Part shown: one piece after another, positions 1 to 32,000 of the stretch
How positions within the stretch are numbered: the stretch's first letter is position 1
How the letters are laid out: each line of letters starts with the position of its first letter
Origin: Schaalia odontolytica
GTDB lineage: Bacteria; Actinomycetota; Actinomycetes; Actinomycetales; Actinomycetaceae
Assembly: GCF_005696695.1 (NCBI RefSeq)
Contig: NZ_CP040006.1
Span: 2,070,001-2,102,000 of the forward strand
Reading direction: 5' to 3'
Length of the DNA: 32,000 nucleotides
Notes under the pieces: model-generated
Told to the model about the DNA's origin: nothing
The model's input: only the letters and a program-made list of their open reading frames with translations
Databases searched by the model: none
Program-made: the position numbers and the translations under genes

Positions 1-125
1 AATTTTACTTAAGCATAACAATGCGGCACGCGGACTGAACAGTGCGCCGACGCGATTGGAACGCTCAGATAACCCTCGATCGTACGCTGTTTCCTGCCGT
101 GGGGGAAAGCGTCAGAGGGAAGCGC

Positions 126-170
126 AAAGGGGACGAGGCCCGGGATAGCTCCCCAGGCCTCGTCCCCTTT
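126..170 (-). terminator. Stem-loop downstream of the 183..839 membrane-protein gene
   Basis: Perfect 15-bp inverted repeat AAAGGGGACGAGGCC (126-140) / GGCCTCGTCCCCTTT (156-170) with a 15-nt loop. It lies immediately 3' of the minus-strand stop at 183. Confidence 0.6.
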
Positions 171-182
171 GTGGACCTTGAG

Positions 183-839
183 TCAGCGCACGGCGCTCAG
201 CATGGCTTCCTGCGTGATGCGGCGGCGCTTGCCGTTCACCTTCACCAGGAGAACGATACCGACGATCAGGACGATCAGACCGGTGACACCGACGACGGTT
301 CCCCACACGAAGGGCATGGCGAAGACCTTTGCCACAACCTCAGGCGATGCGTTGAATGCGGTGATGTTCGCACCGCTGGCGATGCCGTCACACTGCAGCA
401 CGTACGAGCCCGCGGGCACGTGCTCCACCAGGTACACGTCCTCGCTGCCAGCGTAGGGTTCCAGCTCGTAGCTCTTGTCGTCTGCGCCGACCAGCGAGCA
501 GGAGGGATCCTTGTGCGCGTCGCCGCGCACCATGAAGACGCCGTCCGCGGTCACGGTGACGACGCTGCCATTGGCGGTGGTGCCGCCCTTGACCGCATTA
601 CCCTCAGTACCGGCGATACCGGCGATCATCGTGGCAAAAAAGACGACCGGCGCGATGATAACCATGAGCACCACGCCGAGAACGAGCGTGGTAATAGCGC
701 CGCCTCGACCGGGCAGCTTCGGCATGGCCACGGGCGCGGGAGCGCCGTAGCCCTGCGGGGCTGCGGCACCCGGGTAGGAGGTGCCGTTCGTGGGTACCGC
801 GTTCTGCTGGTCCGCGGGACCGTAGGAGGGATTCGACAT
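183..839 (-). CDS. Hypothetical membrane protein: Pro/Gly/Tyr-rich N-terminus, two TM segments, ectodomain with 2 Cys
   Basis: ORF 183..863. The internal ATG at 839 is preceded by AAAGG at about 7 nt, so it is preferred as the start. Hydrophobic stretches: ITTLVLGVVLMVIIAPVVFFATMIAGIAG and VVGVTGLIVLIVGIVLLV followed by KVNGKRRR. No family recognised. Confidence 0.6.
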   Translation of the reverse strand: MSNPSYGPADQQNAVPTNGTSYPGAAAPQGYGAPAPVAMPKLPGRGGAITTLVLGVVLMVIIAPVVFFATMIAGIAGTEGNAVKGGTTANGSVVTVTADGVFMVRGDAHKDPSCSLVGADDKSYELEPYAGSEDVYLVEHVPAGSYVLQCDGIASGANITAFNASPEVVAKVFAMPFVWGTVVGVTGLIVLIVGIVLLVKVNGKRRRITQEAMLSAVR

Positions 840-973
840 GTCTATGCCTTTCTGATGAGACATCTACTTGACTCGTGAGTAAGCCGCGCAGATTGACGAG
901 AACGTGCCAACATAGCACACCGGCGACCGCTGCGCGGAATCGGCGGTGAAAAATTCCGAGTTCTGGTCGCGTA

Positions 974-1714
974 TCAGCTTAGCGAAACTCCGCTCAGGCG
1001 TTCCTCCCGCAGCTCAGCGACACCCGGCACGTCGAGCGGCTCCAGCGTTGCGCCCGTAGCGCGCTCAAGCAGCAGGTCCGCCAGCTCGGGGTTACGAGCC
1101 AGAGCGGGACCGTGCATGTAGGTGGCGATGACGGACCCCTGAACGGCGCCGTCGTAGCGCACCTCGGGCGCTTCCTCTCCCTGGGGTGTGCCGTTTCCGA
1201 CGCCCGAGATGACGCGTCCCAGCGGGGAGGCATCGGGGCCGAGAACGGTGCCACCACCGTGGTTTTCGAAGCCGGTGAGGGTCTGGGTCAAGCCGTCGAG
1301 GACGGGCTCACAGACGAGCTCGCCGATCGCTCGGTGTCCCTGGGGGCGCGTCGTAATGTCGAGGACGCCCATGCCGGGAACGCGCACGCCGCGAGCATCC
1401 TCGTACCAGTGGCCGAGAACCTGCAGGGACGCGCAGATCGCGAGGAGGGGGCGCCCCGCGTCGAGGGCACGGGCGAGACCGGAGGTGCCGCGGAACTTGT
1501 CGGCCGCGAGTGCCTGAGCGGTATCTTCACCACCTCCGAGAGTGTAAATGTCCAGGCTGTCCGGGATCTCCTCGGTCAGGCCGACGTGGACGACCTCGGC
1601 ATCAATGCCGCGCCTGCGGGCACGCTCGGCGAGGATCAGCGCGTTGCCGCTGTCGCCGTAGGTGCCCAGGACCTCGGGCATGAGGACGCCGATTCGCAGC
1701 ATGGAGGTGCTCAT
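974..1714 (-). CDS. gatD: Lipid II isoglutaminyl synthase, glutamine amidotransferase subunit GatD (CobQ/CobB-type GATase)
   Basis: Translation MSTSMLRIGVLMPEVLGTYGDSGNALIL...LLAICASLQVL...ATYMHGPALARNP matches the GatD-type GATase layout (Cys nucleophile in ICASLQ, late His). The ATG at 1714 overlaps the murT stop (ATGA), and the gene is paired with murT. Confidence 0.85.
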   Translation of the reverse strand: MSTSMLRIGVLMPEVLGTYGDSGNALILAERARRRGIDAEVVHVGLTEEIPDSLDIYTLGGGEDTAQALAADKFRGTSGLARALDAGRPLLAICASLQVLGHWYEDARGVRVPGMGVLDITTRPQGHRAIGELVCEPVLDGLTQTLTGFENHGGGTVLGPDASPLGRVISGVGNGTPQGEEAPEVRYDGAVQGSVIATYMHGPALARNPELADLLLERATGATLEPLDVPGVAELREERLSGVSLS

Positions 1715-3021
1715 CGCGTGCCTTCCTTTCGATCGAGCAGGACCTTGAAGTCGCGCATGGCCGTGTAGTTGAGGAGCATCTCGACGCGGCCGGGCTCGCA
1801 CGCGGCGAGGGCGTCCATGGGCAGCGGAACGAGGTCGCAGTGGACGCCCGCATATTCGAGGCGCACGGCCAGGTCGGCGCCGCGCTCACCGCAGGCTACG
1901 ACGCGGCGGCCGGGCTGCTTGACGGCGGAAAAGTCGACGTCCCACAGCCAGGAGAGGTCCTGGCCGTCGGGCACCTGGCCGTTGACACCGATGACAACCT
2001 GGTCGACGCGCGGGTCGATCATCGTCATAGCTTCCTGCCATCCGGCGGGGTTCTTGGCGAGCATGAGGCGCGCACTGCGTCCGTTGACATCGTGGACGGA
2101 GTAGCGTCCCGCGACTTCGGTGACGGCGCTGACGGCCGCGGCGGCAGCAGCGGGGTCAATGCCCATCGCGACGGCGGCGGCGACGGCCTGCGCGGCATTG
2201 CCAAGGTTGGCTCGCCCGGGAAGCTTCAGTTCGAGGGGGACGCTGACGCCGTCGGGTCCACGCAGCGTCGCACGCGGCCCCTCGGGGGCCAGCTCGACGT
2301 CCTCGAGCCACCACTGAGGCTGAGGACGGCTGCTGAGCTCAGGGAGTTCCTCGCCGTCGAAGGCGGGGATCAGGTGCCAATCCTCGCCGGAGCGGACGAC
2401 GCGGCCACCGCGCGGGTATGCAGCGGAGTCCCCTCCCCAACCGGCGCCTGCGGCCACCCACACGACGTTCGGATTGTCGGCAGCAGCGGAAACGATCAGC
2501 GGGTCGTCGCAGTTCGCAACGACGACGGCACCCGGGTGGGCCGAGGCCCCGTCACGCAGGCGACGCTCAACGGAGCCGATTTCGCCGACGCGGTCGAGCT
2601 GATCGCGCGAGAGATTCAGGTACACGAAGACCGATGGATTGACGTCGGCGGCGACAGCGGGCACGTGCATCTCGTCGACCTCGAGGGCCGCACGCGTCGC
2701 CTCCTTACCCTGCATGAGGGCCGTAATGACGCCCGAGGTCATGTTGTCGCCATTGATATTGGAGGCCACGGGTCCGGCGCTTTCGAGGGCCGCCCGCACC
2801 ATGCGGGTCGTCGTCGACTTTCCGTTCGTGCCGGTCACGATAACGGAGGAGTAGGGGGCTGCCAGCTCCGAAAGGAACTTCGGCGAGATGCGCATGGCAA
2901 CCTCACCGCCGATCATGCCGCCGGATCCGCGTCCGAGGGCCCGGGAGGCGAAGCGGGCGGCACCGCCGGCCGCTTTGGCCACGCGCGAGCGCACCGAGAG
3001 GTGATGCGAAGATTTCGTCAT
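1711..3021 (-). CDS. murT: Lipid II isoglutaminyl synthase, Mur-ligase-like subunit MurT
   Basis: Mur-ligase P-loop VIVTGTNGKSTTT and a 436-aa length. It sits immediately upstream of, and is translationally coupled to, the GatD-like gene. Confidence 0.88.
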   Translation of the reverse strand: MTKSSHHLSVRSRVAKAAGGAARFASRALGRGSGGMIGGEVAMRISPKFLSELAAPYSSVIVTGTNGKSTTTRMVRAALESAGPVASNINGDNMTSGVITALMQGKEATRAALEVDEMHVPAVAADVNPSVFVYLNLSRDQLDRVGEIGSVERRLRDGASAHPGAVVVANCDDPLIVSAAADNPNVVWVAAGAGWGGDSAAYPRGGRVVRSGEDWHLIPAFDGEELPELSSRPQPQWWLEDVELAPEGPRATLRGPDGVSVPLELKLPGRANLGNAAQAVAAAVAMGIDPAAAAAAVSAVTEVAGRYSVHDVNGRSARLMLAKNPAGWQEAMTMIDPRVDQVVIGVNGQVPDGQDLSWLWDVDFSAVKQPGRRVVACGERGADLAVRLEYAGVHCDLVPLPMDALAACEPGRVEMLLNYTAMRDFKVLLDRKEGTR

Positions 3022-3533
3022 GCGTCCACGTTAACGCATGCGGGGCGTCGGTCGCGCCGCTGACGCATCTCGACCCTTTCTATCAGGACACGAACGAGGG
3101 GCGCTGCGGGGACCGCTTTCCTCGCGCGACACGCTGATACCCATCTGACCTGCACAGATAGTTACGTATTGCATACCAACGTTATCCACGCCATCTCTCT
3201 GTGACGGCGTAGATATATCCCACCGGTCAATATCGACCGATGAGCCACCTCAGAGCACCGTCCCACCGGCTCACAACACGAGCATTTTCAAGGAAAAGGC
3301 GCATCCGCGAACAAAATTGCAGGTCAGGGGGCATTTCCAAAAAATAGTAGCGAATCTGACGCACACATTTCGCGCATCCCCTGCACGTTTGCGCCAAGCG
3401 GTCCACACCCCAAAAATCAACTATCGAAACCGGCCGTGACCTGGTAAAACTATGTTCAGCAGGCGAAAGCCTGTCGCCTGTTCCAGGCTTCGGTCGGGGA
3501 TCCTGTGTGCCCCCGGATCCTCGATCGAATATG

Positions 3534-3566
3534 CTGCGGGACCCATCCTTTGGATGGGTCCCGCAG
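3534..3566 (-). terminator. Stem-loop terminator of the dnaK-grpE-dnaJ-hspR operon
   Basis: Perfect 15-bp stem CTGCGGGACCCATCC / GGATGGGTCCCGCAG with a 3-nt loop, 20 nt downstream of the hspR stop (3586). Confidence 0.65.
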
Positions 3567-3585
3567 TCCTTTATGTCTCGATGCC

Positions 3586-4140
3586 CTAGCGGCAAGAGAC
3601 GATCGTCCCCTCAATCACCGCGCGCCCATTCGATCGCGGCGCAGCCGGAAGTGCCGAACGCGCCGAAGCCTCGGAGGAGGCGAGCGCCGCGAGCGCCCGC
3701 ACCGGATTCCACACGGTGAGAGAGCCTCCAGAGCGAGCCTCAGACCTCGAGGAGCTATCCCATGGGCGCTGGCCTCGTCGCATCGGCATGACCTGACCGT
3801 CAGCAGACGCAGCAAACACGCGATTGCGCTTAGCCTCGGCCTCGGCGACCGCCCCACGCAGGGCGTCCCGCTCCTCTTCCAAGGCCTCGACGCGCCGCTC
3901 GAGCTCGAGGATACGTCGGATACCCGCCAGGTTGATACCCTCTTCCTGGCTCATCCGCTGCACGTCGCGCAGACGCTGCACGTCCCGCTTCGTATAGCGG
4001 CGTCCCCGCCCCTTTGTACGGGCGGGGATCACCAGGCCGAGACGGTCGTACTGGCGCAGGGTCTGCGGATGCATGCCCGCCAACTCGGCCGCAACCGAGA
4101 TGACGAACGTGATCGCATCGTCCGATCCCGTCTTCGCCAT
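3586..4140 (-). CDS. hspR: Heat-shock transcriptional repressor HspR (MerR family)
   Basis: MerR-type HTH ISVAAELAGMHPQTLRQYDRLGLVIPARTKGRGRRYTKRDVQRL. It is the last gene of the dnaK operon, and HAIR operators lie upstream of dnaK. Confidence 0.88.
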   Translation of the reverse strand: MAKTGSDDAITFVISVAAELAGMHPQTLRQYDRLGLVIPARTKGRGRRYTKRDVQRLRDVQRMSQEEGINLAGIRRILELERRVEALEEERDALRGAVAEAEAKRNRVFAASADGQVMPMRRGQRPWDSSSRSEARSGGSLTVWNPVRALAALASSEASARSALPAAPRSNGRAVIEGTIVSCR

Positions 4141-4143
4141 GGC

Positions 4144-5193
4144 TTACTCCTCCACGGCCTCGATCAGGGATGCGCGCACGTCGAGGTCGCCCTCGGCCTT
4201 CGCCATCTCCTTCGCGAGCTTCTTGAGGTCGCGGCTCGGCTTTTCCGGAATCTGGATGGCGACACGGGCAATCAGGTCGCCCGTCGCCTTGGAGGTCTTC
4301 ACTCCCCCGCCGCGCACGCGGATCTCAGCGCCCGAGGAGGAACCCGCGGGCACCTTGACCGTGGCCGTGTTGCCGTCGATCATCGGCACGTCAACGACGG
4401 TGCCGAGGATGGCCTCGGACACGGTCACGGGCAGGGTGAGGACCAGGTCGTCACCCTCGCGCGAGAACACGGGATGCGGCTTGACCGTCACGGCGACCTC
4501 GAGGTCGCCCGCGGGACCGCCGTTGATGCCGGGCTTGCCGTGGCCCTTGACGCGGACCTTCTGGCCGTCCTTGATACCCGCGGGGATGCGGACCTTGATC
4601 GGAGAGCCGCCGACCTTGATGGTCAGGGTCGCGCCGTTCAGGGCCTGACGGAAGGAAATGGCCAGCTTGGCGCGCACGGTCCCGCCCTTTTCAGGGGTGG
4701 GTGCCGCCTGCTGGGCGTGACCGGCGGCGCCGAAGGGCGAACCGTAGGGGTCGCCCCCAAAACGCGCGCCACCGCCGCCACCGCCGAAGAGGCCGGAGAG
4801 GATGTCCTCGAAGCCCGCCCCGCCGCCGGGCATGCCGGAGGTCTGGAAGCGCACGTTATGGCCGCCGCCTCCGAAGCCACCGGCGCCGCCGAAGGCACCG
4901 AAGAGGTCCTCGAAGCCGCCCGCGCCGCCCGATCCGGCGGAGAAGCGTGCCCCGCCGCTAGCCATCGCGCGGATCGCGTCATAGCGCTTACGATCCTCGT
5001 CATTGGACAGGACGGCGTAGGCCTCGCCGATTTCCTTGAACTTGGCCTCAGCGGCCTTGTCGCCCGGGTTCTGATCCGGGTGCCACTGCCGAGCCAGCTT
5101 GCGGTAGGCCTTGGTGATGGCCTTCTTGTCCGCTGTCTTGTCGACTCCGAGGACCTTGTAGAAGTCCTTGGAGAACCATTCCTGTTCACTCAC
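4144..5193 (-). CDS. dnaJ: J-domain co-chaperone DnaJ, class II/CbpA-like (no Cys-rich zinc-finger domain)
   Basis: J domain DFYKVLGV...AYRKLARQWHPDQNP (HPD motif), a Gly/Phe-rich linker and a C-terminal substrate-binding region. The translation contains no cysteine at all. Confidence 0.9.
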   Translation of the reverse strand: MSEQEWFSKDFYKVLGVDKTADKKAITKAYRKLARQWHPDQNPGDKAAEAKFKEIGEAYAVLSNDEDRKRYDAIRAMASGGARFSAGSGGAGGFEDLFGAFGGAGGFGGGGHNVRFQTSGMPGGGAGFEDILSGLFGGGGGGARFGGDPYGSPFGAAGHAQQAAPTPEKGGTVRAKLAISFRQALNGATLTIKVGGSPIKVRIPAGIKDGQKVRVKGHGKPGINGGPAGDLEVAVTVKPHPVFSREGDDLVLTLPVTVSEAILGTVVDVPMIDGNTATVKVPAGSSSGAEIRVRGGGVKTSKATGDLIARVAIQIPEKPSRDLKKLAKEMAKAEGDLDVRASLIEAVEE

Positions 5194-5232
5194 GCGCGTG
5201 TCACCTCTCTTTCAGTTGCGAGCGTGTCGATG

Positions 5233-5889
5233 TCATTCAGGGTTGTTCACCAGTACCTTCGCGGCGCGCACAACGCGTTCGCCACGGCGGTAGCCGCTCG
5301 CGAGGACCTGCCCGATGACGGGATGGTCGACGTCCGGGCTGGTGGTCGCCATGAGGGCGTCGTGCAGGGCGGGATCGAAGTCGTCGCCCGGAGCGCCATA
5401 GCGCTCGAGCTCGAAACGCGTCTTGAGCGTCTCCTCGAGCTTCGTGGCGATCGACGCGAAGGGGCCGTCCTCCAGGTCGCCGTGCGCGCGGGCGGCGGCG
5501 ATGTCGTCGAGGACGCTGATGAGCGACTCGATGACCTCATCCTGGCCCGCGGTCTTGTGGCCGGGGATGGCCTCCTTGGAGCGGCGCACATAGTTGGCGT
5601 ACTCCTGGCCCTGGTTATACAGCTCCGCGTTGGCGCGGGCCAGCTGGTCTTCGACGCTCGCGATGCGCTCGAGGGCCTTGGCGAGGTCGGAGTCCTCGAT
5701 CTGCTCCTCGAAGGCGCTCATGTCGTCGGTCGAACCCTCGGACGAGGCTTGGGCAGCGTCATCCGCGCCGGGTGCGGTCTCGTTGTTCTCGGCCGCCTGG
5801 CCGGCCGGGGCCGACTCGAAGGAGTCGGCCCCGGCGACGTTGGCGTCTTCGTTGGGCGCCGAGAAACCGTTGGTTTCTTCGGTGCTCAC
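5233..5889 (-). CDS. grpE: Nucleotide exchange factor GrpE
   Basis: Acidic N-terminus, a coiled region, then a GrpE-type C-terminus (...[24 protein letters not shown]). The GTG start overlaps the dnaK stop (GTGA). It lies between dnaK and dnaJ. Confidence 0.92.
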
Positions 5890-7721
5890 TTGTTGTCCTC
5901 GTCAACGATCTCGGCGTCCACGACGTCGTCCTGCGCGGGCGCGGACTGGGCGCCGGCCTCGTCGGCCTGCTGCTTGGCGTAGATCTCCTGGCCGATCTTC
6001 ATGCCGGACTCGGACAGGGTCGCCATGGCGGTCTTCACGGCCTCGATGTCGTCACCCTTGAGGGCTTCCTTGACGGCGTCGACGTCCTTCTGGACGGCCT
6101 CGCGGGTCTCCTCGGAGATCTTGTCGGCCTCGTCCTTGAGCAGCTTCTCCGTCGCGTAGACGGTCTGCTCAGCCTGGTTGCGGGTGTCGGCCTCTTCGCG
6201 GCGCTTCTTGTCCTCGGCGGCGTGCTCCTCAGCCTCGCGCACCATGCGGTCGATGTCCTCCTTGGGCAGGGACGAACCGCCGGTGATCGTCACCGACTGC
6301 TCCTTGCCGGTGCCACGATCCTTCGCGGAGACGTGAACGATGCCGTTCGCGTCGATGTCGAAGGTGACCTCGATCTGCGGCACGCCGCGGGGGGCCGGGG
6401 CGATGCCGGACAGCTCGAAGGTGCCGAGCAGCTTGTTGTCACGGGCGAACTCACGCTCACCCTGGTAGACCTGGATGAGCACGGAGGGCTGGCCGTCCTC
6501 GGCGGTGGAGAAGATCTCCGAGGCCTTGGTCGGGATGGCCGTGTTGCGGTCGATGAGCTTGGTCATGACGCCGCCCTTGGTCTCGATGCCGAGCGACAGC
6601 GGGGTCACGTCGATGAGCAGGACGTCCTTGCGGTCACCCTGGATGACGCCGGCCTGCAGGGCGGCGCCCACGGCGACGACCTCATCGGGGTTGACGCCCT
6701 TGTTGGGCTCGCGACCGCCGGTCAGCTCCTTGACGACCTCGGTGACAGCGGGCATACGGGTGGAGCCGCCGACGAGCACGACGTGGTCGATCTCGGAGAC
6801 GGTCACGCCGGCCTCGGCCATGACATCGCGGAAGGGCTTCTTGGTGCGCTCGAGCAGGTCGGAGGTGAGCTCCTCGAACTTGGCGCGCGTGAGGGACTCA
6901 TCCAGGTGGATGGGGCCATCGGCGGTCATGGACAGGTACTGCAGCGAGATGTTCGTGGAGGTCGCGGAGGACAGCTCCTTCTTCGCCTGCTCAGCGGCTT
7001 CCTTCAGGCGCTGGAGGGCGACCGCGTCCTTGGACAGGTCGGCGCCGGTCTTAGCCTTGACCTGGTCGATCAGCCAGTTGACGATGCGCTGATCCCAGTC
7101 ATCGCCACCCAGGTTGTTGTCGCCGGAGGTGGCGCGCACCTGGATGGTGGAGAAGCCGTCGTCATCCTTGCCCACCTCGAGGAGGGACACGTCGAAGGTG
7201 CCGCCACCGAGGTCGAAGACCAGGATGAGCTCATCTTCCTTGCCCTTTTCGAGGCCGTAGGCCAGGGCCGCGGCGGTGGGCTCGTTGACGATGCGCTCGA
7301 CCTTCAGGCCGGCGATCTGACCGGCATCCTTGGTGGCCTGGCGCTGAGCGTCGTTGAAGTAGGCGGGGACGGTGATGACGGCCTCGGTGACGGGCTCACC
7401 CAGGTAGGCCTCGGCGTCAGCCTTCAGCTTCATGAGGATGCGCGCGGAGATTTCCTGCGCGGTGTACTTCTTGCCGTCGATCTCCGTGGTCCAGTCGGTG
7501 CCCATGTGGCGCTTGACGGAGGAGATGGTGCGGTCGACGTTGGTGACGGCCTGGCGCTTGGCGATCTCGCCAACCAGGACCTCACCGGTCTTGGAGAAGG
7601 CGACGACCGAGGGGGTCGTGCGAGCGCCTTCGGCGTTGGGGATGATAGTGGGCTCGCCGCCTTCGAGGACGGCGATAGCGGAGTTGGTGGTACCGAGGTC
7701 GATGCCGACTGCACGTGCCAT
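5886..7721 (-). CDS. dnaK: Molecular chaperone DnaK (Hsp70)
   Basis: 611 aa with hallmark Hsp70 motifs [19 protein letters not shown] and [10 protein letters not shown]. Confidence 0.98.
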
Positions 7722-7818
7722 GGTTGTTGTCCTTTCGTTCGCTCAGCCGTCTCCGCTTCTGGAGCGGCTCGCGTTGGTCTGTGTGGTCTATGTGGTGCCG
7801 GGAGGGTCCCGACACATC

Positions 7819-7839
7819 CTTGAGTCTGTTGTACTCAAC
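7819..7839. promoter_or_regulatory. HAIR operator 1 (HspR-associated inverted repeat)
   Basis: CTTGAGT-ctgttgt-ACTCAAC, against the consensus CTTGAGT-N7-ACTCAAG. Confidence 0.85.
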
Positions 7840-7866
7840 TTTAGGAGCAGGGTTTTTATTCCGCAA
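7838..7866 (-). promoter_or_regulatory. Candidate sigma-70-type promoter of the dnaK operon (-35 TTGCGG, 17-nt spacer, -10 TAAAGT)
   Basis: Read on the minus strand: TTGCGG (7866-7861), 17 nt, TAAAGT (7843-7838). HAIR-1 begins at the last bases of the -10. Motif match only. Confidence 0.35.
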
Positions 7867-7881
7867 CCCGAAGCCCTCAAA

Positions 7882-7902
7882 CTTGAGTCTGATGTACTCA
7901 AC
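7882..7902. promoter_or_regulatory. HAIR operator 2
   Basis: CTTGAGT-ctgatgt-ACTCAAC. Confidence 0.85.
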
Positions 7903-7959
7903 TTTGCAGGACCGACTTTTATTCCATCGTCGAGTCCCGCAAGCTTGAGCTACTCAAAA

Positions 7960-7980
7960 GCTGAGTCTGATGTACTCAAC
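7960..7980. promoter_or_regulatory. HAIR operator 3 (one mismatch in the left arm)
   Basis: gCTGAGT-ctgatgt-ACTCAAC. Confidence 0.75.
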
Positions 7981-8188
7981 TTTCTTTTCTCAGTTTTATT
8001 CCATTCCACCTGGCCAGGTAGAACGCGGCCACATGGTGCGGAAATTTGCATAGTGTCAAACGGTCGTAAGTCGAACGAAAGCTTGTCGTAAGTTTTTGCA
8101 AAATTCGAAAGTGGCGTACTACACCCCTCCTCTGGCAAACTAGTAACGCTCTCAACGACCGAGAGTCCCGTCAATCAATGGAGACTTG

Positions 8189-8311
8189 ATGCGCATCACG
8201 AACCGACTGGCTGGCGGCCTCCTCGCCGGCCTACTGACACTAGGAATGGCAGGTCCCGCCTTGGCCGACACGCCAGCAGCCGACGGTGCCCAGTCCGGCA
8301 CCCCCGCCCCC
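8189..8311 (+). other. Orphan Sec signal peptide and mature N-terminus of the fucosidase, in a different frame from the catalytic ORF
   Basis: ATG at 8189 follows GGAG. Translation MRITNRLAGGLLAGLLTLGMAGPALA/DTPAADGAQSGTPAP has an n-h-c region and an AxA cleavage site. After the C5-G-C5 tract (8301-8311) this frame becomes Arg-rich junk and stops at 8395. Confidence 0.7.
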
Positions 8312-8391
8312 AGGCCACCTACGACGCGCGCTACGCGATCCCTGCAGCCGTCGCCGCCTCGAGCGAGGCGAAGGTATCCGAGTGGCAGGAC

Positions 8392-10560
8392 ATGAAGTAC
8401 GCCATGTTCATCCACTGGGGCGTCTACTCCTCCTACGCAGGCTGGTACAAGGGCCAGAAGCAGGAAGTGGGCTACCCCGAGCAGATCAAGGCATGGGGCC
8501 ACCAGCAGACCTGGGATTCCCGTATCCCGCTGCAGGGCATCCCGCGCGAGGAGTACCTGGCCACCGCCCAGACCTTCGAAGCCCCCAACTTCGACGCGAC
8601 CGCGTGGTGTCAGCAGGCCAAGGACAGCGGCATGAAGATGCTGCTCATCACCTCCAAGCACCACGACGGCTTCGCCATGTGGGACACGGCCACGACCGAC
8701 TACAACTTCACGAAGCAGTCGCCCTCGCACCGCGACCCGCTCCTCGAGCTGTCGCAGGCCTGCAAGCAGGTCGGCATCAAGTTCGGCCTCTACTTCTCCA
8801 ACATCGACTGGGAGAAGCAGCCCGAGAACCCGTGGCGTAACGACAATACGCTGAACGAAGAGGGCTACATGGACTACATCCATGAGCAGCTCAAGGAACT
8901 CCTCGGCGGCAAGTACGGCGAGATCGCCGAGCTCTGGTACGACATGGGCAAGCCGAACCCCGAGCAGTCCGACCAGCTGCGCCAGTGGGCGCACGAGCTC
9001 CAGCCGAACATCATGATCAACTCGCGCGTCGGTAACGACCGCGCGGACTTCGAGGTCGGCTGGGACAACGAGATGCAGTCCGAGCAGACCCAGGGTCCCT
9101 GGGAGTCGGCCGTCTCGATCTTCCACAAGACCTGGGGCTACGCGAACTGGGACGACGCTGCTCCCAAGTTCAAGGACACCGGCTACCCGGACTACTCCGA
9201 GGAAGACTGGGACCACATGATCGACGTCGACAACACGACGGCGTTGCGTAAGGCCCCGGGCGGCGCCCACACCAAGACCACCGAGATCGTGGGCAACATG
9301 TTCTCGACCGTGGCCCTGGGCGGCCAGTTCCTCTTCAACGTCGGCCCGAAGTTCGACGGCTCCTACGACCCGTGGGACGCCTCGGTCCTCAAGGGCATCG
9401 GCGACTGGAACCGCGCACACCCCGGCGTCCTCAACAACTCGCGCCCGACCCACTTCCCCATCGAAACCTGGGGCAAGACCATGGTCGATGATTCCCACAT
9501 CTACCTGGGCATCGAGAAGTGGCCGGCCGACGGCACGATCACGCTGCGCGGCGCCGGCGCCAACGACATCTCCTCGGTGAAGCTGGACGGCTCCGACGCG
9601 GCTCTGACCTACAAGGTCGAGGGCAACGACCTCGTCATCACGCTACCCGCGCAGCCCGACGAGATCCTCCCCGTCGTCACGGTCACCACGAACGGCACGC
9701 CCAACTACGTGCCCACCGGCCTGACCACCATCGGCACCGAGGCGACCACGATCCCCGCCTCCGGCCTCGAAAAGTTCAAGGCCCCCACCCCCAAGACCGG
9801 TGAGACCAGCTTCACGGCCTCCATCACCTCGGGCGACCAGGTCGCCTCGGGCGTGAGCGTCGCCTTCGACACCGAGGGCTTCACGGACGCCTACGCGAAG
9901 TACAAGGTCAGCGTCAACGGACAGGTCATCAAGAACCTCACCGTCGCCGAGCTCAAGGAAGGCGTCGGCCCCTTCGCGATCGGAGCGAACGAGACCGCTC
10001 GCGTGACCCTGGAATACGACAACCCGGCGTACGCCCTCAAGGGCTTCGGCAAGGACACGACCGTCAAGTCGGTCACCGTCAAGGCCGAGAAGCTCTCGAC
10101 CCCCGCCGTGACCGTCGAGCCGTCGACCGTCGAGGCCGGCAAGAACGTCACCGTGAAGGGCACGGGCTTCGCCCCCGAGTCGACCGTGACGCTCACGCTG
10201 CACTCTGAGCCCGTCGAGGTCGGCACCGCCACCACTGACGCGAACGGTGACTTCACCGCAGAGGTGACGGTCCCCGCCGACACCGAGGCCGGCGAGCACA
10301 CGGTCGTCGCTGAGTCCACCACGCCCGCCGTGACGGCCTCCGCGCCGCTGACGGTCACCGCGCCGCCGGCACCCGCCGAGGACCCGAGCGCCGCTCCGAG
10401 CGCGCAGCCCTCCGCCGCCCCGGCGCCCACCCCCGAGCAGGGCGGCAAGGGCGGCCTGGCACGCACCGGCACCAACGCGCTGCTCGCTGTGGCAGCCGCG
10501 CTGATCGCCGCGGGAGCGGGCACGGCGTTCATCCGCCGCTCACGCCGGGCCAAGGCCTAA
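8392..10560 (+). CDS. GH29 alpha-L-fucosidase, cell-wall anchored (LAXTG sorting signal); probably frameshifted relative to its signal peptide (full locus 8189..10560)
   Basis: GH29-type motifs MFIHWGVYS, SKHHDGFAMWDT and ELWYDMG. The C-terminal part carries Ig-like/beta-rich modules and a Pro/Ala linker. The sorting signal is LARTG (10456-10470) plus a hydrophobic segment plus RRSRRAK. The reading frame stays open upstream of 8392 (…QATYDARYAIPAAVAASSEAKVSEWQD) with no start codon. Confidence 0.85.
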   Translation: MKYAMFIHWGVYSSYAGWYKGQKQEVGYPEQIKAWGHQQTWDSRIPLQGIPREEYLATAQTFEAPNFDATAWCQQAKDSGMKMLLITSKHHDGFAMWDTATTDYNFTKQSPSHRDPLLELSQACKQVGIKFGLYFSNIDWEKQPENPWRNDNTLNEEGYMDYIHEQLKELLGGKYGEIAELWYDMGKPNPEQSDQLRQWAHELQPNIMINSRVGNDRADFEVGWDNEMQSEQTQGPWESAVSIFHKTWGYANWDDAAPKFKDTGYPDYSEEDWDHMIDVDNTTALRKAPGGAHTKTTEIVGNMFSTVALGGQFLFNVGPKFDGSYDPWDASVLKGIGDWNRAHPGVLNNSRPTHFPIETWGKTMVDDSHIYLGIEKWPADGTITLRGAGANDISSVKLDGSDAALTYKVEGNDLVITLPAQPDEILPVVTVTTNGTPNYVPTGLTTIGTEATTIPASGLEKFKAPTPKTGETSFTASITSGDQVASGVSVAFDTEGFTDAYAKYKVSVNGQVIKNLTVAELKEGVGPFAIGANETARVTLEYDNPAYALKGFGKDTTVKSVTVKAEKLSTPAVTVEPSTVEAGKNVTVKGTGFAPESTVTLTLHSEPVEVGTATTDANGDFTAEVTVPADTEAGEHTVVAESTTPAVTASAPLTVTAPPAPAEDPSAAPSAQPSAAPAPTPEQGGKGGLARTGTNALLAVAAALIAAGAGTAFIRRSRRAKA

Positions 10561-10588
10561 GCACCGCGTGGGCATAACCACCACAGAT

Positions 10589-10624
10589 GGGGGCGGGGCG
10601 TACCTGACGGTACGCCCCGCCCCC
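10589..10624 (+). terminator. Stem-loop terminator after the fucosidase gene
   Basis: Perfect 16-bp stem GGGGGCGGGGCGTACC / GGTACGCCCCGCCCCC with a 4-nt loop, 29 nt after the stop. Confidence 0.7.
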
Positions 10625-10639
10625 ACTTACACTGGAGCA

Positions 10640-11797
10640 ATGCGCTGCGACCACTTTGACGCCGGGACCTGCCGGTCCTGCTCCCTCCTCCCCCAGCCCT
10701 ACGAGCGTCAGCTCGCCGGCAAGGTCGAGGCCGTCGCAGCCACCCTCTCCCCCGTCCCGGGAGCCGGCGAAATCTCCTGGCTGGCCCCGGCCTCGTCCCC
10801 GGAGAAGGGATTTCGCACGAGCGCAAAGCTCGTCGTCGGAGGAACCCGCCGCCGCCCCACCCTGGGTGTCCTGGGGCCCGACCGCCGCGGCGTCGACCTG
10901 CCCGGCTGCCCCATCCAGCACCCCGCCATCAACCGCGCGACGCCCGGCCTCAAGCGCTTCATCCGCTCCCTCGATCTGACGCCCTACGACGTCCCCACCA
11001 AGCGCGGGGAGCTCAAGAACATCCTCATCACCGTGGGCGACGGCCAGCGGCTCATGATCCGCTTCGTGCTGCGCACGCGCGACCGCGTCTCCGACATTCG
11101 CTCGGCGCTGCCGTTGCTGCGCGACCTCGTGCCCAGCGCCCACGTCGTCACGGCGAACATCCACCCCACGCACGAGGCCATCGTCGAGGGCCCCGACGAG
11201 ATCATCCTGACGCGGGCGCGCACGCTGCCGCTCAGCGTTGAGGGTCTCGAGCTGGGGCCACGCTCCTTCGCGCAGACCAATGCATCCGTCGCCTCCGCCC
11301 TGTATGAGCAGGCTACCCTGTGGGCGTCGCGCCCCTTCGCCGACGGGCGTCTGCCCGAGAGCCTGTGGGACCTGTACTGCGGCGTCGGCGGCTTCGCACT
11401 CGCCGCCGCGCGAGCCGGATTCCCGCGCGTCACCGGCGTCGAGGTGTCCTCCGGGGCGATCTCCTCGGCGATCAGCGCCGCCCGCCACGCGGGCCTGCCA
11501 CGGTCGGCTGCGTCCTTCATCGCGGACGACGCGACCTCGTGGGCTCGAGCCCAGGCGCCCGAGGAGGTGCCCGACGTGATCGTCGTGAACCCGCCGCGTC
11601 GAGGCATCGGAGCCGACCTGGCAACCTACCTGAACGAGTGCGACGCGCCCCGCGTCATCTACTCCTCGTGCAACCCCGCCTCGCTGGCCACGGACCTGGC
11701 GGCCATGCCCACGCTCCGCCCCATCGAAGGCCGCCTCTTCGACATGTTCCCCCACACGACCCACGCCGAGGTCGCCCTCCTCCTCGAGCGCGCGTAA
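10640..11797 (+). CDS. TrmA/RlmC(RumB)-family RNA (uracil-5-)-methyltransferase, SAM-dependent
   Basis: N-terminal Cys cluster CDHFDAGTCRSCS, SAM-binding DLYCGVGGFALA, and a catalytic region NPPRRG...IYSSCNP. The start is moved to the ATG at 10640, downstream of the terminator hairpin. Confidence 0.75.
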   Translation: MRCDHFDAGTCRSCSLLPQPYERQLAGKVEAVAATLSPVPGAGEISWLAPASSPEKGFRTSAKLVVGGTRRRPTLGVLGPDRRGVDLPGCPIQHPAINRATPGLKRFIRSLDLTPYDVPTKRGELKNILITVGDGQRLMIRFVLRTRDRVSDIRSALPLLRDLVPSAHVVTANIHPTHEAIVEGPDEIILTRARTLPLSVEGLELGPRSFAQTNASVASALYEQATLWASRPFADGRLPESLWDLYCGVGGFALAAARAGFPRVTGVEVSSGAISSAISAARHAGLPRSAASFIADDATSWARAQAPEEVPDVIVVNPPRRGIGADLATYLNECDAPRVIYSSCNPASLATDLAAMPTLRPIEGRLFDMFPHTTHAEVALLLERA

Positions 11798-11864
11798 ATC
11801 GCTCCGATCGCGCGGCCCACCCCGGCCCCGGCCCGTTACAATTGGACCTAACGTTAGGAGAAAC

Positions 11865-12320
11865 ATGACCGTCGAACTTATCACCGCCGCCACGCCCGAA
11901 ATCCACGAGGCTATGGGGCGCCTGATCCCCCAGCTGTCCCGCTCTGCCGCGCCAATGAGTGAGGCCGACGTGGAGCGCTTCCTCTCCCAGTCCGGCGTGC
12001 ACCTCTTCGTGTTCCGCCCCGACACCGCTGATTCCGAGGGCAATCACCCGATCCTCGGCATGCTGTCGCTGGCCACCTTCGAGATCCCCACGGGCGTGCG
12101 CGCGTGGATTGAAGACGTCGTCGTTGACGAGGCCGCCCGCGGTCAGGGTGCCGGCCAGTCCCTCGTGGTCGCCGCGATCGAGCACGCTCAGAAGATCGGC
12201 GCACGTACCGTCGACCTCACCTCGCGCCCCTCGCGCGAGGCCGCGAACCGCCTCTACCAGCGCGCCGGCTTCCAGCTGCGTGAGACCAACGTGTACCGAG
12301 TGACGCTCGAGAAGAAGTGA
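11865..12320 (+). CDS. GNAT-family N-acetyltransferase
   Basis: Acetyl-CoA motif A VVVDEAARGQGAGQSLV...ANRLYQRAGF. AGGAGA lies 3-4 nt before the ATG. Confidence 0.8.
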   Translation: MTVELITAATPEIHEAMGRLIPQLSRSAAPMSEADVERFLSQSGVHLFVFRPDTADSEGNHPILGMLSLATFEIPTGVRAWIEDVVVDEAARGQGAGQSLVVAAIEHAQKIGARTVDLTSRPSREAANRLYQRAGFQLRETNVYRVTLEKK

Positions 12321-12431
12321 GCGCGCGGCGCTTGCATCGCTTGCGGCTGTAGTGTCGTGTGCACTGCTTGTAGCTACTTACCTTCCGCACGTTGCGTGCA
12401 GCGCTTGGACTCCAATCAGCCTTTGCCGTAC

Positions 12432-12462
12432 CGCCCGCCCCCGCATGTCGCGTGGGCGGGCG
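12432..12462 (+). terminator. Candidate terminator stem-loop downstream of the GNAT gene
   Basis: 9-bp stem CGCCCGCCC / GGGCGGGCG with a 13-nt loop, followed by CTTCGTTT. Confidence 0.4.
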
Positions 12463-12587
12463 CTTCGTTTGGGCCTTGGGGCGTGACCGGCCTGGGCCGA
12501 GCAGGGCGAACTTTTTCGCGCACAGGACCCCGCCCGTGTTGACTTTGCAACCAATGACACCTCTGCAGCCACTGATGCAGGCCAGCA

Positions 12588-12750
12588 TGAAACCCCCATC
12601 GCCACTGCGCACCCCTGAACGGCAACCGTTGAAACCGACAACACCACTGCGACCGAAAAACACAACAAAAACACCCAATTCCCACCCGCAAAGGCGATGG
12701 CGGTTTCAACCCCAGGCACTTACGAGCGAGCAAAGGCGATGGCGGTTTCA
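12588..12750. repeat. Four copies of a 22-nt motif arranged forward-forward-reverse-reverse
   Basis: TGAAACCCCCATCGCCACTGCG (12588-12609) and TGAAACCGACAACACCACTGCG (12630-12651) on the plus strand. Their reverse-complement form CGCAAAGGCGATGGCGGTTTCA lies at 12687-12708, and aGCAAAGGCGATGGCGGTTTCA at 12729-12750. Confidence 0.8.
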
Positions 12751-12860
12751 CGCGAGAGATTTCCGATGCTCGAGGGCCGCGGCAGGGCCAGAGCCAGAGT
12801 CAGAGTCAGACAAAAGTCGCACATAATTTCCCGCGGTCACTTTTGGAGACCGTCCACAAA

Positions 12861-12876
12861 CGTTGCAATTGCAACG
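12861..12876. repeat. Perfect 16-bp palindrome CGTTGCAATTGCAACG
   Basis: Read directly from the sequence. Confidence 0.9.
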
Positions 12877-12906
12877 ACGTGAATTCAAGGTTTGAAGTAG
12901 CCTCCA

Positions 12907-13370
12907 GGGAATTACGTGCGAAATTACTGAGGGCAAGGCACTCACTAGCACCCGAACGCGGCTGGCGTGGGGGTCGCCGCATGGTCTGAGAGCCTAGCTG
13001 GGCACGCGTAGGCGAGACATTCTTCGCCCAGCACGAGGCCTATATGGCCTTGCGCGAGACAAAATTCGCCCTGCTGACACAAAAGCGCCTAATTTGGGGT
13101 GTTTTGCGCACGCTGGGCGATTTTTCTCTCGCGCACGCGATAAACCAGCTGCGCTGGGCGAGTTTTGTCTCACCTGAACGATGCATAGCGGCCGCCCAGC
13201 AACGGTCCCACCGACGCGGAGGCCAACGGACGTTAGGAAGACCTCGGACTCACAAATTTCGCATGCAATTCACCCAGTGCAGGAATCAACACACGCCAAA
13301 AAACCGCAGAATATCAACGATTCGATTACAAGATCTGAAATACAGTCCGGGGAATTGCATGCGAAATTGC
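12907..13370. repeat. GGGAATT-N-C-N-TGCGAAATT repeat family (3 clear copies, one inverted)
   Basis: GGGAATTACGTGCGAAATTAC (12907-12927, +), AAATTTCGCATGCAATTCACCC (13254-13275, reverse orientation) and GGGGAATTGCATGCGAAATTGC (13349-13370, +). The last two form a 17-bp perfect inverted repeat about 80 nt apart. Confidence 0.8.
13011..13171. repeat. Four copies of a GCGAGAnA-N4-5-TTCGCCC motif, forward-forward-reverse-reverse
   Basis: GGCGAGACATTCTTCGCCCA (13011-13030) and GCGCGAGACAAAATTCGCCC (13052-13071) are forward. GGGCGATTTTTCTCTCGCGC (13115-13134) and GGGCGAGTTTTGTCTC (13156-13171) are reverse. 13052-13071 against 13115-13134 is an 18/20 inverted repeat. Confidence 0.75.
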
Positions 13371-13385
13371 AAAGCACCGCACGCT

Positions 13386-13541
13386 TGGAGGGCACCGGAG
13401 GGACCTACCGCGGTGCCGGTGGACGGCAGCGGGGCCTGGCCAGGCTTCGAGACGACGCGCCGATCAGCACGCCAGGAACCACTGGTGTGGAGGGCGCCGG
13501 AGGGACCGGAGGGCACGGGCGGGCTTCGAGGCGCGGCGCCG
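13386..13541. repeat. G-rich imperfect direct repeat (period about 100 bp)
   Basis: TGGAGGGCACCGGAGGGACC (13386-13405) against TGGAGGGCGCCGGAGGGACC (13488-13507). GGCTTCGAGACGACGCGCCG (13443-13462) against GGCTTCGAGGCGCGGCGCCG (13522-13541). Confidence 0.7.
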
Positions 13542-13627
13542 AACGAAGTGAGGTCGCCTAGCCTCGCGGGCGGCCGGGGCCTCCGGCGCCCGGAACACCC
13601 GTGGGGCCGCAAGCAACATCCAAAAAG

Positions 13628-14467
13628 TCAGAACTCCTCGTAGTACTCCGGGTTCTGGTCGGCCTGGCGGCCGTCGGGGCGGCCAAGCGCGCTGATCGCA
13701 GCCATCTGCTCGTCAGACAGCGAGAAGGAGAAGATGTCGAGGTTTTCGCGCTGGCGCTCAGGGTTACCAGACTTGGGCAGGGGCATCGTGCCGAGCTGGT
13801 AGTGCCAGCGCAGGATGAGACGCGACGGGGACACACCCACCTCGGATGCCAGGGCGACGATCGCGGGGTCTTCGACGATGCGCCACTTGCGCCCCAGGGG
13901 ACTCCACGATTCGGTAAGCACGCCGACCTGCGCGTGATACTCCAGCGCGGCAGCCTGTGGGAAGTAGGGATGCAGCTCGATCTGGTTGACACTCGGGTAC
14001 TCGCCGGTCTCAGCGTGCACACGTTCGAGGTGCTCGGGCAGGAAGTTGCACACGCCGACGGATCGAATGAGGCCGCGGTCGCGGGCGTCCAGCAGGGCCT
14101 GGAAGGCCTCGACGTAGAGGCCGCGCTTGGGGTTGGGCCAGTGGATCAGGTACATGTCCCAGTAGTCCAGGCCGGCGCGCATGAGGGATTCTTCGAGGGT
14201 GTAGACGGCCTCGTCGTAGTGCTGGTGGCGCCCGGGGAGTTTGGAGACGAGGCGCAGGTCCTCGCGGGGGATGCCGCAGCGGCGCACGGCGGCACCGAGG
14301 GCGCCCTCGTTCTCGTAGTTAAAGGCGCTATCGAGCATGCGATACCCGGCCTCAATGCCCGAGACCATTGAGGAGACGCCCGAGGCGCCACGTAGGTTGT
14401 AGGTCCCCAGCGCGATCGCGGGAACATCCAGGCCATCGTTCAGGGTGTACGCGGGGATCTCACTCAT
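13628..14467 (-). CDS. Aldo/keto reductase (2,5-diketo-D-gluconate reductase-like)
   Basis: AKR layout: ALGTYNL, LDSAFNYENE (catalytic Y), LIHWP, SVGVCNF, ELHPY, SWSPLG, KSGNPERQRENL. Confidence 0.85.
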   Translation of the reverse strand: MSEIPAYTLNDGLDVPAIALGTYNLRGASGVSSMVSGIEAGYRMLDSAFNYENEGALGAAVRRCGIPREDLRLVSKLPGRHQHYDEAVYTLEESLMRAGLDYWDMYLIHWPNPKRGLYVEAFQALLDARDRGLIRSVGVCNFLPEHLERVHAETGEYPSVNQIELHPYFPQAAALEYHAQVGVLTESWSPLGRKWRIVEDPAIVALASEVGVSPSRLILRWHYQLGTMPLPKSGNPERQRENLDIFSFSLSDEQMAAISALGRPDGRQADQNPEYYEEF

Positions 14468-14513
14468 GCCTTAAGCGTAGGCCACGCCACGCCCGGCGTT
14501 CTACCATTGGGGT

Positions 14514-15818
14514 ATGGCACAGCTTGAACTGGACGAGGTCCACGCGAACGCGGTGGACTATCAGCATTTCCTCCTTGATTCTCCTTCCCCCTATCACGCC
14601 GCCGAGGTCGTGGCGCAGCGCCTGGTGGACGCCGGCTTTACGCGCGTCGACGAGAAGGGCGCGTGGGACGCGTCCCCGGGTGGTCACGTGATGGTGCGCG
14701 GCGGTGCGGTGGCCGCGTGGTTCGTGCCCGAGACGGTTTCCGACGACGCGGGCTTCCGCATCGTGGGCGCGCACACGGATTCGCCGGCGCTGTCGGTGAA
14801 GCCGTCGGTGCAGTCGACGACACCGGATGGCTGGGGCCAGATTGACGTCGAGGTGTACGGCGGCATGATGTGGAACTCGTGGCTGGATCGCGAGCTGACG
14901 CTGGCGGGCCGCCTGGTCCTGAACAGTGGCGAAGTCATCCTGGCTCGCACGGGCCCGATTGCGCGCATCCCGCAGCTGGCGATCCACCTGGATCGCGACG
15001 TGAATCCGGGCGGGCTGAAGCTGGATCCGCAGAAGCACCTGCACCCGGTGTGGACGGTGGATAACCCGTACGGCAACGTGCTGGAGTACGTGGCGCGCAC
15101 GGCGGGCCTGGATGACGCGTCGCAGGTTGCGGCGTTCGACCTGATCCTCACACCCAGCCAGGGTCCGGGCTTCTTCGGCGATAAGGGCCAGTTCATCGCG
15201 GCCTCGCGCCAGGACAACCTGTCGAGCGTGCACCCGGGCCTGGTGGCCTTGGAGCGCCTGGCCGCGCAGGGTACGCCGGCGGGCGGCGACGTCACGGTGT
15301 TCATGTGCTTCGATCACGAGGAGGTGGGCTCGGAGTCGCGCACGGGTGCGGCCGGCCCGATCCTGGAGACGGTGTTGCGCCGCACGGCGAAGGCGCTGGG
15401 CCGCGACGAGGACGGTTTCGAGCGCATGCTCGCGGCCTCGTCGTGCGTGAGCGCGGACGCGGCGCATTCGGTGCACCCGAACTACGCGGGCCACCACGAT
15501 CCGGATAATCGTCCGATGATGGGCCGCGGCCCGATCATCAAGATCAACTCGAAGCAGCGTTACGCGACGGACGCGGAGGGCATCGCCCTGTGGAATCGCG
15601 CGTGCGCGGCGGCGGGCGTTGCGTCGCAGAACTTCGTGGGTAATAACGCGATGCCGTGCGGGACGACGATCGGCCCGATCACGGCGACTCGTCTGGGGAT
15701 CCTGACGGTGGACGTGGGCGTGGGCCTGTTGTCGATGCACTCGGCGCGCGAGATGAGCCACGTGGATGATCTCCTCGACCTTTCCCGGGTGCTTGAGGCG
15801 TACTGGCAGGGTGCCTAA
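14514..15818 (+). CDS. M18-family aminopeptidase (aspartyl aminopeptidase-like)
   Basis: 434 aa. N-terminal FLLDSPSPYHAA..., GAHTDSPAL, the metal-ligand region CFDHEEVGSES and SMHSAREM, typical of M18. Confidence 0.85.
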   Translation: MAQLELDEVHANAVDYQHFLLDSPSPYHAAEVVAQRLVDAGFTRVDEKGAWDASPGGHVMVRGGAVAAWFVPETVSDDAGFRIVGAHTDSPALSVKPSVQSTTPDGWGQIDVEVYGGMMWNSWLDRELTLAGRLVLNSGEVILARTGPIARIPQLAIHLDRDVNPGGLKLDPQKHLHPVWTVDNPYGNVLEYVARTAGLDDASQVAAFDLILTPSQGPGFFGDKGQFIAASRQDNLSSVHPGLVALERLAAQGTPAGGDVTVFMCFDHEEVGSESRTGAAGPILETVLRRTAKALGRDEDGFERMLAASSCVSADAAHSVHPNYAGHHDPDNRPMMGRGPIIKINSKQRYATDAEGIALWNRACAAAGVASQNFVGNNAMPCGTTIGPITATRLGILTVDVGVGLLSMHSAREMSHVDDLLDLSRVLEAYWQGA

Positions 15819-15861
15819 AGCGGGCCCTCACAGCGGCGCCTGACGCCTGAGCGCATGAAGT

Positions 15862-15897
15862 AACCCCGGCCTCGTCCATCGTGACGAGGCCGGGGTT
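15862..15897. terminator. Bidirectional stem-loop terminator between the convergent aminopeptidase and ohr genes
   Basis: Perfect 15-bp stem AACCCCGGCCTCGTC / GACGAGGCCGGGGTT with a 6-nt loop, followed by CTTTCG. Confidence 0.7.
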
Positions 15898-15917
15898 CTT
15901 TCGTCTATCGGGCGCGC

Positions 15918-16349
15918 TCAGAGAGCGGCGACCGCGGTGACGGTGACGGGCACGTTGCCGCGCGTGGCCTTGGAGTAGGGGCACAGCTGGTGGGCGCGGT
16001 CGACGAGGGCCTGGGCGCGGTCGAGCTCGACGCCGGGGATGAAGACCTCGATGTCGGCGGTGAGGGCGAAGGAGTCGCCCTCGGGGCCGAGGCCGATCGT
16101 GGTGCGCACGACGGAGTCCTTGGTGTCGATACCCAGTTCCTTGGCGGCCAGGCCCATGGCGCCCTGGAAGCAGGCGCCGTAGCCCATGGCGAAGAGGGCT
16201 TCGGGGTTGGGGCCGTCGCCGGGGCCGCCCAGTTCCTTGGGCATACGCATGACGTGGCTGATGCCGAGCGCGGGGACGGAGGAGGTGCCGGCGCGACCAC
16301 CGGTGGAGTCGGCGGTGACGGTGTAAACGATCTCGTTAGGTGTATCCAT
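15918..16349 (-). CDS. ohr: Organic hydroperoxide resistance protein Ohr (OsmC/Ohr family)
   Basis: 143 aa with both conserved Ohr cysteines in context (GYGACFQGA and HQLCPYSKATRGN). Confidence 0.88.
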   Translation of the reverse strand: MDTPNEIVYTVTADSTGGRAGTSSVPALGISHVMRMPKELGGPGDGPNPEALFAMGYGACFQGAMGLAAKELGIDTKDSVVRTTIGLGPEGDSFALTADIEVFIPGVELDRAQALVDRAHQLCPYSKATRGNVPVTVTAVAAL

Positions 16350-16459
16350 GACCCCATTCCACCACTAGGACTTCAGTCCCGCAAGGGGTTTGACAGAAAC
16401 ACAAGCGTTTTCGCGCTCACCTCGACGAGGCAGGGGCGTGCCCCTCCGCTCACGCGAGG

Positions 16460-16981
16460 TCAGGCGGTGAGGAAGTCCGCGTCGGGGCGGGCGCTCAGCG
16501 CCTTGGCAACGGCGCGGCGGAAACGGTCATTCATGGGAGGGAGCTGGTCGCCACGGAAGAACGCGGTCTCGCTGTTTTCACCGTCGGCGGGGCTCGGCTC
16601 GCCGCTCACCCACTCGGCAGCGAAGGCGACGTCCAGGTAGGTGGTGACGTCTCCGTTGTAGTAGGTGACGGGGCCGACGACCTCGACGGAAAGGAGGCGG
16701 CGCACCTCGATGCGAACGTCGGCTTCCTCCAAGGCCTCACGTGCGGCGGCGATCGCGGGCTCCTCGCCCGGGTCAACGATGCCGGTCACGGGAGTCCATG
16801 CGCCGTTGTCCGAGCGGCGCACACACAGGATCTCAACCGCCTCGGGAGCAATGGGGCGTTCCCAGTCGATCGCCACCTGGCCCGGCGCGGGACGCATGAT
16901 AACGACGGTCGTGCCGGGCATCCACAGGGGCGCGTGGCCCATGTGACGGCGCAGTTCGAGGACGAAGTCGGGGGTAGCCAT
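16460..16981 (-). CDS. NUDIX hydrolase
   Basis: Nudix box GIVDPGEEPAIAAAREALEEADV (G-x5-E-x7-REUxEExGU pattern). Confidence 0.8.
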   Translation of the reverse strand: MATPDFVLELRRHMGHAPLWMPGTTVVIMRPAPGQVAIDWERPIAPEAVEILCVRRSDNGAWTPVTGIVDPGEEPAIAAAREALEEADVRIEVRRLLSVEVVGPVTYYNGDVTTYLDVAFAAEWVSGEPSPADGENSETAFFRGDQLPPMNDRFRRAVAKALSARPDADFLTA

Positions 16982-16999
16982 AGCCCTAGTCTACGGCGT

Positions 17000-18622
17000 T
17001 CACAGGAAGGAGGTGATGAGCGGCAGGAGCAGGATCTTGACGATAATTGCGAACGCGAAGAGGGTCGCGTAGGCGGCCTCGATGCGCTCGTCGGTGACGC
17101 GGGCGTCGGCGGCCTGCAGGACGGCCGGCTGGCCGAGGAAGCCCGCGATGCCGCCCGCAGCGCGCGCGGAGGACAAGCCGATGAACTTCGCTCCGAGGGC
17201 CTGGATGACGCAGCAGACGACGACCATGACGGCGGCGAGGAGCGCGGCGCGCCAACCCTCAGGGCTGCCGAGCAGGCTCGCGAACTGCGGTCCTGCATTC
17301 AGGCCGAGGGCCGCGAGGAACAGCATGAGGCCGATCTGTCGGATCGTCAGGTTCGCGGCGGCGGGCAGGGTCCACACGAGCGGTCCGGTGCGGCGCAGTG
17401 CGCCGAGCAGCATACCGACGATCAGGGGGCCGGCGGCGGCGCCCAGCTGGAAGCCCTGGCCGCCGGGCAGCGGGAAGGAGACGATACCCAGGAGCAGACC
17501 GAGGACGAGGCCGATGCCGAAAGCCATGCCGTCAACCTCGGCGACGCGGCGCTCGGAGTCGCCGAGCCACTCGGCGATGTCATCAAGCTCGTCGGTGGGA
17601 ACGACGACGGCGACGTGATCGCCGAGCTGCAGGTCAAGGTCGTCGCGAGCCAGGAGGTCCAGGTCGCCTCGGCGCACGCGCGTGATGACGGCACCGAAGC
17701 GCTTGGTGACGTTCAGCTCGGAGACGCTACGGCCTGCGACGTCGGGGTTGGACACGACGATCCGCTCGAAGGCGAGATCGGAACGGTCATCCTCAAGGTT
17801 GTGGTCGAGGATCTCGCCGACGAGGGGCGCCGTCTCCTTGATCGACGCGGGATCGCCGACCATGACGACGTGGTCGCCCGGCAGCAGGTCCTCGCCGGGA
17901 GCGGTGACGCGGGTGCGCCCGTCACGACGCAGGTAGGACAGGCGCACGCGCTGGTCGCGCCACGCGTCGATGTCGCGCGTGTTGGTGTGCTTGGAGACAT
18001 GAATACTCACGGCTTCCAGGGAGGCCCCCGCGAGGGAAGGCGTGTCCTTGGGACCGACCCACTTCCTCGTCACGGTGATCGTCACAATGAGAATGCCGCC
18101 GATGACGCCCACCGGGTAACCGAAGGCGTAGCCGACCGCCGCGTTGGGATCTCCCGTGAGTCGGGTGGCTGTGTCGAGGGCGGGAGCGGCCGTCAGAGCA
18201 CCCGTGAACAGACCCGAGGTCAGGCCCGATGACAGGCCAAGGAGGCGGCCTCCCGCGAGTGCAATGAGCGCACCCACGACGCACACGATTGTCGTGAGGG
18301 CGAGGAGGTTCGTCTGCTTACGCAAATCCTGAAAGAAGGTGGCACCCGCAGAAATGCCGACGCAATACACGAAGAAGGCCAGGCCCATCGGCTGGACGAT
18401 CGACATGTGGGTGCTGACAACCTCGGGATGCAGGGCCGAGACGGTCAATCCCACGAAGAGCGCGCCGGCCGCTCCGAAGCGCAGCGGGCCGATCCGGATG
18501 GCCCCGATCGCCGCACCCAATGCAACGACGACAAACAGTGCGAGCAGGGGCGAAGACGCGAAAAGAGAGGCCATAGCTTTCAGAGTACCTGTCGCGAGTC
18601 TGGCCTTCTTCACGACTGTCAT
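17000..18622 (-). CDS. Aspartate:alanine exchanger (AAE) family transporter, YidE/YbjL-like, with central RCK_C/TrkA-C domains
   Basis: 540 aa. Two multi-TM halves flank a soluble region containing two TrkA-C-like segments (...VTAPGEDLLPGDHVVMVG... and ...DDLDLQLGDHVAVVV...). The start could instead be the internal Met at 18574. Confidence 0.72.
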   Translation of the reverse strand: MTVVKKARLATGTLKAMASLFASSPLLALFVVVALGAAIGAIRIGPLRFGAAGALFVGLTVSALHPEVVSTHMSIVQPMGLAFFVYCVGISAGATFFQDLRKQTNLLALTTIVCVVGALIALAGGRLLGLSSGLTSGLFTGALTAAPALDTATRLTGDPNAAVGYAFGYPVGVIGGILIVTITVTRKWVGPKDTPSLAGASLEAVSIHVSKHTNTRDIDAWRDQRVRLSYLRRDGRTRVTAPGEDLLPGDHVVMVGDPASIKETAPLVGEILDHNLEDDRSDLAFERIVVSNPDVAGRSVSELNVTKRFGAVITRVRRGDLDLLARDDLDLQLGDHVAVVVPTDELDDIAEWLGDSERRVAEVDGMAFGIGLVLGLLLGIVSFPLPGGQGFQLGAAAGPLIVGMLLGALRRTGPLVWTLPAAANLTIRQIGLMLFLAALGLNAGPQFASLLGSPEGWRAALLAAVMVVVCCVIQALGAKFIGLSSARAAGGIAGFLGQPAVLQAADARVTDERIEAAYATLFAFAIIVKILLLPLITSFL

Positions 18623-18684
18623 ATTGCCTGCGTTATGAACCTCACGGATTGGTTACACTGGTGCCAGAAACTGAAAGGACGGTC

Positions 18685-19176
18685 ATGCCTCAACCAGCAC
18701 CCGGATGGTACCCCGACCCCGCAGGAAGCCAGCGCCTTCGCTGGTGGAACGGCGGCGAGTGGACCGAACAATTCCACGATATGCCACAGCAGGAAGTATC
18801 CGCCGGGCAGCGGTGGCCCGCAGACCCGGCGGCGGGGCAGTACGTGCCCACCCAGTCGCAGGCTCCCACCGTTTCCTCGGACCCCTACAACCCGGCAGGC
18901 ACCGCTCCACAGCTGGGTAACGCCGAAGCGGGATCGCAGCACGCAGGAGACGCCGCACCGAAGAGCGGTCGCGGATGGGTCATCGGCGCTGTTGTCTCTG
19001 CCCTCCTCATGGTCGTTTTCTTCGGCACGATGGTGTACGCGGGTATCCAGCTGCGCGCTCAGAACGTGGAGTGGCGCGACGTGCAGGATCAGCGAAACTC
19101 TACAAAGATCAGCCTCGACCACAAGCAGGATGAACTCAACGATGTGAAGGAAGAACTCGAGGAGGCACAGAAGTGA
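18685..19176 (+). CDS. S1: small membrane protein with an N-terminal DUF2510-like motif, Pro/Gln-rich linker, one TM and a C-terminal charged helix
   Basis: AAAGGA lies 5 nt before the ATG at 18685. MPQPAPGWYPDPAGSQRLRWWNGGEWT matches the GWYxDP...RWWDGxxWT signature. TM is WVIGAVVSALLMVVFFGTMVYAGI. The tail is ...ISLDHKQDELNDVKEELEEAQK. The stop overlaps the L1 start (GTGA). Confidence 0.7.
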   Translation: MPQPAPGWYPDPAGSQRLRWWNGGEWTEQFHDMPQQEVSAGQRWPADPAAGQYVPTQSQAPTVSSDPYNPAGTAPQLGNAEAGSQHAGDAAPKSGRGWVIGAVVSALLMVVFFGTMVYAGIQLRAQNVEWRDVQDQRNSTKISLDHKQDELNDVKEELEEAQK

Positions 19177-19889
19177 GCAACGGATTCCAGCCCCAGGCGA
19201 AGAAGCCCTCCAGCCTTCCTAAGATCCTGACGATTATCTGCTCAGTTCTCGCAATCCTCTTCCTCCTTGTCAGCACCAGCATGTTCGTCAGCGCTCGCTC
19301 GAAGGCGCAGGAGATTGAGGAAGGGCGCGCCGAGATCCAGTCCGCGGACGCTAAGACCGTGGAAATCGACAGCGAAATCACATCCACTAAGGAGCAGATC
19401 GCCGCGGCCAAGGGGAAGAAAGAGGCTCAGAAGTGGTGCGACGACGTCACCCGCGAGAATGCAACGGAGACGAAGCTTCGCAGTCAGGGAAGCGCCCTCA
19501 AGTCGATGAACCAACCCACGCGCGACGCAGTCGATAATCTCTGCTCCCAGAAAAAGGCCTTCATTGAAGCTTTCGCGCAAGACGCAAAAGCAAATACCGA
19601 AATGATCACCCCCTCGAGCCTCGATTGCCAGAAAGACGGCAAGACGATGACGATTACGGCCACTGTCACAATTACTGCTCCCTCGCTCCTGGCGTATGGC
19701 AGCATGGACGTTACTTACAACGTGTTCGCGGCCGATCACGCGATCACCAAATCCGATACTCCGCTCGGGACAGCAACCGCCACCGTTCCTTCGAGCGGGT
19801 CGGGTCCCCTGTCCACATCCATGCCGATCTCGGGCAACGAGACGCACTGCTCGATCGAACCGGTGAGTATCTGGCCCACCGGTCTGTAA
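19173..19889 (+). CDS. L1: N-terminally anchored protein (TM, helix, then beta-rich four-Cys ectodomain)
   Basis: GTG at 19173 with GAGGAGG 8 nt upstream. TM is ILTIICSVLAILFLLVSTSMFV. The charged helix runs up to KEAQKWCDDVTRENA. Cysteines occur at WCDD, NLCSQ, LDCQK and THCSI. The C-terminus is SIWPTGL. Paralogous to L2 and L3. Confidence 0.7.
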   Translation: MSNGFQPQAKKPSSLPKILTIICSVLAILFLLVSTSMFVSARSKAQEIEEGRAEIQSADAKTVEIDSEITSTKEQIAAAKGKKEAQKWCDDVTRENATETKLRSQGSALKSMNQPTRDAVDNLCSQKKAFIEAFAQDAKANTEMITPSSLDCQKDGKTMTITATVTITAPSLLAYGSMDVTYNVFAADHAITKSDTPLGTATATVPSSGSGPLSTSMPISGNETHCSIEPVSIWPTGL

Positions 19890-19934
19890 GCCCCACATCC
19901 ACAGCGATCTCCCGACACGAGAGCAGGAACCCCG

Positions 19935-20498
19935 ATGAGTGAACCCGCGGAAGGCTGGTACGCCGATCCCAGTGGCGCAAATCAACTGCGCTGGTGGGAC
20001 GGACACGCGTGGACGGACTACGTCGAGCCGTACGAGGCACCGGCGCCCTCTCCTCAGGACGTTGAGGTCGCAATTCCGGCGGTGGACGAGGCCTTCCCGG
20101 CTTCGTCCACCGAGGAGTGGGCCGCCACTTCCGCCGGTACACCTATCCCCATGCCCGAGGCCTCCTTCCCGCAGGAGGTCACCCCAGCCTCGTCGGTAGC
20201 GGAGGCACCGGTCGCACCGATTCCGATGCCCGGCTCCCCCGTCGATGAAAAAGACAGCGAGGAGGCGGATGCACCCGAGAAGAGCGGAACGCTCAAGTGG
20301 GTTCTCGCATGCGCAGCATCGTGGGTGCTCGTCGCGGTGTTCATTACCGTGCTCGTCATCGCCTGGTCGCACCTGGGGGCCAGCGGCCGCATCCAGGAGG
20401 ACGCGAAGAACCGCGCCGAGACCGCCCAGAATGAGCTCGACACGGCCCGCTCGACGCTCGAGTCCATCAACCAGCAGCTCCAGGAGGCCACCAAGTGA
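19935..20498 (+). CDS. S2: paralog of S1 (DUF2510-like motif, acidic/Pro-rich linker, TM, helix)
   Basis: MSEPAEGWYADPSGANQLRWWDGHAWT. TM is WVLACAASWVLVAVFITVLVIAW. The tail is ...NELDTARSTLESINQQLQEATK. The stop overlaps the L2 start (GTGA). Confidence 0.72.
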   Translation: MSEPAEGWYADPSGANQLRWWDGHAWTDYVEPYEAPAPSPQDVEVAIPAVDEAFPASSTEEWAATSAGTPIPMPEASFPQEVTPASSVAEAPVAPIPMPGSPVDEKDSEEADAPEKSGTLKWVLACAASWVLVAVFITVLVIAWSHLGASGRIQEDAKNRAETAQNELDTARSTLESINQQLQEATK

Positions 20499-21187
20499 GC
20501 GCTCCCGCACCCCTGCGTGCCGCGACCGTCGCGGGCGCCATCCTCGCCACGGCGTTCATCGTCCTCTCAGCCATCGTCGGGGGCATCAACGCGTGGCGCA
20601 CGCATTCTGCATCCACGTACGAGGCACAGGCTGAGCAGGCCCAGTCCGACAAGGCCACGGTCGATCAGCAGATTACGGAGGCAAAGGCCGCGCTGGATGC
20701 TGCCACCGTACGCAAGGACGCCGAGGCCTGGTGCGATTCGATCACGCGCGAATCCGCCGCGTCGATTCGAGACTCGCTCAAGACCTACGATTCGGCGACT
20801 CAGGCCACCAAGGACGCGATCCACGAACAGTGCGCGGCCAAGGAGACCCTCGCGCAGGTCTACCGCACCAACAAGGACGCTGACTTCACCATCGCGGTGG
20901 GCGAATGCACAACTGACCAGGTGACGACCACGGTGAACGGAACGCTCACCCTCAAGGACTCTTCCCAGATCACGTCGCTGGGCACACTCGATGTGGAGAT
21001 CAACGGGTTTACCGCGGACAAGGGGAAGAACCCCAGCCCCGGCTCGCCGTACCAGGGCACGACGACGATCACTCTGACACCCGGCTCGCCCGCCACTTTT
21101 ACGCTGTCGATTCCCTACGATCCCGCGATGACCGATAAGACCGAGTGCGGCGCGACGATGACCAGCTGGTGGCCCTCCAACCTGTGA
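20495..21187 (+). CDS. L2: paralog of L1 (TM, helix, four-Cys ectodomain)
   Basis: TM is VAGAILATAFIVLSAIVGGI. The helix runs up to RKDAEAWCDSITRESA. Cysteines occur at WCDS, EQCAA, GECTT and TECGA. The C-terminus is SWWPSNL. Confidence 0.72.
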   Translation: MSAPAPLRAATVAGAILATAFIVLSAIVGGINAWRTHSASTYEAQAEQAQSDKATVDQQITEAKAALDAATVRKDAEAWCDSITRESAASIRDSLKTYDSATQATKDAIHEQCAAKETLAQVYRTNKDADFTIAVGECTTDQVTTTVNGTLTLKDSSQITSLGTLDVEINGFTADKGKNPSPGSPYQGTTTITLTPGSPATFTLSIPYDPAMTDKTECGATMTSWWPSNL

Positions 21188-21271
21188 TGCACGGTGAATC
21201 CCGTCACCGCAGCAAATCCAATTTTTTCAACTCGCATAGAATTGGGGAGACACAGTGAAAGGAGTCTCCCC

Positions 21272-21592
21272 GTGAGCACCCCCACCCCCGGCCTGCCCGA
21301 GAATCCGGCTGGCTCCCCCATTCCTCCCGCCGGTCAGGTTCCGGCTGCGCCGAGACCCGCGGTCGCGGCGGCCACGCCGACGTTCACCCCGCTCACCGCC
21401 CCGCGCCCGCGCGCTACGGGCGGGCAGATCGCGATCGCCGTCATCACGTCGGTCCTCGTCGTCCTCTTTGCCATTACGACCCTCATGGCTGCCGGCATCT
21501 ACTCCCTGAAGAGCAAGGACCTCACCGAGACCCAGGAAGAGCTCACCACCGTCCAGCAGGAGCTTCAGGAAGCGCAGGAGGCCACCAAGTGA
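21272..21592 (+). CDS. S3: truncated S-type paralog (Pro-rich N-terminus without the GWYxDP/RWWDG motif, TM, helix)
   Basis: GTG at 21272 is preceded by GAAAGGAG. TM is IAIAVITSVLVVLFAITTLMAAGI. The tail is KDLTETQEELTTVQQELQEAQEATK. The stop overlaps the L3 start (GTGA). The upstream part of ORF 21194..21592 is judged untranslated. Confidence 0.6.
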   Translation: MSTPTPGLPENPAGSPIPPAGQVPAAPRPAVAAATPTFTPLTAPRPRATGGQIAIAVITSVLVVLFAITTLMAAGIYSLKSKDLTETQEELTTVQQELQEAQEATK

Positions 21593-22302
21593 GTGACAAC
21601 AACATCCCCACGCCCGAGGCAACCGCCCCGGCTCCCGTGACGGTCGCGACCAAGGCCCCGAAGAGCAAGGGACTGTCGATCTACAACCGCGTCGCGCTCG
21701 TCCTCCTCCTCGTCCTCGTCATCGCGACGACCACCCTGTTCACCTTCGCCGTCCAGAAGACAAAGGCGGAGAAGGACATGAAGGATGAGATCCAGACAAT
21801 CAAGGAGCAGACCGCCGCCCTCGCTGCCCCGGCCTGGTGCGAGCAGGTGACCCCGGACAACGTCGACAAGGTCGACGAGCTGTACTCCAAGTACGACAGG
21901 ATGTCCTCGGAAGCTCAGGAATCCGTGAAGAAGGAATGCAAGGATCGGGTTGACGCCGTCCAGCTGCTGAAGTTCCAGGACGCCGAGGACGCATTCAAGG
22001 TTGATTCTACCTGCGAGCTGGACGACGCTCAGACGACTCTGCACTGCACCGCGGACGTCTCCCCCGCCAGCGACACGGTGAAGACCAAGCTCGAAGCTTT
22101 CCAGACGACCGACCTGACGTTCGAGATCCTGTTCGACGATTCGATGTTTGTTGTCGGTACCCCCGACCACGTCACAGAAAACGTCACAACCGCGACGATG
22201 ACGAAGGGCGAGAAGGTGTCCCTCGAGTTCACGACACCCTACGACCCAAGCTGGGGCGCCCACTACAAGGTCAAGGTCACGAAGTACTTCCCGCACGCGT
22301 GA
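21589..22302 (+). CDS. L3: divergent paralog of L1/L2 (TM, helix, four-Cys ectodomain with a different Cys spacing)
   Basis: TM is VALVLLLVLVIATTTLFTFAV. The helix runs up to AAPAWCEQVTPDNV. Cysteines occur at WCEQ, KECKD, STCEL and LHCTA. Confidence 0.68.
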   Translation: MSDNNIPTPEATAPAPVTVATKAPKSKGLSIYNRVALVLLLVLVIATTTLFTFAVQKTKAEKDMKDEIQTIKEQTAALAAPAWCEQVTPDNVDKVDELYSKYDRMSSEAQESVKKECKDRVDAVQLLKFQDAEDAFKVDSTCELDDAQTTLHCTADVSPASDTVKTKLEAFQTTDLTFEILFDDSMFVVGTPDHVTENVTTATMTKGEKVSLEFTTPYDPSWGAHYKVKVTKYFPHA

Positions 22303-22327
22303 GCCAGGCACTCTGATCGAACGCACA

Positions 22328-22359
22328 GGTCCCGTCGCCCAATTCCGGGCGGCGGGACC
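22328..22359 (+). terminator. Stem-loop terminator after L3
   Basis: 13-bp stem GGTCCCGTCGCCC / GGGCGGCGGGACC (one G-U pair) with a 6-nt loop, 26 nt after the L3 stop and between convergent genes. Confidence 0.55.
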
Positions 22360-22430
22360 ACGTGCATTCACAAGAGGCAGGCGCGCGGTCCACATCGCCA
22401 CGTAGCCCCGCCACGGCCTCACGCAAGCGC

Positions 22431-22853
22431 TTAGTAGTGCTCATGTGAGTCGTATCCGCGCAGCCGATCCAGCTCTCGCCGTTCCTTCTTCGTGGGACGC
22501 CCGCTCCCCTTCTCACGCATGGCGACGGGAATGTGCACGCGCGGGCGCTCAGGCGTGCGATCGTCGTAGGCCGTGCGCGCCTGCGGGTAGGACACGCGCT
22601 TGTTCAGCAGCAGGTTGACCCCCAGGATGCGGTCGAAGCCCTCGATGCGCAGGCGCACCTCGTCGCCGACGCGTACCTTGTAGGCGGCCTTGACGGCCTC
22701 TCCGTTGACACGCACGTGCCCGGCGCGCACGGCGGCCGTCGCCTGCGACCGGGACTTGAGCTGGCGAGTCGCCCACAGCCATGTATCGACGCGCACGGCC
22801 GACGAGGCGAGGGCACCCGCGGGGATAACGACTTCTTCGGGGGTCTCACTCAT
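22431..22853 (-). CDS. S4-domain RNA-binding protein (Hsp15/HslR-like)
   Basis: VRVDTWLWATRQLKSRSQATAAVRAGHVRVNGEAVKAAYKVRVGDEV matches the S4/Hsp15 alpha-L motif. Basic C-terminal tail. Confidence 0.75.
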   Translation of the reverse strand: MSETPEEVVIPAGALASSAVRVDTWLWATRQLKSRSQATAAVRAGHVRVNGEAVKAAYKVRVGDEVRLRIEGFDRILGVNLLLNKRVSYPQARTAYDDRTPERPRVHIPVAMREKGSGRPTKKERRELDRLRGYDSHEHY

Positions 22854-22862
22854 AGCGACCGC

Positions 22863-25586
22863 CTAGTTGATGCGGCGGATGCGCTTCTGGTGGCGGGGCG
22901 TCAGGATAATTGCGACGAGGGCGCACAGGATCGGCATGCCGATCAGCATGCCCAGCAGGGCTCCCCAAGGAACGATGGGGCGCAGCGTCGTGGTCAGCGT
23001 CGGGAAGATCCCCGAATTCGCGAAGGTGATGACGGCCAGCACGCCCACAACGAGGCCGGAGAGCACAGCCGTCGGAATCGCGTTGAGCGCAAGCACCACG
23101 CCCTGCCACGTGGTGACGTGGCGGCGCATCGAGGGAGCGGCACCGATTGCATCAAGGGTGTCGAGGTCCGGGCGCATATCCGAGGAAGACAGTGCCACCA
23201 CGAGGGCAACCGTCGCCGCAGCCGCGACGACAGCAATCAGGGCGGCAACGTAGGGCAGAACCAGCGACCGCATCGTCGGGGCGATCACCTGTGCGGAGGC
23301 ACCGGGGACCTGGCGCGCAATCGTCGTCTGGAAGGTGGGCGCGTCCACCGGATTCACCGGCTTCTCGACGGTGAGGAGCTCGCCGAGGGGCACGGCGCGC
23401 AGGCCGAGGGCTTCGGAGGCCTGCGGGGACAACACCATGACGTTGATACGCGTGAGGGGCGAGGCCGGGAAGGTCATCGTCCTCTGCACGAGGGCGTCCG
23501 GCAGGTCATCATCGGAGGCACCGGCGGCCTTGGCGGCAGCAATCGCCGACATGTCGAGGCTGCGCAGGTCCGCCTGGCCGGCGCCGTTAATCAGCTTCGG
23601 ATCGGGCACGAGGACGCCACCGGCGTTCAGGGTGGCGATCGCTCGGACCATGTCGTCCTCGTTCAGGTAGCCGGCCTCGCGCAGGTAGGTGCCGTCATCG
23701 ACGATGTAGGCGACGTCGATCTCCGCCATCGTTCCCATGTCATCGCGCATCGTGAGCGTCGACTTGTCGACGGGGTTCACGGCCTCGACCATGGTCTCCG
23801 GGCCACCTGGGCCACTGTTCCACGCCATGCCGTTCATGATGGCGCTGGAGGTGACCGTGCGCTCCCCATCGACGACCTGCTGGGCCGACTGAAGAAGGTT
23901 GCGGGTGCGCGTCACCGAGTCGGTCTTATCGACCGTCGAGAGGAAGACCTGCCCACGCTGCCCGGCGTGCGGGCGCGAGTTCCAGCCGGCCTCGTTCGAC
24001 GAGGACAGGGTGATGAGCAGGCCGCAGGCGACGAACACGGTCGTCAGGATCGAGGCCATGGCGGGGAACGTGCGGTGGCCGTTACGCACGGCGTCGCGAA
24101 GCGCCAGGCGCATGCTCATCGACGCGCGACGATTGGGCGCACGCCAGCGGGTGAAGATGTAGGGGATCGACCCGATGAGGCCGGCCTCGAGCAGACCGAC
24201 ACCAACGACGAGGGCGAGCACCCACCCGCGCCAGGCGGCAATCCCCAGCAGCGGGAGTCCGGCCAGCAGCGCCAGGGGGTAGATCATGCGACGACGCACG
24301 AGGCGGGAGGGCTCCCACACGCGCCCGCCGATGACTGCGGACGTGTTGATGTGCGACGAGGTGTGCGCCGGCGACACGGACGCCATGAGGGACAGCAGGA
24401 TCGGCAGGAGCACCGACAGGGCCAGCGGCCACCACGGCACGATGCCGATGCCGAGGCCCGACCAGATGCCGATGCCCACCATGCCGCAGGCGGACAGCAC
24501 GGCGGAGACAAGCCCCGAGTACAGGCCGATGACGAGGCCGTGGGCGATCGTCAGGCGACGACCGTCGGACTGGTCGCCGCCGTTGGCGACGATCATGGCT
24601 GCCGTGCGCATGACCGATCGCTGGGCGACGGTGTAGAGCGGCGAGATGAGCAGGATCATCTCGGTGAGGATGAGGAGGATGCCTGCGACCAGCAGAAGGT
24701 ACTGCCAGGGGTTGGTAGCACGATTGTTTTGGGGGCCCTCGTACTGAGCGAACTGGGCGGGCAGAGCCGAAACGTCCGGCGGATCAGCGAGTACCTGTCG
24801 CGACACGACGGAGAATCCCGACTGGTTGATCTGACGAATATGGTCCCAGGTCACCGGAGTCGGGCCGGTGACGAACCAGGCGGTCTGCGTGCGTCCCGCC
24901 ACCGCGAGACGGTCAATGTCGATCGTGCCGTCACCGATGATCGCCCGATTCATACCGGGAATGATCTCGTCGATGACGACGCTTCCCGTGAGCGCCTGAG
25001 TGGTGCGATCCTTGGCGACAGTCAGCGACAGCGTGAGCGTATCGCCCACCTCGGCCTTGAGTGCGCGCGCGACGTCGTCCGAAATGACGGCGTGGTTCGC
25101 GGCGAGCGCGCCGCTCTTTCCACCCGCATTCACGCGTGGAGCATCCAGCGTGGCCGTCTGGGTGCCTGAGTCAACCGTGTAGCCCGTTCCATCCTGCGTC
25201 GTGAGGTGGAGCTGGTAGAGGGTGTCGACGGCGATCAGTTGGTCCCCCGCCGGCACCCAGTCGGTGAGGGTGCTCTGGGTAACCGTCACTTCCTCGTCAG
25301 AGGCCGTCTTCGATAGAAAGTCGGCGGTGATATCTTGCTCGATGGCCGTCGACGAGCGGTGCAGGGTGACCGCCTGGACGTCGGAACGGTGGCCGAGCCA
25401 CGACGCGGCCTGGTAGCGCTGGGAGGTCGTCACGTCCCAGAACGTGATCGCGCCGATCGCGATAACGATCGGCAGCGAGATGAGAAAAACCGCCGTCAGC
25501 GTGCGCCCCAGGCTTTGGCGCGCATCACGAGAGGCGATGCGGAGTACTACTCCCCATCGCCTCATTCGTGTGTTGAGTCGACTCAT
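22863..25586 (-). CDS. ABC transporter permease, FtsX/MacB-type with two FtsX modules (907 aa)
   Basis: N-terminal ASRDARQSLGRTLTAVFLISLPI is typical of FtsX-like permeases. Two clusters of TM helices are separated by large extracytoplasmic regions. The ATG overlaps the ATPase stop by 1 nt (TGATG). Confidence 0.82.
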   Translation of the reverse strand: MSRLNTRMRRWGVVLRIASRDARQSLGRTLTAVFLISLPIVIAIGAITFWDVTTSQRYQAASWLGHRSDVQAVTLHRSSTAIEQDITADFLSKTASDEEVTVTQSTLTDWVPAGDQLIAVDTLYQLHLTTQDGTGYTVDSGTQTATLDAPRVNAGGKSGALAANHAVISDDVARALKAEVGDTLTLSLTVAKDRTTQALTGSVVIDEIIPGMNRAIIGDGTIDIDRLAVAGRTQTAWFVTGPTPVTWDHIRQINQSGFSVVSRQVLADPPDVSALPAQFAQYEGPQNNRATNPWQYLLLVAGILLILTEMILLISPLYTVAQRSVMRTAAMIVANGGDQSDGRRLTIAHGLVIGLYSGLVSAVLSACGMVGIGIWSGLGIGIVPWWPLALSVLLPILLSLMASVSPAHTSSHINTSAVIGGRVWEPSRLVRRRMIYPLALLAGLPLLGIAAWRGWVLALVVGVGLLEAGLIGSIPYIFTRWRAPNRRASMSMRLALRDAVRNGHRTFPAMASILTTVFVACGLLITLSSSNEAGWNSRPHAGQRGQVFLSTVDKTDSVTRTRNLLQSAQQVVDGERTVTSSAIMNGMAWNSGPGGPETMVEAVNPVDKSTLTMRDDMGTMAEIDVAYIVDDGTYLREAGYLNEDDMVRAIATLNAGGVLVPDPKLINGAGQADLRSLDMSAIAAAKAAGASDDDLPDALVQRTMTFPASPLTRINVMVLSPQASEALGLRAVPLGELLTVEKPVNPVDAPTFQTTIARQVPGASAQVIAPTMRSLVLPYVAALIAVVAAAATVALVVALSSSDMRPDLDTLDAIGAAPSMRRHVTTWQGVVLALNAIPTAVLSGLVVGVLAVITFANSGIFPTLTTTLRPIVPWGALLGMLIGMPILCALVAIILTPRHQKRIRRIN

Positions 25587-26323
25587 CAGATCCTTGGTGC
25601 AGTGTCAGCCAGCAGATCCCTCAGCGAGTCTCCGCGCGAGCGGTCGACGATGCGACCGTCGCGGAGGAAGACTGTGCGGTCCGCCCATGCGGCCATTCGG
25701 GCCTCATGAGTAACGAGGATACCGGCTGCACCCGCATCAATGTGGTCACGCAACACCAACATGATCTGGTCGCTCGTGTGCGAGTCCAGCGCGCCCGTCG
25801 GCTCATCCGCAAGAATGACCGAGCGGTTACCCACGAGGCCTCGGGCGATCGCGATGCGCTGACGCTGACCACCCGAGAGACGCTCGGGGAAGCGATCCGC
25901 GAGCTCGGCGACGCCGACCTCTTCGAGGGCAGCCATGGCGGCCTCGCGCACCTTCGACGGGCTAACCCCGTCCAGTTGCAGCGGCATCTCAACGTTTTCG
26001 AGGGCCGACAGGGACGGGATCAGGTTGTAGTCCTGGAAGACGTAACCGATGGAACGGCGACGCACCTCAGCACGGTGAGCCGCATCCATCGTGGCCATAT
26101 CGACGCCGTTGATGAAGACACTTCCGTGCGTCGGACGCTCCAGTCCGCCAGCGATCGACAGCAGGGTCGACTTGCCGGATCCAGAGGGGCCCATAACAGC
26201 GAGAAGCTCGCCGGGGGCGACCTCAAGGTCGATCCCGTCGAGCGCTCTCACTCGGACGCCGTCGGCGCCGAACTCATGTCCGACACCCGCCATCCTGATC
26301 GGTAGCGGCACAGGCTGGCTCAT
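25586..26323 (-). CDS. ABC transporter ATP-binding protein (MacB/LolD-type)
   Basis: Walker A GPSGSGKST, Q-loop YVFQDY, signature LSGGQRQR, Walker B ILADEPTGALD and H-loop VTHE. The start is placed at the ATG at 26323, which overlaps the padR stop (ATGA). Confidence 0.92.
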   Translation of the reverse strand: MSQPVPLPIRMAGVGHEFGADGVRVRALDGIDLEVAPGELLAVMGPSGSGKSTLLSIAGGLERPTHGSVFINGVDMATMDAAHRAEVRRRSIGYVFQDYNLIPSLSALENVEMPLQLDGVSPSKVREAAMAALEEVGVAELADRFPERLSGGQRQRIAIARGLVGNRSVILADEPTGALDSHTSDQIMLVLRDHIDAGAAGILVTHEARMAAWADRTVFLRDGRIVDRSRGDSLRDLLADTAPRI

Positions 26324-26928
26324 CGCACCCCGGCACGCTCCGAAATGCCGGCTTCCGTCTGAGCCCAGTTCATCGAGCGACCCTTCGCAGCAGCGAAGGC
26401 GGCGCGACGAGCGGCCTCGGAAACAGCACCGGACTCGATGTGATCGAGCCAGTTGAGCTCGGCCTCGAGGTCGAAGATGTGACGCTCCAGGATGAGCTTC
26501 CACGCGAGCTCACCCTCGTCGGCCGAAGCCTTCAGGCGGGTGACGTCACGCAGGGAGCCCAGGGTCGAGCGACGCTGGGTCTGGATCATGGCCTCGACGT
26601 CGACCGTGGGGTCAGCGGCGGCCACGGCGAGCTTCATGACGAGCTCATCGCGTTCGGGGTGTTCGCGGGGAACGGGGGTGGACCACCAGGCGTTGAGGAC
26701 GTCGCGACCGGCATCAGTCAGCTCGAAGACCTCGGAATCACGGCCGGCGTTGGTCTCAGCGTGAGACACAACCTGGCCGTCGCGCTCGAGGCGCTGCATC
26801 GTCTGGTAGACCTGGCCGATATTCAGCGGCCATGCTCCGCACGTCTGCTCCTCGAACATCTGCTTCAGGCGGTAGACACCGGCGGGCTGCTGCGCAACAA
26901 GCGCCAGCAGGGCATTGCGAACCGACAT
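26320..26928 (-). CDS. PadR-family transcriptional regulator (with C-terminal dimerisation/effector domain)
   Basis: Winged-helix region ALLALVAQQPAGVYRLKQMFEE...NIGQVYQTMQRLERDGQV. It is the first gene of the ABC operon. Confidence 0.82.
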   Translation of the reverse strand: MSVRNALLALVAQQPAGVYRLKQMFEEQTCGAWPLNIGQVYQTMQRLERDGQVVSHAETNAGRDSEVFELTDAGRDVLNAWWSTPVPREHPERDELVMKLAVAAADPTVDVEAMIQTQRRSTLGSLRDVTRLKASADEGELAWKLILERHIFDLEAELNWLDHIESGAVSEAARRAAFAAAKGRSMNWAQTEAGISERAGVR

Positions 26929-27320
26929 AACTCTCCGTTCGTTGTCTGGACGTGTAGACGATCGTGGTTGAACAGTATCTATCGTACGCGAATTTTGCTC
27001 TTAGAGCGGGGAATTCGCGGTGGGTTACCTAACACAAAGCCTACCGCCCGGTTAGACAGGAGACCCCGAATTTTCAGGCTATATCACAGATATTGACCAC
27101 TATACCAATTTAAGTGTCAACCACATTGCAGACGCCATTCAAGGGTTTTTCAGCGACATTTCAGCGCTTCCCTACTCACGCGGTCAGACCCCTCAAAAGA
27201 GAGGACGACGAGCATCCAAAACCGGGAAAAACACCGCAAACAGGCCGACTGACCGCCAGGACAGAAATAATTTGTCACCCGACGTTCTCAGACTGTGAGA
27301 TCTGCGGTTCAGGAGTTGGA

Positions 27321-28145
27321 CTACTCAGAGAGAACATCCTCGATATCTTCCCAGAGCACCCCCGGCGATGACGGCGCAGCAACCGCCCAGAACTCACCAT
27401 CCGCGCCCGTCAGCAGGGGCACCTCGTCGGGATACAGCTCGGTGAATTCAACGCCGGCCAGCACCTCGCAGACCTCCTCGCTGGTGGCGAGCAATCGCCA
27501 GCTTTCGCCCGACAGGCTCGGGTAGGACGCCACATCGACAACCCGCACGGCCAGACCCACCCACGCCTCATCCGCGACATCCGCCCAGAAGGTCCCCGTC
27601 ACCTCGTCGACCTCGACATCAATCACCTCGGCAATCTCGCGAGCGACCTTCGGCACCTCCACGAGTATTTCCGTCACCTCCGCCCGTTCGAGGGCACCGA
27701 AGAGCGTCGCCGGCACCGCCGTCGGCACAATCCCCTCGCCGGAAGGCTCACCGATAGCGCTGAGCTCGAAGAACGTGTCGCGCAGCTGCGCGGAGTCGAC
27801 CACCCACACCGACAACGGGTCATCCTCGCCGGGAAGTGGCAGCCCGTCATCGCATCGCAGCACCGCGGCAGAGTGCGGGCCAACGAAGAAGGTGGATCGC
27901 CGGCACCCAGCCGGAGCGACGACCCAGGCGGTCAACACCTTCGTCGCCTGCGAGAACGCCTGAAGGAGAGCAGCGAGGCGGGGGACGGGAGTATCACCAA
28001 CGACGAGGCCCTGGCCGCGCAGCAGCTCAACGAACGGATGGTCGGGGTCAGTCAGAAGTCCGTCGGCGTATGAGCGCAGCGCCTCGCACTCCATCGCGCT
28101 CATATCGAAGACGACGCCGTCCTCAGTCTCGTATGCATTGATCAT
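27321..28145 (-). CDS. Hypothetical highly acidic cytoplasmic protein (274 aa)
   Basis: Long ORF with coding-like composition, no TM segment or signal peptide, and a strong Asp/Glu excess. No motif recognised with confidence; there is only a vague resemblance in size and acidity to EspG-type chaperones. Confidence 0.5.
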   Translation of the reverse strand: MINAYETEDGVVFDMSAMECEALRSYADGLLTDPDHPFVELLRGQGLVVGDTPVPRLAALLQAFSQATKVLTAWVVAPAGCRRSTFFVGPHSAAVLRCDDGLPLPGEDDPLSVWVVDSAQLRDTFFELSAIGEPSGEGIVPTAVPATLFGALERAEVTEILVEVPKVAREIAEVIDVEVDEVTGTFWADVADEAWVGLAVRVVDVASYPSLSGESWRLLATSEEVCEVLAGVEFTELYPDEVPLLTGADGEFWAVAAPSSPGVLWEDIEDVLSE

Positions 28146-28299
28146 GATTCCTCCTGCGCTCTCACACCAGCGCCGCGCACGGCTTTAAAACGAGGATAAC
28201 GCTACGACATGCGCACCGACCGCGCCCGCGGACGACGGGACGACGGCAACCGCAGCGCGTGCGGGAGGCTACACTGGGAACGACTAGGAGGATTCACCG

Positions 28300-29178
28300 A
28301 TGAACACCCCGCTTCCCGCCGAGAACGCCCCGGCCTCGTCCCCGATTCCGACCCTCACGCTTCCGACGGGCGCTCCCATCCCCGTGCTCGGTTTCGGCAC
28401 CTACAAGGTCGCGCCCGAGGACACGTACGACGCGGTGAGCCGCGCCCTCGAGGTCGGGTACCGTCATATCGACACCGCTCAGATGTACGGCAACGAGGCC
28501 GAGGTCGGGGCGGCGCTCGAGGCATCGGGCATCGCGCGTGAGGACCTGTTCGTCACGACGAAGGTCGACAACTCCAACCACGAGCCCGATCGGGCAGCCG
28601 CATCCATCCGACGCTCCCTCGAGGACCTGCGCACCGACTACGTGGACCTCCTCCTTGTGCACTGGCCGCTGCCCACGCTCTACGGGGGCGACGTCGCCCT
28701 GCCCTGGCCCGCCCTCGAGGACGCCTTCAACGCGGGCGGCGCACGCGCGATTGGCCTGTCGAACTACGAGCGCGAGCACGTCGAGGCCGTCCGCGCGGTC
28801 GCGACCGTCGCTCCGCACGTCCTCCAAGTTGAATCCCACCCCTTCTTCCCCAACGCCGACCTGCGCGCCTACGCCCAGGGCCTCGGCATGGTGTTCGAGG
28901 CGTGGTCCCCCTTGGCACGCGGACGCGCGGTCACCGACCCGACGCTCGTCGACATCGGCGCGCAACTCGGAGTGGGCCCGACGCAGGTCGCACTGCGTTG
29001 GGCGCTGGATCGCGGCCACGTCGTCTTCCCCAAGACCCTGAGTCGTGAGCGCATGGCCGCCAACTTCGACGTGTTCTCCTTCTCGCTGGATCCCGAACAG
29101 ACCGCGCGCATCGACGCTCTCGACGCGGGCGAGGCCGGTCGCATGGGGTCGCATCCGGCCACCATGGACCGACTCTGA
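28300..29178 (+). CDS. Aldo/keto reductase (2,5-DKG reductase-like), second copy in the window
   Basis: AGGAGG lies before the ATG. Motifs: GFGTYK, HIDTAQMYGNE, LLLVHWP, IGLSNY, ESHPFF, AWSPLA and FPKTLSRERMAANF. Confidence 0.88.
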   Translation: MNTPLPAENAPASSPIPTLTLPTGAPIPVLGFGTYKVAPEDTYDAVSRALEVGYRHIDTAQMYGNEAEVGAALEASGIAREDLFVTTKVDNSNHEPDRAAASIRRSLEDLRTDYVDLLLVHWPLPTLYGGDVALPWPALEDAFNAGGARAIGLSNYEREHVEAVRAVATVAPHVLQVESHPFFPNADLRAYAQGLGMVFEAWSPLARGRAVTDPTLVDIGAQLGVGPTQVALRWALDRGHVVFPKTLSRERMAANFDVFSFSLDPEQTARIDALDAGEAGRMGSHPATMDRL

Positions 29179-29197
29179 GGACGGGTACGATACAGGT

Positions 29198-30517
29198 ATG
29201 GCTTCCAAGCTCACGCGCGCCGACCGCGCCATCGTTCGACTGGCCGATGGCACCGTCAAACAGCAGAACCTCCTCACGGGCACAGAGGTGTGGACCGTTC
29301 CGGGCCGCGGCAACCGGCCCCTCACCGCGCCGCACACGGACCACCACCCCATCGACCACGAGGCCGACGGGCACCACTGCGCGTTCTGTTCCGGCCGTTA
29401 CCTCGAGACCCCGCCCGAGAAGTCGCGCCTGGTGCGCCATGAGGACGGGTCCTGGGAGCAGCTGGACGCCCTCGGCGCCGATCAGCTCGGCGACACAGTC
29501 GCCGAGTTCCGACGCATTCCTAACCTGTTCGAGATCGTCTCCTACAACTACTGGCATCTCAACCACGGGCACGTCCCCTCCGAGGACGACCGTCGTCGCA
29601 TGGCCCACTACCTGGCCTCGGACGCGGGCTACGAGCACGTCATGAACGTCGTCCGCTCGCGCATGTTGGCCTCGGGCATGAGCGAAGGCGAGTTCGCGGC
29701 CACCAGCGAGACCGCGCGCCTCCAATCCGCCAATGGCTTTTTCTCCGGCGGGCACGACCTGATCATCGGCAAGCGCCACTTCGTCGACGGCGCCACCGAG
29801 GCCCACCAGCTGGCCGGGTCCGGCACCCTCACCCCCGAGGAACATGAGCAGTACACCGCCTACACGGCCCGCTCGATGCGCGACCTGTACGACCTGGATC
29901 CCGCGGTCCGCTACGTAGCGACATTCCAGAACTGGCTGCGCCCCGCGGGCGCGTCCTTCGACCACCTGCACAAGCAGCTCGTCGCGATCGACGACATGTC
30001 CGTGCAGACCGAGGCCGAGCTGGAGCGCCTGCGCGCCCAGCCCGACATCTACGACCAGATCTTCACGGTCGCGGCCACGCGCAAGCTCCTCATCGCCCAG
30101 AACGAGCACGCCGTCGCCTTGGCTGGCTTCGGGCATCGCTTCCCCGGCATCGCAATCTGGCCCCTGGGCGAGCCGAAAAACCCGTGGGAGGTCAGCCCCG
30201 AGGCCATGCGGGGGATCTCCGACATCCTGCACGCCGCGCACGCTGCGACGGGCGTGGAGGTGCCCGCCAACGAGGAGTGGTACCACCGCCCGCCCACCGT
30301 GTCCACGCCCATGCGCTGGCGCATCCTGCTCAAGTGGCGCATCTCGACACTCGCGGGTTTCGAGGGTGGCACGCGCATCTACCTCAACACGATCGACCCG
30401 TGGAAGGTCGTCGAGCGCACCGTGCCGCGCCTCCTCGAGCTGCGCGAAGCGGGCCTCATCGCCCCCATGCGCATCGGGGAGGAATGCAAAGTCAGCCCCG
30501 CAATGCTGCGAGGCTGA
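29198..30517 (+). CDS. GalT-like / HIT-superfamily nucleotidyltransferase-like protein (DUF4921-like)
   Basis: The Cys/His cluster HHCAFCSG near the N-terminus resembles the GalT zinc site. A histidine triad-like FDHLHKQLVA (HxHxQ) resembles the GalT active site. The start is moved to the ATG at 29198, 20 nt after the AKR stop. Confidence 0.55.
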   Translation: MASKLTRADRAIVRLADGTVKQQNLLTGTEVWTVPGRGNRPLTAPHTDHHPIDHEADGHHCAFCSGRYLETPPEKSRLVRHEDGSWEQLDALGADQLGDTVAEFRRIPNLFEIVSYNYWHLNHGHVPSEDDRRRMAHYLASDAGYEHVMNVVRSRMLASGMSEGEFAATSETARLQSANGFFSGGHDLIIGKRHFVDGATEAHQLAGSGTLTPEEHEQYTAYTARSMRDLYDLDPAVRYVATFQNWLRPAGASFDHLHKQLVAIDDMSVQTEAELERLRAQPDIYDQIFTVAATRKLLIAQNEHAVALAGFGHRFPGIAIWPLGEPKNPWEVSPEAMRGISDILHAAHAATGVEVPANEEWYHRPPTVSTPMRWRILLKWRISTLAGFEGGTRIYLNTIDPWKVVERTVPRLLELREAGLIAPMRIGEECKVSPAMLRG

Positions 30518-30542
30518 CTCTTCAGGATGCATCCGGCGGGGA

Positions 30543-31835
30543 TTACTCCTCGTCGTCGCTCGAATCCTCGTATCCCGTGTCGGTCGCGGGGTTATCCGCG
30601 GGAGCCGGCTCCGGTTCAGCGTCCTGCGCGCCCGGATCCGTCACCGGATCGGGAGTACTCGGCGTGGCCGGCGCCGGGGAAGCCAGCGCCGAGGTCCACG
30701 TGGCCAGCCACGCGCTCATCGCGTCGAGGGAACCGACGGTCTCGTCGGCGACGATCGGGTCGCCGGTGATGCCCATCAGCCAGCCGGCCTTCGTGTCGGC
30801 GCCGAGCACACCATCGATCGGGTAGACGGCGCCCGTCGTGGCCAGGGAGCGCTGCGCGGTCTCACCCTGCAGCCACGCGATCAGGGACTCTGCGCCGTCC
30901 GACGCGGGCGAGGACGTGGGGGCCGCGTACATGATGCGAGCGATGCACGTCGAGGAGATCGCGGTGCCGTAGGAATCGGCGCCCGTATTCGTCGCCGCTG
31001 CGGCCGCCAGCGAGCGCGGGGCCACGATTAGCGGATACGCGCCGGAAGAACCCGCGGAGGCTCCCACGACCTCGGACAGGTACCCCTCGGACACGTGCGC
31101 GCCGGCCGTCCACGCGGCGATGGCGCCACCCAGGGAGGAATCCACACGCGGGTTGAGGGACTGCGCGAAAGAACCCAGCCCCTCGCCCGTCTGCGCGGCT
31201 GCCTCCTGCACGAAGGCACGGCCCACCGACGACGAGGCCGGGTCCGGGACCGTCAGCAGCGCGCGGATACGCGGTGAGGTCAGATCGCCGAACGAGGTCG
31301 GCAGCGGGCGGCCGTTCGCACTCATCCACGACTTGTCGGCGATCACGCACACGTCGTCGCGGCCGTAGGCGATCGCCGCAGCGGCACCGTCCACGACCGT
31401 GCCCGCGATCGTCGCCGTATCCTGCGGCGCCGAACCCGCGATCGTGCCCGCCGCGGTCGCCTGCAGGGCATCCGCGCCATCCAGGCCGAGCACCACGTCC
31501 GCGCCCGCCTTCGACAGCGCATCCACGCCATCCACCGGCACCGCCGCAACCGTGAAGCCCGTCGCCTTCGTGAACTCCTGCGCGGTCTCCATCGGCAGCT
31601 GCGCGCCACCCACCAGGGCGACGGTGACCGTGCCCGAACCGCTACGAGGAGTCGGAGCATCGATCTTGCCAGCCGTGGTCGTACCCGAAGAAGCACGGGC
31701 GCTCTGACCCGGAACGATCGGCGACGCGAACGGATCCCGAGGCGCGCTCGACGAAACGGACGGCGTACAAGCCGCCACCGCCGTCGACGCTACAACGAGG
31801 GCCGACAACGCGAAAACAGAGCGGGCGCGAGCCAT
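30543..31835 (-). CDS. Lipoprotein, ABC-transporter solute-binding-protein-like, with an acidic Pro/Asp/Glu-rich C-terminal tail
   Basis: Signal peptide with lipobox MARARSVFALSALVVASTAVAAC. The mature part has an alternating alpha/beta SBP-like composition. The ATG at 31835 is preceded by AAGGA. Substrate is unknown. Confidence 0.55.
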   Translation of the reverse strand: MARARSVFALSALVVASTAVAACTPSVSSSAPRDPFASPIVPGQSARASSGTTTAGKIDAPTPRSGSGTVTVALVGGAQLPMETAQEFTKATGFTVAAVPVDGVDALSKAGADVVLGLDGADALQATAAGTIAGSAPQDTATIAGTVVDGAAAAIAYGRDDVCVIADKSWMSANGRPLPTSFGDLTSPRIRALLTVPDPASSSVGRAFVQEAAAQTGEGLGSFAQSLNPRVDSSLGGAIAAWTAGAHVSEGYLSEVVGASAGSSGAYPLIVAPRSLAAAAATNTGADSYGTAISSTCIARIMYAAPTSSPASDGAESLIAWLQGETAQRSLATTGAVYPIDGVLGADTKAGWLMGITGDPIVADETVGSLDAMSAWLATWTSALASPAPATPSTPDPVTDPGAQDAEPEPAPADNPATDTGYEDSSDDEE

Positions 31836-31976
31836 AAGGAATCCTTCAGACGGGAACACTACCGTTCAAGCATAAGACAGGGCACCTGTGGGCCTCGCGC
31901 AAGAGCGCCGCGTGGGGCATCATGGAAGCGTGCGCACGCGCACAGGGACAATCACCCATCACGCCAGGAGGCACTC

Positions 31977-32000
31977 ATGGATTCAGCCACCATCGAAAAG
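31977..32000 (+). CDS. 5' end of an unidentified CDS truncated by the window edge
   Basis: AGGAGG lies 6 nt before the ATG at 31977 (MDSATIEK...). Only 8 codons are visible. Confidence 0.25.

Follow-up and report, generated by a model that had tools for sequence, protein, structure and literature searches.

A gene-free interval between convergent genes

The stretch of DNA analyzed here (the window, 32,000 nt) belongs to Schaalia (Actinomyces) odontolytica XH001, a strain that serves as model host for TM7x, a Saccharibacteria epibiont. A GNAT acetyltransferase gene and an aldo/keto reductase (AKR) gene converge in it on a gap of 1307 bp (12321-13627; Table 1). No other gene-free gap in the window is as long; the two that come closest measure 670 and 591 bp. 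A codon-usage gene caller trained on the same genome group recovered both flanking genes and made zero calls in the gap, and Pfam gave no match for six open reading frames (ORFs) from it, which bears out the large ORF-poor spacer described in an earlier, sequence-only reading. The lower GC content noted for most of the gap is likewise confirmed: the GC fraction is 0.609 compared with 0.662 in the rest of the window, falling to 0.562 in the core (12495-13380), whereas it rises to 0.737 in the GC-rich part next to AKR (13381-13627).

Most of this interval is repetitive. Units A, B, and C each occur in three to four copies in the gap, compared with 0.00-0.01 in shuffled sequence, and BLAST depth from other loci ranges from 19 to 134 over the main repeat modules as opposed to 0-5 in the unique parts. 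From 12495 onward, about 85% of the gap is multi-copy repeat by this measure. The window contains a single such island.

Table 1. Features of the GNAT-AKR gap and its flanking genes (depth, BLAST depth from other loci)
Feature	Position	Strand	Evidence and remarks
GNAT acetyltransferase, left flank	11865-12320	+	Pfam Acetyltransf_1, E = 2.9e-14; 3' end toward island
Unique 3' flank of GNAT	12321-12494	+	depth ≤3
Terminator-like GC hairpin, then GCTTCGTTTGG	12427-12467		in GNAT 3' flank; inverted repeat I14; kept in L005 and L006
Lone B unit (12500-12520) and conserved B-to-A linker	12495-12587	-	families D2, I4; depth 43-79
A array, foldback of four 21-22-nt units, 42-nt period	12588-12750	-	depth 80-134
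Junction with (CAGAGC)x4.7 microsatellite (12783-12810)	12751-12806		TRF; depth 9-16
C1 hairpin, variant of the C module	12813-12925	-	families D1, I5; depth 20-44
Filler without copies elsewhere	12939-13004		depth 0-3
Second B array	13005-13175	-	repeat search; depth 19-60
Filler without copies elsewhere, GCGGCCGC-centred palindrome	13176-13248		inverted repeat I15; depth 0-5
C2 hairpin	13255-13368	-	inverted repeat I8
D array, partial copies of the D hairpin 3' half, GGAGGGCACC-rich	13369-13470	-	families D3, D4; TRF; depth 36-101
D-terminal hairpin, 146-nt GC-rich foldback	13471-13616	-	covariance model R1, 157.6 bits, E = 4.5e-28
Aldo/keto reductase (AKR), right flank	13628-14467	-	Pfam Aldo_ket_red, E = 9.9e-38; reads into D end

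All four kinds of module (A, B, C, and D) are foldbacks, and in A and B the stems consist of repeated units of 19-22 nt. When the A array is read on the minus strand, the conserved 5' units TGAAACCGCCATCGCCTTTGC (12730-12750 and 12688-12708) are followed by a U-rich loop and then by the diverged 3' units (12630-12651 and 12588-12609); the B-to-A linker contains a small hairpin (12564-12581), and its junction recurs in many loci. The second B array comprises two direct units GCGAGACAnnnTTCGCCCAGC at 13012 and 13054 (42-nt spacing) and two inverted ones at 13112 and 13153. On the minus strand the arms of C1 are AATTTCGCACGTAATTCCC and GGGAAATTATGTGCGA, while C2 has 20-nt arms, AATTTCGCATGCAATTC / GAATTGCATGCGAAATT, that are 95% complementary with a 74-nt loop between them; read by eye, two two-sided changes and a single G·U distinguish the C1 arms from those of C2. 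A C variant related to C1, with arms GCACGT and ACGTGC, is present in several other copies. The D-terminal hairpin starts 11 nt past the AKR stop codon.

Base pairing is maintained and is asymmetric between strands

Compensatory base changes maintain pairing in the D, A, and C modules. Two-sided changes affect 21 of the 31 base pairs of the D hairpin, in which 95.3% of alignment cells are paired compared with about 40% when the partners are slid. The A array, in a 58-copy alignment, is 87-92% paired with a few two-sided changes, and the GCATGC/GCATGC arms of the C module give way to the GCACGT/ACGTGC variant with pairing preserved.

G·U pairs outnumber A·C on one strand. In the minus-strand sense, the same 58-copy A alignment contains 304 G·U and 29 A·C pairs, and the ratio is similarly skewed in B (19 versus 3 over 20 distinct hairpins) and C (17 versus 2 over 22 distinct hairpins); D shows only a modest excess (42 versus 27). 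The G·U-rich strand is the sense strand of the gene beside the D end, which here is AKR, on the minus strand of the window. By folding energy, the G-rich antisense strand of the D hairpin folds better in 29 of 32 copies, but base composition confounds this comparison and we therefore set it aside; the pair-level count of G·U versus A·C is the better test. Part of the G·U excess could stem from strand-biased C-to-T mutation or from inheritance from a master copy.

The regular spacing of the units raises the question of whether the arrays are sites for a DNA-binding protein, be it nucleoid-associated, partition-type, or a transposase that binds several sites at each end. The A and B units recur every 42 bp (four helical turns) and those of a further family, E (see below), every 19 bp, first direct and then inverted, and each 42-bp repeat is half conserved and half variable, all of which would suit such sites. 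However, the arms differ systematically by transitions that preserve G·U pairing on one strand, a pattern unexpected for duplex binding sites and indicative of folding as a single strand. Modules C and D are simple hairpins, the dispersed sites do not cluster near an origin or a par locus, and there is no known candidate protein, so that we regard a protein-binding array as quite improbable.

Modules are dispersed in a recurrent order and orientation

A scan of genome contigs with the 21-nt A unit returned at least 120 stretches, about 106 of those listed lying in Schaalia, Pauljensenia, or 'Actinomyces' assemblies, and a metagenome scan likewise returned at least 120. One genome holds at least 16 loci, and each of the best-sampled genomes at least 9-16. 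Among the loci that were fetched the units co-occur (320 hits for A, 119 for B, and 106 for C), and a single A array can hold as many as five direct A units. At least four families of hairpin-forming non-coding modules are scattered through Schaalia odontolytica / Pauljensenia genomes. Contigs that are 100% identical over the stretch that they share with the gap end about 6-37 nt into the repeats, as is expected if the repeats are multi-copy in the XH001 genome too. In viral contigs we observed one B-A cluster, at a contig end.

This distribution alters how the repeats of the gap should be read. At least four independent repeat systems had been proposed; the repeats themselves are real by comparison with shuffled sequence, but they are not independent, as the modules travel together at other loci. 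A structured RNA gene and a partition-type binding array had also been suggested; neither is supported as a feature specific to this locus, given that the modules occur at well over 100 sites in relatives and that no Rfam family matches. The involvement of folded RNA may still hold at the level of the family, on account of the hairpin covariation and the strand-specific G·U excess.

The modules recur in the same order and orientation, running from a gene stop codon through the D hairpin, the C hairpin, and the A array to the B array. None of 149 clusters has a predicted gene inside, and hence all are intergenic. In 51 of 60 clusters a co-oriented gene has its 3' end toward the D end of the island, and 26 of 28 D hairpins have their 5' end toward the 3' end of a co-oriented gene at a median distance of about 130 nt. 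Island orientation was taken from BLAST on asymmetric modules, exact A-unit matches having misoriented 2 of 22 islands. Over tens of kilobases, islands on the same contig share their orientation in 17 cases and differ in 5 (15:5 for those more than 8 kb apart), and 63% of non-adjacent nearby genes are co-oriented with the island; from this concordance, the polarity could be tied to replication and not to transcription.

Such a tie would be expected if an HUH/Y1 enzyme of RAYT or IS200/IS605 type moved the modules in single-stranded form (REPIN- or PATE-like), with the replication fork setting the orientation and the folding strand lying on the lagging-strand template. That every module is a hairpin with a one-strand G·T excess, that no terminal inverted repeats of the composite or obvious target duplication were found, and that orientation is mostly shared along contigs all agree with this mechanism, and by our own calculation a replication-tied model in which about 65% of genes lie on the leading strand and promoters are avoided fits the flank counts (26:25:4:5). 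Nevertheless, the gene next to D is co-oriented in 85-93% of cases, above the 63% of other nearby genes, and one locus (L024) has opposite islands 2.5 kb apart, each following its own neighbor gene. With IS200 TnpA and E. coli RAYT as queries, a tblastn search of repeat-bearing loci totaling about 0.9 Mb gave no match below E = 0.2, although this is a weak test. On balance, we consider single-stranded DNA mobilization unlikely.

The orthologous spacer has been filled differently between lineages

Different modules have filled the orthologous spacer in different lineages. The GNAT-AKR spacer measures only 87 bp in the most distant relative (L145/L146) and 412 bp (L142/L143) and 684 bp (L144) in two closer ones, compared with 1307 bp in the window and about 1400 bp in L016/L017. 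The spacers of L142-L144 hold the array family E, with units at 19-bp spacing. L016/L017 carry a duplication of the D region, and L006 and L019 differ from the window in their modules, the difference from L019 being a C-B-C block with C arms at its bounds. A diverged D-like hairpin occupies the AKR-proximal place in L133, L142, and L144.

These comparisons come close to refuting the idea that a protein-coding gene decayed to leave this interval. ORFs of 200-238 aa are called in the equivalent gap of L006, L016, and L017, which would be in keeping with a remnant, but neither they nor the gap ORFs of the window belong to any Pfam family, and the codon-usage caller rejects them. An alignment to an intact gene in relatives had been put forward as the outcome that would reduce the gap to a pseudogene; instead, relatives keep the convergent pair with shorter, gene-free spacers (87-684 bp), and the bulk of the gap is the multi-copy repeat described above.

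The same comparisons bear on whether the hairpins are RNA elements selected by the host, acting as 3'-end structures, terminator-insulators, or a multi-copy long structured RNA, and are not selfish DNA. The compensatory changes in D, A, and C, the G·U excess and the U-rich loop motifs on the sense strand of the upstream gene, the position of D shortly past a co-oriented stop codon, and the D-like hairpin retained beside AKR in diverged form all speak for a role in the transcript. Against this, close relatives differ in their modules at the orthologous site and the distant one is nearly empty; missing, duplicated, or truncated modules are common, D lacks a U-tract, and Rfam gave no match. We therefore hold selection by the host to be a possible but rather doubtful explanation.

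Searches for a known identity

Rfam 15 produced no match in the window at the gathering threshold, and in the gap at E values up to 10 only chance-level miRNA and CRISPR-DR matches appeared; across 18 repeat-bearing loci (148 kb) it recognized tRNAs only. A tRNA/tmRNA scan found none, and no promoter was predicted in the gap. The terminator scan returned one terminator-like site in the gap, which lies on the minus strand at the stop codon of GNAT, and inside the island it found no intrinsic terminator (a GC-rich hairpin with an immediate U-tract); the sequence 3' of the D hairpin is not U-rich. A simple intrinsic-terminator role for the island is accordingly unsupported. The small hairpin in the GNAT 3' flank, which is separate from the island, could be a terminator for GNAT.

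The suggestion of a non-autonomous MITE cluster proved close to the mark, in that every repeat system belongs to a dispersed multi-copy family, but no parent insertion sequence (IS) with matching ends was found. Terminal inverted repeats were sought for the B-A-C-D composite and not found, its ends being unrelated, although inverted arms exist in single modules, such as the 20-nt arms of C. No duplicated flank was seen around copies of A, C, or D, and the phage and plasmid collections gave no match. A single IS was seen, an IS3-family element of L005, and it was rejected as the parent: it lies within an A unit and its ends are unrelated. A CRISPR array was rejected as well, as the units occur in both orientations at more than 100 loci and the 21-nt 'spacers' are conserved between copies; the sole CRISPR-DR match in the gap is at chance level (15.1 bits, E = 7.2). 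Finally, we found no description of these repeats in the literature on Schaalia or A. odontolyticus repeats and 'Actinomyces-1'. Hairpin repeats of this kind are already known, but the present family does not seem to have been described.

Comparison with known repeat systems

The BIME/REP elements of enterobacteria are extragenic, high-copy hairpins in which motif types form mosaics in a recurrent order; they are frequent where genes end and in the gaps of convergent pairs, and an action on mRNA 3' ends and termination has been proposed for them. The Schaalia modules are likewise high-copy, extragenic, hairpin-forming, and mosaic in a recurrent order, but their hairpins are far larger (115-170 nt), the composite is about 1 kb long and strongly polar, and no RAYT was found in the loci searched (a weak test). 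Whereas a REP unit is an imperfect palindrome of 20-40 bp, none of the A, B, or E units (13-22 nt) is palindromic, and the hairpins arise from inverted arrays (of 19-22-nt units) or from foldbacks of 115-146 nt.

REPIN/RAYT and IS200/IS605-derived palindrome-associated elements form hairpins specific to one strand, the unit as a whole lacks terminal inverted repeats, and orientation can follow replication. The Schaalia composite shares the strand-specific hairpins, and no terminal inverted repeats were found for it, but it differs from REPIN/RAYT in its longer modules and four-part structure, and a Y1 transposase was not detected (again a weak test). Foldback transposons have inverted arms made of iterated short units, and the ends of Tn7, Mu, and IR/DR elements hold several transposase-binding repeats. 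Arms of tandem short units, direct and then inverted, are also present here, with the A foldback running TG...CA on the sense strand; unlike in those elements, a transposase and a target duplication were not found.

REP palindromes are described as being tagged at one end by GTAG or CGTC, a conserved tetranucleotide (PMC3733652); by inspection, the consensus arms of A-D lack GTAG/CTAC or CGTC/GACG at their ends. The BOX elements of Streptococcus pneumoniae, found in one species group, consist of boxA-boxB(n)-boxC over 67-637 bp with a variable number of internal modules; their length varies between strains, they fold as RNA, and they are judged to be parasitic while likely affecting co-transcribed genes (PMC3049150). 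Ordered modules, variable internal copy number, and strain differences are common to the Schaalia islands. BOX elements, however, have terminal inverted repeats and target duplications, and their orientation bias mirrors the approximately 61% coding bias of the pneumococcus (PMC3049150), while in Schaalia the D end faces a gene 3' end in 85-93% of cases. With a base composition of 56-74% GC in the Schaalia modules, homology to boxA, boxB, or boxC is unlikely. SPRITE hairpins of S. pneumoniae are dispersed near the 3' ends of coding sequences, are strongly enriched between convergent genes, and combine an 18-bp duplex with a long U-rich tract (PMC3049150). The Schaalia hairpins are similarly dispersed and lie beside gene 3' ends, but the D hairpin, of about 31 pairs, is GC-rich and has no U-tract.

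Interpretation and implications

We suggest that the interval is probably a BIME/BOX-like repeat island, a local pile-up of selfish non-coding hairpin modules that is a new representative of a known kind. The modules would spread as non-autonomous selfish DNA; since no partner transposase, composite inverted repeats, or target duplication was found, we infer this mobility solely from their distribution and from presence and absence between genomes. Slippage and recombination between units may grow and shrink the islands, whose persistence downstream of genes would reflect how little harm they do in that position. Transcription of the upstream gene probably continues through the island as a long structured 3' tail, and, following proposals made for REP/BIME, BOX, and SPRITE, this tail might hinder read-through and 3' exonucleases between convergent genes.

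A bolder view would treat the B-A-C-D composite as a new class of element, polar, strand-specific, and about 1 kb long, that lacks terminal inverted repeats, has foldback arms of iterated 19-42-nt units, and is either mobilized as single-stranded DNA by some enzyme or serves as a multi-hairpin RNA insulator after genes. We think this unlikely to be correct and prefer the repeat-island reading.

The repeat island accounts for the odd 1.3-kb gene-free gap and, beyond it, for many intergenic regions of 1-4 kb in the Schaalia odontolytica group. For annotation, it implies that the ORFs of 200-238 aa in equivalent gaps are probably spurious, and for assembly, that short-read contigs of these oral bacteria break off where the repeats start. 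Recombination and variation in length are likely to have hot spots at the islands, a point to consider in choosing neutral insertion sites. With its strict placement of D after stop codons and its one-strand G·U bias, the family offers a handy test case for whether transcription or replication shapes such repeats.

The gap between the GNAT and AKR genes

The draft contig LLVT01000001.1 (GCA_001462375.1) of Actinomyces odontolyticus subsp. actinosynbacter XH001, now in Schaalia, is 100% identical to the window; XH001 is the host of the TM7x epibiont (PMC4742689). Here an acetyltransferase (GNAT) gene and an aldo/keto reductase (AKR) gene converge on a gap of 1307 bp, the largest in the window (the next largest are 670 and 591 bp). 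The sequence-only reading had described this gap as long, poor in ORFs, mostly low in GC and dense in repeats, and it was right on each count: a codon-usage gene caller trained on this genome group recovered both neighbours and called nothing between them, and six ORFs in the gap had zero matches in Pfam. GC content is 0.609 against 0.662 in the rest of the window (0.562 in the gap core), the exception being the GC-rich 250 bp next to AKR (0.737), and the repeat units that we call A, B and C occur in 3–4 copies each, against 0.00–0.01 in dinucleotide shuffles.

Features of the window, with the repeat modules A–D of the gap
Feature	Position	Strand	Description
MerR-family gene	3586-4140	-	last gene of the dnaK operon
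dnaK	5886-7721	-	
Inverted-repeat copies	7816-7983		three 27-nt copies of AAACTTGAGTCTGATGTACTCAACTTT (CTTGAGT-N7-ACTCAA), upstream of dnaK
Alpha-L-fucosidase ORF	8392-10560		GH29-type; C-terminal ...GGLARTGTNALLAVAAALIAAGAGTAFIRRSRRAKA
GNAT	11865-12320	+	converges on the gap
A array	12588-12750		TGAAACC...GCC(A/T)..TGC units, 42-nt period, two per orientation
C hairpins	12813-12925 and 13255-13368		inverted arms AATTTCGCATGCAATTC
B array	13005-13175		GCGAGACAnnnTTCGCCCAGC, two + two units, 42-nt period; lone copy at 12500
D	13369-13616		GC-rich GGAGGG repeats, long inverted repeat at end
AKR	13628-14467	-	converges on the gap

Elsewhere in the window, the inverted-repeat copies upstream of dnaK resemble HAIR operators for HspR, and the C-terminal end of the fucosidase is presumably an LAxTG-type cell-wall sorting signal.

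A dispersed composite of repeat modules

Modules A–D have no further copy anywhere in the 32-kb window. When the 21-nt A unit was scanned against one genome per species, at least 120 stretches matched; about 106 of the matches listed are in Schaalia, Pauljensenia or 'Actinomyces' assemblies, spread over many contigs of each genome (four assemblies have at least 16, 13, 10 and 9 loci), and 14 are in unrelated phyla, each of them single and with the other units absent. A metagenome scan with the same unit also gave at least 120 matches. In the fetched loci, units A, B and C were found together (320, 119 and 106 matches), and BLAST showed that the modules recur in one order and relative orientation, which runs from the B array through a conserved linker to the A array, the C hairpin, the D array and the D-terminal hairpin. 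The modules match other loci at a depth of 16–134 (20–134 at 12495–12760, 12820–12930, 13010–13170 and 13380–13620; 16–28 at 13250–13370), with a depth of only 0–3 at 12321–12490, 12940–13000 and 13180–13240. Given this joint order and match depth, the four repeat systems first taken to be independent are modules of one dispersed composite. In the window the island has the canonical B(1 unit)-A-C-D arrangement, into which a further B array and a second C hairpin have been inserted between C and D.

A CRISPR array is rejected: the units lie in both orientations, the "spacers" that separate them are conserved from copy to copy, and the loci number more than 100. A scan for tRNA and tmRNA genes found none, and searches of phage and plasmid collections found nothing similar to the gap. 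That the arrays are protein-binding sites is, in our judgement, quite improbable.

Several loci were unusual in other ways. Stretches of 1.6–1.9 kb between repeat clusters in L023 (630–2563) and L050 (3471–5078) have neither a predicted gene nor an A–D match, and may hold further repeat families absent from the window. A viral-classed IMG/VR contig (IMGVR_UViG_3300045988_155726) has a B-A cluster at its end (8145–8492 of locus L147, 64% GC), possibly the border of a prophage or else host DNA. The assemblies that bear the labels 'Xylanimonas cellulosilytica 352_XCEL' and 'Sanguibacter keddieii 250_SKED' (the JVKM01 and JVOJ01 loci, L069 among them) contain the Schaalia repeat families and are probably mislabelled Schaalia genomes; positions 611–1312 of L069 match window 11801–12502 at 92%.

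Accumulation at the AKR–GNAT site

The modules accumulated at this site after the lineages diverged. The convergent pair and its neighbours are kept in relatives with spacers of 87 bp, with simple hairpins (L145/L146, AKR 69% identical), 412 bp (L142/L143, 85%), 684 bp (L144, 84%) and about 1400 bp, with a duplication in D (L016/L017, AKR protein identical and gap DNA 95–97% identical to the window). The sequence-only reading had allowed for a pseudogene; with the caller and Pfam negative, and shorter spacers between the same gene pair in relatives, this is rejected, and the probability that the gap is a gene remnant is close to nil.

BLAST found no similarity between the 412- and 684-bp spacers and the window gap. 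In both, a D-like hairpin adjoins AKR, and there are arrays of a fifth family, E, whose unit GCGGATAGGTTAT repeats with a 19-nt period, the direct copies coming before the inverted ones. E is itself dispersed (L142 6064–6145, L144 6025–6296, also L022, L026, L033, L045 and L048). Module order differs from the window in L006 and in L019, the latter with an identical AKR protein; the difference in L019 is a C-B-C block with C arms at its borders, as recombination between C arms would produce. In one metagenome strain an IS3-family element (HTH_Tnp_1 and rve ORFs; L005 1620–2852, at the same GNAT-proximal locus) lies inside an A unit, and neither of its ends is related to the modules.

Foldback structure on one strand

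Every module is a foldback. For the 146-nt D-terminal hairpin, 23 copies were aligned (mean column identity 86%), and RNAalifold gave 31 pairs with compensatory changes in 11. A covariance model built from this alignment matched 56 times in 0.66 Mb, window 13471–13616 (-) scoring 157.6 bits; in the alignment fitted to the model, 95.3% of cells are paired against 37–47% with the partners slid, and two-sided changes occur in 21 of the 31 pairs. Whole compensated blocks are swapped between D subfamilies (e.g. GAGGC...GCCTC versus GAGATCG...CGATCTC), and in L133, from another species, the D copy adjoining the orthologous AKR is heavily diverged with its pairing kept. The A array was aligned with MAFFT over 58 copies and without structural fitting. 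Read on the minus strand, its 5' side has two conserved units TGAAACCGCCATCGCCTTTGC and its 3' side two units GCAG(A/T)GGTG......GGTTTCA, with a U-rich loop between the two sides; 87–92% of cells are paired, and there are a few two-sided changes. The C hairpin has arms of 18–20 bp around a loop of 74–76 nt, and in its variant GCATGC/GCATGC to GCACGT/ACGTGC both arms are altered together; the innermost hairpin of the B array has arms GCGCGAAAAAGTTCGCCCAGC and GCTGGGCGAGTTTTTTCGCGG.

Pairing has been kept on one strand. On the strand with the sense of the D-end gene (window minus), G·U outnumbers A·C in A (304 versus 29), B (19 versus 3), C (17 versus 2) and, in the model-fitted alignment, D (42 versus 27), so the fold belongs to that strand. 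The excess in A and B is largely inherited fixed arm-to-arm differences, with variable positions still about 3:1. Strand-biased C-to-T mutation could contribute to the asymmetry. The hairpins might instead be RNA elements selected by the host, which we consider rather doubtful. The Rfam scan that the sequence-only reading had proposed gave no family at threshold in the window or, in a search that reached E = 10, in the gap (Rfam 15), and only tRNAs in 148 kb of repeat-bearing loci.

Polarity relative to genes

Oriented from B to D, the islands are flanked by convergent genes in 26 cases, by tandem genes with the D-side gene upstream in 25, by the opposite tandem in 4 and by divergent genes in 5; a gene 3' end therefore lies at the D end in 51 of 60, and the B end has no preference. 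In an independent count from covariance-model matches, 26 of 28 D hairpins have their 5' end toward the 3' end of a co-oriented gene (median about 130 nt), and in the window the hairpin begins 11 nt past the AKR stop codon. Several D copies lie directly beyond an ordinary terminator hairpin or tRNA gene. In L064 a terminator-like hairpin comes after a tRNA gene (3991–4063, +), and beyond it lies a D hairpin in the same orientation (4130–4275, +), so D hairpins follow RNA genes too.

Polarity might alternatively be linked to replication. Of the non-adjacent genes in the 8-kb loci, 63% have the orientation of the island (203 versus 121), neighbours among the islands of one contig agree in orientation 17:5 (15:5 where more than 8 kb separates them), and by our calculation the flank counts are compatible with transcription-tied and replication-tied models alike. 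The two islands of L024 have opposite orientations although only 2.5 kb separates them, and each follows its own gene, which favours a local rule in which orientation follows the adjacent gene. The fetched loci yielded no Y1 HUH transposase in what was a weak test. We regard mobilisation as single-stranded DNA, tied to replication, as unlikely.

Nature of the island

The gap is an island of dispersed, non-coding foldback modules with fixed order and polarity. These would be selfish, non-autonomous repeats, amplified by some route, remodelled via slippage and inter-unit recombination, and tolerated downstream of genes. Since transcription from the D-side gene yields the strand that folds, the AKR transcript most likely carries the island as a structured 3' tail. 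This reading as a whole seems to us probable, with almost all of the weight on the repeat-island identity; the functional part, in which the tail would obstruct read-through and exonucleases between the two convergent genes, is somewhat less likely than not.

The feature is real, and we explain it as one of a kind already known, the dispersed intergenic mosaic repeat; our literature searches did not find these Schaalia repeats described. It is alike in kind to enterobacterial BIMEs and to pneumococcal BOX and SPRITE, and a member of none. BOX consists of modules, of which an internal one is variable; its length differs from strain to strain, it folds as RNA and it has been judged parasitic. 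SPRITE is terminator-like and occurs between convergent genes, near their 3' ends (PMC3049150). The island units are not REP-type palindromes and lack a GTAG or CGTC tag; in the composite neither terminal inverted repeats nor a target duplication was seen, and its D hairpin has no U-tract. Its polarity (85–93%) is much stronger than the 61–63% reported for pneumococcal repeats (PMC3049150).

Short-read contigs from independent assemblies, 100% identical to the window over the shared stretch of the gap, stop at window 12594, 6 nt inside the first A unit (L002, L004 and L008), or at 13579, about 37 nt inside the D hairpin (L014, L018 and L020). Assemblers based on k-mers break where a sequence has several copies or is polymorphic in the sample, and these breaks are our one, indirect, indication that XH001 itself has the modules in more than one copy. 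The repeats of the A array and D hairpin fragment assemblies of oral Schaalia.

Follow-up and report, generated by a model that had tools for sequence, protein, structure and literature searches.

What a bacterium does with several adjacent copies of the same pair of membrane-protein genes is the question raised by a locus of Schaalia odontolytica, found in the 32,000-nucleotide stretch of DNA analysed here (the window). The ORF list places six plus-strand genes at 18685-22302, arranged as the pairs S1-L1, S2-L2 and S3-L3. S1 (18685-19176) starts with ATG and has 163 aa in public gene calls, which favour this length over a possible alternative TTG start at 18649; it is followed by L1 (19173-19889), S2 (19935-20498), L2 (20495-21187), S3 (21272-21592) and L3 (21589-22302). 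S3 begins at a GTG behind GAAAGGAG, in a frame open from 21194. Within all three pairs the S stop and the L start overlap as GTGA, and the pairs are separated by gaps of 45 and 84 bp, so that the layout described in the original prediction is confirmed in coordinates, strand, overlaps and spacing. The six ORFs are real genes, given their GC3 (0.73-0.87, with S1 and L1 at the lower end, 0.73-0.74), their dN/dS below 1 against 8 related species, and a six-gene order kept in all related loci of sufficient length (in L011, S3-L3 is one ORF). The claim of a genuine repeated two-gene cassette is supported.

The cluster had also been described as one operon ending in a single hairpin. The six genes may form a single transcription unit, but the 84-bp L2-S3 spacer (21188-21271, plus strand), which is A+T-rich, contains TAGAAT and carries the Shine-Dalgarno (SD) sequence of S3 at its end, may hold an internal promoter. 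A consensus promoter scan found no site anywhere in the cluster, this spacer included. The hairpin (22328-22359, assigned to neither strand) was recovered between L3 and the convergent S4-domain gene, with a perfect 13-bp G+C stem and a 6-nt loop. The 81 nt around it (22300-22380) fold at -45.4 kcal/mol (z = -6.6; 0 of 200 shuffles as stable). It lacks a U-tract and probably acts as a terminator in both directions.

Two membrane proteins per copy

S1 opens with a DUF2510 domain (aa 6-37, nt 18700-18795; Pfam PF10708, E = 3.8e-12). A disordered Pro/Ala-rich linker leads from it to a transmembrane (TM) segment (aa 97-123, nt 18973-19053), after which comes a helix of 40 aa predicted to be extracytoplasmic. 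S2 is built likewise, with DUF2510 at aa 7-38 (nt 19953-20048; E = 1.1e-10), a disordered linker of about 75 aa, and a TM segment (aa 122-151, nt 20298-20387) that precedes the C-terminal helix. In its AF2 model aa 7-32 form a three-stranded beta unit (pLDDT about 80), pLDDT is below 50 over 43-115, and helices occupy 119-148 and 154-186. The DUF2510 assignment thus holds for S1 and S2, but not for all three pairs. S3 has no DUF2510 match in the Pfam search; a relic, PGLPENPAGS in the place of PGWYPDPAGS in S1, is all that it retains, ahead of a TM segment (aa 48-79, nt 21413-21508) and a short 27-aa helix. The S. meyeri-type S3 orthologue retains the domain. Both S3 and the S protein of locus L019 (L019_S) are without it and their pairs are kept, indicating that DUF2510 is dispensable there. 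S paralogs share 33-35% identity and contain no Cys. The literature searched yielded no mention of DUF2510, and no solved structure matching the domain was found.

Behind a short basic N-terminus, L1 has its TM segment at aa 18-41 (nt 19224-19295) and a helical stalk at aa 42-87. Its ectodomain (aa 88-238, nt 19434-19886) is modelled by AF2 as helices plus a six-strand beta-sandwich (pLDDT above 90 over aa 80-238; helices at 47-91, 99-111 and 114-137, strands at 145-235). In L2 the TM segment spans aa 9-34 and the ectodomain aa 79-230 (nt 20729-21184); in L3 the TM segment (aa 35-56) and a short stalk of 26 aa lead to an ectodomain spanning aa 83-237 (nt 21835-22299). Each L contains precisely four Cys, all C-terminal of the TM segment (89/124/152/226 in L1, 80/113/138/218 in L2 and 84/117/142/153 in L3). 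The proposed four-Cys ectodomain is therefore correct in number, but not in common placement, as L3 has its fourth Cys in the second beta-strand, whereas the other L proteins have theirs close to the C-terminus. L3 also ends in a YFPHA motif instead of WWPxxL. With 21-30% identity among L paralogs, divergence is as strong as had been suspected in both families. No match to L in Pfam, NCBIfam, PADLOC or PHROGs passed a curated cut-off or reached a significant E-value, and none came from the PDB, by sequence or by fold. As expected beforehand, L belongs to no characterised family.

S lies directly upstream of L in all relatives read, an adjacency that the proposed survey of related genomes showed to be universal. 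In 13 loci the genes overlap as GTGA or ATGA, with L023 (a 47-nt gap) as the sole exception, and the AGGAGG SD of each L sits inside the final S codons (cgAGGAGGcacagaaGTG within the last codons of S1 for L1). An L profile aligns colinearly with the juxtamembrane-TM-helix region of S1, S2 and S3, scoring about 20 bits against each, and among all ORFs of 15 sequences it matched S and L only; an hhalign comparison of the two families gives a probability of 94.8 over 73 columns, with an E-value that is pairwise and has no database control. Such likeness of TM-plus-amphipathic-helix segments can arise from composition alone, and the EEAxK motif at the C-terminus of S, constrained as it is by the embedded SD, cannot count as separate support for homology with L. 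Helix lengths within pairs are 40/46 (S1/L1), 36/44 (S2/L2) and 27/26 (S3/L3) residues. Across 12 pairs they correlate with Pearson r = 0.71 and Spearman 0.46 (p = 0.13), a correlation driven largely by the short pair 3 and by related pairs. Charges flanking the TM segment are +32/-2 on the N side and +30/-37 on the C side for L, and +32/-15 and +32/-40 for S. From the common N-in TM-plus-helix architecture we infer a TM/coiled-coil hetero-complex of S and L, each copy probably forming a two-subunit membrane-spanning assembly.

A fixed locus with one hypervariable ectodomain

The L family is confined to Schaalia sensu lato, with 52 cluster representatives among 1.84 billion proteins searched. 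The S-L module, hitherto undescribed, is present here in three back-to-back copies and found only in this oral genus. Several species carry one pair, and the S. odontolytica and S. meyeri groups carry three. The ancestral unit is one S-L pair overlapping by 4 nt, and the triplication is older than the S. odontolytica / S. meyeri split; copy number, which had been put forward for a survey, does not vary among close relatives. The cluster is located between an Asp-Al_Ex transporter gene and the S4-domain gene, with housekeeping neighbours, and occupies this one conserved chromosomal site in all loci read except L023. No integrase, transposase or tRNA gene lies near it, nor any other sign of a mobile element, and the locus is fixed and inherited vertically. 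In one lineage the same site, on three contigs and between the same Asp-Al_Ex and S4-domain genes, holds a single fused gene whose product (P0247, 317 aa) reads DUF2510-linker-TM-helix-L ectodomain (Pfam DUF2510, E = 5e-9; L profile spanning 2-161).

Variation is concentrated in a block at 19400-19890 (plus strand) that codes for the L1 ectodomain. Its borders are sharp, coinciding with the ectodomain start and the L1 stop codon; inside it nucleotide identity to three related loci (L005, L009 and L012) is 49-75%, against 86-92% in adjacent 100-bp bins. For species with 96-99% identity in the flanking genes, the ectodomain ranges from 43 to 100% amino-acid identity, and its dS is 1.1-1.3 against about 0.25 in neighbouring segments, with dN/dS of 0.36-0.59. 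The 120 L1 orthologues fall into 4-5 allele classes at 70-80% identity. In L001 the ectodomain is 100% identical to that of the window (dS 0.07) and the neighbouring S1 is 83% identical (dS 0.30), so its S1-L1 pair is a mosaic. In L004 the S1 and L1 TM/helix segments co-diverge and the ectodomain holds at 91%.

The three pairs are not equivalent. L2 is 92-98% identical across 8 species with an ectodomain dN/dS of 0.05-0.12, placing pair 2 under strong purifying selection, which looks like a conserved core function. The L3 ectodomain is 68-86% identical across species (dN/dS 0.24-0.56). For the L1 ectodomain dN/dS stays below 1. Its pattern could alternatively reflect relaxed constraint combined with import from a diverged lineage, and the lower GC3 of S1 and L1 points the same way.

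Candidate roles

We tentatively propose, at somewhat less than an even chance, that S and L form a paired envelope complex in which the L1 ectodomain, and partly that of L3, is recognised by a fast-evolving external partner, a reading suggested by the exchange of diverged L1 alleles at domain borders. Each pair would consist of two single-pass N-in/C-out membrane proteins of coupled synthesis, packed alongside each other by their TM segments and by the extracytoplasmic helices behind them, which would build a parallel helical stalk. L would be the outer part, its disulfide-stabilised helices and beta-sandwich sitting within the wall zone a few nanometres from the membrane. S would be the inner part, in which a long flexible linker carries the small, three-stranded DUF2510 module. 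The two would look like a receptor or connector divided between two chains, and one Schaalia lineage has the same parts in a single chain. After the triplication the copies diverged, pair 2 presumably retaining a basal function, and the L1 ectodomain, L3 less so, came to hold deeply diverged alleles swapped by recombination exactly at the domain borders. Candidate partners include phage or epibiont adhesins, bacteriocins and host antibodies. A stalk of about 45 residues is too short for a Gram-positive wall, and access to the ectodomain from outside may be lacking.

The fixed, vertically inherited site among housekeeping genes, the purifying selection on L2 and dN/dS below 1 throughout would also suit a housekeeping envelope scaffold, with S and L as lineage-specific bitopic TM/coiled-coil partners for wall synthesis, division or separation, like FtsB/FtsL/DivIC, and L1 variability as relaxed constraint after duplication. 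We consider this unlikely. S3 does match FtsL models weakly (E 0.006-0.04), but at 14-16 bits against cut-offs of 42-55 and in the TM-plus-helix part only; the family is absent outside Schaalia sensu lato, L1 diverges in a block with sharp borders and raised dS and not by diffuse relaxation, and L001 carries an identical ectodomain allele on a diverged background. Transmembrane signalling appears improbable; here a wall or environmental cue sensed by the L ectodomain would reach the cytoplasm via the DUF2510 of S, much as a sensor acts through an adaptor or an anti-sigma partner. The split architecture of outside domain, stalk and inside domain on a flexible linker would be apt for it, as would the existence of a single-chain form; however, no locus has a sigma factor, kinase or response regulator in or beside the cluster, the nearby PadR gene travels with ABC/FtsX-like genes, pairs persist after DUF2510 loss, and the literature searched holds no partner or activity for this domain.

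A surface, recognition or defence role had been suggested at the outset. Its recognition part is supported by the hypervariable ectodomain between conserved flanks, but its defence part is not. Genes in integrase-adjacent positions of temperate mycobacteriophages are often expressed from the prophage, and small DUF2510-plus-TM proteins adjoin the integrase there, which together with the diverged paralogs and one hypervariable ectodomain might suggest membrane pairs that block phage DNA entry or trigger abortive infection. Such a phage-defence or superinfection-exclusion module is nevertheless very doubtful, as no PADLOC model matched at E < 0.004 and all weak matches fall in the helical region, no L homologue occurs among 50,697 phage records, the cluster encodes no enzyme or effector domain, and the locus, at one position in all loci read but L023, lies in no island. 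We give equally little weight to S and L being independent, co-transcribed membrane proteins that form no complex, with the fused gene as an accident. Their TM-plus-helix similarity may be compositional, but adjacency is universal and the start/stop overlap persists across lineages (L023 excepted) even at 16-37% protein identity, stalk lengths match within pairs, and the fusion is present on three contigs at the orthologous site.

Relation to known systems

Bitopic DUF2510 (PF10708) proteins of Actinobacteria and actinophages share with S1 and S2 an N-terminal DUF2510, a linker and one TM segment, and the 76-aa phage forms, e.g. Roary gp29, have the same domain-plus-TM layout. S differs from them by its conserved extracytoplasmic helix and obligate downstream partner gene, and S3 by having lost the domain. 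The proposed S-L stalk recalls FtsB/FtsL (DivIC), two small N-in single-pass proteins with an extracytoplasmic helix right after the TM segment; L, however, bears a 150-aa Cys-containing globular domain, and the S-L genes are restricted to one genus, triplicated, hypervariable in one copy and outside any division gene cluster. Rz-like i-spanins (PHROGs) similarly have an N-terminal TM segment and then a long helical region in the periplasm, with weak, non-significant matches (E 0.0015-0.013), but S-L is chromosomal, belongs to a Gram-positive bacterium with no outer membrane, and has neither a lipoprotein partner nor, for L, a homologue in the phage records. The best Foldseek matches to the L1 model are membrane proteins that combine a helical bundle with an Ig-/FN3-like sandwich (Sec63-type units of Brr2; the small DUF1425/YcfL-like sandwich 3o0l), in which helices likewise precede a beta-sandwich. 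At E of at least 2.5e-3, query TM-scores up to 0.28, rmsd mostly of 9-12 Å and 8-13% identity, the modelled resemblance is one of generic fold and not of membership.

Polymorphic surface loci keep deep allele classes and exchange them by recombination. The likeness of L1 to such loci is one of sequence pattern, at dN/dS below 1, and comprises discrete allele classes, dS raised in the ectodomain block only, breakpoints at domain borders and alleles common to diverged backgrounds.

The six-gene cluster and its proteins

The cluster consists of three copies of a two-gene membrane pair, in which S is a protein with a DUF2510 domain, linker, transmembrane (TM) segment and helix, and L is a protein with a TM segment, a stalk helix and a four-cysteine ectodomain. 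As originally predicted, ORF listing places six genes on the plus strand: S1 (18685-19176), L1 (19173-19889), S2 (19935-20498), L2 (20495-21187), S3 (21272-21592) and L3 (21589-22302), and in all three pairs the stop of S overlaps the start of L as GTGA. An AGGAGG precedes each L start within the final codons of the upstream S (plus-strand sites 19155-19176, 20477-20498 and 21571-21592, pattern ..AGGAGGcc/acaNaaGTGA), so that the E-E-A-x-K terminus of S is under constraint both as protein and as RNA. In the best-supported reading, synthesis of S and L is translationally coupled. The S1 and S3 starts are preceded by GAAAGGA(G), and the 84-bp spacer 5′ of S3 is A+T-rich and contains TAGAAT; no site was detected by a consensus promoter scan across the whole six-gene cluster. 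The expected hairpin 3′ of L3 is present as a perfect 13-bp G+C stem at 22328-22359 (81-nt fold of -45.4 kcal/mol, z = -6.6); it has no U-tract and is common to L3 and the convergent S4-domain gene. GC3 of the six genes is 0.73-0.87, the high third-position G+C typical of genes in this genome, and dN/dS is below 1 for all six against eight related species.

Membership of DUF2510 (Pfam PF10708, motif GWYxDP...RWWDGxxWT) was accepted above the gathering score of 24 bits, which is exceeded by S1 (46.2 bits, E 3.8e-12) and S2 (41.5 bits, E 1.1e-10). S3 had no match to PF10708 at E <= 1 with either start tried. It retains a relic, PGLPENPAGS, at the position of PGWYPDPAGS in S1, and at the S. meyeri-type locus L017 the orthologue of S3 still has the domain. 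DUF2510 is, to our knowledge, a widespread but unstudied domain; our literature search found no paper on DUF2510 or PF10708, nor is the domain named in the supplementary data of the XH001 Tn-seq study.

The L proteins belong to no characterised family, as had been proposed: no Pfam or NCBIfam model reached its curated cut-off, the best matches being DUF4307 (15.3 bits, cut-off 27) and Chordopox_A33R (17.4, cut-off 22.5), and no significant match was obtained in PADLOC, PHROGs or PDB sequences. The weak matches are all confined to the TM/helix region. When the six proteins and distant relatives were scanned with Pfam, NCBIfam, PADLOC and PHROGs, DUF2510 was the only family recovered. S3 scores 13.9-16.4 bits against NCBIfam FtsL models with cut-offs of 42-55; a location in a division and cell-wall (dcw) gene cluster would be expected of FtsL or DivIC, whereas the pairs here neighbour a transporter gene and an S4-domain gene. 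Matches to Rz-like spanins in PHROGs (E 0.0015-0.013) are not significant, and a phage spanin would be expected to have a phage context and an outer-membrane lipoprotein partner, neither of which was found at the S-L locus. One L1 orthologue, P0018 (67% identical), bears the precomputed tag PF28006.1, which is absent from the other 217 of 218 relatives listed.

The paralogues are as strongly diverged as they had appeared by eye, with 21-30% identity among L and 33-35% among S. Exactly four cysteines after the TM segment are present in 13/13 L proteins checked, while S has none; in the L3 subfamily the fourth lies in the second strand instead of close to the C-terminus. Flank charges of both proteins favour a predicted N-in/C-out topology. 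Substrates of actinobacterial oxidative folding would be expected to carry paired, conserved cysteines in an outside C-terminal domain, and L may be one of them. Nothing described in the libraries searched corresponds to the L family or to the S-L cassette, and we rate the module as outside the known kinds; orphan families of membrane proteins are common.

An AlphaFold2 model of L1, built on a 33-sequence alignment, has pLDDT >90 from about residue 80 to the C-terminal end. It comprises the TM helix, a long helix (47-91) entering the domain, helices 99-111 and 114-137, and a six-strand beta-sandwich (residues 145-235). Foldseek with the full-length model gave 0 PDB matches at E <= 1e-3; the best were Brr2 Sec63-type units and the DUF1425 sandwich, at query TM-scores <=0.28 that are lowered by inclusion of the TM/stalk helix. 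A single match to a viral model was borderline and of poor geometry. Against PDB sequences the best E of the L profile was 0.085. The S2 model contains a three-stranded beta unit (7-32, pLDDT about 80), a disordered linker of ~75 residues and two helices, the TM helix at 119-148 and a last one at 154-186; S2 had no match among PDB sequences, and its model reached at best E 3 in Foldseek against the PDB.

Distribution of the pair and a natural fusion

Searched exhaustively by HMMER with the ectodomain profile (E <= 1e-3), a set of 1.84 billion cluster representatives yielded only 52 proteins, a few of them spurious; P0226, P0256 and P0264 were set aside as large repetitive proteins and P0249 as an out-of-frame translation. 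All named members are annotated 'hypothetical protein' and come from the S. odontolytica group, S. meyeri, Schaalia sp. 19OD2882, lx-100, lx-260 and one Actinomycetaceae MAG, so the family is confined to Schaalia in the broad sense.

A genome scan queried with close L3 relatives reached only Schaalia/Pauljensenia-type genomes, and distant loci were obtained by exact-protein look-ups of distant relatives. The order S1-L1-S2-L2-S3-L3 is kept in every sufficiently flanked locus among 14 Schaalia/Pauljensenia-type loci from GTDB species genomes. Adjacency also holds further out, S lying directly 5′ of L in all distant loci read, with a GTGA or ATGA overlap in L017-L022 and L024 and a gap of 47 nt in L023. 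The chromosomal site is kept in all but L023: on one side lies a divergently transcribed Asp-Al_Ex/TrkA_C transporter gene, and on the other an S4-domain gene and/or a PadR-ABC-FtsX-like or MMPL set. The window cluster has the same flanking arrangement, and no integrase, transposase or tRNA gene is found nearby. Variation in copy number was found between lineages, of which four have a single pair and the MAG two unlinked pairs, but not between the S. odontolytica and S. meyeri groups, which both have three. In neighbour-joining trees the copies of the window and L017 form three 1:1 clades, the same for L and S, indicating that the triplication is old and involved whole pairs.

Several loci depart from this plan. 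At L018 (4121-7281), from the Actinomycetaceae MAG, the pair is enlarged on the cytoplasmic side (S 627 aa, L 426 aa) by long acidic Gly/Asp/Phe-rich low-complexity N-termini, the TM segment, helix and ectodomain being otherwise normal; the second, unlinked pair of this genome is of the L023 type. An unannotated ORF of 359-364 aa lies directly 3′ of L where the site holds a single pair, at L018 (7302-8396) and L019 (6877-7956). It has only sub-threshold Pfam matches (CDCA, E 0.0025-0.0062) and could be a further lineage-specific component. In two MAG loci, L011 (5689-6711, S3-L3) and L013 (4145-5398), S and L form one continuous ORF of 340 and 417 aa. Each probably reflects a one-base error of assembly at the GTGA overlap and differs from the one-TM fusion described next.

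P0247 (317 aa) unites DUF2510, linker, one TM segment, helix and L ectodomain in a single chain. Its Pfam match to DUF2510 has E 5e-9, and coverage by the L profile extends over positions 2-161. It occurs on three contigs, and on one of 7.1 kb it lies between the Asp-Al_Ex and S4-domain genes, the site occupied by S plus L elsewhere. Such Rosetta-stone-type evidence suggests that the S cytoplasmic module and the L ectodomain work in one assembly. The fused gene nests among single-pair L genes in the tree, so the fusion is probably derived; recombination could have produced it, acting between the TM/helix segments in which S and L resemble each other.

This likeness, which would be compatible with a parallel stalk of the two proteins, is seen in several comparisons. 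The L profile is colinear with the basic juxtamembrane motif, TM segment and helix of S1-S3 (about 20 bits each); among all ORFs of at least 60 aa in 15 sequences it matched S and L only; and hhalign of the two families gave a probability of 94.8 across 73 columns. The likeness may nevertheless be compositional alone. That S ends where the L ectodomain begins was considered as proof of common descent, but the argument is weakened because the EEAxK end of S also encodes the Shine-Dalgarno site of L. The S helix and L stalk have 27/26 residues in pair 3, 40/46 in pair 1 and 36/44 in pair 2. Across 12 pairs their lengths correlate with a Pearson r of 0.71 and a Spearman coefficient of 0.46, values that depend on pair 3 and related pairs, and the covariation is only suggestive.

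Pair-specific divergence and allele exchange at L1

Eight species served for comparison of the three pairs; their Asp-Al_Ex, S4-domain and FtsX-like proteins share 96-99% identity with those of the window. L2 is 92-98% identical in amino acids, S2 81-96% and S3 81-93%, while the L3 ectodomain falls to 68-86%, S1 to 68-85%, and the L1 ectodomain spans 43-100%. Nucleotide identity is as low as 49-75% only within about 19400-19890 and returns to 86-91% in the following 100-bp bin, so the borders of the divergent block are the ectodomain start and the L1 stop codon. By pairwise Nei-Gojobori estimates, dS in this block is 1.1-1.3 against about 0.25 in neighbouring segments, with dN/dS of 0.36-0.59; in the L2 ectodomain dN/dS is 0.05-0.12.

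In two loci the divergence of the block differs from that of its surroundings. In L001 the L1 ectodomain is identical to that of the window (dS 0.07), while the adjoining S1 is 83% identical (dS 0.30). L004 is the opposite, with S1 and the L1 TM/helix at about 71% nucleotide identity and an ectodomain 91% identical in amino acids. Together, these sequence comparisons point to L1 ectodomains as old alleles imported by recombination and not merely as products of fast local change. In sets drawn from the top matches listed, which are not a population sample, 120 L1 orthologues fall into 4-5 ectodomain classes at 70-80% identity (minimum pairwise 36%), whereas 90 L3 orthologues form one class at 80%. 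The lowest G+C of the 32-kb window lies at 19001-20000 (0.58 against 0.61-0.73 elsewhere), and GC3 of S1 and L1 is 0.73-0.74, compared with 0.80-0.87 in the other four genes and 0.84-0.85 in the flanking genes, as would fit DNA in pair 1 that was imported or is under a different constraint.

A putative split membrane complex and its possible partners

In the best-supported reading, S and L would form a two-chain membrane-spanning complex, with L carrying a stalked helical/sandwich domain, probably disulfide-bonded, outside the membrane and S providing a cytoplasmic DUF2510 module. We infer from the universal adjacency and overlap, the fusion and the colinear architecture that the hetero-complex would assemble through the TM/helix segments. 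Pair 2 looks like a conserved core, while the L1 ectodomain, and in part that of L3, shows the pattern of a putative recognition surface on which diversifying or balancing pressure acts. The external partner could be an adhesin of a phage or epibiont, a bacteriocin or host antibody. With a stalk of ~45 residues the L domain would remain within the wall layer, a position that speaks against simple exposure at the surface.

The universal overlap and the fusion make it difficult to regard S and L as independent, non-interacting proteins. A housekeeping envelope scaffold would account for the fixed locus and the conserved L2, and so fits in part, but the genus restriction and the block-wise polymorphism of L1 do not fit it. 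The original prediction had also entertained a defence-type module, for which we found no positive evidence and no significant match in PADLOC-DB 2.0: the best, PbeC at E 0.0044, involves the coiled-coil region only, and S2 has no match at all. A signalling device, in turn, lacks an adjacent regulator in both the window and the distant loci. A more specific extension of the two-chain complex, which we regard as improbable, is that S-L is an unrecognised, Schaalia-specific split transmembrane receptor, in which exchangeable L1 alleles would set strain susceptibility to an envelope-penetrating partner and DUF2510 would couple contact to a cell response. Candidates for this partner are siphophage tail tips and the Saccharibacteria (TM7) epibionts hosted by S. 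odontolytica.

An abundant commensal of the mouth, S. odontolytica is the model host for the first Saccharibacteria brought into culture, and what sets epibiont and phage specificity on the host side is poorly understood (PMC6275545, PMC11032452). S. odontolytica hosts Saccharibacterium TM7x, and a study of host evolution with TM7x reports transporter and PadR regulator mutations in resistant S. odontolytica (PMC6275545). For the one studied Schaalia phage, LC001, receptor evidence points to wall polysaccharide, not to the S-L locus (PMC11032452).

In the window, 22863-26928 (minus strand) encodes a PadR regulator, an ABC ATPase and an FtsX-like permease of 907 aa, and these genes adjoin the cluster in most relatives. 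The minus-strand regions 974-3021 and 5886-7721 and the wider context are housekeeping, including a MurT/GatD-like pair (Mur ligase with MurT_C, plus GATase_3), DnaK (HSP70), alpha-L-fucosidase, M18 aminopeptidase and aldo-keto reductase; there are no mobile-element or tRNA genes within the 32 kb window. A minimal S-like protein occurs in phages: gp29 of Mycobacterium phage Roary (record L025, 2501-2731), a 76-aa 'membrane protein' of DUF2510 and a single TM segment, with 17 further actinophage records. In temperate Fromanvirus mycobacteriophages the gp29-type gene lies directly 3′ of, and overlaps, the serine integrase gene, a position that suggests prophage expression.

A Schaalia-specific module whose outward domain occurs in deep, recombining allele classes among near-identical genomes is a concrete, testable candidate for a specificity determinant, and DUF2510 gains a defined genetic partner. 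If L1 variability were neutral, the family would be an orphan of modest interest. The pair, its triplication and its fused form also provide a clean case of a single-chain versus a two-chain membrane protein. Although S-L could be assigned to neither class, its nearest functional analogies are the bitopic heterodimers built from TM and coiled-coil segments, such as FtsB/FtsL, and the polymorphic envelope receptors.
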